Below are positions 1 through 64,000 of a DNA stretch of 64,000 nucleotides, piece after piece. The stretch comes from Moniliella sp. 'wahieum' (Eukaryota): NCBI GenBank assembly GCA_003971905.1, contig RSEE01000006.1, forward strand, positions 372,001-436,000, given 5' to 3'. The stretch's first letter is position 1, and the number at the start of each line of letters is the position of its first letter. Under the pieces are notes generated by a model. The model worked only from the letters and a program-made list of their open reading frames with translations. It was not told the origin of the DNA and did no database searches. The translations under genes were made by a program, and so were the position numbers.

Positions 1-614
1 GGCCAATGAGTGTGTCCAGCATCTCCTCTTGACCATCCGATTCATCCCACCGCGGTAGAGGATGTGGGTTTGGACGGGGAAAGGTGTGGACCAGGTCTGA
101 GAGGAAGTTAGCAGAGCGAGACCGCATGCTTCCAGGAGTTGTGGCAGATGGCGGTTTGGCACTTGAGGGTGCGCTGCTGGTAGTCGTAGTTGGGAGCGGG
201 TGTGGTGATGTAGGGCGATGACGAGGCGAGGATGGAAGGACGAGAGTAGCGAAGGATTTGAGGGCGCCAGGAGAGGGAGCCAGCCGACTGCCTTCGTCCG
301 TCGCGGAAAGGACAGCCAGAGGCGGCAAGGGGGTATTATGGCCGGCGCCACTTTGCCACCGCGGTTGTTGCGCTGCCGTGACGAAGGTGTTGGTTTCCTC
401 CTCCGTGTGGGCTGGAGACGAAGGCAGAGGCCGGGCCGGGGACAAGGGCCTGACGCGCTCCATTGGAATGGAGGTGGGGGGGCAGGGGGTGGTGGTGGCG
501 CTCCAAGATTCGAACGAGGGAACCGAGTGGGTAGGCTGGACAACCATGTGTGGCCACGCTGGAGGAGCTGGCAGGCGAGCGGCAGCTGGGACTGCCGGGG
601 CGAACGGTGGCCAT
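1..614 (-). CDS. Partial hypothetical protein running off the left edge
   Basis: ATG at 614 opens a Pro/Ser-rich ORF; a CTAAC...CAG intron 3' end lies near 97-112 on the minus strand; no recognisable domain. Confidence 0.3.
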
Positions 615-3202
615 TATTTTGCCTTTACACCCCCTCCTACTAGAAAACCAGACTGCGCACTAGTCAGACACATGGCCTGGGGCCAGTGTCCGCCGGGAGG
701 GGTGCGGGGGTGTCCGCGGGTGCACGGCGCCAGTGGCTGCGTTTGGGTCGACATGGGACGGAAGCGTATCTGAGCATGCCGCCGGGCCATGCCCCGCCTT
801 CCATGCGCCCCTCGCCGCTGACCGTGTGGCTCCGCCGGGCTTTGAACTGGGAAAGCAGGCGCAGCAATCGGCACTCGTAATCGGAGGCCACCATCGGTGC
901 CTAGCAGGTTGGCCAACAGTTGGCTTGCTTTTGGCCCCTGGCTGTCTTGAAGCGTCAGGCTTCAAGCTTCACGCTTCACGCGTCACGGACATTCACATCC
1001 ACATACGTGTCACGCGCCACGCCCCTGGCTTGGACAAGCTTTAGACCCTCTCTTACATGGCCCCATCGGTTGTCACTAATAGACACTCTGTTGCGCCTCT
1101 CAAGCTCCAAGGTTTCAAGCTTCGAGCTGTTCTGTCGCCTCCGGCATCCTCCGAGATGCGCCGCTGCCAGATGGGGAGAGGGGTGGTCGATGTGACAGCA
1201 AAAAGCACAGACGATCGGATCGCTTATAAATTGCTACTGCGCGCCACGGCACCAATTCAGATCATCAGAAGCTTAATAGCAAAACTCTGCATATGAGGTC
1301 AGCCAGTCCGGCCTGAAGTTGGTAAAGCTAAATACTGGTAAGGCTTGTTTGCACGTGTGTACACCATGTTACACGTTTACACAAGTGTGGAAGACCGCGG
1401 GGAACGCCACGGCGTTTGTGTGGCTAAAATACTGCTGATGCTGTGCCTTTTTTCGGCAATATACCATTGTTCTCCCGCGTCTGTCTGAAACGAGCAAGCT
1501 GTCCCATTTCTTCAAGAAAGTCTCAATCCCCACATTGGACACAGGTCGAGTATATATATCGCCTCAAAAGCATGGCACTGCCACAAAAAGCTGGAAGAGT
1601 CAAGTGCACGTGGACCACATACCACAACGCTATCAATAAAAGGGCTACCCTAGGTATCTTACACCCCCCAGCCGCATTGATCCATCTCTATCTCTTCATA
1701 TAAAAGTAGCCTGTAAGCTGTAAGGCATAATTTTCACCTACTATACCCCGATGGGAAAAGGGAGCATAATCGATTAGACTCTCTATTAGAAGTATCATCA
1801 TAAGGCGCAAGAGGCGCAGTCTTTCTGTACATTGACCAAGAGAAAAACGCCCCTGGATGCTGGGGCTCTCTTCTCATGCATCTCATGAGATGTATGGAAT
1901 TGTTGCAAAATCTGAGCGCGCGGCTAAAGCTGAGCCATTCGCATTCGCACTCGCACTCGCACTCGTGCTCCTCCTGCTCGCCTGCCGGCTAAGCGCTCAA
2001 AAAAGCTGAGCGTTGCCCACGCCGTTGATCTTGAGGTGTAAGACCGGAGGAACTCAAGGGATTGGGTGAAGAACCTCTGGAGATGTAGAGCAATGCAATC
2101 GCGATGGTGGTGGTTGAGGTCTAAGCCTTGTGCCACACCTAGAGACAGGGGTTCAAACAAGCCTGAGTATACACGTGGAGGCTTGGGAGGACAAATCAGG
2201 GGTGAAGGGTGATGAGACACCTTGGCCTAAGTACGGGACCACGGGTCCCAACATGAGGTGTTGAGCCACTGCGTGTGGGTGTGTGTTTTAGCCAACATCC
2301 CTTCAGTCCCTCCTCAGGCCCATAGGCCTAATAAGGGTTCCGTTATTTTCTCACTTCTCTTTTCCTTGTTCCGCAACCTATAGCCCCTGGTGGCGACTAG
2401 CTGCTTGATATTCGTCTGTCGGCGTTGCTGATAGATTTCCTTTTAGACAACCACCACCACGAATGCGCTGAGTCATCCTGGAGAGGACCATCAGGGCTCC
2501 AGATCTTATCATGAGGCTCAGCTGGACGTGCTCAACGTGCTCAACGTTCGTTGAACCGCCACCCCTGGGCAGCGTGAGGCCTGTTTTGCCAGCATGACAG
2601 CCTTTCAAGCCGGCTTACCTGTAACACGGCATAGGCATATGTCGGTAACCGTTATAAACGTTAAACGTTAACCGTTGACCAGCCTAACCCCCCACCACTG
2701 CAGCAGCAAGTACGCCACCGTGAAAGGATACCGTCAATGCAATGGGAAAATGGGCGTTTTTGTTCACATGAACTCTGCTAGCTGGCTGCGGGACGTCTAA
2801 GTTAAGCGTGGGAGTATTATAGGTGTGCTCTTCGCTATTTCACGTTTTGCGCCTCAGGCCACATGGAATGATGGGCCAGGTGGGTCAAGTTTTCTACCCA
2901 GCAGGGGGGCCCCGAGGCTTCAGCTGAAGCTTGAAATCTGAATATGATGGCGAAAGGGTGGACATCCGTCGGCGCGTGCTCTACTCTACTTCTCTACTAA
3001 GCGCCATGTCTCACTTCCGCGTACACCACCAGAAGGGGTCTGTTTGCGCGCGCACGTCTGTGCTACTAGTAGTTGCTATACGGAGTTGATCTTTAGGCCA
3101 ATATGAGCAGTTTGGCGCAATACATTACAGGCAAAAGCATGCATCCCAGTCGTAGCAAATATAAGAGCAATCGGGAGAGCCAAGTGGGTACGCAAGCTCT
3201 GC

Positions 3203-4075
3203 TCACATGTTGGGCGTCACACCCAGCGACTTGGCTTGGGTCCAGGTCGCATCGACGCGATCGAGCATGGCCTGAATCTGCCTGACAGCAGCTTTGCGAG
3301 CCTGGCGTAGCTCATCCGTCGGTGCCTGAACATTATCCAGGGACAAAAGCTGGCGCAACAAAAGTTCCGAAATCTTCTTTTGCTCCAACACGATTTGGTG
3401 CACGTTAAACCGCCCTGTGGTCACCGCGTTGGGTCCGGTCAAATTGATGGACTCGGGCGGCACTTCATGAGCGGCCTGCCTTGATGCCAGACCTTCCTCT
3501 GCAACAGCTGCGACACTCTGTTCTAGCTGCACCATCTCGGGGAAAGCTCGACCTGGGCAACGTGCTGGGCCGCCCGGATGCGACGCAGAATGCCTTCCTC
3601 CGACTGGTCCTCCTCGGCTGCCTTGCGTTTCGCCGCGGCAGCCTGCTGCGCCTCAAACTCAGGGGTAGGACGGTACTCGGGGAGGGGAACGCGGGGCTGA
3701 GCACGCGGCGCCTGTGCCTTTCGCCGCCCGGGGGGATGGTTGGTGCGTCGGCGCTGCAGCGATTGCCCACCAACGTCACGCAGTCCCCGTCGCGGAGACG
3801 ATACTGGGCCAAAGAGGCAGCGTCGTCGGTCATCCTGCCGGCCGGGGAAAAGACTTGCATCTTGTCGTAGGGCACCGATGTGGCTGCTTGGATCTCCTCC
3901 TTGAGGTCGGCGAGCGTGACGGGCTGCGGCTTCTTGGGCAGGCGGAGGGAGCCTCTGTTTGCCCCACTGGACATCGATGCGGTGGATGGGCGGGGGCGGG
4001 GGGCGGCGGGCGGAAGCCAGCGGGGCCCGTGCGGGTGGGCTGGCCCGAGCGCCAGTTGGGCAGCCAGGAGGACAT
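3203..4075 (-). CDS. BAG-family Hsp70 co-chaperone with N-terminal ubiquitin-like domain (BAG1/Bag101-like), frameshifted
   Basis: Ubl segment VTLADLKEEIQAATSVPYDKMQVFSPAGRMTDDAASLAQYRLRDGDCVTLVG; BAG helices ISELLLRQLLSLDNVQAPTDELRQARKAAVRQIQAMLDRVD. Confidence 0.85.
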
Positions 4076-4356
4076 GGTGGGCGGCTGTCTGCGCCTGCTC
4101 GTCCTGGGCCCAAGTGCGGTGGGAGCGAGCAGCGGCGGAATGCGGGGGCGGAAGCGGGCGCGGTTGAAGCGAGGCAGCAGCAGCTGGCGACGGTGGGTGA
4201 GCCGAGTGGTCGATGATCAGCTGCAGTGATGGATCACCCATGCCCCCACGCGCTGACGTACGCCGGCGCGCTCCAGCCTGCTGTCTCGACTCGGTGCCTC
4301 TTGCTTGCCAGGCAGCATCCACGCCACCGCCACCTCCACCTGCCCACCAACTACCC

Positions 4357-5303
4357 ATGTGCGTCCCCTCCCGTCTGCTCCGGGGTGCTGCCCACGCACA
4401 CGCGACTGACCGCTGTGACCGACAGGAAGCTGTGTGCGTTGCGCGCGCCCGTTCTGCTCGGAAGGAGTATACTGACTGACTGCCCATCTGCCCTACCCCC
4501 TAACCCTCACCCTGCCCCCACAGACGGCATCTTGATCTATGCCCAGCCGCCCGGCGGGCAGGCCGTGCCGCTGACCAGCGCATGGGACCTCACCACCTTC
4601 AGCTGGCTCCAGCGCAGCACTGTCCAGGACATCATGGCCTTATGGCCAAGGTGCGTGCCGTTCTCTCCTGCGTGTGACCTTGGCTGATCCATCCTGTCTG
4701 CCGCCCCCCCCCCCCCCCCGCGCCCTGCCCTGCCCTGCCCTGCCCTGCCGCTCTTCTCCTGCCTGCCTGCCATGCTAGACGGTGGCTGAGCGCACTCGTC
4801 CCACCCAGAGGCAGAGTGTGCAGCAGAACGAGTATGTCGCCCACGTCCATGTCCGCCCTGCCTCTGAGGGGATCAGTGGGGTGCTCGTCAGTGACACGGA
4901 GTACCCCACCCGTGTGGCCTACTCGCTGCTCAACAAGGCGCTCGACGAGTTCTCACTCAAGGTGCCCCGGTCCATGTACGACGCCCAAGTCAACCGTATT
5001 CTCTCTGGGGGTGCCCAACCTCCTGCCAAGGGCGAGGGCATCCTCAATGCTCAGAACGCTTTCCCTCAAGGCACCGAGTACTTGACGCGGTACCAAGACC
5101 CGCGCCAGGCCGACCAGATCATGCAGGTCCAGCAGCAGCTTGACGATACCAAGATTGTCCTGCACCAGACCATCGACTCGGTTCTGCGCCGTGGGGAGGA
5201 CCTGGACAAGTTGGTAGAGAAGAGCAGCTCGCTTAACGAACAGAGTAAAATGTTTTACAGTACTGCTCGCAAAACCAACTCCTCGTGCTGCACCATCATG
5301 TAA
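4357..5303 (+). CDS. YKT6: Longin R-SNARE Ykt6; exons 4357-4358, 4426-4433, 4524-4650, 4779-5303
   Basis: Spliced product MKLYGILIY...DLTTFSWLQRSTVQDIM...TVAERT...YPTRVAYSLL...YQDPRQADQIMQVQQQLDDTKIVLHQTIDSVLRRGEDLDKLVEKS...CCTIM (CCaaX prenylation motif). Three GTGCGT...AG introns; one missing base near 4640. Confidence 0.95.
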
Positions 5304-5581
5304 CCCGTTTGAGCCACCGCTTGTCTTGTCTCCAGGACCCTTCGCGCTGTTCCCCTTTTCCCCCTCCCGTTGGTATACGATCCTTGCTTCTATCTTATCT
5401 ATCTGCGGTTGGCAGGGCCATTGGTTGCATTTGCACATGCAGAGATTAGTCTGACCACCGGGGGACGCAAGGATGCTCAGCGCTGCTGAAGGGATACAAG
5501 TACCAGGATGGAAATCGCGTGTGGTGTGTGGGGGGGGGGGGGTGAAAATACGCGGCGGAGGGCCTCTAACCAGAGAAGATC

Positions 5582-8198
5582 TCACCCATAAAGTAAATTG
5601 GAAAGCTGTTCGCGCACCATGGCCGTCAGCTCGTCTTGCTCGGTCGAGTCCTCGTCTGCCTCTGGCTCGTACGACCGGACCAACGTGTCCGGTACCTCGT
5701 CCGGCTGCACCGTCTGCCACGCGGGCGAAGGCGGAGAGGGAATGTGCTCCATGTTTTGATAGTACCGCGCCAGTTGGTCGGTGATCCGGTCCAGGTCTTG
5801 GCCTAGCTCGGCCGCTTCAACTGCAGCGGGACCCATGGGAGGGGGCAGGGGCAGGGCTCGTTGTACTCTCCGCCGCCGGGGGATCATCCGACCCATCAGT
5901 TCCACTGTTCTGTCGCTTGGGTGCGCGGAGCATCCGAGCAGCAGGAGAACGTGGGCGCCGCTGTGGCTTTACGCGAGGTGTCCTGCGAACAGGCGTAATC
6001 TCCACCCACCTCGTCCGAGGACATGCCAAGGTCGATCACCTCCCCTTGCGTCAAACGTGGAGTTGGACGGGAAGGCATGGAACCCACACCCTGTGCAACT
6101 TCCTTTTCCTCTGGATCATCCTCTTCGTCACTGGAAATGACCAGTACGTCGGTGGTCGGGGGAACGACGACTTGTTGAAGCACACATTCCACCTCGGAAT
6201 CCGACGTGTCTTCCGGCCTCGCTCATCGCTAGGTCGGATCGAACTCTTGAGGGTCTGGGATCTTTGGGATATGGGCTTGCCCGAAGGAATCGAACGTGGA
6301 GCACTCGACGGTTCAGGGATTCGCCTCTTGGGCGAGCCATGCAACGTTTGCTTATCACGATCTCCGGCTTCATCGGAAACGGGCGCCTGCTTACCACGCA
6401 CTTTGGCTGCATCTGAAAGTGGTAGGGGGATCAGCACCACATCAAGAGATAATGGAGGATTGTGGAGCTGCAACGTACTGGCTGAGCGACGGGCGTGGGT
6501 GAAGGTAGATGCAAAATGGAGGGACGTAGGCATGCTGGGGATGGGGGGTGGTTCGGCTTCCTGCTCCTGTTGTTGCGCCTCCAGGGAAGGGGGAAGCATG
6601 CCCCGTGCCCGGGCGCGTCGGGCCATGCGGTCTGGATCTCGTGGGCGATAAGAACAGGAAGGACGGGAGTCTTCTGGCAAGGATGGTGGGGTCGTGACAG
6701 AGGCGAGGGAGCCTAGCAACCGCTGGCTCAGCTGGTGGGAATGACGATGGGGATGGGGATGGGGATGCTGAGGGGCATGCGAGTGAGAAGGGTCAGAGGG
6801 GACGAGGCGGTTGCCCAACCGATCCCAGCGAAGATACAGGTTGTGGGAGGAGTGTTGGGCAGGAAAGGATCCTGCCTCCGTGCTGGCCGCTCGATCAAGT
6901 TCCAACTCGGACCCAGACGTAGACTTGGAGAAGGGGTATGAAGTCTTTTTCTTGGACAGAGAGATTGTTTGGGCACGAGTTGGATCGGATTGAGGCAACT
7001 GTTTAGCTTCACTCTTAGACCGTTTGGACGCAGGGGACGAAGCTCGGCCTTTCTTCCCTCGTTTTCTCTTGCGGCGGCCAGCCCGTCCATCACACCAATG
7101 CACGTCGGGGTCCCGCACAAGCACTCCATCGGTTTCGAGACTGACTTGAAGCTTTCCCAAGCTAGCAACACCCCATATGTCAGTACTGTCGGGACCCAAC
7201 CAAGGGGAGAGGAGGAGGGGGAGGGGGAGGGGAGGGGGAGAGCGTACAGTAATCATATGTCAACTCTTCTCCAGCGGCAATGTCACGGGAAGCAAAATCC
7301 CATCTCAAACTCGGCCGAGCGCGGTTCGTCGTTTCCATAGAGGATAAACTTTTGCAGGTAGCCATTTGGTTCGCAACTGTGATTGGCAAATCGGGCGCGG
7401 TTCCCCTTGATGGCCGAGTCAAGATACTGCTTTCCGGCGGGGTCGTAGACAACAATGTAAAAGTTGCCCAGCTTTACATAAAGTTGGGAAACGCGGCGTT
7501 GCATCTCGAATTGGTCGATCACTTCTCCACGGTACTCGTCAATGAGTTGACCCGATGCAATCGGCTCGAGGGTGAAGAGACCGTAGCCTCGATTGCCCAC
7601 ACGCTTGACTTCGCAGCGCGGCACGGGCCGGGTGTAGAGGGGCCCGTTAGTACAGCGCTCGCCATTGCGACACAGCGTTGGGTCGCAGAGGATGGACAGA
7701 TTGCGGTTGATGCACGCGTCGCCACAGTGGTCGTCCCCTTGGGCGGGGCAGTCGCACTGGTTGGCGGGAGCATCAAGGGGGGCGCAGTGCCATTCGTTCC
7801 GCGGCAGAAAGCGTAGCGTGGAGGCGCATCATCACCGCGGGGGAAGACGGTGAAGGCAGCCTCGGGGGTGAGATGCTGCGGCGGGGGAAGGGGTGCGCCG
7901 TATTCGCCGCCAATGGCGAGGGGTGGTGGCGGTGGGCGTGGGCGCAGCAAGCGCCGACGCCAGCGTGTACCCGAGAGCGGAGGAGGCTTCAAAGGTGGCG
8001 CTGAATTCATAGTCGGAGGGCAGGTCACTGAGCTCGGAGCCCGTGTCGGAGAGGTCGGAAGAAGAGGGCGCGGGGCTTGCCGGGACCTCGGTGCGGCTGC
8101 TGCTGGCCGGCGGCGGCGTAGTTGTTGTGACGGGGCAGGGGGCTATGGCGGGAGGGGCTGCGTCCCACGGCGGGCAAGGGGATGGCGGTGACGGCCAT
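5582..8198 (-). CDS. AWS-SET-postSET histone lysine methyltransferase (H3K36, ASH1/Set2 class) with long disordered C-terminus
   Basis: AWS QCDC...CGDACINR...LCDPTLCRNGERCTN; SET RGYGLF...IDEYRGEVI...GNRARFANHSCEPN...ELTYDY; intron 7162-7247; post-SET CLCGTPTCIG. No Set2 WW/SRI domain visible, which favours ASH1-like. The 3' end is uncertain. Confidence 0.85.
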
Positions 8199-8473
8199 CA
8201 CGCGTGTCGTGGCGGGCGTGGAGGGGGCGCGCCGGCTAGCGGGGGCGGGGCCCGGGGACGGCCGACGAGATGGTGGGGCAGGCCGGCGGCGGTGGGGCTG
8301 CCTGTTGAGCCGAACACAAACACGGCGTGGAATGTTTTGTAATGTTCAGCCCCGCTGCAATTTCATGCCCCGACCGCCGCGATAGCCGCGATAGCCAGCC
8401 ACGCGAGAAGTTCAGTGCGGATATATAACCACCGGACTCCACGCCTCCCCCCGCCGCCCCTCCCCCCGCGGCC

Positions 8474-10428
8474 ATGCTCGCCCATCTGCCCGTCGAGGTC
8501 GCCGTCCAGATCCTCGCGGCGCCCATCCTCACCCCCTCCGACATCGCCCGTGTGGCCCAAGTCAGCCGCGCCTGGCGCTCCGTGGCCGCTGCCGAGCCTC
8601 TCTGGCGCGCCCTCGCTCTCCGCTTGCGCCTCGTCCCCGCTGCCGCCCACCGCAAGGGCCTGTCCGCCGCCGTGCACGCCGCCGATCTGGCGCTGGCAGA
8701 TGTGGTGCCGGACGTGGCAACCAGCTGGCGTGTCTGGGTGCTGCTCCAACTCAGTCTCGCGCGCCAATGGGGCCGTGCCAGCAGCGATGCTCCCACCGAC
8801 ACCCCCTTGCCCTTCCCCTTCCCCCTCGTCCGCTCCACCCTGTCCACACGGGGACTGCCTTCCTTCTCGCCCGGGTCTCCCGGCGCCTCGTCAGGCGCGG
8901 ACAGCGGATTTGTGCTGGTGCCCGAGCACCAGATGTTTGTTGTTTACAACACCACGCTCGGCCTCTCCACCCTCGATCTCGCCTCCCACCAGCGCATGTG
9001 GTCCGCACCCTGCAGCCCTGGTCAGATGGTGCACCGTGTCGCCGCTGGGCGGGGTGTGGTGATTGCCCTCACCTCTTCTCCCTCCGAGGGAGAACATCGT
9101 AAACTGATGGCCCAGATCTACACCACCCACTATACTCGCGAACGGCTCGGGTGGGGGCAGCCTGTCGCGCCGGGCCACTTGGTCCACTGGGCCGATGTGC
9201 CGATCCCCTTCCGCCCACGGGTCTTCAGCCCGAAGACACGGGACCCAAGATCCGATTTCACTATCCTGTCGTTGCGTACGTCCGTCGCCGCCCCCCCTTG
9301 CGTGAGGTAGGTGCGACCAAATTGACCGATTCGCCTGTCGCTCAGAATCTCACGCGGAATGGAAGTGTTTTTCATCGATGCCTGCACGCCAACGATCATC
9401 CGCACACAACCCTCCGTGAAACAGGGTGGATTGTAGGCTTTGAATTTGACCATGCCCAGCTGTTGGCCATTGTACAAACCTTTTCCGCCGTGCGGGAGCT
9501 GCGTGCCATCCGCTTTGGCAAGCACCCGCAGGGGACGGAAGACCACAGTCTGCCCATCCTTTTCCCCACCCTTCCCCTCTGGCATGCCGACTTTACCCGT
9601 GCCAATACCGAGACGGGCACCTCTACGCCCGCCGATGTCGCCTGGAAGGTCAATCGGGACGGCAGCGTGCCCGCCCGGGAGGCAGACCTGGTATTGGAAC
9701 ACACTAACTTCCGCCCCGCGCGCTATTGGTATTGGTCTACGCTTGAGCTAGACCTCGAGGCCAATCTGCTCTGCATGGTGGGTCGCTTCAACAAAAAGGA
9801 TCCATCGCTCAAGATTGTTGTGATCCACAACTATCAGCATACCCTCTTCTCCTCTGCCAGTCACATGGCTCCTACCCCTGTACAGCCAGCAGACCTTGCA
9901 AGTCCAGATCGGGCGCCCCCACCACATTGGCTTCCCGTCCCCGAGTGGGACCAGGACACGGAACAGCGAGCGTCGTTGCCCTCTTCTCCTTCACCCACTT
10001 CCGCCGGTCCCAGCTTTGCGTTATCCCTCCAGGGTGTGGAAGCGAGCTACCGTGCTCGAGACAAGCACCGCCCCCTTTTGTCTCTCTGTCCTTGGGGGGT
10101 GCTGTGGATCGGCCACGGTCCGGTCCTGCTCTCCTTTACCCACACCAACCCCCCCGTTCGGGCCGTCGTGCTGTCTCTGCCACGTCGGGCGCCGCTAGGC
10201 GCGGGACCGGACCTGCTGGAAGCAGCTTCGGAACCCAGTGCGCCGGGCGTCCGCCTCGCTGCGCTCGCGGCGGCTCAAGCGCAACGGGAAGCTCGGTTGT
10301 GGGACCAGGGCTTCCGCTTGCCTGACGGTGCCTACCTCACGCGCACAGGCGCGTACGCGATGCTGACGGCCTCCCAGGACCCACGCCGCGCGTGGGTCGC
10401 TGGGAAGTGGAATTTGGAGTGGTCTTAG
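8474..10428 (+). CDS. F-box protein with unrecognised C-terminal region (one frameshift near 9200-9300)
   Basis: N-terminal F-box LAHLPVEVAVQILAAPILTPSDIARVAQVSRAWRSVAAAEPLWRAL; continues into overlapping ORF 9151-10428. Confidence 0.75.
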
Positions 10429-10672
10429 TGCGCTAAGCGACTTGGCCAGCCCAGGTGCTCGCACCGCTCCCGAAGCCGAGACGCCACCGACGGCACTGCC
10501 ACCCCCGGTCGAGTCGGCGGTGCGTCGATGTTATGCTTGGGAGCTGGGCTTGTCGGCTTGGGCCGCTGTTGACGCCGAGTCGGTTGCTCAGGCTGTCGAG
10601 GCACGGCCGAGCGGGTAGAGCTTGGGCGGGATGCCGATCGTGCTGCCTATTTGTCTCTTGGTGAGGCGCGCT

Positions 10673-13600
10673 TCAAGCTTCATCGATCATCATTAATTCT
10701 TCATTTATCTCGATCGAGCTCATATACATGTCACGCGCACGCGGCTCTTTCAAACCTTCTTGGACCAGCCGTAAATATAAAACAGGGTGAGGGAAGCCAT
10801 GCTGAGGGGAGCTAGGATGGGACGGAACCGAACGACCATAAACGCTCCTCAAAGCTGTCGATCTGTTGGCGCGCTTCATCGACGCTTGAATGTCGGGGAG
10901 AAGAGAAGAAGGGCGTCTAGGAGTTCCCGTTCGCGAACCCCGTCCGGGCAAGCCAACTTACCAGCCCAGCCAGTTGTTCGGGCGTGTCAAATGCAGCCCA
11001 TCGGCGAGGACAGTATACCGTACCCAGCTCCGCCTGGGCACGAGCAACCACCGTGGCCCAGCGCTGGGGGGTCTGGGCCCAAGCGCGCATCAGTTGAGCG
11101 GACGCAACATCAGAGGTCTGCACCAGGAGCTGGCCCACTCCTCCCCCCTTTAACGTGTCATCAAAGGCAATAATACTGTCGAGCCACCAATACTGGTTAT
11201 GGAACCGATCCTTGCCGAGTGGACGAACGCAGGTCAGTACGACCAGTGGCAACCAATCTCCACCAATTCCTTGTGCGTATTATCCAGATCCGCCAGCCCC
11301 TTTTGGCATTGCGCCAAATCCGGGAGGCGCACAGGGGCAGGCATCGGAGCAGAATCGACAGTAGACGGCTTGGCCGGTGCTGGAAGATGAGGAGAGGCAG
11401 CAGTAGCTGATGGCATTGGACATGCAGTAGGCCGGGGGCGTTTCTGGACAGGTTCAGGAGTGGATTGCGATAGGGACGGCCAATGGACGAGGGATCCAGT
11501 ATAGGGTCATCTTTAGCCATAAAAGCCAAATTGGGATTGGCCACATTCGGCAAAACCTCCGGGAGCTCAGGTGAGCGGGGTGACGGTGGGATGACGGGTT
11601 GCAGGGGTTCAAGAGGAGGCACAAGGGACTTCCGTCCCAGCGGCAAAGACCTAGGGAAAGGCGCAGATACCACGGAGAAGCAGGCGGAGTCGAGGCTGAG
11701 CTGATTTGGACCACGGTCGCATGCTGCTTTGAGGCGGATGCACCAGACAAAGAAGTGTTGGCGCCATTCACAGAGCCAATGCGCTGCGAATGAACGACAG
11801 GATGTGCGGTGCAGGCTTCGCGGGTTTAGCCAGCGCTGTGTGTGTGCATGCGCGGGTTTCGCTCTTACTAAATCCGATTGTTGCCTTCCGAGATGAACCT
11901 GAACCAGGTTACGGAGTTTCTTCTGGCGTTCCTCGATAGCACCAATGCGCTTAGTATTCTGGTCGTGCGCGGCCCGAGCTCGGCTAAACAGTGTGCGCAC
12001 AGGCTTGGTGCCCAACACGTTGTCGATCAGGGAAGAGACAATGAACAACCTCTGGCTGAATGACAGAGCAAGTACCGTTCGGTAAGGTGAACGCTAAGCG
12101 GGGTCTGGGCCGCGTCCCGAGGGGCAGTGGGATATAATTCCAACTCCCGCCGAGTCAACGTCCTCACCACCTCCAGCACGTCCGTTTGGCCCTTGACACC
12201 CTGCACCATAACTTGAAGGATCTCCTCCCAGGTCGGCAGACTGCCAGGTTCGTCTAATGGCTGGGGAAGGTCCTCTGGGTGGCACGAGCCGACGTACCCG
12301 AGCAGGGCGTGTAGCCAGCGGATCTTCTTCCATGATGAATCAATCAGTTCCTTCTCCCACGTGTGGCCCAGAGAGGCACAAAGGGTCTTGGCATCTTTCC
12401 ACAGTTGGTCTGGAGGCGTGGGTTCAGGGACGGCGGTGGGTTTCTCAGTCTTTTCCGTTCCCTCCGCCCTGTCCTCTTCTGGTATGTAGACAGGGTCCGC
12501 CCTAGTGCCTCCGCCATCAATATGCTCGGCCTTCTGATACGCCTGAACCACTTCAGTGGCAACGCGAGCGGTCGCGGTAGATAGGTCCGATAACCCATTT
12601 ACACAGTCCTGGTTTTCCCGGTCAATGGCAAGCGCTTGCAACAACAGCCCATGAATCGCAGCCAGCAACGGAGGTACAGTTGGCAAGGTCATGGCGCCAG
12701 GTTTCCCCAGATCCACTGGGCTGTACTGTAGAGCCAAAACCAGGTCATCTACCCAGAAACCATCCAGTCCGAGAACAGGGCCACAACTTGTCAAGGCGTG
12801 CCAAGCGAAGATGACACGTTCCAACTCAATAGGACGCAGATGACGGACGAAATTGTACTTGGGAGGGAGAGATGGAGTCCTGTCGGTCCCGTCGAATGAG
12901 GCGCGGGGGTACAGGTCCATGGCACCCGCTTCGACCGTGGCATTTTTGGGCAAAAAAGTCATGTACTTGATTGAGGGGAGCAAGAACAAACTGAGGTTGG
13001 CGGACGAACCGCGTTGGCTTTCCTCCGTAATTCCAGATCCTCGGCCGGCGGCCGTGAATAAAGCGGGATTGACGGATGCACCACGTTGGCTTGCCTTGAT
13101 AATCCCTGGTCTTCTTTGTCCACGGTTGGTGACAATAATGCCGGAGACGCCGATGGATGGGCAGTCGCCTGGGAATTGTGATGTAATGCAGGGTCTGGCG
13201 CTTCAATGACGGCAGGGTTGGTGGTTTGTGGAGGGGGTTGAAAGGGGATGGACCCCAGGGAAGGTATATCGTGAGCGGAAGATTGAATGTTGCCCTGGGG
13301 GTGAGTTTGATTGGCCGGAGCCAATACCTGGTTCCCTGAGGAGGGAACGGGTGTGGTGGACAGAGCACGTACATCGAGTGCAGTGGACGTGTCAGGGTGA
13401 GGAACCAGGACTGCTGGGTAGGTAGGGGATTGAGAAGGTTGAAGGGGCGCCGGATGTGCGGAGGCGACTCCCCGGAGTAGGGAATCGAATGCGGGCGAGT
13501 CTGGAAATGTTCCGCAATGGGCAAGGTTAGCAGCTGGCGTACACACTCATGCGCGTAAGGGGCGGGAAGAGCTGGAGGAGGCGAGTTCGATGTGTCCCTC

Positions 13601-16280
13601 GCAGAGCTATAAGCTGGCGCCTGTGATCATGTAGGACATTCAGGAGGGACAGATGACTGCGTAGGGCCTTCTCGGGTTGAGTGTTCCCACCTCCTGGATT
13701 CGGTACACCACGCCAACGAGCCAGCGAGCCCTGCAATCCGGATATGGCCTGTTCGTTTTCGGATAGGCGAAGGGAAGCATGCGAAATATTACGCCTCGCC
13801 TGCATCACATGCACCCACCATTTTGCCATTTCTCGCGTCAATGAGATGTTGGTGTCCTGTGCGTTTGTTCTGTGTACCTGCTGCCGCAAAATTCTGCCGC
13901 TAGCGCCCGACGCGTGCATTGACTCGAGTTGACTACCACAGCGCCGCCGATAGGTGCTTTGGGAAGGTTAGCCCCTGCATAGCAGACATTATAGGTACGC
14001 ACATACTAGTGTACCCATCTGGGGCACAGCGATCGACTCTGCTTGAACGCGAGACTTAATGGAGGCGAGCAATGTGCCCACAACTCTCGCTTGAGGATCC
14101 GAGGAAGGAATATGACGGTGGAGTGCCGATAGGGTCTTGACTAGAATTTGAGATTGGGGCGTGGCCTGGTTTAGGGCTTCATCCTGGGTTTGAAAGAGAG
14201 TCTGGGTTTGAGTTCGAGATCCGGTTTGGGTTTGGGCTTGGGCTTGGGCTTGGGACTGGGCCTGAGCTTGGGCATGGGCATGGGCCTGGGCTTGAGCTTG
14301 GGCTTGAGCTTGGGCTTGAGCTTGGGCTTGAGCCTGGGCTTGGGCTTGAGCATGGGCCTGTGCTTGGCATGGACTCGGGCTTGAGCTTGGGACTGGGCCT
14401 GGGCTTGGGCATGGGCTTGGGCTTGGGCCTGTGCTTGTGCATGAGCATGGGCTTGAGCTTGAGCTTGAGCTTGAGCCTGGGCCTGGGCCTGGGCCAAGAC
14501 CAACACCTGGTTTGCATGTTTTTGCACGAGTGGCTCACCGAGGAGGGAAGATGGCACAGGGCGGGTCAGCGTGTGTGAATGCCCAACAGGAAGTTGGGAG
14601 AAGCCGGGTGGAATTGTGGGGTTATTGTGCCCTGGTTCAAGGCCACGAGGAAGTGGGGCAGTAGGGAGGCGTTCTGCACCCCCAGGGGGCTGCTGCCAAG
14701 GTGAAGCACAGTCATGTTTGATGCCAGCGCAGGCGGCCGTAATGTGGGGTGAAAGGCGGGAGAGGCAATAGCATTCGTTACAGGGACAGTGAGAGGCGGG
14801 GATGGTTGATTCGAGTCGGATGGCCTTGGCCGTTTGGACGGCCGCGTCGGTTCCTCGTCGTTCTCCTCATCATCACCCCTAGTCAGATCGACTATCTGGG
14901 TGCGGCTGTAATGCCGATCTTGATTCGAATGGAGGCGTGGTGGGACAGGCAACGTGACGCTCGTAGGGGTAGGAGCCGATTGCGCGTTGAACGGGTTGGA
15001 AAGCGTGAAAACTACCCTAAGTGCAGCCATTACACTATCTGCGCCGGATGCAGACGGCGGGCTCTCCGGGCGTCGGTACAAGGCCGAGGAATTTGCTGGG
15101 TTTGATAAGAGAAAGTGGGCAGCCCATTCCACGGCGGGCGGGGTCCAGTCATCCTCCTCAGGAACCAATTCTCCAGGGTAAAACGGTGAAAGGGAGGATA
15201 GGCACCATGCCTATTGCATTGCTCGGTTGGAGCAGTAAAAGGCCGGGGAGAGGAGGGCTGCATCGCAGCGCGGATAAAGCGGGGAGGAGAGGACTCCCCA
15301 TGCACGGGGTGGACGAGCAAGCTCGGAAGATGCCATTGTCCTTCGAGACTGATTGACAAAAGCGCTTGCATCGGGCCAGGAATTGCTAGTGGCGTCGTAC
15401 AGCGGCCCCAGCAGGACCTCATACTGGTACTCCTGGGGAGAGTCCAAAATGTGCCCATATGGGAAGAGCGGGGCACACGTGCCAACACTGTGGATGAGCG
15501 TGTCGGCGGTTAGCTCTGGTGGGGGCGAAGGGCCCGGAGCATCTTTAGGAGCAGAGTTGCTCAGCGCCTCGTTGGAAACGCCATTGATCAAAGGAGCAGT
15601 CCGCTGCTGGAGCATGAGGCGCAAGATATTATAGGGTGTCCGCAAGCCTCTGCCGGCTGGTAATTGCTCAAGCAACGCCCAGAGCCAGCGGGGGCGGACA
15701 GCCACAATAATACCCCAGCGAAGCTCGTGAGGCGTGAGACGAACAGCGACACGCTCGCCGACGAAGAAGCGTTGATTGAATGCGTGTTCGAGCTGGAGCG
15801 CCAGCTGGTGGACGCGAGCGGCCGGCATGAGCCCCGCGCCAGCCTCGTTAGTCGGGAAGAGCGTGAGGCGCTGGATGGGTGGCAGACTGTGCCTTGCTCT
15901 GGGGCGAGAGGGGGAGAGCGACCGCTAGCTCAGGACAGAGCGCATCAGAGCATATTTGAGCGCACGAGGTATTTCAACATACAGGAACACAGGGCAGCAG
16001 CTTCAGCGTGGCAACTCTGGAAGAGGTCCAGGCCATGGCGGCCAGTGATGCGGTCGACAAATATGGGAGTGCGGTAGTAGGCAAGGCGCTGAGCGCAGAG
16101 CCTGCTCAGAGCAGAAGGGTCAGTGGATCGTTGCAGGATACTGGGGTGAAAGAGGTGGAGGGGGCCGAGGCAGGGGCACATACTCGGGGGGGGAAAACTC
16201 TCCCCAGTGAGTTTGATGGTGTAGGCGGCGCATGCAGCCAAGGAGGGGGGGGGGGGCGGGGCGTCCGGCCGAGCGGACAT
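10673..16280 (-). CDS. ITC1: ISWI chromatin-remodelling accessory subunit, Itc1/ACF1 family (WAC, DDT, WHIM1, WSD), multiply frameshifted
   Basis: WAC YTIKLTGESF...RLAYYRTPIFVDRITGRHGLDLFQS and FNQRFFVGERV; DDT VIFAWHALTSCGPVLGLDGFWVDDLVLAL...LLAAIHGLLL; WSD RPLGKDRFHNQYWWLD...WAAFDTPEQLAGLVSWL; intron donor at 16183. Confidence 0.8.
14222..14495 (-). repeat. Degenerate hexanucleotide repeat GC(C/T)CA(A/G) encoding a (Gln-Ala)n tract inside Itc1
   Basis: About 45 hexamer units such as ttgagc/ttgggc/ctgggc on the + strand; translation QAQAQAQAQAHAHAQAQ. Confidence 0.9.
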
Positions 16281-16979
16281 GCCCGCGGAGAATGGCGGTG
16301 GCGGCGGGGGGGAGAATACGTGGGGGGGCGCTTAGGAGCCGATACCGCTCTCCGCAAAAGAGCGCGGCGACGCGTTTGGGCAAAAAAAGCTGCATCCGCC
16401 CACGCCTGCGACGGCCCGCAGCGGCGCCTTCGAGCTTCATCGCCTCTTCCAGGAAAGCCACACGCCACCCCCCGCCCCATCACCGGTGACATGTGACATG
16501 TAGTGACTAGTGACTAGTGACATGTGACACGCATGACTGGCAACGCGTGGTGACACACTGCCCCGGCCCACCCAGCACCGCGCCAACCCGTGCACCGTCG
16601 TGCTAGGGTTTTTGCATGTGTCCTTCTGGCCATGTCGATCTCTCCGCCTCTTCCGCCGCCGTGTCTCAGCGGTTCATCCCGTTCATTCACCTACAACAAG
16701 GGCTCTTCTCATGGTTCAGACCCAGTGCCATAGCAACTGTGTCTGATGAGTCCCGCTTTTGGGCCCGGCTCCGTGCGTCCATGCTTTGTAGAGCTTGTGA
16801 AGGGGGCTCTCTGTAATATACCAACCACATTACGATGTATAACCTACTCCCATATTCGCTCAATGAGCCTGTCGCGCAAAATCGTCGCTTACCCGACGAC
16901 CCTCAACCGAACATGGCTTCAACAATATGCCCCCCGCATCCCAACACAACTAATGCGGTCTCTCATTTTCAAGTGAAGT

Positions 16980-17430
16980 CTCGGCCGATATTATGACACC
17001 AATTCACTGCGGCACAGCTTTTCTTGATCCGCCGGGACGGGTATATGTCTAGCCAGCGACCTGCTGCTGACGGCCTCGACTATCATTACGTCGGCCCCTT
17101 TCCCATTGTCCACGCTGTGGGCCGCGCCGCGTACCAGGTCCACCTTCCCGACTACCTACACCTCCATGACGTGTTTCATATGTCCCTCTTGCGTGCACAT
17201 ACACCCCAGGTGGCATGGACCCTGCCCGCGCTTGATCGATCCCCGCCTCCTCTCCCCGAATATGCTGACGATGGTGCGGTTCATCACCAGGCCGAGCACG
17301 TCCTTGACTCTCGCTGGAAGGGGCCGTGAAGGCTACATTGAGTACTTCGTTCGCTTCCGGGGCTATATCCCGTCCACGAGGGGCATGGGTACCCGGAACA
17401 TTCATGGGTCCGTCGTGAAAATGTAGGGCT
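16980..17430 (+). mobile_element. Ty3/Gypsy chromovirus relic: integrase C-terminal GPY/F region plus chromodomain
   Basis: YVGPFPIVHAVGRAAYQVHLPDYLHLHDVFHMSLLR, then PPP...EHVLDSRWKG...YIEYFVRFRGY; decayed, with no RT or gag visible. Confidence 0.85.
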
Positions 17431-17434
17431 ATCC

Positions 17435-17620
17435 TGTCACCCAATGACTACGCTCGCTCCAATTTCCACATCTGCATCCTGTGTCCTCTCGCTCTTCCTT
17501 CCCTTTTGCTTCTGTTCTCTGTCTCTGCCCGATGCCTTCTGTTTTCTCCCACGAACGATCTTGCCTTTCCCCCACCTCTGACAAGACCTTGGTCTCCCTC
17601 GTTTAGTCCCGACTGTTACA
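17435..17620 (+). mobile_element. Probable 3' LTR of the chromovirus relic
   Basis: Begins TGTCAC just after the chromodomain and a degenerate purine-rich tract; ends GTTACA (imperfect TG...CA inverted termini). Confidence 0.45.
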
Positions 17621-17633
17621 TATCCGTGTACTC

Positions 17634-18030
17634 TGTTACACTTTCCTCAAAGTGATGCTTGCCGTGAGAGAGACGGGGTACCGTGTAGGAATCGCGCAGA
17701 TGTACTAGGTCCTCAGCAGCGTTGAGAGCTGTGATGGGATGATACACCAACATCTAGACGTGCCACAGGAACGAGACGAAGATGATGACCTGTGATTGAC
17801 TGTTGACAGATAAATCTTTCTCTCTTTTCTTTGTGGGGGGGAGAGTCTATATATCCCGAGATCCCGACGAGAGGCTATACTAAGAAAAGGGGATAGGGAA
17901 AGAACAATCAAGTCAAGGGAAGCCGCGCATGCGTTAATAGCTGTCAAGGGGACAAATGGTACCCCAGAGTCACGAGCGAAGTCGGGTCAGATCTCAGACC
18001 TACCTGTGGTCACCCTTTTTAGTCACCACA
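17634..18030 (-). mobile_element. Possible second, solo LTR
   Basis: Non-coding block with TGTGG...TGTAACA ends on the minus strand and an internal TATATAG box near 17846-17852; no target-site duplication found. Confidence 0.3.
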
Positions 18031-19190
18031 GATTGACTGGTCCGGCTGAGTTGTTCTATATCCTGTTTTCCCCCTTTGTCTATGATCCCCTTTTCTTTCT
18101 CCGTGTGACTCATCTCGCATGTTCTCTTCCCCGCCGATGCATATATACCACAGCCTTCCGGCTTTCAGCCCAACCGTCCATACCCCATACCCCATTTCCA
18201 CATCGGACACATCTCTCCGCCCTCTCCCTCCTACTTTCCCCCCCTTGCACCATCTCCACCGCCGCACAGGTGCCAGTGCGTCCAACGCGGCCCACCCCGA
18301 TGGCCGACGCCAACGACTCTCCGTTCCCCCTCGCGCCCACCTTAAGAAAGAATGCCAGAAAGAGAGCCACATCAGAACTATAGAAACACTGAGCGTCCAT
18401 CTGTGTCATCGTTTGGCTGATCTCGCTCCCATTTCTATTTCTTCGTCCCGAGCGTCTCGCTCCTTCCCTGTTCCCATGCGCTCTACTCTACCTGCTTCCC
18501 CACAAATGATTGCTACTTCTCTCTCGGCGATTCTTCACTCAAAAGCTCTCATCTTTCTGTGGCCCTCCAATTTACACTAGCCAAGGCTGAATGACCAACA
18601 GCACTATAGAACAACCGAGGAGCAATTTAATGACCCGCGCAGCATCGACCATCAAATTTCAAAGCTGCGTTCGGCTGTCAGCGGTGTGTATCAGAACAGT
18701 AGTTTAGGGGACTGTTGGTTGCAACTGGGAGGCTGCAAAGTGGGCAAGCGCTTTATACAGATCACGTGATGACCGATGACCACCTTCCCTGATCGATGAT
18801 CGAGGGTGTCGAAGTCCTCGATCCTCGATCATACCAATTTCAAATTTACTCGGCCCTAGCCTTGCATCAAGGCTTTGCCTTGCAGACGCAGCAGATGGAG
18901 GGACAACGAAGCCTGCTCCCCGCTCAAGCTCAACGCTCAACGGTCGCTAGTCGTCGAGTCATCGATCATCCTAGCCATCAATGACAGATCATCGGCGTCA
19001 CGCGTCAGGAGCCCCGCGCCACAGGCCGTGTCGCCGCATACTTTGAGTGTCATGCATCCGTCACACATCATCCACATGCATCACCGCTGCTCATGCATCG
19101 GATGCGTAAACCCTACGTGACCATGCCTCCGATCACGACGCCGGCCGGCATCATAGTCAGCTGCCCCAATACGCCCAAGCCTAAGGCCTA

Positions 19191-22100
19191 ATGCCGCTCC
19201 CCCCCGTATCGACCACATCCAACCAACCCAGCAGTCTCCGCCACCACCGCCACCAGCCTACGCTGCCGGAGCCCGCCATTTCCTCCTCGCTGCCGCCCGC
19301 CATGCCGTCTTCTACGCTTGACTCGGACGGCGACGAGCTCATGCCCGATGCGTCTGCACCGGCAACCCATGCATCTGCCAGTGGTGCTCCTGACAGCCAT
19401 GGCTCGGACCACTACCCCGTCCTTGATGACCCTAGTATCAGTATTGCGTCTGATCTTTTAGACGACGATGGCGATGGCGATGGTATGGACCCTCAAGACC
19501 TAGGGCACGAGGATGAGATGAGGATGAGGGGGACGAGGATGAGGACGAGGACGAGGACGAGGACGATGAGGACGATGGCTACTATCCCGACGGGGCTAAC
19601 CTCGGCATTGATCTCCGCGCCATGGCCAGCTTTTTCTCCAACTTTAACGAGCGCTTCAAGGTACTCTTGTCCGCCATCAAACCTGGCTCTGAACCATCCG
19701 AACAACTTGATGCGCTCGAAGAGCTCGCTGGGCTCTTGAGCATCAGTCAAGAGGACTCGCTCCTTGGTCAATTTCCCACCCGCGCTTTTGTTCGCGAGTT
19801 TGTCCGCATCTTAGGCGGCACGCCTCCCACCGGTGCGCACGACGACGAAGACTCTGTCCAGGAAGAAGTAGACCCTGAAGTGGCTGCAATTCTGAGCGCA
19901 GTTGGGAACGAGTCCAAGTCCGAGCGGCAGGTGCTCGCCTGCCGGTGCCTGGCCAACCTGATTGAGGCCATGCCCCAGGCGGCTCGTCGTCGTACAATCT
20001 GGCGGTGTTGAAGCCATGGTTTCCCGCCTGCTGGAGATTGAGGTCATTGATCTGGCAGAACAGGCTGCAAACACTTGAAAATCAGTGTGGACTACCCTGC
20101 CTCAATCGTCAAGGCCGGTGGGTTGATGGCTGTCCTTATGTACCTCGACTTCTTTAACCTCCACGTCCAACGCACGGCGGTGACAACATTTGCAAACTGC
20201 TGTCGCAAGCTCCAAGAAAGCGATGTAGGCATGTCCGCGACACCATCCCTCTCTTGTCCAACATGCTCGGCAACAGCGATAGGCGTATTCAAGAGCAAAC
20301 ATGCAAGTCCATCGTCCGTATTCTCGAGAGCTACCGCTTGTTCCCCGCCGTGCTGGCTCAATTGGTTACACCTGAGCTTTGTGTCGCTCTAGAGAAGGTT
20401 CTTGTACCACCAGCACCGATGTTGACGGGCCTACTTCTGCAGCTCCTGTGGCTACCATCCCTAGTTCCATGGTCACCGACTTGGTTCGCGCTCTTACCTA
20501 TGCCACCCGTTCCTCCCCCGCCGTTTCGCGTCATCTGCTGGAAAGCAATCTAGGCGATGCACTGTAATGCCATCCTTACCGGATCCCGTGCTCCCACGCG
20601 GACGAAGTGTCACCACCAACAGGCACAGGCAAGGTGGCATTACTGCAAAACCTTAGCACGCGGCCCAAGGAACAACTTCAAGAGGCACTCAGTTTGACCA
20701 TTGAGTTACTTCCCCTATCCTCCCAAGACAGGGGTGTTTGATGGACGCAACTACACGGAGCGCGCGTTGCAGCTCGTAACAGGCGAGCGGACAGCAGATC
20801 AAGCTGCCTCAATGGCGAAGCTGAATGCAGTCAAAGCCGCCCCAACCGAGATGGATCCTCAACAAGCCAAGCCTGTCTTGGCGCTCTGCAAGCTTATGCT
20901 CCCGCGCTGGTGGAGATTCATGCTGCGTCTGTCACACCCGCTGTGCGCCACACGGCGATTGTAGCCATTCTGAGGATCTTCGGCTTTGCCAATCCGACTC
21001 AGTTGGCTCAGCTCTTGGTTCCGGTGGCTGTCCCTGCCTTTTTGGCTGGTGCTGTCGTCTGATGATGCACCCGCGCTGGTGCAGGGATCCCTTCAGATTG
21101 TCGAGCTCCTGGTCGTCAAGTTGGGCGCAGAGTACTTACGCTTTCTGGAGCGGGGGGCGTCATCTGGGAAATCAAGCAGCTGGCTGAGCAAGAACTGTCA
21201 GGTGAACCGGGCCCGATCTACTCCGTTCCTAAGGAGGAACGTCGCTCCAAGGTCAATGCCAAGGGGCATCGCATCTGACTGCAGCTCAACAAAGGACATG
21301 ATCATTGTGCGGGCTCGCATCTTCCAAGCGCTCTACACTTCCCCTCGTCAGGCGGACACAAACGTCCTGCCTAGGGCAGAGGCTCTGGCGAATCTCATTC
21401 GTACGAGTGGCCTCACCTCCACCGAGGAAGCTCGTCGTGCGCTCGATGATATCCTTCTGGCCGTGACTTCAGAGGACGATGGTCTGGCTGGATGGGAGCT
21501 GCTCGCAGTCGGGTCTGATTGATGGACTGCTTGTCCTTCTTGGCGACACGGACGCACCTCTCGCTCCCACTGTACGGAGGCAGTTGTTTGATCAAGCGGT
21601 TGCTCGGCACCCAGACGGGGCACGCAAACTGGTTCAACGCCTTCAAGAAACAGTGAGCCGAAGTGAATCGGTCGAGGTGGTTAGTCTGTCGGGAGCGTTG
21701 GACGAGGAGATGCGTCGATTGCCCGGTTTGGCCTTAACGAAACAGATGCGGCTCAAACTCGTCTCGTCTGATTCGAACGTCCCTCGATCGTGTCAGACGC
21801 TGATGATCGGCATTCATGCTGTTGCTCTCGTATCGGAGTTGGACGAGTTCCTCCGTTCCAAGATCCAAGTGGCACAGTCGGTTGCTAATGGTGCAGGTGG
21901 AAATCGGCTGTCGTCGGTCTGGCGGCGTTTGCTGCTGCAGCTGAGCACCACCACCGAGACTAAATGATCAAGCTACTTCGCCGGGACCTCATTTTTCGGT
22001 TCGCCCACTGTCCGACGGCGACGATGGGCCTGCACGTCGTGAGGCGGCCGCTCGTACCTTGATGCAGGGGTTGTTGAGAGGCGCGTTTGATGACATGCCC

Positions 22101-24034
22101 GATGACGAGAGGCCGCCGCCGAAGGTGACACTGAACCCCAGGAGGAAATGACTGAGGAGCGGACTACTGGGGTGGACAGGGACAAGCCGTCTACTTCTGG
22201 TGAAGGTTCCTCTACTCCGGGTCCAGCTCTCGTCCAACGGAGGGGAGACGATCGACGTCCTTATTCTGACGCTCTGCAGCAATCACTCACACGGACGAGT
22301 GGCACATTGTCTTTTCGGTGGGAGATCGAGAGGTGGGCTTGGATGAGACGGTTTTTTGGGGTGGTTTATCGCATGGAGAGGAGAAGAACCCGGAATGGCA
22401 GCCGGACCGCACATTCTGGTCCACCCCTTACCCCGTCTCGTTCCGCAAGGTCAACGGGCCTGCACCCAAACCCGATCGTTCTCAAACGAAGGGTAAGTAG
22501 ACTTGGGGTTTTGAGAGGATACCAAACGCTGACTTGACTTGTGCAGACGATGCTCCCACTGCAGTAGACGTCTTCCCTCCCGAATCGGAGATGAGCAAGA
22601 CTTTGACGCTACTCCATGCGCTGTACGAGGCATTCACTCTTGAAACGCCCGAGAAATAGTCAGGAGTTTACGTCGCTCTTTGTCAACAATAAGCTCACAG
22701 CCAAACTCAATCGGCAACTCGAGGAGCCCCTGGTGTCGGTGAGCCTATTCTTCCACAATGGGCTCAAGAGCTGCCGCGGCGTATCCGTTCCTGTTTCCAT
22801 TTGCACCCGCTTCGCTTACTTACAAGCCACAGCCTTTGGCTCGACCCGCCGGTTGCGCGTTGGCAACCTTGCTTCGTTCCGGCGACTCTGCCAGTCCGTG
22901 CACGAGATGAGGCTTTGGGTACATTGTCCCTGCCCCGGCAAAAGGTGCGGATTGGGCGGATAAAGTGATCGATACGGTCCTCTCAGATTGCGAGTCGTAC
23001 GCCAAGGCTGACTCGATGCTGGAGGTGGAATACTTTGACGAGGTGGGTACGGGTCTGGGCCCGACATTGGAATTTTATTCGCTGGCTTCGCGCGCTTTTG
23101 CTCGTACCGACACGGCCATGTGGCTTGGGTCGGGCGGGACGGGGACGAGGAATATGTACGTGCGCCACAAGGACTGTTCCCTTCTCCTCTCCCAGGGGGG
23201 GAGACAACACCGGCAGGGATCAAGCAAGTCGTTGTTTCAAGCATTGGGCACGTTTGTCGCGAAATCGCTCTTGGATTCTCGCATCATTCACATCGAATTT
23301 AACCCCGTCTTTTGGCTCTCGTCATTGGTCGGCCCGTGGCGAAGACAGTGCGGACGGTGGCCCAAATTGACGCCAAGTTGGCATCCTCTTTGAATCAGCT
23401 CCTTTCTCTCCCTCCGGCGGAGGTGGAGCAACTCGGGATCGATTTCACGTTGCCTGGGTACGATTCGCTCGAGTTGGTTCCGGGTGGAAAAGACACGGCG
23501 GTGACGGGAGAGAACGTTAGGGCATATGTGGCGGAGGTGGTGGAGGTTTTGATTGGTCGTGGCACTGCGCCCCTGGTTGCTGCTTTCCGACAGGGCTTCC
23601 AGAAACTGATGGATCCCCAGGCTTTGGCTTCTTTCACTCCGGCGAGTTGGTTGAAGTGTTTGGCAACGCACCGGAAGATTGGTCGCACGCGACGCTGGCG
23701 ACGTACGTCAAACCGGACCACGGATTCACCTCCGAGTCGGAAGCGTACCTGAACTTGCTCAGCTCATGACGTCCTTTGACGCTCAGGAGCGCCGCCTTTT
23801 CCTGCAGTGGCTCACGGGATCGCCCAAGTTGCCCATTGGAGGGTTCAAGGCGTTGCAACCCCCATTGACGGTGGTGCGGCGTCCGCACGAGGCCCCACTG
23901 CAACCGGAGACTACCTTCCTTCGGTGATGACCTGCGTCAATTACCTCAAACTGCCCAACTATTCTACCAAGGTTATGGGTCAGCGTTTGCGCAAGGCCAT
24001 GGTTGAAGGTGGCAAGTCGTTCCATCTGTCTTGA
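19191..24034 (+). CDS. UFD4: HECT E3 ubiquitin ligase Ufd4/TRIP12 (ARM repeats + HECT), heavily frameshifted; intron 22493-22546
   Basis: [76 protein letters not shown]; catalytic [18 protein letters not shown]-terminus SFHLS*. Confidence 0.93.
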
Positions 24035-24424
24035 TTCTATTTACGTCATTCCCTGTTTCGTCTCCTGCATTCGCAATCGCTCGCCCCCCTTGTTTGGCCT
24101 GTCCTGTGGCAGCGAGGAACTTGGTTTTACCCTCATCGATCATCTTTGAATGTTCCCGACCACCGCGGCCGTGGCTATTGTTGTAGCAAGTTAAACGTCA
24201 CTGGTGGTGTATCATAGACAAGTTTGGCTACTGCCCTTCAGACAGGAAACACTCATCTCATCTGGAATTGTTCTTCAATGCTCTGCCAAAGCCAATTCTA
24301 AGACTGGATGAAAGTACATGTACACAGATGATAATATTCAGCAATCGTCAGTCTCAAAAGAGAGGACTGGTAAGAAAGGGAGGGCACAATGTGCAAAGGA
24401 TGGCAGCCGATGATGCCGAGTCAC

Positions 24425-25852
<1,428 letters not shown>

Positions 25853-25933
25853 GGTGCAGCGATGGAGTGAGAGAAGAGGAGGTGGGGTGAGAGGTGCTGA
25901 GGGCGGGGGGGCGGGGGACAAGGTGGGGAGGCA

Positions 25934-25942
25934 GCTTTATAT
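25934..25942 (-). promoter_or_regulatory. TATA box of GDH
   Basis: TATATAAAG on the minus strand about 85 nt upstream of the ATG, followed by a pyrimidine-rich tract. Confidence 0.55.
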
Positions 25943-27256
25943 AGCCCAACGGGAATGACCAACAGCGCCGGAAATTCATTGACTGCTGCCACTAGATCTA
26001 GATCTGGCAAATCCGACGGATCCAGTGCGGGGCGGCCGGGTGAAACGTTCAGGGCGAGGCTCACAACGGGCGAAACCACACACGGACGCAGCCACTGGTT
26101 GGGCTGGTTAACCAACACACTCGGCCAGAGCAGAGGCCAGCCCGAGGGCCTGAAAGGATCCTAATCGATAATCTTTAGGAGGCGCATTCGAGGAGAAGGG
26201 TAGTTCCCGTAGTCATTAGTGCGTGGGGCGGCCGGACCAGCCAGACACTGCTGATGCCATGCCTTCCACGGCACTGTCCTGAGTGTGTCTGTGTTCACCG
26301 CTGCCGCTTAGCCGGTAAGGGGTAAGGGGTAAGCGCGGTAAGCGGCAAGCCTTGGATGCCCCGCGGTACCATCCCCCTGTCGTTTAGATCGGCTGGTCCA
26401 GGTGGGCTGTGTTTTAGTGACCCTAGTGACCTCTCTGCTTCTTGCTCCACTGCAAGAGGCCCCTGCTTTGCCACCCCTTTTCGTCCATCTGATGGGAAGC
26501 GGCCGGCACTCCTCAGGGCACTTTTGCATTACGTGCTTAGGGTCAGTGTGCGCAGTCGCTCAGGTAGCCCCTGCTTCTTGCCGTCTCAGCTGCGCCAGGC
26601 CCAGCCCAGCCGGCTCCCAGCTTCAGATCCCACAGCTGCTGCTTTTTCAGAGCTGGACCGAGTGTGGTCCAGGGACGGGCGGAGCGGGGTAGATGGCAGG
26701 ATTACGGAGAAAGACAGCTGGGCTTGGGCGGAGGAACAGGTTTTTAGCAATTTCAACTCTTATCAGGTCGCAGATGGTCTCAGCTCAGACTCTGGCCGTG
26801 TGCTGAGTTCGCGGCAGCCGCCACGGCAGCACAGCCGGATTGTCCCGAGGCGTCGCGAGTTGTTCCGTTGGAATTTCATTTGCAATTGCTTTTTCCGCAT
26901 CCACGCCCGCCACGGGCATCAGCTGTCTCACCCCGCCCGCCCCCCGCCGTCCTCTGCCGTCCTCTGCTGTCCTCTGCCGCCCCTGTCGGCCTCGTCGACA
27001 TCAGATTGCCATCACCGGCCTCACCGGTACCCGGCAACCGGCACTCTTCTGGGGTAAACCGGTAAGGATGGATAGGACGTTGGAGCCAGACAATAAGTAA
27101 CACACCCTGGCAGAAGGTTGCGGAGACATGGAGTCTTGTTGAACGTGGGCAAGCACCCCTCGCAAGAGGCACAGCAACCTCGTTTGTCTCTTCTCTCTCC
27201 CACCTGTTCACCTTGATGTCTGCAAATCCAATACAATTCATGCTAGGTTCCTGCCT

Positions 27257-30200
27257 CTACTCTTCGTCGTCCGAGTCCGAGTCCGAGTCCGAATGCGACT
27301 CGGGCCCTTCGGTGGCAGGAGCTGCCTTGGCCTGCTGGGCAGCGACAAAGTCGCGCGCCCGCTGCAGTACCGCCTGCTGGTCGGCGGCCGTGCCGTGCCT
27401 CTTCTCAAACGACAGCCATTTCTTCAGCACGAGCGTGCCTTTTTGCTGGACAGCTTGCGTGCCAGCAGCCGTTCAACAGTGAGCGCACCGTGCTGCGCCC
27501 CGCCCTCGGCGTCGCCAGCAGTGCGCACCACCTTCTCCTCCTGGTCCAGGTACTGCATCCATACGTCCAGCCGCTGCGGGTGGGAATCCACCAGGCCCTC
27601 AAACAGCACCCGCCCGCTCTGCATCGCCCCCTGGCCGGGTGCGGTACTCGGTCAGGCATAGCCCAACAGAACTTTGACATGTTTTCGTTTTGGCAGGCTC
27701 TGCAGCGAGCGCGCGGCCACCTCCCGCGCTTTGGACGCATTATCCGTCTCAGGAGGAATGTGTAGTAGGCAACCCACACCTTGGCCGACTGGCTAAACTT
27801 GCGTGCCGTCCGCTGCCACAGCTCCAGAGCCCGCTCCACCTTACCCGAGCGCTTGAGCATGTCAATGGCCCGTAGTGCCACCGTCTTGGCATCGTTGTTC
27901 TTGCTCGCCTCGCCAGTGCAGCGTCAAACGTCGTCCCATCCTCTGCGCCAAACGCATTTTCCAAGTTCAAGCGCGCAAGCCAAACGTTCAGCCGCTCCGT
28001 CTCCTCGCGGAAGTTGATGATCGTCAACGCCCGCTCGGCCACCGCTCGCGCCGTTCCACATCGCCCATGGCGAGATAGAAGGACATGAAGCGGATCCAGA
28101 GCAACGACGAGTTAGGCGAACCAAGCAGCAAGCGCTCAAAGTCGGCAGCCGACTCGGGTGCCTTGTTGCTAGCGCCCCCGTCACATCCTGCACAGGAGCC
28201 TTGGCCGTCTTCTTCTTGGAGGCCACTTGCCTCGTTGTCCGACTCGTCCGATTCCTCCTCGGACCCAGCCTCGTCCGAGTCCGACACATCCGCTGCGTTG
28301 CCCGACCAGCTGTAGCCACCGGACAGTTCGAGTTGATGCTTGGGAGCCGGCTCGTCGTCCACCTCCATCTCCTCGTCCGAGTCCATCTCGGAATCCTCCT
28401 CCTCAGAGTCCGAGTCACCATCAAACTGGTTCATCCGAAGATCGTCCGACTCGTCGTCCCCCTCGCTGCCGCTGTCGCTGTCTCATCCTCCGACGACTCC
28501 TCGTCCGAGACCAAAGGCATGGCCTCGCCATCGTCCGAGCTCGATCCCGCCTTGGCGCTCGGCTGCTCGTCTGGCTCGGCGTCCTTGACGAGCTGGTCGA
28601 GCTCCTCAGTGGTGAACAGGCTGCGCTTCAGGCCAGGCTAATCTTCTTGTTAGCAGGGTCCAGCTTGATAATCTTGGCTACGACACGGTCGCCGACCGAG
28701 TAAGCTTGGAGCGCAGCTTCGACTTGGTTGGTGGGTCGGCCAGGGCAGACTTGTGGGCCAGACCGGCCAAGTTGGATCCTCCAGTTGGACAAAGACGCCA
28801 AAGTCGGTCGTGTTGCGCACGAACCCGGGCCGGGCCTCGCCGACAGCCAAATCCGCAAAACGGAGCGTTGGAGTCCCGTTGGTAGCGGCCTGGACAGGCG
28901 CCACACTCTTGAGACTCAACTCCACCTTGACATTTTCCCCAGTGCCGGTCATCTTGGTCACGGTGGGAGAGACCACCTGGCCAATCTCGAATTGCTCGTC
29001 CACTCTTGGACAAAGTATCAAACAGTTGCGAGATGAGCGCCCGTCCAGTCAAGTGGCGGGCAATGTCGATAAACAGACCGGCATGAGACGCAATGCCTCG
29101 CACTACCCCGACCACCTTGTCCCCAACCTTCACGTCGGCCCCGAGTCAAGAACCGCACGGTTCACCGCCTCGTACGCCCCCCCGTAGCACCATCCTGCAC
29201 CTCGGTGGCCAGCGTAGCCTGCGCGGCAGCGGCCAGCGCCATGGGCGCAGAAGACACATCGGCCCTACGCCATTTTTACTGGTCCGCAGCACCACACACT
29301 GCACCGTACTCCCCACCTCGGGAAGCTTGGCGCCCTGCAAACCGTCCCGATCAACACAGTCGAGCAAGTGCAACCGGCCGGAGCGGCCGGGCCCAAAAGA
29401 CACGGTAGCCGCCGTGGGCTCCTTGTGCGGTGACCGTGCCTTCCAGAATCATATCGGGCACCAACCCCGACAGAGCCCGAGCTGCCACGGCCGAGGTATC
29501 TGAGGAGGGAACGACGATCAGCAAACCCTTCTCCTTGCTTCGCCCCGTGACGATCAAATCGGTCAGCTTGGAGCCCTGCTCCATCCAACTGCTCCCCGTC
29601 ACCGTCGTACCCGACTCGCGCGATCGAGCTGGGCCAGCGCGTTGAGCGACAAGACCGCCTTGGCCCCGGGTGAGGGGAAGCGTAAGCGTTGCCACATCGT
29701 TCTGCACCGACACCACCGTGCCCTCGACCCGGTTCCATCCCGTACGGACGCGGCACCTTGTTGGGCCAAGTAGGAAGGCAAGGCTTGGCGAATGGAGGCG
29801 ACGATGCGGCGTTGGTCATCGTCGACCCGCATCACGCGCACCTGTACCGTCTGGCCAATCTGTACTGTGGCGGGCGTGCGGTTGCTGCAATCTCGGTACG
29901 TGGCACAAATGCGCGCAAGGTCTGGAAAAAGTCGACGAGCAGCCCCCCCTTGTCCAACTTGCGGCTGACGGTGGCAAGGTAATCTCGCCAGGGCGCACTT
30001 CATCGAGGTTCGATGGAATGGGCAGTTCGGCACGCACAATCGATCGTTTCAGACTCAAGACGACCCGGTTGCGGGTGGGATTGACAAAGATGACACGGGC
30101 AGTGACCTTGGACCCAACGGGGTACTTGCGCTCGGGCTTTTTCAGTGCCACGTCCGAATAGTGCATCGGGAACACAATCCCATCCACTGGCCCGTCAAAG

Positions 30201-32158
30201 TCACAAACATTGCGTCTTCAGAATCTTCTTAACGTGCCCTTGAGCACCACGCCCGGGGATGTCGGCGACGCGCAAGTACTTTCTGTCGAGCACGCGCGGA
30301 GCGAGGGAAACTTCCACCACCTGGTCCGTTAGCGCGTGACGAATGACGCGCGCCAGATGGGTCGAGCCAACGCCGTACTTGTTCTCGTCCAGCGGACCAG
30401 ATGCTGGTCGTCGACATGGGAAATATGGGAAAAGCCCGGTACGGGCGTCACTTCAGTCCCGGTGCCTTGAGGACGAAGCGCGAGGGTGATCCCCCAGCTC
30501 GGGTTGATGGCCGTGACCGTGGCGTCGACCAAGACTCCGACGGGCAAGGCCAGTGCCAGATCGGCAGGCGCCTCAAGCTGGAGCACATGCGGGATGGCAG
30601 ACATGCCAATCTTACGATCCTGGCTTGGCCTGGCGCCTCGGCATCTTTCTCTGCGTCCTCCTCTTCGTCCCCCAGCGACACCCCCGACACATCGATTCGG
30701 GCCCGAGGCGTCTGCACCCACAGCACACGCGCGTCCAGGTGCGTGCCGGGGGTGTAGCTCTCGGGGCTGTTGGGCAGATGAACGGCAGGGATGGTGGCAT
30801 CAAACAGACCCCATAGCTTGACTGCAATGCCTGCCGGCGAGGTGCCAGCGACCAAGGTACGATTCGAGTGCCGGGAAGAAGGCCCTCGATCCGGGGAGCC
30901 TGCTGGCGCTGACGTGGCTGCCGTCAAGGCCGAGTGGGGCCCAAGGCGAACCAAAGCAAGCGAGCCCGCCTGGATGGATTGGATGGCAACCAAGTGGACC
31001 GATCCAATCGGAAGCGAATCGGGGGCCGGACCCATTTTCCGTGCCAGCAAACGGAAGGAATCCCTTGATGCCCTTTACCCCTGTCTCCACTGCCCAGCCA
31101 TTGTCTTCCTTGGCCGAGATGGCAACGGGCAACAGGCAGCCCGCGTGCAAATCCGACGCGTCCACCTCGGCATTGACCAGGGCCGGGTCGAGGCTCAGCA
31201 CAGCCCGGCGCGCTTCAAAGTCGTACTCTTCCCGCCCGGCAGCGCCAGTGGCGACACTGCTCTTGCGTGTTGGCACATCGTTCGGGGCATAGCTCGCCTC
31301 CACCGCGACCAAAACTGTTTGGCCTGGATGGAACAGTTGGCCCAGTTGGGTAATTTTGTTCTTGCGGGCGTTGATACGTCTCCCCCCCTCCTCATCTTCT
31401 TCCTCCTCCTCCTCTGACTCCGACTCTGAGTCGTCGTCCGAGTCGCTGTCGTCAGTCGCGTTGCGCAGGTGGGCAGTGAAGCGGGAACTGATGTTGGTGA
31501 TGGGTACATGGCCCAGAAGGCCGTCGGGAAGAGACAATCAGGGCCAGGGGATGGACAGCCAGGATGGTGCCCAGCAACTTGGTGCCCGGGGTAATGCGCT
31601 GCAGAGGGAAGCAGGTCAGCACAGCACCAAAGTAGAGCCAACGGGCAAGCTAGAAAAAAAAAACGTGGGTGGGACGTACTTTGTAGTTAAGATGTTCGAT
31701 CGGGCACCACCATCACGGGGAGCCTCGGTCCTGCGCTTGCGCGAGCGGCCCTCGTGGAAGGGACCCTCGTCGTCGTTGTCTCCGTCGGGCACGGTGGCGG
31801 CGTTTTTTGCCGCCCGACACGACAGCCTCGTCTGCTGCCACTGTCGTCTCGGTCGCATCGGCACGCGCGGTCTGCAGCGTGTCGCGGTACTCTGCAGGCG
31901 TCAAGACGGAGCCGCCACCACGAGGAAAGTCGCCGGACGTGAGACCAGCGAGCAGCTGGGCGGCCGTGGTGGGCGCAGCGGGCTTGTGTGGCTTGTTTGG
32001 AACGGACTTGGTCTTGTGAGGGGGCTTGTGGGGGGCCTTGGCAGCAGCGGCGGGGGCGGCAGCGGCGGAGGAGCGTTTTTTGCCAGCATCGGACGAGGAT
32101 CGCTTGGACGAGCCCTTGGCGCTGGTTTGGGCGGCGCGGTGGCCGCTGGTTTGGCCAT
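27257..32158 (-). CDS. RRP5: rRNA biogenesis protein Rrp5 (S1 repeats + C-terminal HAT/TPR); intron 31599-31679; heavily frameshifted
   Basis: [102 protein letters not shown]; acidic C-terminus. Confidence 0.93.
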
Positions 32159-32509
32159 GGCGGTGGTGTGGGGGGTGGGAACAGCGAAGGCGTCCAAGAA
32201 AACAGGGGCCAAAAAAATTGGATGCACCGAACCCAGGCGGTTGAAACTATGAATAACATCGAGGCAGCGAGGCGGTGACTACATTTCAAAAATAGGAGTG
32301 TGATGAAGCGCGGAGGAGCCCCGCAGATGTGCTGATGGGCCATGGCAGCACATGCATGGCTCGCTCGGCGTCCTACGCGCTGCCCACTACGAGTACCCCC
32401 CGCCACCCCACTCTTGTCGCTGGCTGAGGGAGCGTACATCCGGTCACATAGCACATGGAAGAGGTCTGGCCCGCTCACCCCACCCTCAGGCCCTCAGGCC
32501 ACAAGGACC

Positions 32510-34012
32510 TCAGCCAAAACAAATTAACAACAAGGAACAAACACAGCCATCGTAGCTATTAGCTGCTGGAAACAAGATAACAGAACAAGTGGACCAGCGA
32601 GGCATCGTACCCCCCCCACCCCACGGAGCGCCACTCGTCCTACGCCTGCTTTGGCCTCCCGGCGCGCCGGCCTTGCCTGCCGCATCGAACACGGTCCAAA
32701 ACCTGAGCTCATTCGCGCCCGTATCGACGGACGCGAGTTTCTGTCCGTCGGGGGAGAGGACGGCATCGAGGATGCGGCCTTCGTGGGCACGATCGATGCG
32801 GTACAGCAGTTTGCCCGAAGGGTAGGACCAGAAACAGATGGCACCGGTACAGGATGCGTCGGTGGGGTGGGCACCATGGGTGGTGAGCAGTTCGCGGTGG
32901 TACCAGGACCAGTGGATCGAGCTGATTTGGGCCTCGGTCTGCCAGCTCATCAAGCGTGCTTGGGTCGCAACGTTCCAGATGTTGATGGTGCGACAGGCAG
33001 AGCCGCCGCCCGAGGCGAGGATGTGAGGATTAAATGGAGACCAGGACAGGGCCTTGGGCAGACACAACAGAAAACGTCAGCTTGCCGCCTAATGACACGG
33101 GGAAGGAAAAGAGAAGAAAGAAAGAAAGAAAGAAAGAAAGAAGAAAGAAAGAACATACCTTGACCGCTGCCTTGTGCTCTGAGCGGCTCAAGATCGGGCC
33201 CTCTTGCGTCCGGTCCCACACACGGACCAAATTGTCGTTCCCGCCCGACGCGAACAACGCGCCATCCGTTCGGTAGACCAGGCCACACACCAAGCCCGCA
33301 TGAGCACGCAGCATCCGCGTGGCTGACGAGGCCAAGCGAATGTCATGGTCGACAATCCAGCCTGTACCATACCCGACCGTGAGCGTCGAGGCATCGGCCC
33401 AGTCCATCGCGCCCACTTGGACAGTCACTTGCTCCTCCTCTGCCTCGTCCGACGCAAAGGCCGGAGCGAGAACTTCGGGCGGAACGTGTAGCGTGCGCAA
33501 CCGTTTTTTTTCGCTGCCACGTCCCACACTTGGGCTGCCCCACTGGCCGTGCCCACTACCACACAGCTTCCCTCGGGGTGCCACCGGACCGCGGTCACGA
33601 GTGCAAACGGGCCACCGCCTAACTTCTCTGGCTGCTGCGCCAAGTCAACCAACTCGACCGTGGCTGCATCGCAGTCCCATACATACACCGCCTGGCGCAG
33701 CACGATGGCCACTTGGTTCGCCACGCTCCAGTCGAGAAGATGGTGGTAAAAGTCGTCGGAAATGTCCGCGGCGTCCAGCACCTTTTCTGGTCGTCCTGAA
33801 ATGGCGCGATGGGCGCGCAGGGCAGCGGTAGGGATCTTGGGCTTGCTGGAAAACGACGCGTTGGCAGCGGCAGCCGAGCCAGGCGCGGCAGGAGCAAAGG
33901 ACAGCACCTTTTGCACGGGAAGGTCGTGCTCTGGCTCGACGTGGGTGGGGGTCGAAGGGGTGCAGCTGGAGTTGGGCGTCTGGTCTTGGGTGGCGTGCAG
34001 GGCGGGGCGCAT
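32510..34012 (-). CDS. CDC20: Cdc20/Fizzy-family WD40 APC/C co-activator-like protein; intron 33053-33158
   Basis: KVLSF motif; PEKVLDAADISDDFYHHLLDWS; HAGLVCGL...ASGGNDNLVRVWD; HKAAVK|ALSWSPFNPHILASGGGS...IWN; ELLTTHG; NELRFW. Start and stop positions are uncertain. Confidence 0.85.
33112..33152. repeat. (AAAG)n microsatellite in the CDC20 intron
   Basis: agaagaaagaaagaaagaaagaaagaaagaagaaagaaaga. Confidence 0.9.
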
Positions 34013-34563
34013 GGCGGCCGAAGGGGAAGGTGCAACAAACGTGCGGGTGGTGTGGAGCGAGCTGGTGGCTCGGCTGGATTCCCGGTAGAGAGCGGCGAAC
34101 GAGTGTTGAACGTTGTGGAGAGTGGAGAGTTGAGAGCAGCATCTACGCCCGAGGCTGTTGCACCGAACGTGCATTGAAACATTGCCCCACGCACCCAACA
34201 CCCAACATGCACGCTCCCAAAAAATAAAAAACAGATCGATTGGGCCGCTGCGGGCAAGATAACCGGTTGGCAACCGGCAACCCTCACTAACCAACCAACC
34301 AACTATACCAAGCAGACGGGGCATTGGGCAGAGCACCAACATGACATGGAAAGCGAGATGCGAAATGCGAAAGTAACATGGCCGCCGCCCCGATCCGGCC
34401 GGGACAGGCATAATAAAAAGGGGAACAGGGTGGATTAGCAAGGCAGCCGAGGAGATGGGTATGATATGCATGGTGCTGCCTCGCCAAAACGCAGGCCCAA
34501 TAGCCCACCGAACCGACCCAGTAAGGTTCAGCTGAGGCGACCCAAACGAGGCGCACACTAGTA

Positions 34564-36063
34564 TTAGGGAAGCTGCGCCATCAGCGCATACAATGCAACC
34601 GAGCTCGAGGCCGCCAGGGCCAGGGTACTACCGACGTTGGCCACGTTGCGCACGCTCGCAGCCCACGTGCGAACCTGCCTCGACGATGACGGCTCGGGAG
34701 CCTGCTCGGAGCCTGCTCGGGAGCCTGCTCGGTGTTCTCCGGAGCACGATGCGTATCGTGGGCGAGCGACCCAGCGGCCGGCGGTGTCAACGACCCAGGC
34801 TCCTGGGTCCATGCTGACCATATCCCCCCTGGGCGGGGGACAACGAGAAGCAACGGCAGGCAAGGGAGAGAAGGCAGGTGCCAGGGCAGGCGGTGACACT
34901 GAATCGGACCGAGTACGGGTCAGTTCCTCGTCCTCGGCCATTGGAGGCAGTATTGGATCGGGGGTTCAGGGGGTGCGGGTTCGGGGTCGGGTCGGGGTCG
35001 GACAAAGGCAAGGGCAATGGGACAGCCGAGGACATTGGGGCCGGGATGGGGGAACTGTTGGGGCAGGGGAAGCGGGCGAGTAAGCTGACAGGTCGAGGGC
35101 GGAGAGGACGGGTAGCTTGAGGCCCATCGACACTTGCGACCGAGGTGTGGGGGAAGGAGCGCGCGCGGCGTGGTCCCGGCGGGTCGGGAGGCGAGGCAAA
35201 GTAGCTGAGACTCGTGCCGCGCCTCTCGCCGGGGTAGGAGAGGTGGGTGTGGCCTTCGCAGCCCCACGAGTCGAGGTGGGGAGAGCGGTGGAGAGGCGAG
35301 GAGGTGACCGGGCTGGAATGCGTGTGGGACTCCACCCGAGCGATCGACGACGCTTTTGCGCACACGCTCGATCGACCAGCTGTAAGCGGCGCAGGCCATG
35401 GCTGCCCGCTTCACCAGTCGAGCCAAGCCGTTGCTCCGCTGCTCTGGGAGCCGGCGGCATCTGTTTCGTCGGCTTTGGGTTGGAGCGGTACATGGCTTGC
35501 ATCCGTTCGGGGCAAGTGGGAGGACAGAGTGAGGACAGGTGGACAAGGGGCTGGGCATCTGGCTCGGGCTCTGTACGTGGCGCGGCAGAGGCGAAACCAA
35601 CGATGGGGGCGAGACCACCATTGACTGGTACGTTTACTGGTGCGGCTGGCGCGGCGCAGGCCAGCGGCCCAGTCCAGGCCAAAGTCGGGTGCTGGCTCGT
35701 ACTCATACGGCTCAAGAGAGCCATCAATATCGTAACGCACGGGCGGCGCGGCGGGGGGCGTCGGGGCGCGGGGCGTGGTCTGGGCCGCAGGAGAGGAAGA
35801 GGGGAGAGCGAGGGAAGGTGGAGTGCGATGGGGTGGACGAGAAGAGGTGCCCTCGAGGGCGGCGATGGTGGCAGCGTGTGCGCGTGCGCGTTCGGCGGGG
35901 TCGGGCGAGGGATGGCGGGGCAGCTGGAGCGGGCGGAGGCAGGGGCCGAGGCGCTTGCCGTGCTCGCGCTGGGGCGCAGAAGAGGACGCCGACGCGGCAG
36001 AGGGCGAGGAGGGAAAGACGAGGCCGAGGCCCAGCGCGGGCTGGGCGGGGGCAGGGGCGACAT
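34564..36063 (-). CDS. Hypothetical Pro/Ser-rich protein with a C-terminal hydrophobic segment
   Basis: Overlapping frameshifted minus-strand ORFs ending VRNVANVGSTLALAASSSVALYALMAQLP*. Confidence 0.4.
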
Positions 36064-36540
36064 GCGCACAGACGGGGCGCAGGCGGAGGCAGACAAGAGG
36101 CGGCGTGGCCAGCCTGGTGGGCGTGGCCAGCGTGTGCAAGCGCGTGCAGCCCACCGATGCCCAGCGCCTCTGCGTGCCAGTGCGCCCGCAGCACCGAGGA
36201 CGGCATGTCATGTCACCCGTCACACACCACCAAAGCACGGCGGATCGGTGATTCAACATTCAACAACAGCCAGTGGTATCCCATCGGTGATCCGTCCATT
36301 CCGGCTCTCCCGCCTCCGGTTACATGTTACAGCGGCTGACCTAATTCCTCCAGCTAGCCCTGCTCCACCCGGGCACGTGACCTCGCTCCTCCGCGTCGCG
36401 TGCATTTCCACGCCAGGGGGCGCAGTTCCTGGTCGCCTAGCCTTGTCCTGCGCTGGCTGGCCTGCGTCCACTGCCATCCCATCCACAGCATCCACCCTTG
36501 GGCGGGGGGAAGGCCATCTCTTTTCGAATGCATTCTGCCT

Positions 36541-39370
36541 TCAGCACACGCCACCCCCCCACCCCCGCCCACATCCCTCCGGCCACGCGCCCACGCACAT
36601 CGGGGGCACCACACAAAGGTATCTAAAAACAAACAAAACCCAACACCAACCATCACATGTCATGCATGTCACAGCCCACCAGCCGGCGGCGCCGGCACCC
36701 AGCCCAGGGGCGCAAGGGGCAACGCACGAGGCAGGGCCGGTGGCGGCGGACCGGAAGAGTACGTGGCAGCGTGGCCCGCCTGTTCCGCCTCGTCCGCCAC
36801 CGGGGCAATTGACCGGCACGTCGTTTGCCCAGTTTTTTGGACGAGGGGCTTGGAGCGCCCTGGCCGTCGCACCCGTCCCGGCGCCCAAGTCCAGCTCCAG
36901 CTTCAGCTCCAGTTCCAGCTCCACCTGCACCAGCGGCATCACCACGGCCTCGGCTGTCCCCGAGGCAGTACGCATCGTGGCTGCGACCATGGGCTGCACG
37001 AGCGCCAGGGTGGGTGCCGCGGGTAGGAGCGTAGATGCAGGTGCAGGTGCAGATGCAGATGGGGCCGAGGGAGCGGGATGTGGCTAGGGTGGGCTGGAGC
37101 GACCGCCGCATCCGTCCCACCAGCCGGTGGGGGGAGCGCGGGGGGGGAATGTACCTGCTGTGCGGGGATCGGGGAAGCGTCCGTCGTCATCGCAGTTTCA
37201 GAGGGGGGTATGGCAGTTATGTGAGAAGCGGCAGGAGCAAGAATAGGAGCAGAAGCAGAACCTGGCGGTGGCAGTGGTGGTGGTGGTTGGGGATACTCTG
37301 CAATGGCCTCGTGGGCCGGGAACAAGGAAGAGTTCTTAGAGCTGGCATGACGGGCGAGACGTTGGGCATCGGACGAATCCGCACGGGCCAGGCGCGAGGT
37401 CTGTACGTGGTTCGCGGCGTGGTGCGGACGGGGGGCTTGAAGGGCAGGCGACAGGGCCGTCGGCACAACGTCCGATCGTATCGGTGGACCAGGAACACCA
37501 GGCACAGCAGGTGCAGCGGGTGGCGGCGCGGTGGCAAGCAGAGGTGGGGCACAGGGTGCCGAGGAGGTAACATAGGCCGACGCGAGGAAGCGGGGGCCGT
37601 TGGGGCAGAGTGGGCAGCGGATGCATCCGCGCCAAGTCCCGAAGGGAGGAGTGCCGCGGCATGCGGAGCTGGGGCCTGGTGCACAAGCGGGGCAAGGCAG
37701 ACGGCTGGTGGAACGCGGGGCCCGGAAGCCCTCGTTACGGGAGAAGACAAAGGTTTGTCGCTATTGCCAGCGTTTGTAGAGGAGGGAAAGGGGTGCGGAC
37801 CACGCAAAGATGAAGAACGTTTGATTGTCGGAGGCCCAGCCAGCGAGGCTTGCAGCGCATGTTGGCCTGCGAATCCGTGGGGCACAAACGTGCTGGGACC
37901 AAGCTGCGCATCGCCTCCCCTTCGCCGGTCGGAGTGGAAGCGGGAGGAGGCATGGGCTGTAACGCTTTGGGCACATCAGTTCGGGCACGCACAACAGGCT
38001 GGGCATAGGAAAGTGCAGGGCCAGGTTGGGTATGCGGAGGAGGTACTTGTCCGGCCTCTGTTGGTCCCGGCACCACGGGCGATGCTTGGCCGGGGTAAAT
38101 CTGTCTGCCTTGTGGGTGCACACGTGGGGTAACGTCATCCAGTGGAAGAGACTGTGGTCGGTTGCGGTGGGTAGAGGGAAGAGCGGGGACGCGCACAGCG
38201 TCCCCTAGGTGGACTTTTTGGATGCGCATCCGTAAGGGCCTGCGGCCGTCTCGGGCGGCGAGGCGGGAGGCGAGATGGGCGGAAACGAGGACGCCGCGGA
38301 AGGGTCCACACCAGCTTGTTCGGCCAGTTGGAGGAGAATGGAGGGAAGGCTGGCCAACGCCGAATCGGCGGCGGCTGTCTCTAGTCGTTCCATCCGTGGG
38401 GGGGCGGGAGGCTGGACGTGCGTAGGACTCGCGTGCGGGCGCCTTTCGTGTCCCACTCGGTAGGGGGAGGAGGCAAGTCGCGGTTCTGCTCTTTGTCCTT
38501 TGACCTCCTCATGCGAACAGGCCACCTGAGCCCTCGCTTGGTCCGCGACTCGTGCGAGGTGGTTGAATGCACGGAAGCCTGCTCAGGCAATGTGTGTAAA
38601 GAGGGGACTGAGACGGGTGGGGCGATGGGACGTGCAGGAGTGGAGTCAATTGTGTAGTGAGGTAGAGCAACGTAGAGCCCAATGCCAAACGGGCTTGGTG
38701 GGTAGGATGCGGGGGGGTCGAAGACGGCCCGAGTCGGAAAGCAAGCCAGTGAGGACAGCCATCAGTTGGTTGGAAGCGAGTGCCTTGACCTGGGTCGAGG
38801 GGGCACCGGTGTGGAGGAGATACAGCAAGAGCGAGCCCCATAGATCGATGGGCGGGACAAAACGAGAGCCAGCGGAGGCGGTGCTGAGCTGAAGCCCGGG
38901 CGTATTCAGGGGCCATACACCGGCCGAGGAAGCTTCCTCCGGGACCAACTGTGAGTCGTCCTCGGCATTAAGGGAGGCAATAATCACGCGGGCGACTTGG
39001 CTCGCGCGTTGGTCCGAGACGAGGAAATGGTGAAGCTGCTCGAGGTGGGCAGCCCGAAGAGAGGGTGTGTGGTCGGGGTGGCCCACAAGGCGGGTAACAA
39101 GCAAAAGGCAGTGCCGGAGTCGTCATCGTCCGAGGGGTCGTGGTCGTCGGAATGGGTTGGTATGTGTTGGAGGGAAAGGGTGTGGCTGGCCGCGGGGCTA
39201 ATGGGGGCCGGGGCGGAGGCGGGCTGATGGTTGTGGGAGCGGGAGAACCAGGCGCGCTTTTTTTTGTTGCTTGACGCGGGCGGCTCGTCCGCGTGGGAGG
39301 GGTCGGCGGGCTGGGCGGGCGTGGGCTTGGGCTTGGACTTGGGCTTGGACTTGTCCCTGGTCCTGTTCAT
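36541..39370 (-). CDS. Hypothetical protein with an N-terminal helical (VHS-like?) domain and a long Pro-rich tail
   Basis: MNRTRDKSKPK...; helical block HLEQLHHFLVSDQRASQVARVIIASL...LWGSLLLYLLHTGAPSTQVKALASNQLMAVLTGLL. The VHS resemblance is inference only. Confidence 0.45.
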
Positions 39371-39788
39371 GGAGGATGCCTGGTGGGGTGGGGGTGGATG
39401 GGTGGGGCGCAGGAGGGGGACGAGTATAGACGCAGCTGCTCTGCACCACCCACGCGGGCGCAGGGGCAGTGTGCGCGCAGCACTTGGGCGCCGGGGGCAG
39501 GGGCTGAAATGTTCACTGTGCGTGGCTGCGACTGGTGCGCAGTGGCGGCGCAGTGTGGCGCTGTGCGGTGTGGCGCTGCCGTGTGGCGCTGCGGGGGCCG
39601 CCGTTGCCCCATTCCGCTGCGCATTCCGCGCGGCAGCAGAGCTCAGCCGGGCGCTGTTGAGGCTCAGCAGATGAGTCGCACAGCAGCCCGCAGCGCCTCC
39701 ACCTCCACCTCTCCACCCCACCACCACCACCACGCCTCCACCACCCGCGCCCTCTCCGCCTGCATCCTGGGCGGGTGCAGAATGTGCC

Positions 39789-42700
39789 ATGCCCGCCTCC
39801 ACTCCGCCCCCGCCGCCCCTCCCCTCGCGCGCTCTGCCAGCCTCCGCGACGCCGCCCCCCGCGTCACCTTCCATGTCCCGCCTGTGCGCGCCTCCACCAC
39901 CTCCACCGCCTCCTCCTCCTCCTCCCCCCCGCCGCCGCCGCCGCCCCCGCGCCCCGCCCACGTCACCCTCCGCAGCCCCTCTGCCACCCGCTCCCTCCCC
40001 CCGTCCCCAGCCTCATGCCCCTCCCTCCCCCCGATCTGCCCTCCGACGACAGCAGCCCTCCCCACCACCTACCCCGCCGCCACGCTCCCCATCGCCGCCA
40101 CCCCCACCACCATCACCACCACCGCCGTCACTCCCCCGCGCCCGGCATCCCACGCCGCGCAAGCACCACCAGCGCTCCGGCCCACCTCGCCCCCGACTGG
40201 TCCCACAAGCGCAAGGCCGCTGCCCTCGAGCTCCTCCAAACCGAGCGCCGCTACGTCGCCGGCTTGACCCTCATTGAGCGTGCCTACTACCAGCCGCTGC
40301 GCATGGCCTCTTTGGTCTCCCCTGCCTCCCCCTCCATCCCTACAGCATCCTCTTCCAGCGCCTCCCCCATCCCCCGGTGCTGCCTCTGCCTCCTCCCACT
40401 TCGCCACCGCCCCTTCTTTCGGATAGTCCCGGCGGTGGGTTTAGCGCCATGGCAAAATCCATTCTTGCCCATGAGCCACGGCCGTCGCTGCCCCTGCCTC
40501 CGTGCCCCTCTGCTCCTGCTCTTCCACCCGAAACGTTGCGTGCGATTTTTGCCAATTTTGATCGCATCCTGCTTCTTAACAACCGCTTTCTTACTCTCCT
40601 CGAAGCTCGCCTGGCCCCTTCTGGTGAGGTAACTTGGGATGCTCAGATGGGCATGTTGGGCGACCTGATCAGCCAGATCGCCCCTTCCTTTTCCATTTAT
40701 GCCGAGTTTGTCCGCAACTTTGGCTCTGCTCTCAACCGAATCGAAGAGGAACAACGCGCCTCCCCTGCACTCGCTGCCTTCCTGCAGCGTGCCGAGGCGC
40801 CTGTGTCCGCGTTCAACCACCGAGCCTGCGAACGGTTTCCATGCGGCGTACCGCATCCCACACCCCTTCGTCCTCAGCCAGCACCCTCGACCCATCCTCC
40901 CCTCTTACCCCACCCGACCCCCCATTGCCTGCCACGTCGTTCTCCGCCCCATCGTCGTCTAGTGTCCCAGGAGTCGGGCTTGGGTTCCAAGCTCACTTGC
41001 TCAGCATTGTCCAGCGCATCCCGCGCTACCCCTGCTGGTTCAGGCGCTCCTCAAGGCTACCCCGCCAAGCCACCGCGATTCCCCCCTTCTCACCCATGCC
41101 GCCGAAATAATTGACCATGGTACGTATGAGATCCATACTGTCGGTTCCATTGAGAAAAACGTGCACGCTAAACTAACCCTTTGATAGTTGCCTCTCGTAT
41201 CAACGAGGCCATTCGCTCCCACGAAGCCGCGCTCGAGCTAGTAACCATTCAACGGTCGCTTCACGGCCTCCCTTTGCCTCTGGTCGATGAAAATTTTGTT
41301 TCGGCCAACAGTGCGGGTGGACCGGCGAGTTCCGGACGACAGCTGGTCGCACGTGGAACGCTCTGGAAGTCAACCCGTAAAAATGTCCAGCCGCGTGCGT
41401 TCTTTTTGCTATCGGATTCTCTTGTCTATGCACGGCCCATGCTTGATTCTTCTGCCCTCACGCGATGGCCAACGGCGTTGGGTCGGTACCTGACGGGCTC
41501 CCCTTCAGGCTCCCCGAGCGGCGGTGGTGGCGACCCCGTCCCCACATCCTTTCCTGATGAATACGGTGTTGTGTACACCCGCGGGCCACCACCGCCACCA
41601 TCGATGGCGGAGTGGCAGCCCCTCCCCTGTCAGCATGCTCTTCCTCCTCTTCGTCCTCGGCATCGGGCTCCTCGAGTCCATGGTCGCCGGTAGACCTATT
41701 TGCGAGCCAACCGCTCCTCTTCCGGGCCCGATTCGATCTGGCTGAATGCACCCTTGTGGCTATTGATGATCGGATCAGTGGCCAACCTTCCGGCCCCAGC
41801 GACTGGGGGGCAGCATTTGACCCGCCTTTGACTGACCACCCTGCTCTCCCGCGCTCTCGGACGACTAGTCGCACCCGTACTACTTCTACTGCCTCAGTTC
41901 GCATGTTTTCCCCTCCTACTTCTGCCACGCCTCCGCCGCGCCCAGCTTCCTCGTCCGAATCATGGCACTCGGGTCAGTATGCGTTTGAGCTACGCACTCC
42001 GAAAAAATCGTTTGCCATCTATGCTCCCGATGCAGACACCAAGAAATGGTGGATTGACAAGATTCGATCGACCCGGACCGAGTATTTGCAAACCAAGCGA
42101 CGATTCGAATCTTCTTCTCCGCCTGTGCCTCCGCCTTCGGCGCCATCACGCTCTCTGTCGTTATCCTTGCTCCCCAGGGGCCCGAGCCCCCTAGGGCCGG
42201 ACGCACCCCCTTCCCCCCCCGCCCTACGACGGGTTGGCGAAGCCGCCCAGCATCGTACGCATCGGCCACAACCTTGGCATCGATCGACGATGCGCCGACG
42301 GAGGAGTGAGTGGTATTTCGCCCATCCATCCATGGGGTCCGGACCGGATCGACACAGTTCGATCGCCTCCCTATCGTCCGGCGCGCTCGAGACGCTCAAT
42401 TCGTTCTTCACTCGCCGCGCCTCGGATGATACCCCGCCCAGTGGACGTCGCAGCGTGCCCCCCGGACCTTTGGGAAGGGGGTCCAGCTCGCCCGCGCCGC
42501 CAATGTGGGTGCCTATGTTGGAAGAGTACAATGCACCGGTATGGGTACCGGACAATACGCGGGACACGTGTGCGCTGTGCAACGAACCGTTCTCCCTGTT
42601 TCGGCGAAAACATCATTGCCGCCTCTGTGGACGGGTGGTGTGTGGCACGTGTTCCACACGAAAGTTCGCCATTGCATCGTACGATGGCGAACGTAGGACT

Positions 42701-43670
42701 TCGGCCGCCTCCATCCCCGTTCTCCTGCCCCACACGGACTTGCCTCGGGTCCGGTGCACCTCGGAGCAATTTCTTGACCTGCCCGCTGGTCCTGGGGGCG
42801 GAGGCATGTCCAATGAGTTGGCGCGTGCGTGCGACTCGTGCTTTGTTGCCACCTTCCCCGAGTTTTGACGACTCGCCTCCGGCCACGTCGGGCCACGAGA
42901 TGAGCAGGAGCATGGGAGCGAGCTCGGGTGTCGGCTTGGGTGCGCCCAGCGGCGGTAATCTGACCATTGGCGCCCGCTCCACCTCCCTTTCCCATCCGCA
43001 GGGGGAACGCATTCGCGTCGCCTCCTCCGTTTCCGCTCAAGCTCACTTCCCCGCTACCCATCCGGAGAGCCCACCCGTCTGCAACGGTCCGGACGAAACG
43101 ATACGAGAGAGGGAAAATTCGGAACCCACCGAACCACCCCGCTGTAGCTGGGTCTGCACCCGATACGGACCAGAACCAAGTCGTCTTTCCCACCGTCGAC
43201 TCCCCCGCTACCCGCCCCTCGTCCCCATCCCCGCCTGTTGCGGCAGACGGAGAGAGGGGGCGAGGCCGGGAGAGGGAAGTGGAAGCAACCCCCGCCGTGC
43301 CTCTTATTCTGCGGCAGCGCTCCAGCCACGCTTGGCCGGGCAAAAGCTCATGGGCGGATCGAGGCTGGAGGCGTTGTTGCACCCTGGGCAGGTGCACGCC
43401 GCTACGTCGGGCACAGCCACCCTGCGCCTCAGCGCACCGCAAGGCCGAATCACGCCGGACGATTGGGACAGCCCATCGCCGACGTACGTCGCACCCTATG
43501 CTGCCCCAGCCAAGACAGTTGGGCCCGGCACGCCCAGCGGTCTTACCCTCTCATCGCCGCACCGAGGCACAGTGCCGTTCCCGGCGCTGCCGAGCCCCAC
43601 CCGCCCAAGGACAAGCCGAATGCGACAGCCTCCAGACGTTGCCCTCGCCGTCGCCCGCGGGCTACTTTGA
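39789..43670 (+). CDS. Rho-family GEF with DH-PH-FYVE architecture (FGD/frabin-like); intron 41120-41187
   Basis: DH KRKAAALELLQTERRYVAGL...AIFANFDRILLLN...AHLLSIVQRIPRY; PH RQLVARGTLWKSTRKNVQPRAFFLLSDSLVY...FELRTPKKSFAIYAPDADTKKWWI; FYVE WVPD..CALC..FSLFRRKHHCRLCGRVVCGTCS...RACDSC. The end may extend to about 44067. Confidence 0.9.
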
Positions 43671-44859
43671 TCTGCCCCTGACCGATGCCCCCGCTCGTCC
43701 GCGCTCCCCTGGCGCCGGCAGCAGCTCCACCGCCCTCTTAACACCTACGTTGACCGCGCGCGGGGGTGGGGGCGACGCAGGCGCCGCGTGGGCCCAGCTC
43801 CCGTACCGGTCCCTGGACCCACCCCCCCACCGGGCGACACCTCTACGCCACCCCACTCCACGGCCCATGGCGCATTCGCTCGGTGCCTACGTACCCCCCC
43901 GGCGGGTAGACCAACGGGCGGCGAACGAGAGCGACAAGGAGAGCGAGACGAGCACCAGGTACGACAACGTCCCCGACCCGTCTCGCATGCCTTTGGTCCC
44001 TCCCCCTCCTTCTTCCCCCTGCGCCAGCGCAACGTCTCCCTCGCGACGCCGTCCGTGTCGGGGGTGACGGCCAACCGGCCGATGCGCGTGTCGCAAGGCC
44101 AGGAAGCCGCGCCGCTCGCGCTGCGCCGAACCGTCACTGCCCACGACCTACCCTCCCGCTCCGCCTGGCGCCTGTCCAATCCCTTGGCCAACCACCTGTC
44201 GCCCGTGCCGGCCTCACCGGCCGAGCGTGAGCCTCTCCCGCGCCGACGCAAACACCTTTCTGCCGTTGCGCGCTTGACCAACGTGTACAATTCTTTTACC
44301 CGCGCCCCCGGCGCCGTGATGTGCCCGCACTCGTTTGGCTCCCCTCCTGGCCCCACCTCTGCGCTCGTCGGTCTCGGACTGGATTCGATTCTCGGTTCGA
44401 GGTTCGATCTGTTGCTACCGTTGGGGCCATCAGCGCTTTCAGTTGGATATCCCCCCCCCGCTCGCTTTTTTTGCCCGTTCTATACCCGGCCCCCGCACCG
44501 CGTTTTTGACCCCCCTCCCCCTCCCGCTCTCCACCCATCCACCCATCCACATCCACATCCATCCTCCTCGTACCACTTTCCCCGTACTACTTTCCCTTCC
44601 GGCCTGGTGGTCAACGGAAGCAGGATGCATGCATGGCAATGGGCTTTTTGTGAAGCTATGGCCCGTGTCAGATCAGCGTGTCGTTCCATTCCATCTTTGT
44701 TACCCCTTGTTTGCGCGAGAGTGTGTCGAGAGCTAAAGCGAGCGCACTCTGACGCTCTACCCGCCCGACCCGGACCACGTGCCATAGTCCATGCCATAGC
44801 CCATGCCGTAGTCCATACTATAGCCCCCACAGGCAAGCGGGACGGAGGGGTCACCCCGG

Positions 44860-47800
44860 TCACCTCAAGTGAGCTTGGGCGGCTTGCAAGGCGGCCTGCA
44901 AGCGCGCCAGTGCGGGCGAGGAAGGTTCGGCCTTGCTTCGTTTCGCGTGCCTGCGTTGTTCTGGAGGGCGGCAGGGTCGGGGATGTGGCGCGGCCGACCT
45001 GGTCGGCAGATCCGTTCGGTTGGGTGACCTTGCAAGGGTGGGGAACTGGGGGGCTGGCCCGACCCCGGGCGCAGGGGCTCCCTCTCCTCCTCCGCCCGCC
45101 GCGTCTCGTTTACGTTTGGTCAATGTGGTGGGGGGGGCAGTGGCCAGGTCGCCCGCGGCCTCGGCTGCGTTCTGGGCCCACTGGTGGCAAATGAGTTGGA
45201 ACGTAGGGTGCGAAGCGGGGGAAAAGGAAGAGGTCGAATGAGGTCGAAGCCAGTGCTCATCAAGGTAGCCCAGCGCAAGCGCTAGCAACTCATCTACCAC
45301 CCGGAAGAACGGGAACGGGTCTGTGCCGAAAGGAGAGAGAAAAGAAGAAGAACAAACAAGGTCCCAAGTCAGTTTGCCGCCACAGGCTACACCAGCACCA
45401 TCCAGTGACGTACCCATGCCCAGCATACGCCCCTCGTACTTCCCCCGCCACCAGTTCAAGGCCCGGGAAGAAGCGCGTTTGGAGAGCCGTGTTGACAGTG
45501 CGCAGAACCAGCGACCAAAGCGCTTTATCAGGAGTCGTACTCCCTTCCTCCAGCGCCACCAGGGGCAAATGCAGTGACTCGTCTTCGTCCATGAGCGTTC
45601 CGAGTGTTGCCACACCAGGGTTAACAGTAGGTTGGCCGAGTGAATGGCAGCGAGCCAGAGAGTGGAGACGTGGTGGACCGCCTCGCGCGCAACGGCCGGG
45701 TTGGTGCGTGACACAGTCACCATCTGATCCACAGACTGTTGCACGGCCAGTAGCGCAGCGCGCCACACGGCCAGCAGAGGCGAAGCAAGCGCGTGCACAG
45801 TCTTGGCCGTCACCTCGTCTACGGGGGCGGGGGGCGAGCTGAACTCGCCACAGCAGGTGGGTCAGACCAGCATCGAACAGTTGGGCAAGCATTTCGGGGC
45901 GGGGCCCGCGTCCGGCTCCACACGCGAAAAGGTAGGACGGGTACCCGGGGCCAAATGAACAAGGTGCACCTGGTCCACTCCACCTGGCCAGGCACCCACT
46001 TCGGGCTGCAGCCGCTCCAGCGTCGTCTGTTCCGCCCCGCGCCGGGCCAGGCGACAACCAGGAGCTTGGCGTACCACTTGCCGGGCACGCGCTGCGACTC
46101 GACATGCCGCGTCAACTCGCCAATCCGGCGACGCGTATCAGCCCAGGCCTGTACGCTGGCCGGCGAACATTCAACAATCGACAACAGTATCGAGGACTCC
46201 TCTGCTCCTCCATTGAGGGGACTGGAAGGAAAGGCGAGCACGCGCAACGAGTGATGCTTGTTGATGATCTGCAGCTCATCGTCCGCCAAGGCATTGCGCA
46301 GGTACGCCGACAGCGCCCCGCTCCCTCCTTCTTCCACGGGGGAAAAGCTGCACAGGGCATCCGTCTTCTTTGGCCACAAGTCAGCATACAAGTCGGCCGT
46401 ATCCCGTACCCGTTCGTACACGAGCAACGTAAACTGCCCAGTAGCCCAGAGCGCGTCGCGCAACTTGCGCCGCGCAGTGAACGCTTGGGCCAATTTCATA
46501 TCATCCACCGCCTCTACCGTCCCATCAATCTCCATCGCCCTCTCGTGAACCGGACGAGGCAGACGATGGACCTGCCTGCTCCTTTACCTGCTCGACACGG
46601 GCCAAAACCGCATTCCAGCGCTTGGTCGCCAACCGTTCCCGCCAAGCCGAAAACCAATGGGACAAGAGGTGAGCATTGCGGTACTTGATAGCCCTACAGC
46701 CGAGCACGCACGCTGCACCCCTTGCTCCACCGCACTGGGTACCATACGGTCATACAAGTTGGTAGCCAACCGCTGCAGATGCACGTTCATCGCACGCAGC
46801 TGGCCCACCTTGGCCGCCCGCTGGGAAGGCCGCTTGACGACAGACTGGGCCAGGCGCCCATAAATCCGGCCACAGAGCCGAGAAAGAAACTCCTGTTCTT
46901 GAGCTGCGCTCGGCCGCTGGGGCCTTTTCAGGGCCGGGACCGAGGCTGCAGGGGTGCGTGCCAGAGATGAGAAACTTGGTGTTGTCGTAGGCGGTACGGC
47001 AAGGGCGAAAAACCTTGGGTTCGCTGGTTACTGGTTTCGAGGGCAAAAAGCCTACACTAGGCTTAGGCGGGGGCAGGCGGGAAGCAGGTTGTGATCCTTG
47101 GGTATCGGGCTGAAGTGGTGTGACAGAAGGGGCACCACCAAAGAGTGGGAAGGAAGGCTTATTGGACTCTGGCACGGCATTGATAGAAGGAGCTTTAGGC
47201 TGGAATAACGTCGATGTCTAGGCGCTTCCGTGCGAGGAGAACTAGATGAAGGAACCACCCCAGGAGTTCCAAGTGTGTTCTCAGGCAACTTGGGAGGCTT
47301 AAAGCCAGCGGATGATGGAGCATGAACCTGGTCAGATGCAAAGGTGAAGAGCTTGGATGTGGCTGGAGCTGGAGATGGAGCTGCAGCTGGAGAAGGAGCC
47401 GAAGGCAGGGGCGTCTTCGGAACAGGCGCCGTTGCCCCCGGTAAAGGGGACGAGAACGTGGGTTGAAGCGGAGGCTGCGGCGGAACCGCTGGTGCGGGAG
47501 CCACAGAAGAGTGGATGCGGACGCAAAAGAGGTTGCAGCAGCTGGAGCTGGCGGAGTGAAGGCACTGGAGAACCCAGCAAATCCATTGTTAGGGCGAGTG
47601 GCTGCCGCAGAAAACGCCCCGGTTGTTGGTGGAGCCGAAGGTGCCTGCTTTGTCGCAGCCAAGGTTGGGGCAGAGGATGCCGGCACTGGGGCGCGCGGGA
47701 CGAATGAGTTGGCGAACGCGTTCAGTGTGGGCCGCGTTGCTGAAAGATCTGGACCTGCGGCTCCGTTCGCAAACCCAGAGCGTGACGGTGGCGTTGCGGA

Positions 47801-49243
47801 CGATGGAGGGGCAGAAACAGTGGAGGTGGCGGTGAATGAGAATGGCGCGGCGGTGGGCGGGCAGTTCCCGGGTTGTCGATGATTTCCTGGCAGCTCCTGT
47901 CCTTGCGCTTGCGTTCGAGGGCGCGAGAGAAGGGTGTCTTGATCGGCTTGCTGGCTGCAATAGGCGCATGAGCCAGCTCAAGGCGCTGCTCGCCGGTGCG
48001 CTCGTGGAGCATAGGGCGGATATCCAGCTGTTCTGCCAAGTCCATCACCTGTGCCTCATCGTCAAACCCCAGCGCTTGGGCGAGCCAGTCGAGGGGAGGA
48101 ACATCCTGCCGCCGCATGGTCCGCGCCAAGGACCGCAGTCCTGCTCGCCGAACATCGGCAAACAGCTCCTCGGCTATGCACCCCAGCAGGTAGTCCGTCT
48201 CAGGCCGAGAGACCAGAGAGAAGAACCGAGCAAAAAAGGCCAAGCCATGAGCTGGAAGCGAGACTGTGTCGGCCCGGCGCAAGGCAGCAGGATCACACCC
48301 CTGGATCAACGCTCGAATCTTCAGTGCAGTTTTCAGGGTCGGATGGGCGAGGACAGGCGCAGGCAAGACCTCCACCTCGCGTAGCGCTTCCGAATCGTAA
48401 GCGCCCAGCAAGAGCTGGTAGGCTCGGAATTCCCCCTCATGGGGCGAAACGGGAGCGTCCCGGTCCTGATCCGCAGGCGATCTTGACGACATCGTCGTAG
48501 TACTCGACAAGACTGCGCAACGTCTTCCTGAGCTGCTCAAGCTCCTGCTGCTGACTCCATGTGTTTTCCGCACGCGTTCCGTCCGCGTTGGCGGGCGGCT
48601 CAGCCATCTGGCCGTCGGCTTGAACAGATCCCGCGGAAGTGGAGAATGAGGATGTGATAACGCGCGATACGCTCGTGTGCCTCAATGGCTTCGGCGCCGT
48701 GGACATTCTGAACCACAAAGTCCTGGCGCACAGCGCGTGTTCGATTCCACACAAAAGCCTGGATCTCAGTGAAACGGGGGTGGAAAGGGTCGGAAGGCAA
48801 TAGGTCGTGAAAGAGGTAGTCCAAGTCTTGAGCAACACCGGAGGCGGTCGCACGTCTTCGGGCAAAGGCACTTCCCGTCCGGCAGCCGGTCGACGATAAA
48901 TCTTGACGGCAGGCGAGCCATCTTGTTCGAGCGGGTCAAGTTCGCGTTGCATCTCACGCTCCACCAGCTCAAAGGCCGGGCACATCGTCGTGCACGTGCC
49001 CACCAGGTTCTGGGCACCACCAAGTGACCTGGCTTGACCGGGATCCTGCATGCTCCCGTCGTTAATGAGGGCAGCGCGATGCGCTTCGCGCTCCTTCCGG
49101 AGGCGATGGAATTCGGCCTCGACTTGGGTGGCAGCGAGGGAGCCCCCGGCGGCGCTTTTCGACGCGCCGCCCAGAGCAAGGAAGCCTCCGAGTGATGGGG
49201 CAGCGCCCCTTCCCATGGCGCGGCCGTCCATCTTGGGCGGCAT
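44860..49243 (-). CDS. SAC3: SAC3/GANP mRNA export factor (TREX-2 scaffold), frameshifted
   Basis: LVGTCTTMCPAFE...AVKIYRRPAAG...PEDVRPPPVL...FVWNRTRAVRQDF...HERIARYHIL...QELEQLRKTL...EGEFRAYQLL, followed by an F-rich nucleoporin-like low-complexity region and a helical C-terminus. Confidence 0.88.
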
Positions 49244-49473
49244 CACGGGCGGCGGGAGCGGATGGTGGGAGTGGCAGTGGAGGTGGTGGTGCCTGGCTCG
49301 CCAGGGTTGCAATTGCAGATCCGTGCGAAAAATAGATTTTGCACCTATTTTTGGACTGGATTTCGCCGCCTGGTGTCAGTGAGAGCCTCTGTTTCGTCCC
49401 GCACCCACGCCTTTCGTTGATTTGTTTCTCCACGTCTCCAAGCGCCGGCCCCCACTTCGATACAACCAGCACG

Positions 49474-50144
49474 ATGCCATCTCCACGGGGGACAGCAACG
49501 CCTTCCCCACTGCGCCAAACATGCTCTGGAAGATCCTCCTGCAGAGGGAGGCCGCTGCCCTGCCCCCGACCGGGTGGACCGGCACCGAGATGGACCAGGG
49601 CGACGGCTTTATCCACCTCTCCACCACAGACCAGGTCCTGGGCACCCTCAACCGCTTCTATGGTCCCCCAATGAACGAGGTTGTTTTATGCGCCATCTCT
49701 CCCTCTGCGCTGCGGGCCGAACAGACCGCCCTCCTCAAGTATGAAAATGCCCCCGATGGAGCCGGCACCTTTCCTCACCTTATGCAGTACGTTCTCCCCT
49801 CTCCTTCCCGTCGTCCGACCCTCCCTCCTTTTCCCTCTTCATCTGCATCATCCATGCTTCAGAACTTGTATCATCAGCATTAAAATACCTTCTGTGTGAG
49901 GCCGATACTAATGTCCACTTGTTGCGTCAAGACGTTGGATCCCAAGACCCAGGTTGAGACATTCTGGAGCTTGAAACGCTCCGTTCCCAACCAAGCTTGG
50001 GACTGGTCGAACAAAGCCGTTTGGAGGGGCTGCTCAATTGGTAAGAGGCAGGAGCATGCCCTCAAATACCCTCGCCGTTTTGTCATCGCAAGTCTTGTTG
50101 TGCACCGTTGTAGTCTCCACCCAAGCTCGCAACTGTATCGTTGA
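49474..50144 (+). CDS. DUF952 family protein, spliced; boundaries approximate
   Basis: LWKIL...MDQGDGFIHLSTTDQVLGTLNRFY...LKYE...FPHL; intron donors GTACGT near 49787 and GTGAGG near 49896. Confidence 0.8.
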
Positions 50145-50920
50145 GCAAGAAGCTATGGTGTACCCCATGGCATGCATGACAGCATGTGTTTCATTAACAG
50201 TATAGCATTAAACCCGTTTGTCTTTGCGTCAGTCCACTTCACTCCGGCGATATGGCCTGGGTACTCGGCTAATAGTGATCCACGGTCGCGGTAGTGGGAG
50301 GGCTCAATTTGAGCGAACATACCTTGAGCCCGAGTGCGATCCCGCTGGCAATCAATTCCCGTGATCAATGATCGCCTCATAAGCCCCCTTCTCGCCCGAA
50401 GCGAGCATACCGCCAAATGAGGCATCCATACGAGGAAGGCCATCGAGCCCATCTAACTCCGAAAACGTCCAGTGCCAGTCCACATGTCTCGTGTCCATCG
50501 ACCCTCCACGACTGGCCATGTTGAGCAGACGCATCTGAAATCGTTTGCTGGTCTGTGCAGCTCTGTGTCGTGGCGTAGACTCACCAGCACCCCATGTATA
50601 AGGCGGATTGATCTGATGTCCTTGCCGGTTACCAAGGATGGCGAGCAAGGAAACAGAGACGAGCTCAGGAATGGGCGTCTATCATCGATGAGTGCAACTT
50701 GAACGTTCAGGCCATGTTGAAAGTGTCCATGCAAAATTCGCCTTCGATGGCGAGGGCTGACTCAGCAGGTTTACTAATACCGCAGTTCGCTTTCGCAGTT
50801 ACGAGACGCAGTACGTAATATGCTGGCCCCGTGCCGCCCCTCAGCGTTCCAAGCGCCAGCCCCCCGGTGGTCCGCCCCTGGCCACGACTACCTGCCCCCA
50901 CCACCACCACCCACCCCACC

Positions 50921-53576
50921 ATGGCTACCCGTGGACGCGATGGCGGTGCTGCCGGCAGCGGCGATTCGTACGAATCGCTTTTCCGCAGCGCGCCAGATGT
51001 CCCTGGTCCAGATCTATGTCCCTGGCGAGGTGGCCCATGCCACCGTCGCCGAGCTCGGCGGCCTGGCAACATGCAGTTCAAGGACCTGCTCCCAGACGTC
51101 CAGTCCTTCCAGCGGCCGTTTGTTGACGACATCAAGCGCCTTGACGACATGAATCGCCGTGTGCGCTTTCTCGAGATTGCATGACCAAGGAGGGGGGCCC
51201 ATCAAGCCCCTTGACCCGGCCGTGCCCGTCCTGATTGGGGGCTCCCGCCATTTCGCTGGGCACCCATGCCGGAGGGCCACAGGTAATGGACACGCTGTCG
51301 TCCGAGCTCAAGGAGGACGAAGATCGTGTTTCCAACATGAACAGCTCGTACGACACCTGGAGAAGCGCCTGGTTGAGCTGGAAGAGGCACGTCACGTTCT
51401 CCGTGAGACGGCCGTCTTTTTTGAGCAGGCCAACCCCTCGGGTGCCAACACTGTCGGCACCCGCATCTCGACAGATGATGCCAGTGCGCCTCTCTTGGAT
51501 GATCTCGAGTCGGGGCTGCAGCAGGTGCATGACAACGAATCCGCTTTGTCAACCTGGACCTCGAGTATGTATTTTGTCTCTGCTTGTGTGAACTTTGCCC
51601 CCACCATCATTTTTTTCTAGGTTCGTTGCCGGTACGATTGACCGCTCGCGCATGGCTACTTTTGAGCGGATTGCCTGGCGTTGCTCCGCGGTAACCTGTA
51701 CATGAACTATGCTGAAATTGCTGCGCCGTTCCACGAGCCGGGACGCGAGGACCCGGTGTACAAGAATGTGTTTATCATCTTTGCCCACGGTGCTGAGCTG
51801 TTGGCCAAGATTCGCAAGATCAGCGAGAGCATGGGGGGCACGCTTTACCCCGTCGACGCGAATGCCGATCGTCGGCAAGAAGCGTTGCGCGAAGTGACCA
51901 GCCGGATCGAAGATTTGGAGAGCGTGCTGTACAGCACTGCGGCCACCCGCCGCACCGAGCTGGCCAGTCTGGCAGAAAACGTGTCGGGATGGGGCGAGCT
52001 GGTGCGCAAGGAACGTCTGATCTACGCCACGCTCAACCTCTTCCAGCGCGACGCGAGCGGCAAGACGTTTGTGGCGGAAGGATGGGCCCCGACTGCCGAT
52101 CTGACGAGCATTCAGCTTGCTCTTCGCCGTGCCACCGAAAACTCGGGTACGGCCGCCTCGCCTGTTCTCCAGGTGATCCCCACGTCGGTGACGCCACCGA
52201 CGTACATGCGGATCAACAAGTTTACCGAAGGCTTCCAGGCGCTTATCACGGCGTACGGTGTTGCGTCCTATCAGGAGGTCAATCCGGGCCTTTTACTGTC
52301 ATCACCTTCCCTTTCCTCTTTGCGGTGATGTTTGGTGATGTGGGCCACGGTCTGCTGATGTTCTCCGCCGCGTTGGTTATGGTGCTGTATGAGGACAAAC
52401 TGGCCAAGGTGAAGGACGAAATTTTTGTCATGTTTTTCTACGGTCGCTACATTGTCCTACTTATGGGCGCATTTGCAATCTTTACGGGCACCATGTACAA
52501 CGACCTGTTCTCCAAGACGATGACCCTCTTTCGCCCGGTTGGACCTACCCACGGGCCGATGGGATGGTGGAAGCGCAACAGACTGTTTACCCCCCTCGGT
52601 CTCGACCCGAGCTGGCATGGGACTGACAACGCACTCATCTTTACCAACAGTTTGAAGATGAAAATGTCGATCCTGTTGGGTGTGGTGCACATGGTGTTTG
52701 CCATCTGCCTTCAAATTCCCAACCACATCCACTTTAAGCGGACCAAGATGATTGTTGCTGAGGTGGTGCCGCAGCTGCTGTTTATGTTGGCCCTGTTTGG
52801 CTATCTGAGCTGGACAATTGTGTACAAGTGGTCCATCGACTGGTGGGAGCTGGACCAGGACGGCAACCACATTCACCACAACCCGCCCGGGTTGCTGAAC
52901 ATGTTGATTTACATGTTCCTTGCCCCCGGATCGGTTGCCGAGGACGAGCAGTTGTACCCTGGCCAGGCCTTCCTGCAAGTTGTGCTGCTTTTGTTGGCGT
53001 TTGCCTGTGTCCCTTGGATGTTGGCTGCCAAGCCGTACCTGCTCTGGAAGGAGGCGACAGCGGCGAAACAGGCGGGCTACCATGCTGTTGGTTCTGCGGT
53101 GCCCCGGCCGACGACGAGGAAGACGAAGAGCCGAACGGGAGTCACCATCGCAATGGATCGGCCAATGGCGCGGCGGGCTCGGCCGAGACCACAGTGAGGG
53201 GGAGCACGAGGAATTCGAGTTGGGAGAGGTGATCATTCACCAGGTGATCCACGTCATCGAATACTGCCTTGGCTGCATTTCCAACACGGCTTCGTACCTT
53301 CGTCTGTGGGCCTTGTCTTTGGCGCACGCGCAACTGAGCGAGGTGTTGTGGAACATGACGCTGGCCATTGCGCTGCCCATGGAGGGCACGGCGGGTGTGA
53401 TCATGTTGACTGTCATGTTTGCCGTTTGGTTCTGCTTGACGATTGCCATCCTGTGCTTGATGGAAGGGCTGTCGGCCTTCCTCCATGCTCTTCGTCTCCA
53501 CTGGGTTGAGGCGGGCAACAAGCATTATGCCGCGGCAGGCTATCAGTTTGAGCCTCTTACCTTTGTCCTCGAATAA
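50921..53576 (+). CDS. VPH1: V-type ATPase V0 subunit a (Vph1/Stv1); intron 51565-51620
   Basis: [100 protein letters not shown] (essential Arg intact); [13 protein letters not shown]. Confidence 0.96.
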
Positions 53577-53941
53577 CGGGGTAAAGAAAAGCAGAGGCAG
53601 AGGCGTGGCTTGCTCACGTTTTTTTTCTCCACTGTGCAGGCACCTTTTTGTGGTCCAATGCATTTCCCACATTGTTTTCTCAGCAGCTGGTTGTTCAAAG
53701 TGTGTGTACGTATATTCGTAACGTCGTAACAGGAATCGATCGTAGCAAGAATCAGAGCAGGCAAGAAAGAATGGTCAAAGGGCGGGGGGCAAAGGGCAGG
53801 GGCAAGATGAGAACGTTTAGGCACAGAGGACGTGAGAAGAGCATGGCAAAACAGAGCAATCGTTACACGCATGCAAGGGTCGTAGGAGTCGAGGGCAAAG
53901 AGCGGCAGAGGCAGAGTACAGGCAAAGAGAGTGGAACGGCG

Positions 53942-56342
53942 TCACGGTGACGCGTCACTGCGGCTTGGTACTGGCCTTGCCCAGATCGATCGAATCCATA
54001 TCCATGCCGTGGGCATACGAGTGAGGCAAGTTGGGGATCGTGGGCAGCGTTTGAGGGGACGAAGCATACGACGGTGAACCGTAGCCAGGCGAGCCATAAA
54101 TGGTAGGCGCACGACCGAATGCGGTTGGGCCTGCTGGTACCCACTGGGGTCGTTGGGCGTAGCAGGCTCCCAGTACATCTGCGGTTCCGGACTGGCGGGG
54201 TTGTTGGCAGAAGCGGCTAGATCGGGCGACCAGGATTGCCATGGTTCCCAGGACGCTTTGGGGTGGGTAGGGGTGGGCAAGGGCCCCTCGTCAAACAAGG
54301 TGTAGTACCCCTGCTCAGGTGTGCAGGGTGTGTAGGGTGTAGGGGACCTTGTTTCCTCGTCATGGGGAGGGACGAGGTGCGGTTGGGATGGTGAGGATAC
54401 CCTATAATCAGTGTCCACTGCATTATCGTCGTTGGTCGTAATTGGGATGGCAACAGCTCCTTCCGGAGGTTGATGAGGGGGGAAGACAGAAGACGTGCCG
54501 CCTTCTGCATTCTTCTCTGTTATCGGCGCATCTCTTGCCCATCATCCGTTGCGGGTTCCTCTTTTGCTACCCCCCTGCGAAGGCTATAGCCCTTGACCAA
54601 CGCACATGCCACCAGCCCAATCGCAGCCAGAGGTGTATCGACAATCCAGATCAGCCGCACCGCCAGACTATACTCGTACTGAGCTTGCTGGGACAGTTCG
54701 GGGGGCTGCAAGGTGCGGAGGTAGTGGACATCCGATAAGACTTTGGCCGGAGCGTCGGCTGGCAAACCAGCAATTTTCTTGGCCCGTCGAGTCCAATCCG
54801 AGTTGAGAAGCGCACCACCAATCGCAATGCCCATTGTCGTCGACAGCTCCCGCACAAAGAACATGGTTGCAAGTGTCGAGCCAATTTCAGCGACCGGCAT
54901 TGCAGCCGACAGGGCAATGATGGGGTCTGGTACAAACATCCCACCCCAATGCCCAGGATAGCAGGAAACACCTCTTGCAGCACCCGGCTTGTCTTGGAAG
55001 TCAGAATGCACATCAGAGCAAATCCCACCGTCATGAAACCAAATCCGATCCACAACATGAACCGGTACGCTCGTGCCTTGGTAATTGCGTACCCGGCCCC
55101 AGCTGAGACGAAGGAGGAGCAGACCAAGTAGGGAAGAGCATAGACGCCCGACATGAGCGCATTCGCGCCCGTCACGACCTGGTAAAAGTTGGGAAGGTAG
55201 TAGGTCACGTTGATAAAGGTGATGCCGTGCATGACCACTTGCAACAGCACGAGAAGGGTAGTGCGGGTGTGGAAGAGGCGACGAGCGACAATGGGTTGTC
55301 GCGTTGTCTTTGCGTTCCAAAAGCCAAAGATGATCATTAGCCCGCCGCCTGCGACGATTGTTGCAATCGTCTCGGTAGCTTCCCAGCCATTCGTCTCTGC
55401 CGTGGAAAACCCGATAAGGAAGAGGACCGCACCGCCGCTGATGAGAAAGAGACCGAGAAAATCAAACTCACGCAACAGCTGTCGCAGCGGCATTGTCGGT
55501 TTGGGGTTGAGATGAAGGCAAAAGACGAGCAGGACTTGGGCAATGCCACAAATGGGCACATTGATATAGAAACACCAGCGCCAGCTTGCCCATGTAGTTA
55601 ACGCACCTCCAAGTAACGGCCCTGCCACACTAGCCACCCCCAGCATGCTCCGATCCAGCCTGAATACTTGCCCCGCTCTTCCAGCGTCGTGATATCGGAC
55701 AGGATGATCTGGGAAAGACTGGAGATCGCCCCTCCTCCCAGACCTTGGACGGCACGAGCGACAATGAGCCAGTTGATGTTCTGCGCCGTACCTGCCAGAG
55801 CACTTCCAATCAAGAACAAGCCTACGCCGCCATACATGAGCGGTTTGCGGCCCACCATGTCGCTCAAACGGCCATACATGGGGTTTAATGTTGTGGTAGC
55901 CAGCATGTACGACGTGGCCACCCAGCTTGGCAGAGAGGCAAAGTATCATGTTAGTTACAACCACAACCCCAAACCAGAGGAACAGAGCCCAAGGGAGAAG
56001 ACATACGAGTAGCCCGCAGCCGTGGCATGCAGATCAGCTGCAATGGTCGGCAGGGCAGGGGCCACGACAGACTGGTCCAAAGCGGCAGCAAAAACACATA
56101 GCATCAAAGCAGAGAAGACGGCAAACATATTGTTGGGCGGGATAGCTTCTTCCTTTTCCATCTGCAGCCAATGGGTCTCCTTCTCGGGAAGCGATTTGCC
56201 TTGCTTGCTGGGTTGGGGCGATCCTATCGCTGTTGACGCCACCTCGGCGTCGTCGGAAGCGAGGAACATGGAGCGCGAGTCGACTGCATCGCCCAGGGTA
56301 TAGAAGGCGTGGTGAGGCGTGAGATTGAAGTGGTGGTGCCAT
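53942..56342 (-). CDS. MFS drug:H+ antiporter, DHA2 (14-TMS) family, with long C-terminal tail; intron 55926-56006
   Basis: FAAALDQSVVAPALPTI; GYS|WVATSYML; motif A YGRLSDMVGRK; ARAVQGLGGG; motif C GPLLGGALT; WRWCFYINVP. The tail continues after a frameshift near 54530. Confidence 0.9.
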
Positions 56343-57070
56343 GGTTGGGTCCGGTGGCGTAGACTTTTTGTGGCTGCAGTGGCAGCTGCCTCAGCGACGA
56401 CCGAAACGTCGAGGGTGTGTCGGGCAGCTTGGGGGGAAAGAACTCAGGGGAGTCCGTGGCAGGGTGCCGCGGTCTTTGCGGGCGTAAGGCGAACGCATTT
56501 CGCCAATGGGCTAGACGGTGACGGGAACGGGAGCGAGCGTCGGACTGATGAAAGAGCGAAAAACACGCGGTGGCGTCCAAGCAAGTGGTGCTGGTCAATG
56601 GTGGCGGGGAACAAGGATCCAAGATCTGTCCCAGCGCCGGTTGGGGCTGTTCCACAAGTGCGCACTGGTTGGGTATATGCAGAGAGTCTCAGTGGCGAGA
56701 TTCGAGCGAGGCGAGCTTAGCCGTCGCGAAAGCACCCTGAGATCCTGGGAGGTCTGCCTGAAGATGAGAGAGGAGTGCATTGCTTCCGTTAGTTAAGCCC
56801 CTGGCCGCCCGCCACACCGGCGCGGTATCAGCAGTGGCAGGCGCTGCGCGAAAATATATTGTTGCGCTACCGGCAAAACCCAACTATATGGGTAAGGCTC
56901 TTGCCCGTCTTAGTACGGTTGGTAATTACCTCCCTCCAGCCTGTCGTGCCCTTTTGGCCCTCTGGCCGGCCTGGCATGCAATGTGTATCATCGAATCACA
57001 GTACTCGCTGCATGACTGCTTTGGCCAGGCGACTCCAAATCAATTGAGAAACAGGAGACCCGAAAGCAGC

Positions 57071-57076
57071 AAAAAA
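57071..57076 (-). terminator. RNA polymerase III terminator (T6) of the tRNA
   Basis: TTTTTT on the minus strand 4 nt after the discriminator base. Confidence 0.75.
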
Positions 57077-57080
57077 TAAG

Positions 57081-57176
57081 TGCTAGAAATGGGACTCGAA
57101 CCCACAACCTTCAGAGACCTTGCGTACGTAATGTACACACTTAAGTCTGACGGCTCTACCATTGGCCCATCCTAGC
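57081..57176 (-). tRNA. tRNA with UAA anticodon (Leu), 23-nt intron 57117-57139, short variable loop
   Basis: Cloverleaf: acceptor GCTAGGA/TTCTAGC + A73; D-arm GGCC-AATGGTAG-AGCC; anticodon stem TCAGA/TCTGA with loop CT-TAA-G^C; V-loop AGGTT; T-arm GTGGG-TTCGAGT-CCCAT. Confidence 0.88.
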
Positions 57177-57451
57177 ATTTTCTTACGTCCGAATCTTTCC
57201 TGATTTTACCATGAACCGTCATGCATGTAAGAAAAGAGGGACTCGTAATCTAGTTGCATGTCACATGCAACAGAGAATACCATGGAAAAGGGGTTGCCAG
57301 TTGATAGACCTGAATACCTACCCGACCACCTTTACGCTTTGGGGGGGGGGAACTACCTGCACCTCGCACGACGTGCCTCACGATCCCCACCTCGCATCTC
57401 GCATCTCGCACTAAGCTGTCCACCCCCGTTCCTCATCGCCCATCATGCACC

Positions 57452-58004
57452 ATGGCCTCTGCTCCCCAATTGGAGGGCCCAGGTGCATGCCCCGCCCCCG
57501 ACCACCGTGCGCAAACGTCCGACGTGACCGACATCAAGGACAACGAGGTGGAAGGCTACGCTCTCAAGCACGATCTTCTGGTGGGCATTTTCGACGTCGA
57601 TTTCGAGCGGCCATCCCCTATTCACGAAGAAGCCACATCTATCTCCATTGCTCTTATACCGGCCGCGATATTCTAGCCTGTAGAGCCAAGAAAGGGGCAG
57701 GCAAGGCAGGCGCCTACGTCATTAGTCATTCCTCTCCTCGAAAAGGTCAACCCTCGGAAAAACAAGATCCAAAGCATTGTCCTTGTGCCCGCCCGGGAGC
57801 TTGCGACGCAGACCTCTCCCAAGTTACCAAGTCGCTCGGAAAGCACATGGGTGTGTTGAGGTGATGGTTACCACGGGCGGGACCACAGTCTCAAGGACGA
57901 CCTTCTCGTCTCTCTCAGACGGTCCGGGTCCGGGCCGGATTCTCGACTTGGACTTGGCTGGCAAGGGGCCTTGCCGATCTGTCCCGTGCCACATTCTCAT
58001 CATG
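57452..58004 (+). pseudogene. DHH1: Degenerate, 3'-truncated copy of DEAD-box helicase Dhh1/DDX6
   Basis: WRAQVHAPP.DHRAQTSDVT..KDNEVEGYALKHDLLVGIFDVDFERPSPIHEEA...TGRDILA.RAKKGAGKAGAYVI...LEKVNPRKNKIQ...VTKSLGKHMG.VEVMVTTGGTT...PGRILDL..AGKG...CHILIM; similarity stops there. Confidence 0.8.
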
Positions 58005-59583
58005 TGGGCTTGGTTCTCTCTATGCTTGAGAAAGAGTACTGACCTTGTTGACCCGTTTCCGAGGCCTCTCCTTGTTCATCAGTAGAACCCGTCATGCTTA
58101 TGGCCCAGTTAGGCGTGTGCGGGTGTCCGCCTTTTGCCCCAGCCGAGCATCCACACGTAGTACTCACCATGTCTCCTTTCTGCCCTGTTCGTCCCCGCTC
58201 CCAACGTCCTCTTGATTCACTTGGGACGACGTGGAGGGCGCAGGCCATTGTGTCTCTTGTCAAATGGACAAAGGAGGTTGCGTGCTCCGCCCCCTGTGAA
58301 GCTGCGCTCCCAACAGAGCATATTGCGCTCCACCCCTCTTCTGGTGGGGGCCTTGCGCCTATAGCGCTGCGTGTGGGCGCGGATGGACTGTATGGGATAG
58401 ATGGCAGCGTAGCCCGCTGGGGCCAGCAAGGCAAGGGGTGGCGTGGATGAGAGGCCACGAAAGGTTCATAAACCAGCGTCGGCCCTGTGTGACATGTGAC
58501 ATTGCGACATCACTTGTGACATGTGACTGTCACCGCATGCGACACGCACCTGTCTGCCTGCCACGGCTGTCGCACGTCCCCGCCTCCACATCGTCCGCGT
58601 TGATGCAGTTGCTGTTTAGTACGGTTAGCGCTAAGCTAAGCCTGCTGCCCCAGAGAATCGCGCGTGCCGCCGGCCCCGCAAGTTGCGCGCTGCTACGCCG
58701 TGCTGCCCCAGGCTGCACCCTGCCACGCGTGCCAGGTACGCCAGTACGCAGTACGCGCTGGTACGCGGGGCCTACGCCACGCGTCTCGCCCGTCAGCTCG
58801 GCAATCGTCAGCGGACCGGATGGCCCGATCACTCGATCACCCGCTTGGCTGGCGTGAGGCTTAGCTGGAAGCTTATTGAGACCTCAGATGGTCCGTGCAG
58901 GGTTGGTGCCTGCCAGCTGTCAGCGGCTCAGCAGCGCTCCGCTGCGCTTGATCGATCCTTGATCGCAGCTGCGTGCGCTGGGGCAGCTCGGCGATCGCCT
59001 GGCGCTTGTGGGTGGCCAGTGATTAATGATTAATGGATTGGCATCACTCGCTGCGCGCTGGCGCTGCTGGATGTCACCGGTCACCGGTCACCCGTGCACA
59101 GCGCCACACGAGTCTTACGTAGGCCAGGGCCGCCCAACACTGGCGCCGTGCATGGGCCTCGGCGGGTCTGCTGCAGGGGGGAAATGCCGAGTAGAATCCA
59201 TTGATCGATGATCGGTGGGCTCAGCTGCACCCAGCAACTGGGCGCACCCTGGCATGCTGGATGCGCTGCCATAATGCATAAGCGCTAAGCTTAGCACTCC
59301 GCTCCGCCCCCAGCGAATGCTCCCCGCCGTTCGCTTCGCGGCCTGCCACTCCGTCTCCTTCCTCAGCCGCCGCCCCAGTCCTCTGCCCCAGTCCTCTGCC
59401 CCCGCCGTCCTGCCTGTCCCCAGCACCGCCTGCCCCGCCCTCGCCAGCCTGAGGCCGCCGCGCCTCGGCAGCACCCCCCACAATGGCTGTGCCCGCACCC
59501 GCACCCGCACCCTCACCACCTCCATCGCAGCCGCAGTCGCCTTCCCCTCCCCCTCCCACTCCCACTCCCCCGCCCCAGTGGCC

Positions 59584-62219
59584 ATGCCCGCCGGCATGCC
59601 CGCACCAGCGCCATCCATGCGCGCCGCGCCAGCAGCTCAGCGCCGTCGTCCCGTCCCCTCCGCCCCCCCCGTCGGCCCGACGAGTATGACTCGGTCGTCG
59701 CCATGGCCCACCCCTCCCACCCCCACCACGCCCACTATCTCGCCCAGCGCCTCCCCAGCGCCTCCCCACCCGCCCCCCATCCCCACTCCACCCCACCTCC
59801 TGTGTCTCGCCACCCCCGTCCCGCCGCGACCGCCCGCGTGACCCGCGCCGGCAGCGCTTGCGTGAGCAGCAGCAGCGCCAACAGCAGCGCCATCGGCGCT
59901 CCCACACCTCGCCCACGGACTGGTCCAGCCAGCTTCCCTCGAAGACCAGGCTTCGGAACCGTCGGACCCCGACAGCAGTGTGGCCGCCGTTCTTGCCGCT
60001 GCTTTGACCCCGGTCACCCTCAGTGGCGTCGCACAGCACGCTACTCACACCCATGCCCATCCGCCTGCCCATGGCCATCCTCGCGCCCCCGTCTCCCGTG
60101 CCCGTACCCGAGTCCGTGCCTCTGCACCTCCTACCGTTTTGCCTATCGCCATCCCCGACCTGCCTGAATCCAGGCAAGCCAACACCTCCATCTCCTTCCT
60201 TCCTTCCGCGCCGAGGGGCAACTCCTTTTCTTCCCGTCAAACCAGCAGAACGGATGAGCAGGTCGAGTCGGACGCTGAACCCCCCATGACAGGCAGCAGG
60301 CCCAGGCACAGCGACCTGGCGCGCTCGGCCTCGGTTTCCGCCTCGGTCTCGGCCTCGGTTTCGGCATCGAATACTTCCTCCAAGCTTCGGTTTGCTGACC
60401 TTCCCTTGGGCGACCGAAACTCCCGCGCCGGAACCGCGCCTACGCCCAATTCGACGGCAACTGTGCCCGCTTCTGCTTCTCCACGGACGCCTGGCCATGG
60501 GGAGAACCGGAGAAACACGAGCTCTATATGGCCAACACGTACTTTATTCCTCGCCGCATCGCTCCCATTGCGCCGCCGACTTCCTACATTGCCCCGCGGA
60601 GAGAGAGGAGTGTATCCTCTTCCTCCGCGTGGGGGTTTTCGGTTCGGCGTTGTCCCTCTCCTCGGGTGGGTCCCACGGTTCGGCCGGATCGGCGAAAACG
60701 TGCCAACAGTGAAATCAGGCCCTCCTCGGCTTCGAGTCACCAATCTGCCAATCCGGACCCTCCCGCCCGGCGTTCGGGCAAGACCAACCTTCCCGCCTCT
60801 CTTTCCACGCCCAGCTCGCCCATACCGGCTCTTATCTCGCGCCTGACCCATTGGCGGCGCCGGTCGCAGAACGTGGGGACGTGGATATGGAAAAAGTGGG
60901 ATTGGGATTGGGATCGGGACTGGGCTTGGGACTGGGCTTGGGAATGGGAATGGGATTGCCCTCCTCACCGCGCAGCGAGGCGGAAGAAGGTGGTGGGGCA
61001 GCATCGGACGAGATGGAGCACATTCAGGACCCACCTGGCCCCTGAGAAGCTTCCTGACGTGAACCTCGCCTCGCCCTCGGACCACTCTCCGGGACCGATC
61101 TCGCCCCCGCCTCGGCCCCGTACCTTCTCTCGCCCCTCACCCCGCCCCACCTGTCCTCCAGCTCGAAAAAGGGCAAAAAGGTCCCTCCCCCGCTCACGTT
61201 GGCATCACGACGGTCGGTGCACCTTGGCAGCTTGCTGGGACCGCGTCCTTCGTCCATGGTCCTGGACAAGGACAAAGACAAAGACAAGGACAAGGACAAG
61301 GACGTGTGGGGCCCAGGAACGATTTACAAAACGCTCTCCCCGCGCTTGGAATTGGAGCAGGACAATAATAACGAGCCAGATCCGATCCTTGCCCGTCGTC
61401 CCGCTCCTTTCCTCTCGCACACCCGCGGTTTTTCCCTTGATAACCGCGCATCCACTCCCGTCGTAACCCCCCCCCCTCCCAGCGTCGGCTTCGGCTTCGG
61501 CTTCGGCTTTCGCTTTGGCGCCTGTCCCCAACGCACCCCATCCATCTTATGCCCCGTTTCCTATGGCACGGCATGCCAGGCATCCGCCCCCCCCTTCATC
61601 GCGTCCCTCTGCCTCTGTCTCTGCCTCTGTCTCTGCCTCTGTCTCTGCTCTGTCTCTGCCTCTGTCTCTGCCTCTGCGTCCGCATCTGCCTCTGCCCCTG
61701 CCTCGGCCTCTGCCTCTGCCTCGGCACCTTGCACCACCCACCCTCCACCTGCGCCGGTACCACCCCGATGCTCGTGTCCCCGCCGGGTGCCTTGCTAGTC
61801 TGGCCCCAGCCCGGCGCTCAGGCTCGGGGTGCGCAAGTGGTTCGGGCCTAGCTGTGTCGGTTGACGCCATGGGCACTTGCGCAGCATCGCCCGCGCCTGG
61901 CCCCACGCTCTCCACGCACACCCAGGCGGGGCGGTAGCGCTAACCGGTCTCGGCTTCCCCCACGTCAATGCCAATGGCAATGCCGGTGCCGGTTGCCAGT
62001 GCCGGTGCCAGTGCCATGTTTGGACGGGCCCGGGCGTGGTGCAAGCCAGCGGAAGCGGCTGGACGGGACATGGATGCGTTTGAGGCGATGCTGCGCGGGT
62101 TGACCAGGCCGACAAGGCCGTTCGCGCCCACGTTGTCGCGCAGCACGTGCATGCCACTCGGTCCACCTGAGGCTGAGGTCAGGCCTGATGCAGCCTACCG
62201 CATTGGCCATGCCAGCTGA
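59584..62219 (+). CDS. Hypothetical low-complexity Ser/Pro/Ala-rich protein, frameshifted
   Basis: Chain of overlapping + strand ORFs with dipeptide repeats, ending MDAFEAMLRGLTRPTRPF...YRIGHAS*, followed by a T-rich 3' region; no domain recognised. Confidence 0.45.
61606..61725. repeat. (T/C)CTCTG hexamer repeat
   Basis: ctctgcctctgtctctgcctctgtctctgcctctg... Confidence 0.85.
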
Positions 62220-63059
62220 CGCGTTGACGTACCGCGCCATTTGGCTGGACTAAGTATTACTTTTTCTTCTTTTCCTTTTTTTTTCTTTTTCGTTCTCGTT
62301 TTCGGTCTTTGTCTCTCTCCCCTCTCTCTCTCTCTCTGTTGCGAACCCTGTGGGGGCCCAGCTTGCCTCCCTCCTGCTCCCCTCTGGAGCAGGGTATTGA
62401 TGGGGCAGGCGGGCCCAAGCGTTCGTACCCACTACTGTTTTTTTCCTCCCCCCCCCCCTCTCTCCCTCTCTCTCCCTCTCCTGTCTCTCGTTCTCCCCCG
62501 TGCCGTTTTACACCCTAGTTACTGTTGGTGCGGCGGGGGGGGGGGGGGGGCTGCGTCTTCCTCTCGCATATACTATTTTGCCTCGTCCTCGTGAGTCGGT
62601 TTCCTGTTTTTTGTTTTTGGCTCTCGTTGCCCTCGTTGGCTTGAGGCCGGTGACCGGTGAGGGGATGACTAGTGACGCTCAGGCTGAGCACCTGTCTCCC
62701 TCTCGATCGCGGGGTAGGGGCGGTGCCGCTCTGTGTCGTGCCCCACACTCGGTCTCGTGCCATTGCATCTCTTTCTTCTCCCTATCGCATTCGTCGCGGG
62801 GGCAGGGCCTTTGGGCTTTGGGCACGCCGGTCGCTCTCCCTTGCCTCCCTCTCCTCGCCGTACTGGACAGACATCAGATCGTGAGATGGTGAAACCCAGA
62901 GGAAACCCTATGGAGTAGGGTGGAAGTCCTCGGGAGATGGAGATGTAGAGACCTAGCTACTAACTGTGCAAATGGCCTTAATGGGCGTCAGACGCACGCC
63001 GTACCAAGGGCAGCCCTTAGTTGGCCTACTAGGCGCGTATCTCTATATTACTCCACGCT

Positions 63060-63574
63060 ATATGCAGCCCTGCTCCGCACTGGAGGCTGGACTCGTTTTC
63101 CCCGGCCGTGGGAGTCGCTCCAGCTACCGCGTTCTTCGGTCGTCGGATCCGCCATCCGGCCTACGTCACGGTGCATCCGCTCGCTAGCACTCGTCCCCCG
63201 GATCCAGCCATTGCCGCCGACGAGTACGCACTCGTTGCTGTTCTGCGGGACCGCATCGCCGAGCGCCGCGAGCTCCAGTAGAGTCGGACGAGGCACGCTC
63301 ATTTCGATGCCTCCATTCAGCGCATTCAGTTCATCACCGGCTCCTTGGTTCAGCAGCTGCTTGTTCGGCACACTTCGGACCATTTGGCGCCGTGTCCGCC
63401 AATGGACACCGCCTTTACGGGTCGACGGGGGGCGACAGGCACCGCCACGTATAGGTTGACCGACGCGACCGGCCTCGTTGTCTCCGAGATAGCCCTGGCT
63501 CCGTCCGCTCCCTTCTCCTCCGGATGATGTCGAGTCTTCCGTTGCCTATTCCTACGCAAGCTAAGGGGAGGGCA
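63060..63574 (+). mobile_element. Ty3/Gypsy integrase C-terminal relic plus polypurine tract
   Basis: Frame GVAPATAFFGRRIRHP...LRDRIAERRELQ*...HFDASIQRIQFITGSLV...(shift)QWTPPLRV...ATYRLTDATG with an in-frame TAG; then PPT AAGGGGAGGG at 63563-63572 and TG at 63575 (putative LTR start). Confidence 0.6.
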
Positions 63575-64000
63575 TGGTAATATAGTTTCTGTCGCCACAC
63601 ACGCGGCTGGCTAGGTCTTCTTCATTTAGCTTTCCAGAAGGTTTTTTTCTTATTGGAGCAATGTCTGTATCTGCCTCACCACCACTGTATCCCGCTCCCA
63701 CTTATGCTCGATACTCCTTCTCTCTCTCTCCGCTATATCTCGCGTCTGCATCGTAGAGACTGTTGCGTCTCGCCTGCGTTCGACATACTCTTGCGTCGCT
63801 ATACACCATCATGCATGCAGCTGATCACGCATCATGCATCGCGCGTCCTACCCGACTCACCCCTATGTTCTGCCCCTAATGGGCTCCACTCTTGGAATAG
63901 ATCTTCACAGCTTCTCTCTCTTTCTCCTCTCTGTTGACCTTTTGCATTCTTTAACAGTGCGCCCTTCCTTCTGGGTCAGATACCCCTACCCCATCATGGA

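Follow-up and report, generated by a model that had tools for sequence, protein, structure and literature searches.

To our knowledge, all known cytosolic tRNA-Leu carry a long variable arm. Animal mitochondrial tRNA-Leu, which are recognised through A73 and A14, are described as the only known leucine tRNAs that do without it (PMC9976931). Short-arm genes bearing a Leu anticodon have nevertheless been recorded as isotype/anticodon disagreements, and disagreement with the predicted isotype is the flag by which tRNAscan-SE marks such genes (PMC8450103). One of these, in human, lies a single anticodon base (position 36), and 7 nt in total, from a known tRNA-Met; its history has been traced across primates, and it is regarded as a silenced pseudogene or as a gene with another role (PMC8450103). 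Short-arm copies that combine a Ser(UGA) anticodon with a Thr model were reported from Serpula lacrymans (PMC8450103). In yeasts that reassigned CUG, the decoder is a tRNA-Ser(CAG) or a tRNA-Ala(CAG), the tRNA is conserved across the clade, and the meaning of the codon has changed (PMC5951914, PMC11342251). In full-text literature searches, a short-arm cytosolic tRNA with a UAA anticodon was not found described for fungi.

We analyzed a gene of this kind, first noticed in an earlier sequence-only reading, in a 64-kb stretch of DNA, hereafter the window. Rfam returned one match in the whole window, to RF00005 on the minus strand (57176..57081; 50.6 bits vs a gathering score of 29; E = 6.7e-08; model positions 1-71), and no second tRNA. 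When introns were allowed, ARAGORN called one gene, tRNA-Leu(taa) with a 23-nt intron; without introns, it called no tRNA in the window. A score of 50.6 bits is ordinary for an intron-bearing tRNA gene: an intron-bearing tRNA-Arg(UCG) from one of the metagenome loci described below (L014) scores 51.8 bits, and the intron-less tRNAs in the same loci score 41.7-73.9.

All coordinates were re-derived by script from the window sequence, and all features lie on the minus strand. The pre-tRNA gene spans 96 nt (57081..57176) and encodes a class-I cloverleaf interrupted by an intron (Rfam, ARAGORN with introns allowed, script). Its 5' exon (57140..57176; Rfam, ARAGORN) covers positions 1-37, that is, the 5' strand of the acceptor stem, the D arm, the 5' strand of the anticodon stem, and the loop bases C32 U33 UAA G37. 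The 3' exon (57081..57116; Rfam, ARAGORN, script) supplies C38, the 3' strand of the anticodon stem, the variable loop, the T arm, the 3' strand of the acceptor stem and A73. By script, the acceptor stem has seven pairs, including one G.U (57176-57170 with 57088-57082), and the anticodon stem is a perfect 5 bp (57150-57146 with 57115-57111). The loop holds C32 U33 (57145-57144), the anticodon TAA (57141..57143; Rfam, ARAGORN, script), which would read UUA and, by wobble, UUG, then G37 (57140) and, across the intron, C38 (57116). The 23-nt intron (57117..57139; Rfam, ARAGORN, fold, script) occupies the canonical 37/38 site. In the Rfam alignment, it appears as a 26-nt insert across three anticodon-loop positions, and ARAGORN places it one base more 3' than the canonical reading. 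C32 faces the antepenultimate G of the intron, and the two may form the anticodon-intron pair. The script also located the variable loop, AGGTT (5 nt; 57106-57110), the T arm, with a G49.U65 wobble and the loop TTCGAGT (57089-57105), and the discriminator A73 (57081). The remaining core bases are U8, G9, A14 (U8:A14), A15, G18 G19, G26, U48, and the G1-C72 pair. For the sequence as assembled, the architecture proposed in the sequence-only reading therefore stands: Rfam, ARAGORN and the script agree on the cloverleaf, TAA and an intron, the script recovers G37, C38, A73, the 37/38 site, the T6 run, A15/U48 and the intron G opposite C32, and Rfam and ARAGORN both give the 5-nt AGGTT region with no long arm.

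The D arm (57152..57167; Rfam, ARAGORN) is irregular, with a C13.A22 mismatch or a bulged A, a G11-C24 pair, and an 8-nt loop. Rfam flags 13:22 (C.A) as non-standard and reports one inserted D-loop base; ARAGORN draws a stem of only 3 bp. A run of six T residues, a putative Pol III terminator, lies 4 nt past A73 (57071..57076; script), and a TATA-like TAAAAT, a candidate promoter element, lies about 30 nt upstream of position 1 (57203..57208; script), in a leader that is A+T-rich although the window as a whole has about 60% G+C. The T arm reads GGTTCGAGTCC, which, judged against the Pol III box consensus, is the internal B box. The irregular D arm, the TATA-like box and the one-base shift of the ARAGORN intron had not figured in the sequence-only reading.

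Folding of the tRNA strand gave -36.1 vs a shuffle mean of -24.66 (z -3.8), lower than 200 of 200 shuffles. In the minimum-energy fold, the intron makes its own 7-bp hairpin. The idea that this hairpin is a hidden long variable arm was rejected on inspection of the fold, since only 11 nt would be left for the anticodon arm. No direct or inverted repeats were detected around the gene between 52000 and 62000, except for a coding 12-nt periodicity farther along. A copy carried by an LTR element or a SINE was set aside because there is no repeat at the locus, with which a solo copy would still be compatible.

Taken as assembled, the sequence is that of a genuine predicted Pol III tRNA gene with a canonical 37/38 intron. 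Like eukaryotic nuclear intron-containing pre-tRNAs, it has a single intron at 37/38, a pairing partner for position 32, and Pol III signals. It shares a Leu anticodon, G37 and A73 with the class II cytosolic tRNA-Leu but has 5 nt where these have a long variable arm. A35 A36 stand where a tRNA-Arg anticodon has C35 followed by G36 or U36. The gene combines the anticodon of one isotype with what appears to be the body of another, as isotype/anticodon disagreements do.

The body had been described in the sequence-only reading as Lys-type, a description that comparison with metagenome tRNAs did not support. A first metagenome scan, with a pattern made of the anticodon stem, TAA-G, the variable loop and the T arm, gave no match. 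A second scan, restricted to a 23-nt motif from the 3' half, matched at least 118 loci; ARAGORN called 190 tRNAs in those listed, 90 of which contain the motif. Among these matches, Arg accounts for 58 of the 90 vs 3 for Lys, the others being Met (7), Gly (5), Val and Ala (3 each), Ile, His, Gln and a CTA anticodon (2 each), and Asn, Leu(GAG) and Trp (1 each). Another 28 listed loci have no called tRNA over the motif and are mostly 3' fragments, none with a UAA loop. In all, UAA was found in the anticodon loop of none of the 118 scan-2 matches listed, and 12 YTTAAR strings upstream of the motif belonged to flanking DNA or to the loop of a Lys(UUU) gene. Seven tRNAs among the matches listed carry exactly the same 22 nt of variable loop and T arm, G49.U65 included, and all seven are Arg (three UCG, three UCU and one CCG); the pattern of the second scan left 5 of these 22 positions free. 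The D-loop motif, which lies outside that pattern, occurs in 14 of the listed tRNAs: Arg(UCG) in eight, Gly(UCC) in three, a CTA anticodon in two, and Arg(CCU) in one. One of the two CTA-anticodon genes is Arg-like, which brings the Arg or Arg-like carriers to 10 of 14, with no Lys among them. Because the 3' motif, the exact 3' domain and the D-loop motif are mostly or only Arg, the body is best called Arg-type rather than Lys-type, on sequence likeness in a sample skewed to bacterial, organellar and phage tRNAs.

Closest among the Arg genes listed are three eukaryote-type Arg(UCG) genes, two of them (L014 and L045) with a 37/38 intron like that of the window gene and one (L066) intron-less. 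All three share with it the D-loop motif, G26, G37, the variable loop, and the whole T arm including G49.U65; they differ from it in anticodon positions 35-36, position 38, the 31:39 pair, the whole acceptor stem and the discriminator, and their D arm is regular. Other isotypes share other parts. The Lys(UUU) gene L052 has an identical anticodon stem, variable loop and T loop, and L052 and the Ile(UAU) gene L083 have the anticodon stem or the general architecture in common with the window gene. A canonical long-arm Leu(UAA) gene (L047; loop CTTAAGA) is equal at 6 of 7 loop positions, including G37, and shares A73 and 4 of 5 anticodon-stem positions on each strand, but its variable region measures 15 nt, vs 5 nt here, and its D loop is longer. 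With the forced motif and the loop set aside, L047 agrees at 31 of 43 positions, vs a median of 25.5 for 100 motif-less tRNAs, and is as similar as the Arg genes. Overall identity did not discriminate a parent among the 190 ARAGORN tRNAs, as the top values (31-33 of 43) are spread over Gly, Arg, Met and Leu. A Tyr(GUA) parent after a one-base loss was rejected: the window gene has G1-C72, and the rule for Tyr is C1-G72 (PMC9976931). A Phe(GAA) parent changed by G34U would fit the loop, but the D, variable and T loops are unlike those of tRNA-Phe, a weak ground for rejecting it. The listed loci hold 21 distinct tRNAs with a Leu or Ser anticodon; five, each with a Leu anticodon, are of short-arm length, so gene finders meet such predictions regularly.

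Set beside the described systems, the window gene resembles the human one in being a high-scoring nuclear gene with a Leu anticodon, no long arm, and a class-I body of another kind (PMC8450103). The Met parent of the human gene has been traced, whereas the Arg-type parent proposed here is presumptive and differs at two or more loop positions. The Serpula lacrymans copies are likewise from a basidiomycete and likewise place a class-II anticodon on a short-arm body, but they are identical high-copy repeats with shared flanks; the window gene is the lone tRNA in 64 kb, with no flanking repeats within 5 kb on each side. Animal mitochondrial tRNA-Leu are organellar, intron-less, degenerate in their cores, and served by a mitochondrial LeuRS, whereas the window gene is of nuclear type, lies in DNA of 60% G+C and has a predicted Pol III terminator. 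The CUG decoders of yeasts also join a Leu-box anticodon to another body, but TTA here still aligns with Leu.

For TTA, homologue alignments of two neighbouring genes, an MFS transporter gene and Ufd4, showed no sign of reassignment. The TTA codons cited in the sequence-only reading are present and lie at positions where homologues have Leu or another hydrophobic residue, which argues against reassignment, as had been claimed. In the MFS gene, the in-frame TTA at 55616 aligns with L 63, V 31, I 24 and T 1 (n = 119), the TTA at 55601-55599 with F 70, L 34, V 8, I 6 and Q 1 (n = 119), the TTA at 55888 with S 43, L 19, T 19, A 12 and others (n = 112), and the TTA at 54738 with L in 23 of 52. Leu occupies all four sites in the nearest two homologues (85% and 60% identity) and three of them in Tilletiaria. 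In Ufd4, Leu is found at 19811 in 81 homologues and Met in 62 (n = 147), and Leu predominates at 20706 (17/19), 21734 (23/25) and 22820 (15/22); 20640 aligns with V 10, L 3 and I 3 (n = 19), and 23075 with Y 11 and F 6 (n = 25). At the sites covered by at least 19 homologues, Leu is the commonest residue in 6 of 10, with neither Lys nor Arg at any of the 10. Eight further TTA positions were left out for having nine or fewer aligned homologues or stop-containing frames; at one of these (21136, n = 7), the homologues have Arg or Lys in four. The V-ATPase a gene has no in-frame TTA. Under a strict filter, three TTA sites gave a mean Leu fraction of 0.43, vs 0.52-0.75 for TTG, CTG, CTC and CTT and 0.33 for CTA, too few sites for statistics. 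Among 1395 verified codons, 170 encode Leu and 5 of these are TTA; since the codon is in use, though rarely, there must be some leucine-charged UAA decoder. Within these two genes, TTA thus appears to be read as leucine. Low-level ambiguity would be invisible to codon alignments, in either direction.

The accuracy of single bases turned out to weigh more than the sequence-only reading, which had raised it as a caveat, assumed. Homologues were aligned to the window by tblastn, and changes of frame were counted only where there was no room for an intron. Across four conserved genes (about 10.1 kb), this gave at least 13 frame breaks, or about 1.3 per kb; most are one-base losses, and they are clustered in places. 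The V-ATPase a gene (about 51.0-53.6 kb; closest to Tilletiaria anomala at 66% identity, then Tilletia at 62% and Malassezia at 59%) aligns in frame 3 up to 52289 for residues 24-436 and in frame 2 from 52286 for residues 436-708. It has two breaks, the first at a T4 run that is one base too short for the conserved peptide. Two breaks were also counted in the MFS transporter gene that adjoins the tRNA (56% identity to Tilletiaria; closest homologue 85%), at C5 and C4/G4 runs. By the identities of these two proteins, the DNA comes from a basidiomycete near the Ustilaginomycotina that has no close named relative among the sequences searched. Ufd4 has at least four, one at a T5 run and three without a run of four or more, and the glutamate dehydrogenase gene has five, at runs of three or none, plus one that may span an intron; two of its losses lie about 9 nt apart where homologues imply C3 runs. 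Pfam matches to CDC20 and SAC3 also fall on overlapping ORFs in different frames. With at least 13 breaks in four conserved genes, single bases here are unreliable. About 0.12 errors are expected in a 96-nt tRNA gene, and homopolymer runs inside this one are at most 3 long. A first-stage reading of this kind selects for oddities.

We rank first, as the most likely reading, a real, anticodon-shifted and partly degenerate Arg-type paralogue of the kind that tRNAscan-SE would report as an isotype/anticodon disagreement; this is a tentative preference, which we hold with slightly less than even confidence. Such a gene would be transcribed, and its product probably spliced. C35, followed by G36 or U36, is a prominent determinant for yeast ArgRS (PMC9976931); with A35 A36 in their place, the two anticodon bases used by that enzyme would be gone. 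Having also no long arm and a weakened D arm, the tRNA would probably be poorly charged or uncharged and play a small role in decoding, and TTA would be read by an ordinary long-arm tRNA-Leu(UAA) encoded elsewhere. The D arm is non-canonical however it is drawn, as expected for a copy under relaxed constraint. Several observations speak against this paralogue. The change from UCG to UAA takes two adjacent substitutions, and that from UCU to UAA a 2-nt deletion; the acceptor stem and A73 differ from those of the metagenome Arg examples. The differences are grouped at positions 35-38, with all stems but the D stem intact, which looks directed rather than like random decay. The agreement with the L047 loop at 6 of 7 positions and the intact promoter and terminator also count against it.

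Ranked second is an assembly indel, which we judge possible but on the unlikely side: an ordinary intron-bearing class-I tRNA would have lost one or two anticodon-loop bases in an uncorrected long-read-type assembly. Introns occur in yeast tRNA-Lys(UUU) and in eukaryotic tRNA-Ile(UAU). A loop of CTTAAG could arise in one event from Lys(UUU), if T4 became T2 and the intron started with AG, from Ile(UAU) minus U36 with an intron starting with G, or from Val(UAC) minus C36, the intron supplying the next loop bases in each case. The density and clustering of frame breaks in the four conserved genes favour such an error, as does the Lys(UUU) gene L052 with its matching anticodon stem, variable loop and T loop, and the one-base D-arm oddity might be a second error. 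Yet that oddity resembles an extra base rather than a missing one, and the errors that could be pinned down are mostly single-base losses in runs, whereas two bases must go from a single run on the Lys route and one specific base outside runs on the Ile and Val routes, and the runs in the gene do not exceed three. The exact 3' domain, moreover, is Arg only (7/7 among the matches listed); there is no indel route from Arg(UCG), and the one from Arg(UCU), a loss of CU, removes two bases outside any run. C38 is unusual for the sampled Lys, Ile and Arg loops, and the error would by chance have produced a loop acceptable for Leu(UAA), purine 37 included. A working arm-less tRNA-Leu(UAA), which would be the first short-arm leucine tRNA of the cytosol, seems improbable to us. 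LeuRS would charge it through A73, G37 (and A35) and the tertiary core of the D and T loops, and it would decode UUA alone or beside a canonical copy. The gene has A73, A35, G37, U8:A14, G18 G19 and the T loop. Of these, G37 and A73 weigh heavily in recognition by yeast LeuRS in vivo, and A35 less so (PMC3488233, PMC9976931); the E. coli and human enzymes leucylate minimal variants that have A73 but no arm (PMC9976931). The gene signals are also intact, the changes are focused on the loop, and TTA is in use (5/170) and aligns with Leu. Against this, a large variable region is given among the Leu determinants of eukaryotes (PMC9976931), the D arm is irregular, and the assembly is unreliable. 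UAA is absent from all 118 listed matches of the 3' motif, and the specific scan gave none. We would give similarly little credence to the broader proposition that a smut-related basidiomycete lineage decodes UUA with an arm-less cytosolic tRNA-Leu converted from an Arg-type class-I tRNA; if true, the class-II rule for leucine tRNAs would have its first exception beyond animal mitochondria.

A decaying canonical tRNA-Leu(UAA) that lost its variable arm, rather than a converted class-I tRNA, is in our view just as hard to credit. It would account for A73, for the likeness to L047 in the loop (6/7) and the anticodon stem (4/5 per strand), for the 31 of 43 positions matched outside motif and loop vs the median of 25.5, and for a D region equal in length to that of L047 under the 3-bp stem of ARAGORN. 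It would not account for a variable loop and T arm letter-identical to those of tRNA-Arg (7/7 among the matches listed), nor for A15:U48 and a short D loop, which are of class-I type; no simple deletion of the L047 arm yields AGGTT, and the organism that carries L047 is unrelated. Least probable of all is a tRNA mischarged with Phe, Arg or another amino acid and causing ambiguous decoding of TTA. Of the four conserved Phe determinants, the gene has three, A35, A36 and A73 (PMC9976931), the homologues have Phe in 70 of 119 at the TTA at 55601-55599, and they have Arg or Lys in four of the seven at 21136. But the gene lacks G34 and G20, which yeast PheRS needs, Leu stands at the Phe-majority site in the three nearest homologues, and Lys or Arg appears at none of the 10 well-covered sites.

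If the gene is a dead paralogue or an assembly slip, single-base features here would be untrustworthy, and the assembly should be polished before anticodons are interpreted. We consider a sequencing slip or a mutated spare gene likelier than a leucine tRNA of a new kind. Should the bases prove correct and the RNA be produced, the locus would be a natural experiment in tRNA identity, in which an apparently Arg-type body has been stripped of the anticodon determinants for ArgRS and given a loop and a discriminator that fungal LeuRS reads. Were this tRNA charged with leucine, a eukaryotic cytosolic LeuRS would be shown to do without the long arm in vivo, and a route for the capture of Leu-box codons would be shown as well.

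The assembly of the window has the look of an unpolished one, and any single-base feature within it is suspect. Four conserved genes, those encoding V-ATPase a (50997-53573, + strand), an MFS transporter (54226-55906, - strand), a Ufd4-like ligase (19592-24031, + strand), and an NADP glutamate dehydrogenase (24428-25843, - strand), have broken reading frames, with at least 13 frame changes that leave no room for introns. Most of these changes are losses of one base, and they fall at homopolymer runs, whether short or long. CDC20 (32513-34627, - strand) and SAC3 (47725-49375, - strand) are probably frame-broken likewise. Upstream of the tRNA gene, at a distance of 165 nt, is a run of ten G residues (G10; 57341-57350), and other long runs in the window include G12, G13, and C11. 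The true lengths of these long G/C runs are uncertain, because the assembly contains run-length errors.

In the glutamate dehydrogenase alignment, a stretch of approximately 80 nt that falls between homolog residues 87 and 99 (window about 25477-25596, - strand) has no counterpart and is probably a short intron. Runs with a 12-nt period, of the CTCGGC/CTCTGC type, were also observed within long ORFs at 60312-60377 and 61583-61737; they are probably coding low-complexity repeats.

A homolog of the MFS transporter (P0121) was found with 85% identity on a 14.5-kb contig of a public read-archive assembly; a close relative has therefore already been sequenced. This contig may also include the orthologous tRNA locus.

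Among the metagenome loci matching the 23-nt 3′ motif of the tRNA gene, one (L005, about 290-426, - strand) carries an Arg-type tRNA gene whose anticodon loop is split by an insert of ~56 nt. The insert starts with GTAAGT, contains TACTAAT, and ends with CAG, and is followed by an apparent UCU anticodon and then a short canonical intron. Judged by these motifs, the insert resembles a spliceosomal intron, a likeness that could also be due to chance.

Short-arm tRNAs with Leu anticodons were observed in other such loci (L038, 43-363; L012, 339-412; L046, 339-414). On one metagenome contig, three of them, with anticodons CAA, CAG, and GAG, lie within ~320 nt; on a second contig a canonical long-arm Leu(UAA) tRNA is adjoined by a short-arm UAA tRNA. 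These metagenome tRNAs look like members of phage-type or bacterial tRNA arrays, and such short-arm "Leu" tRNAs may be worth a separate study.
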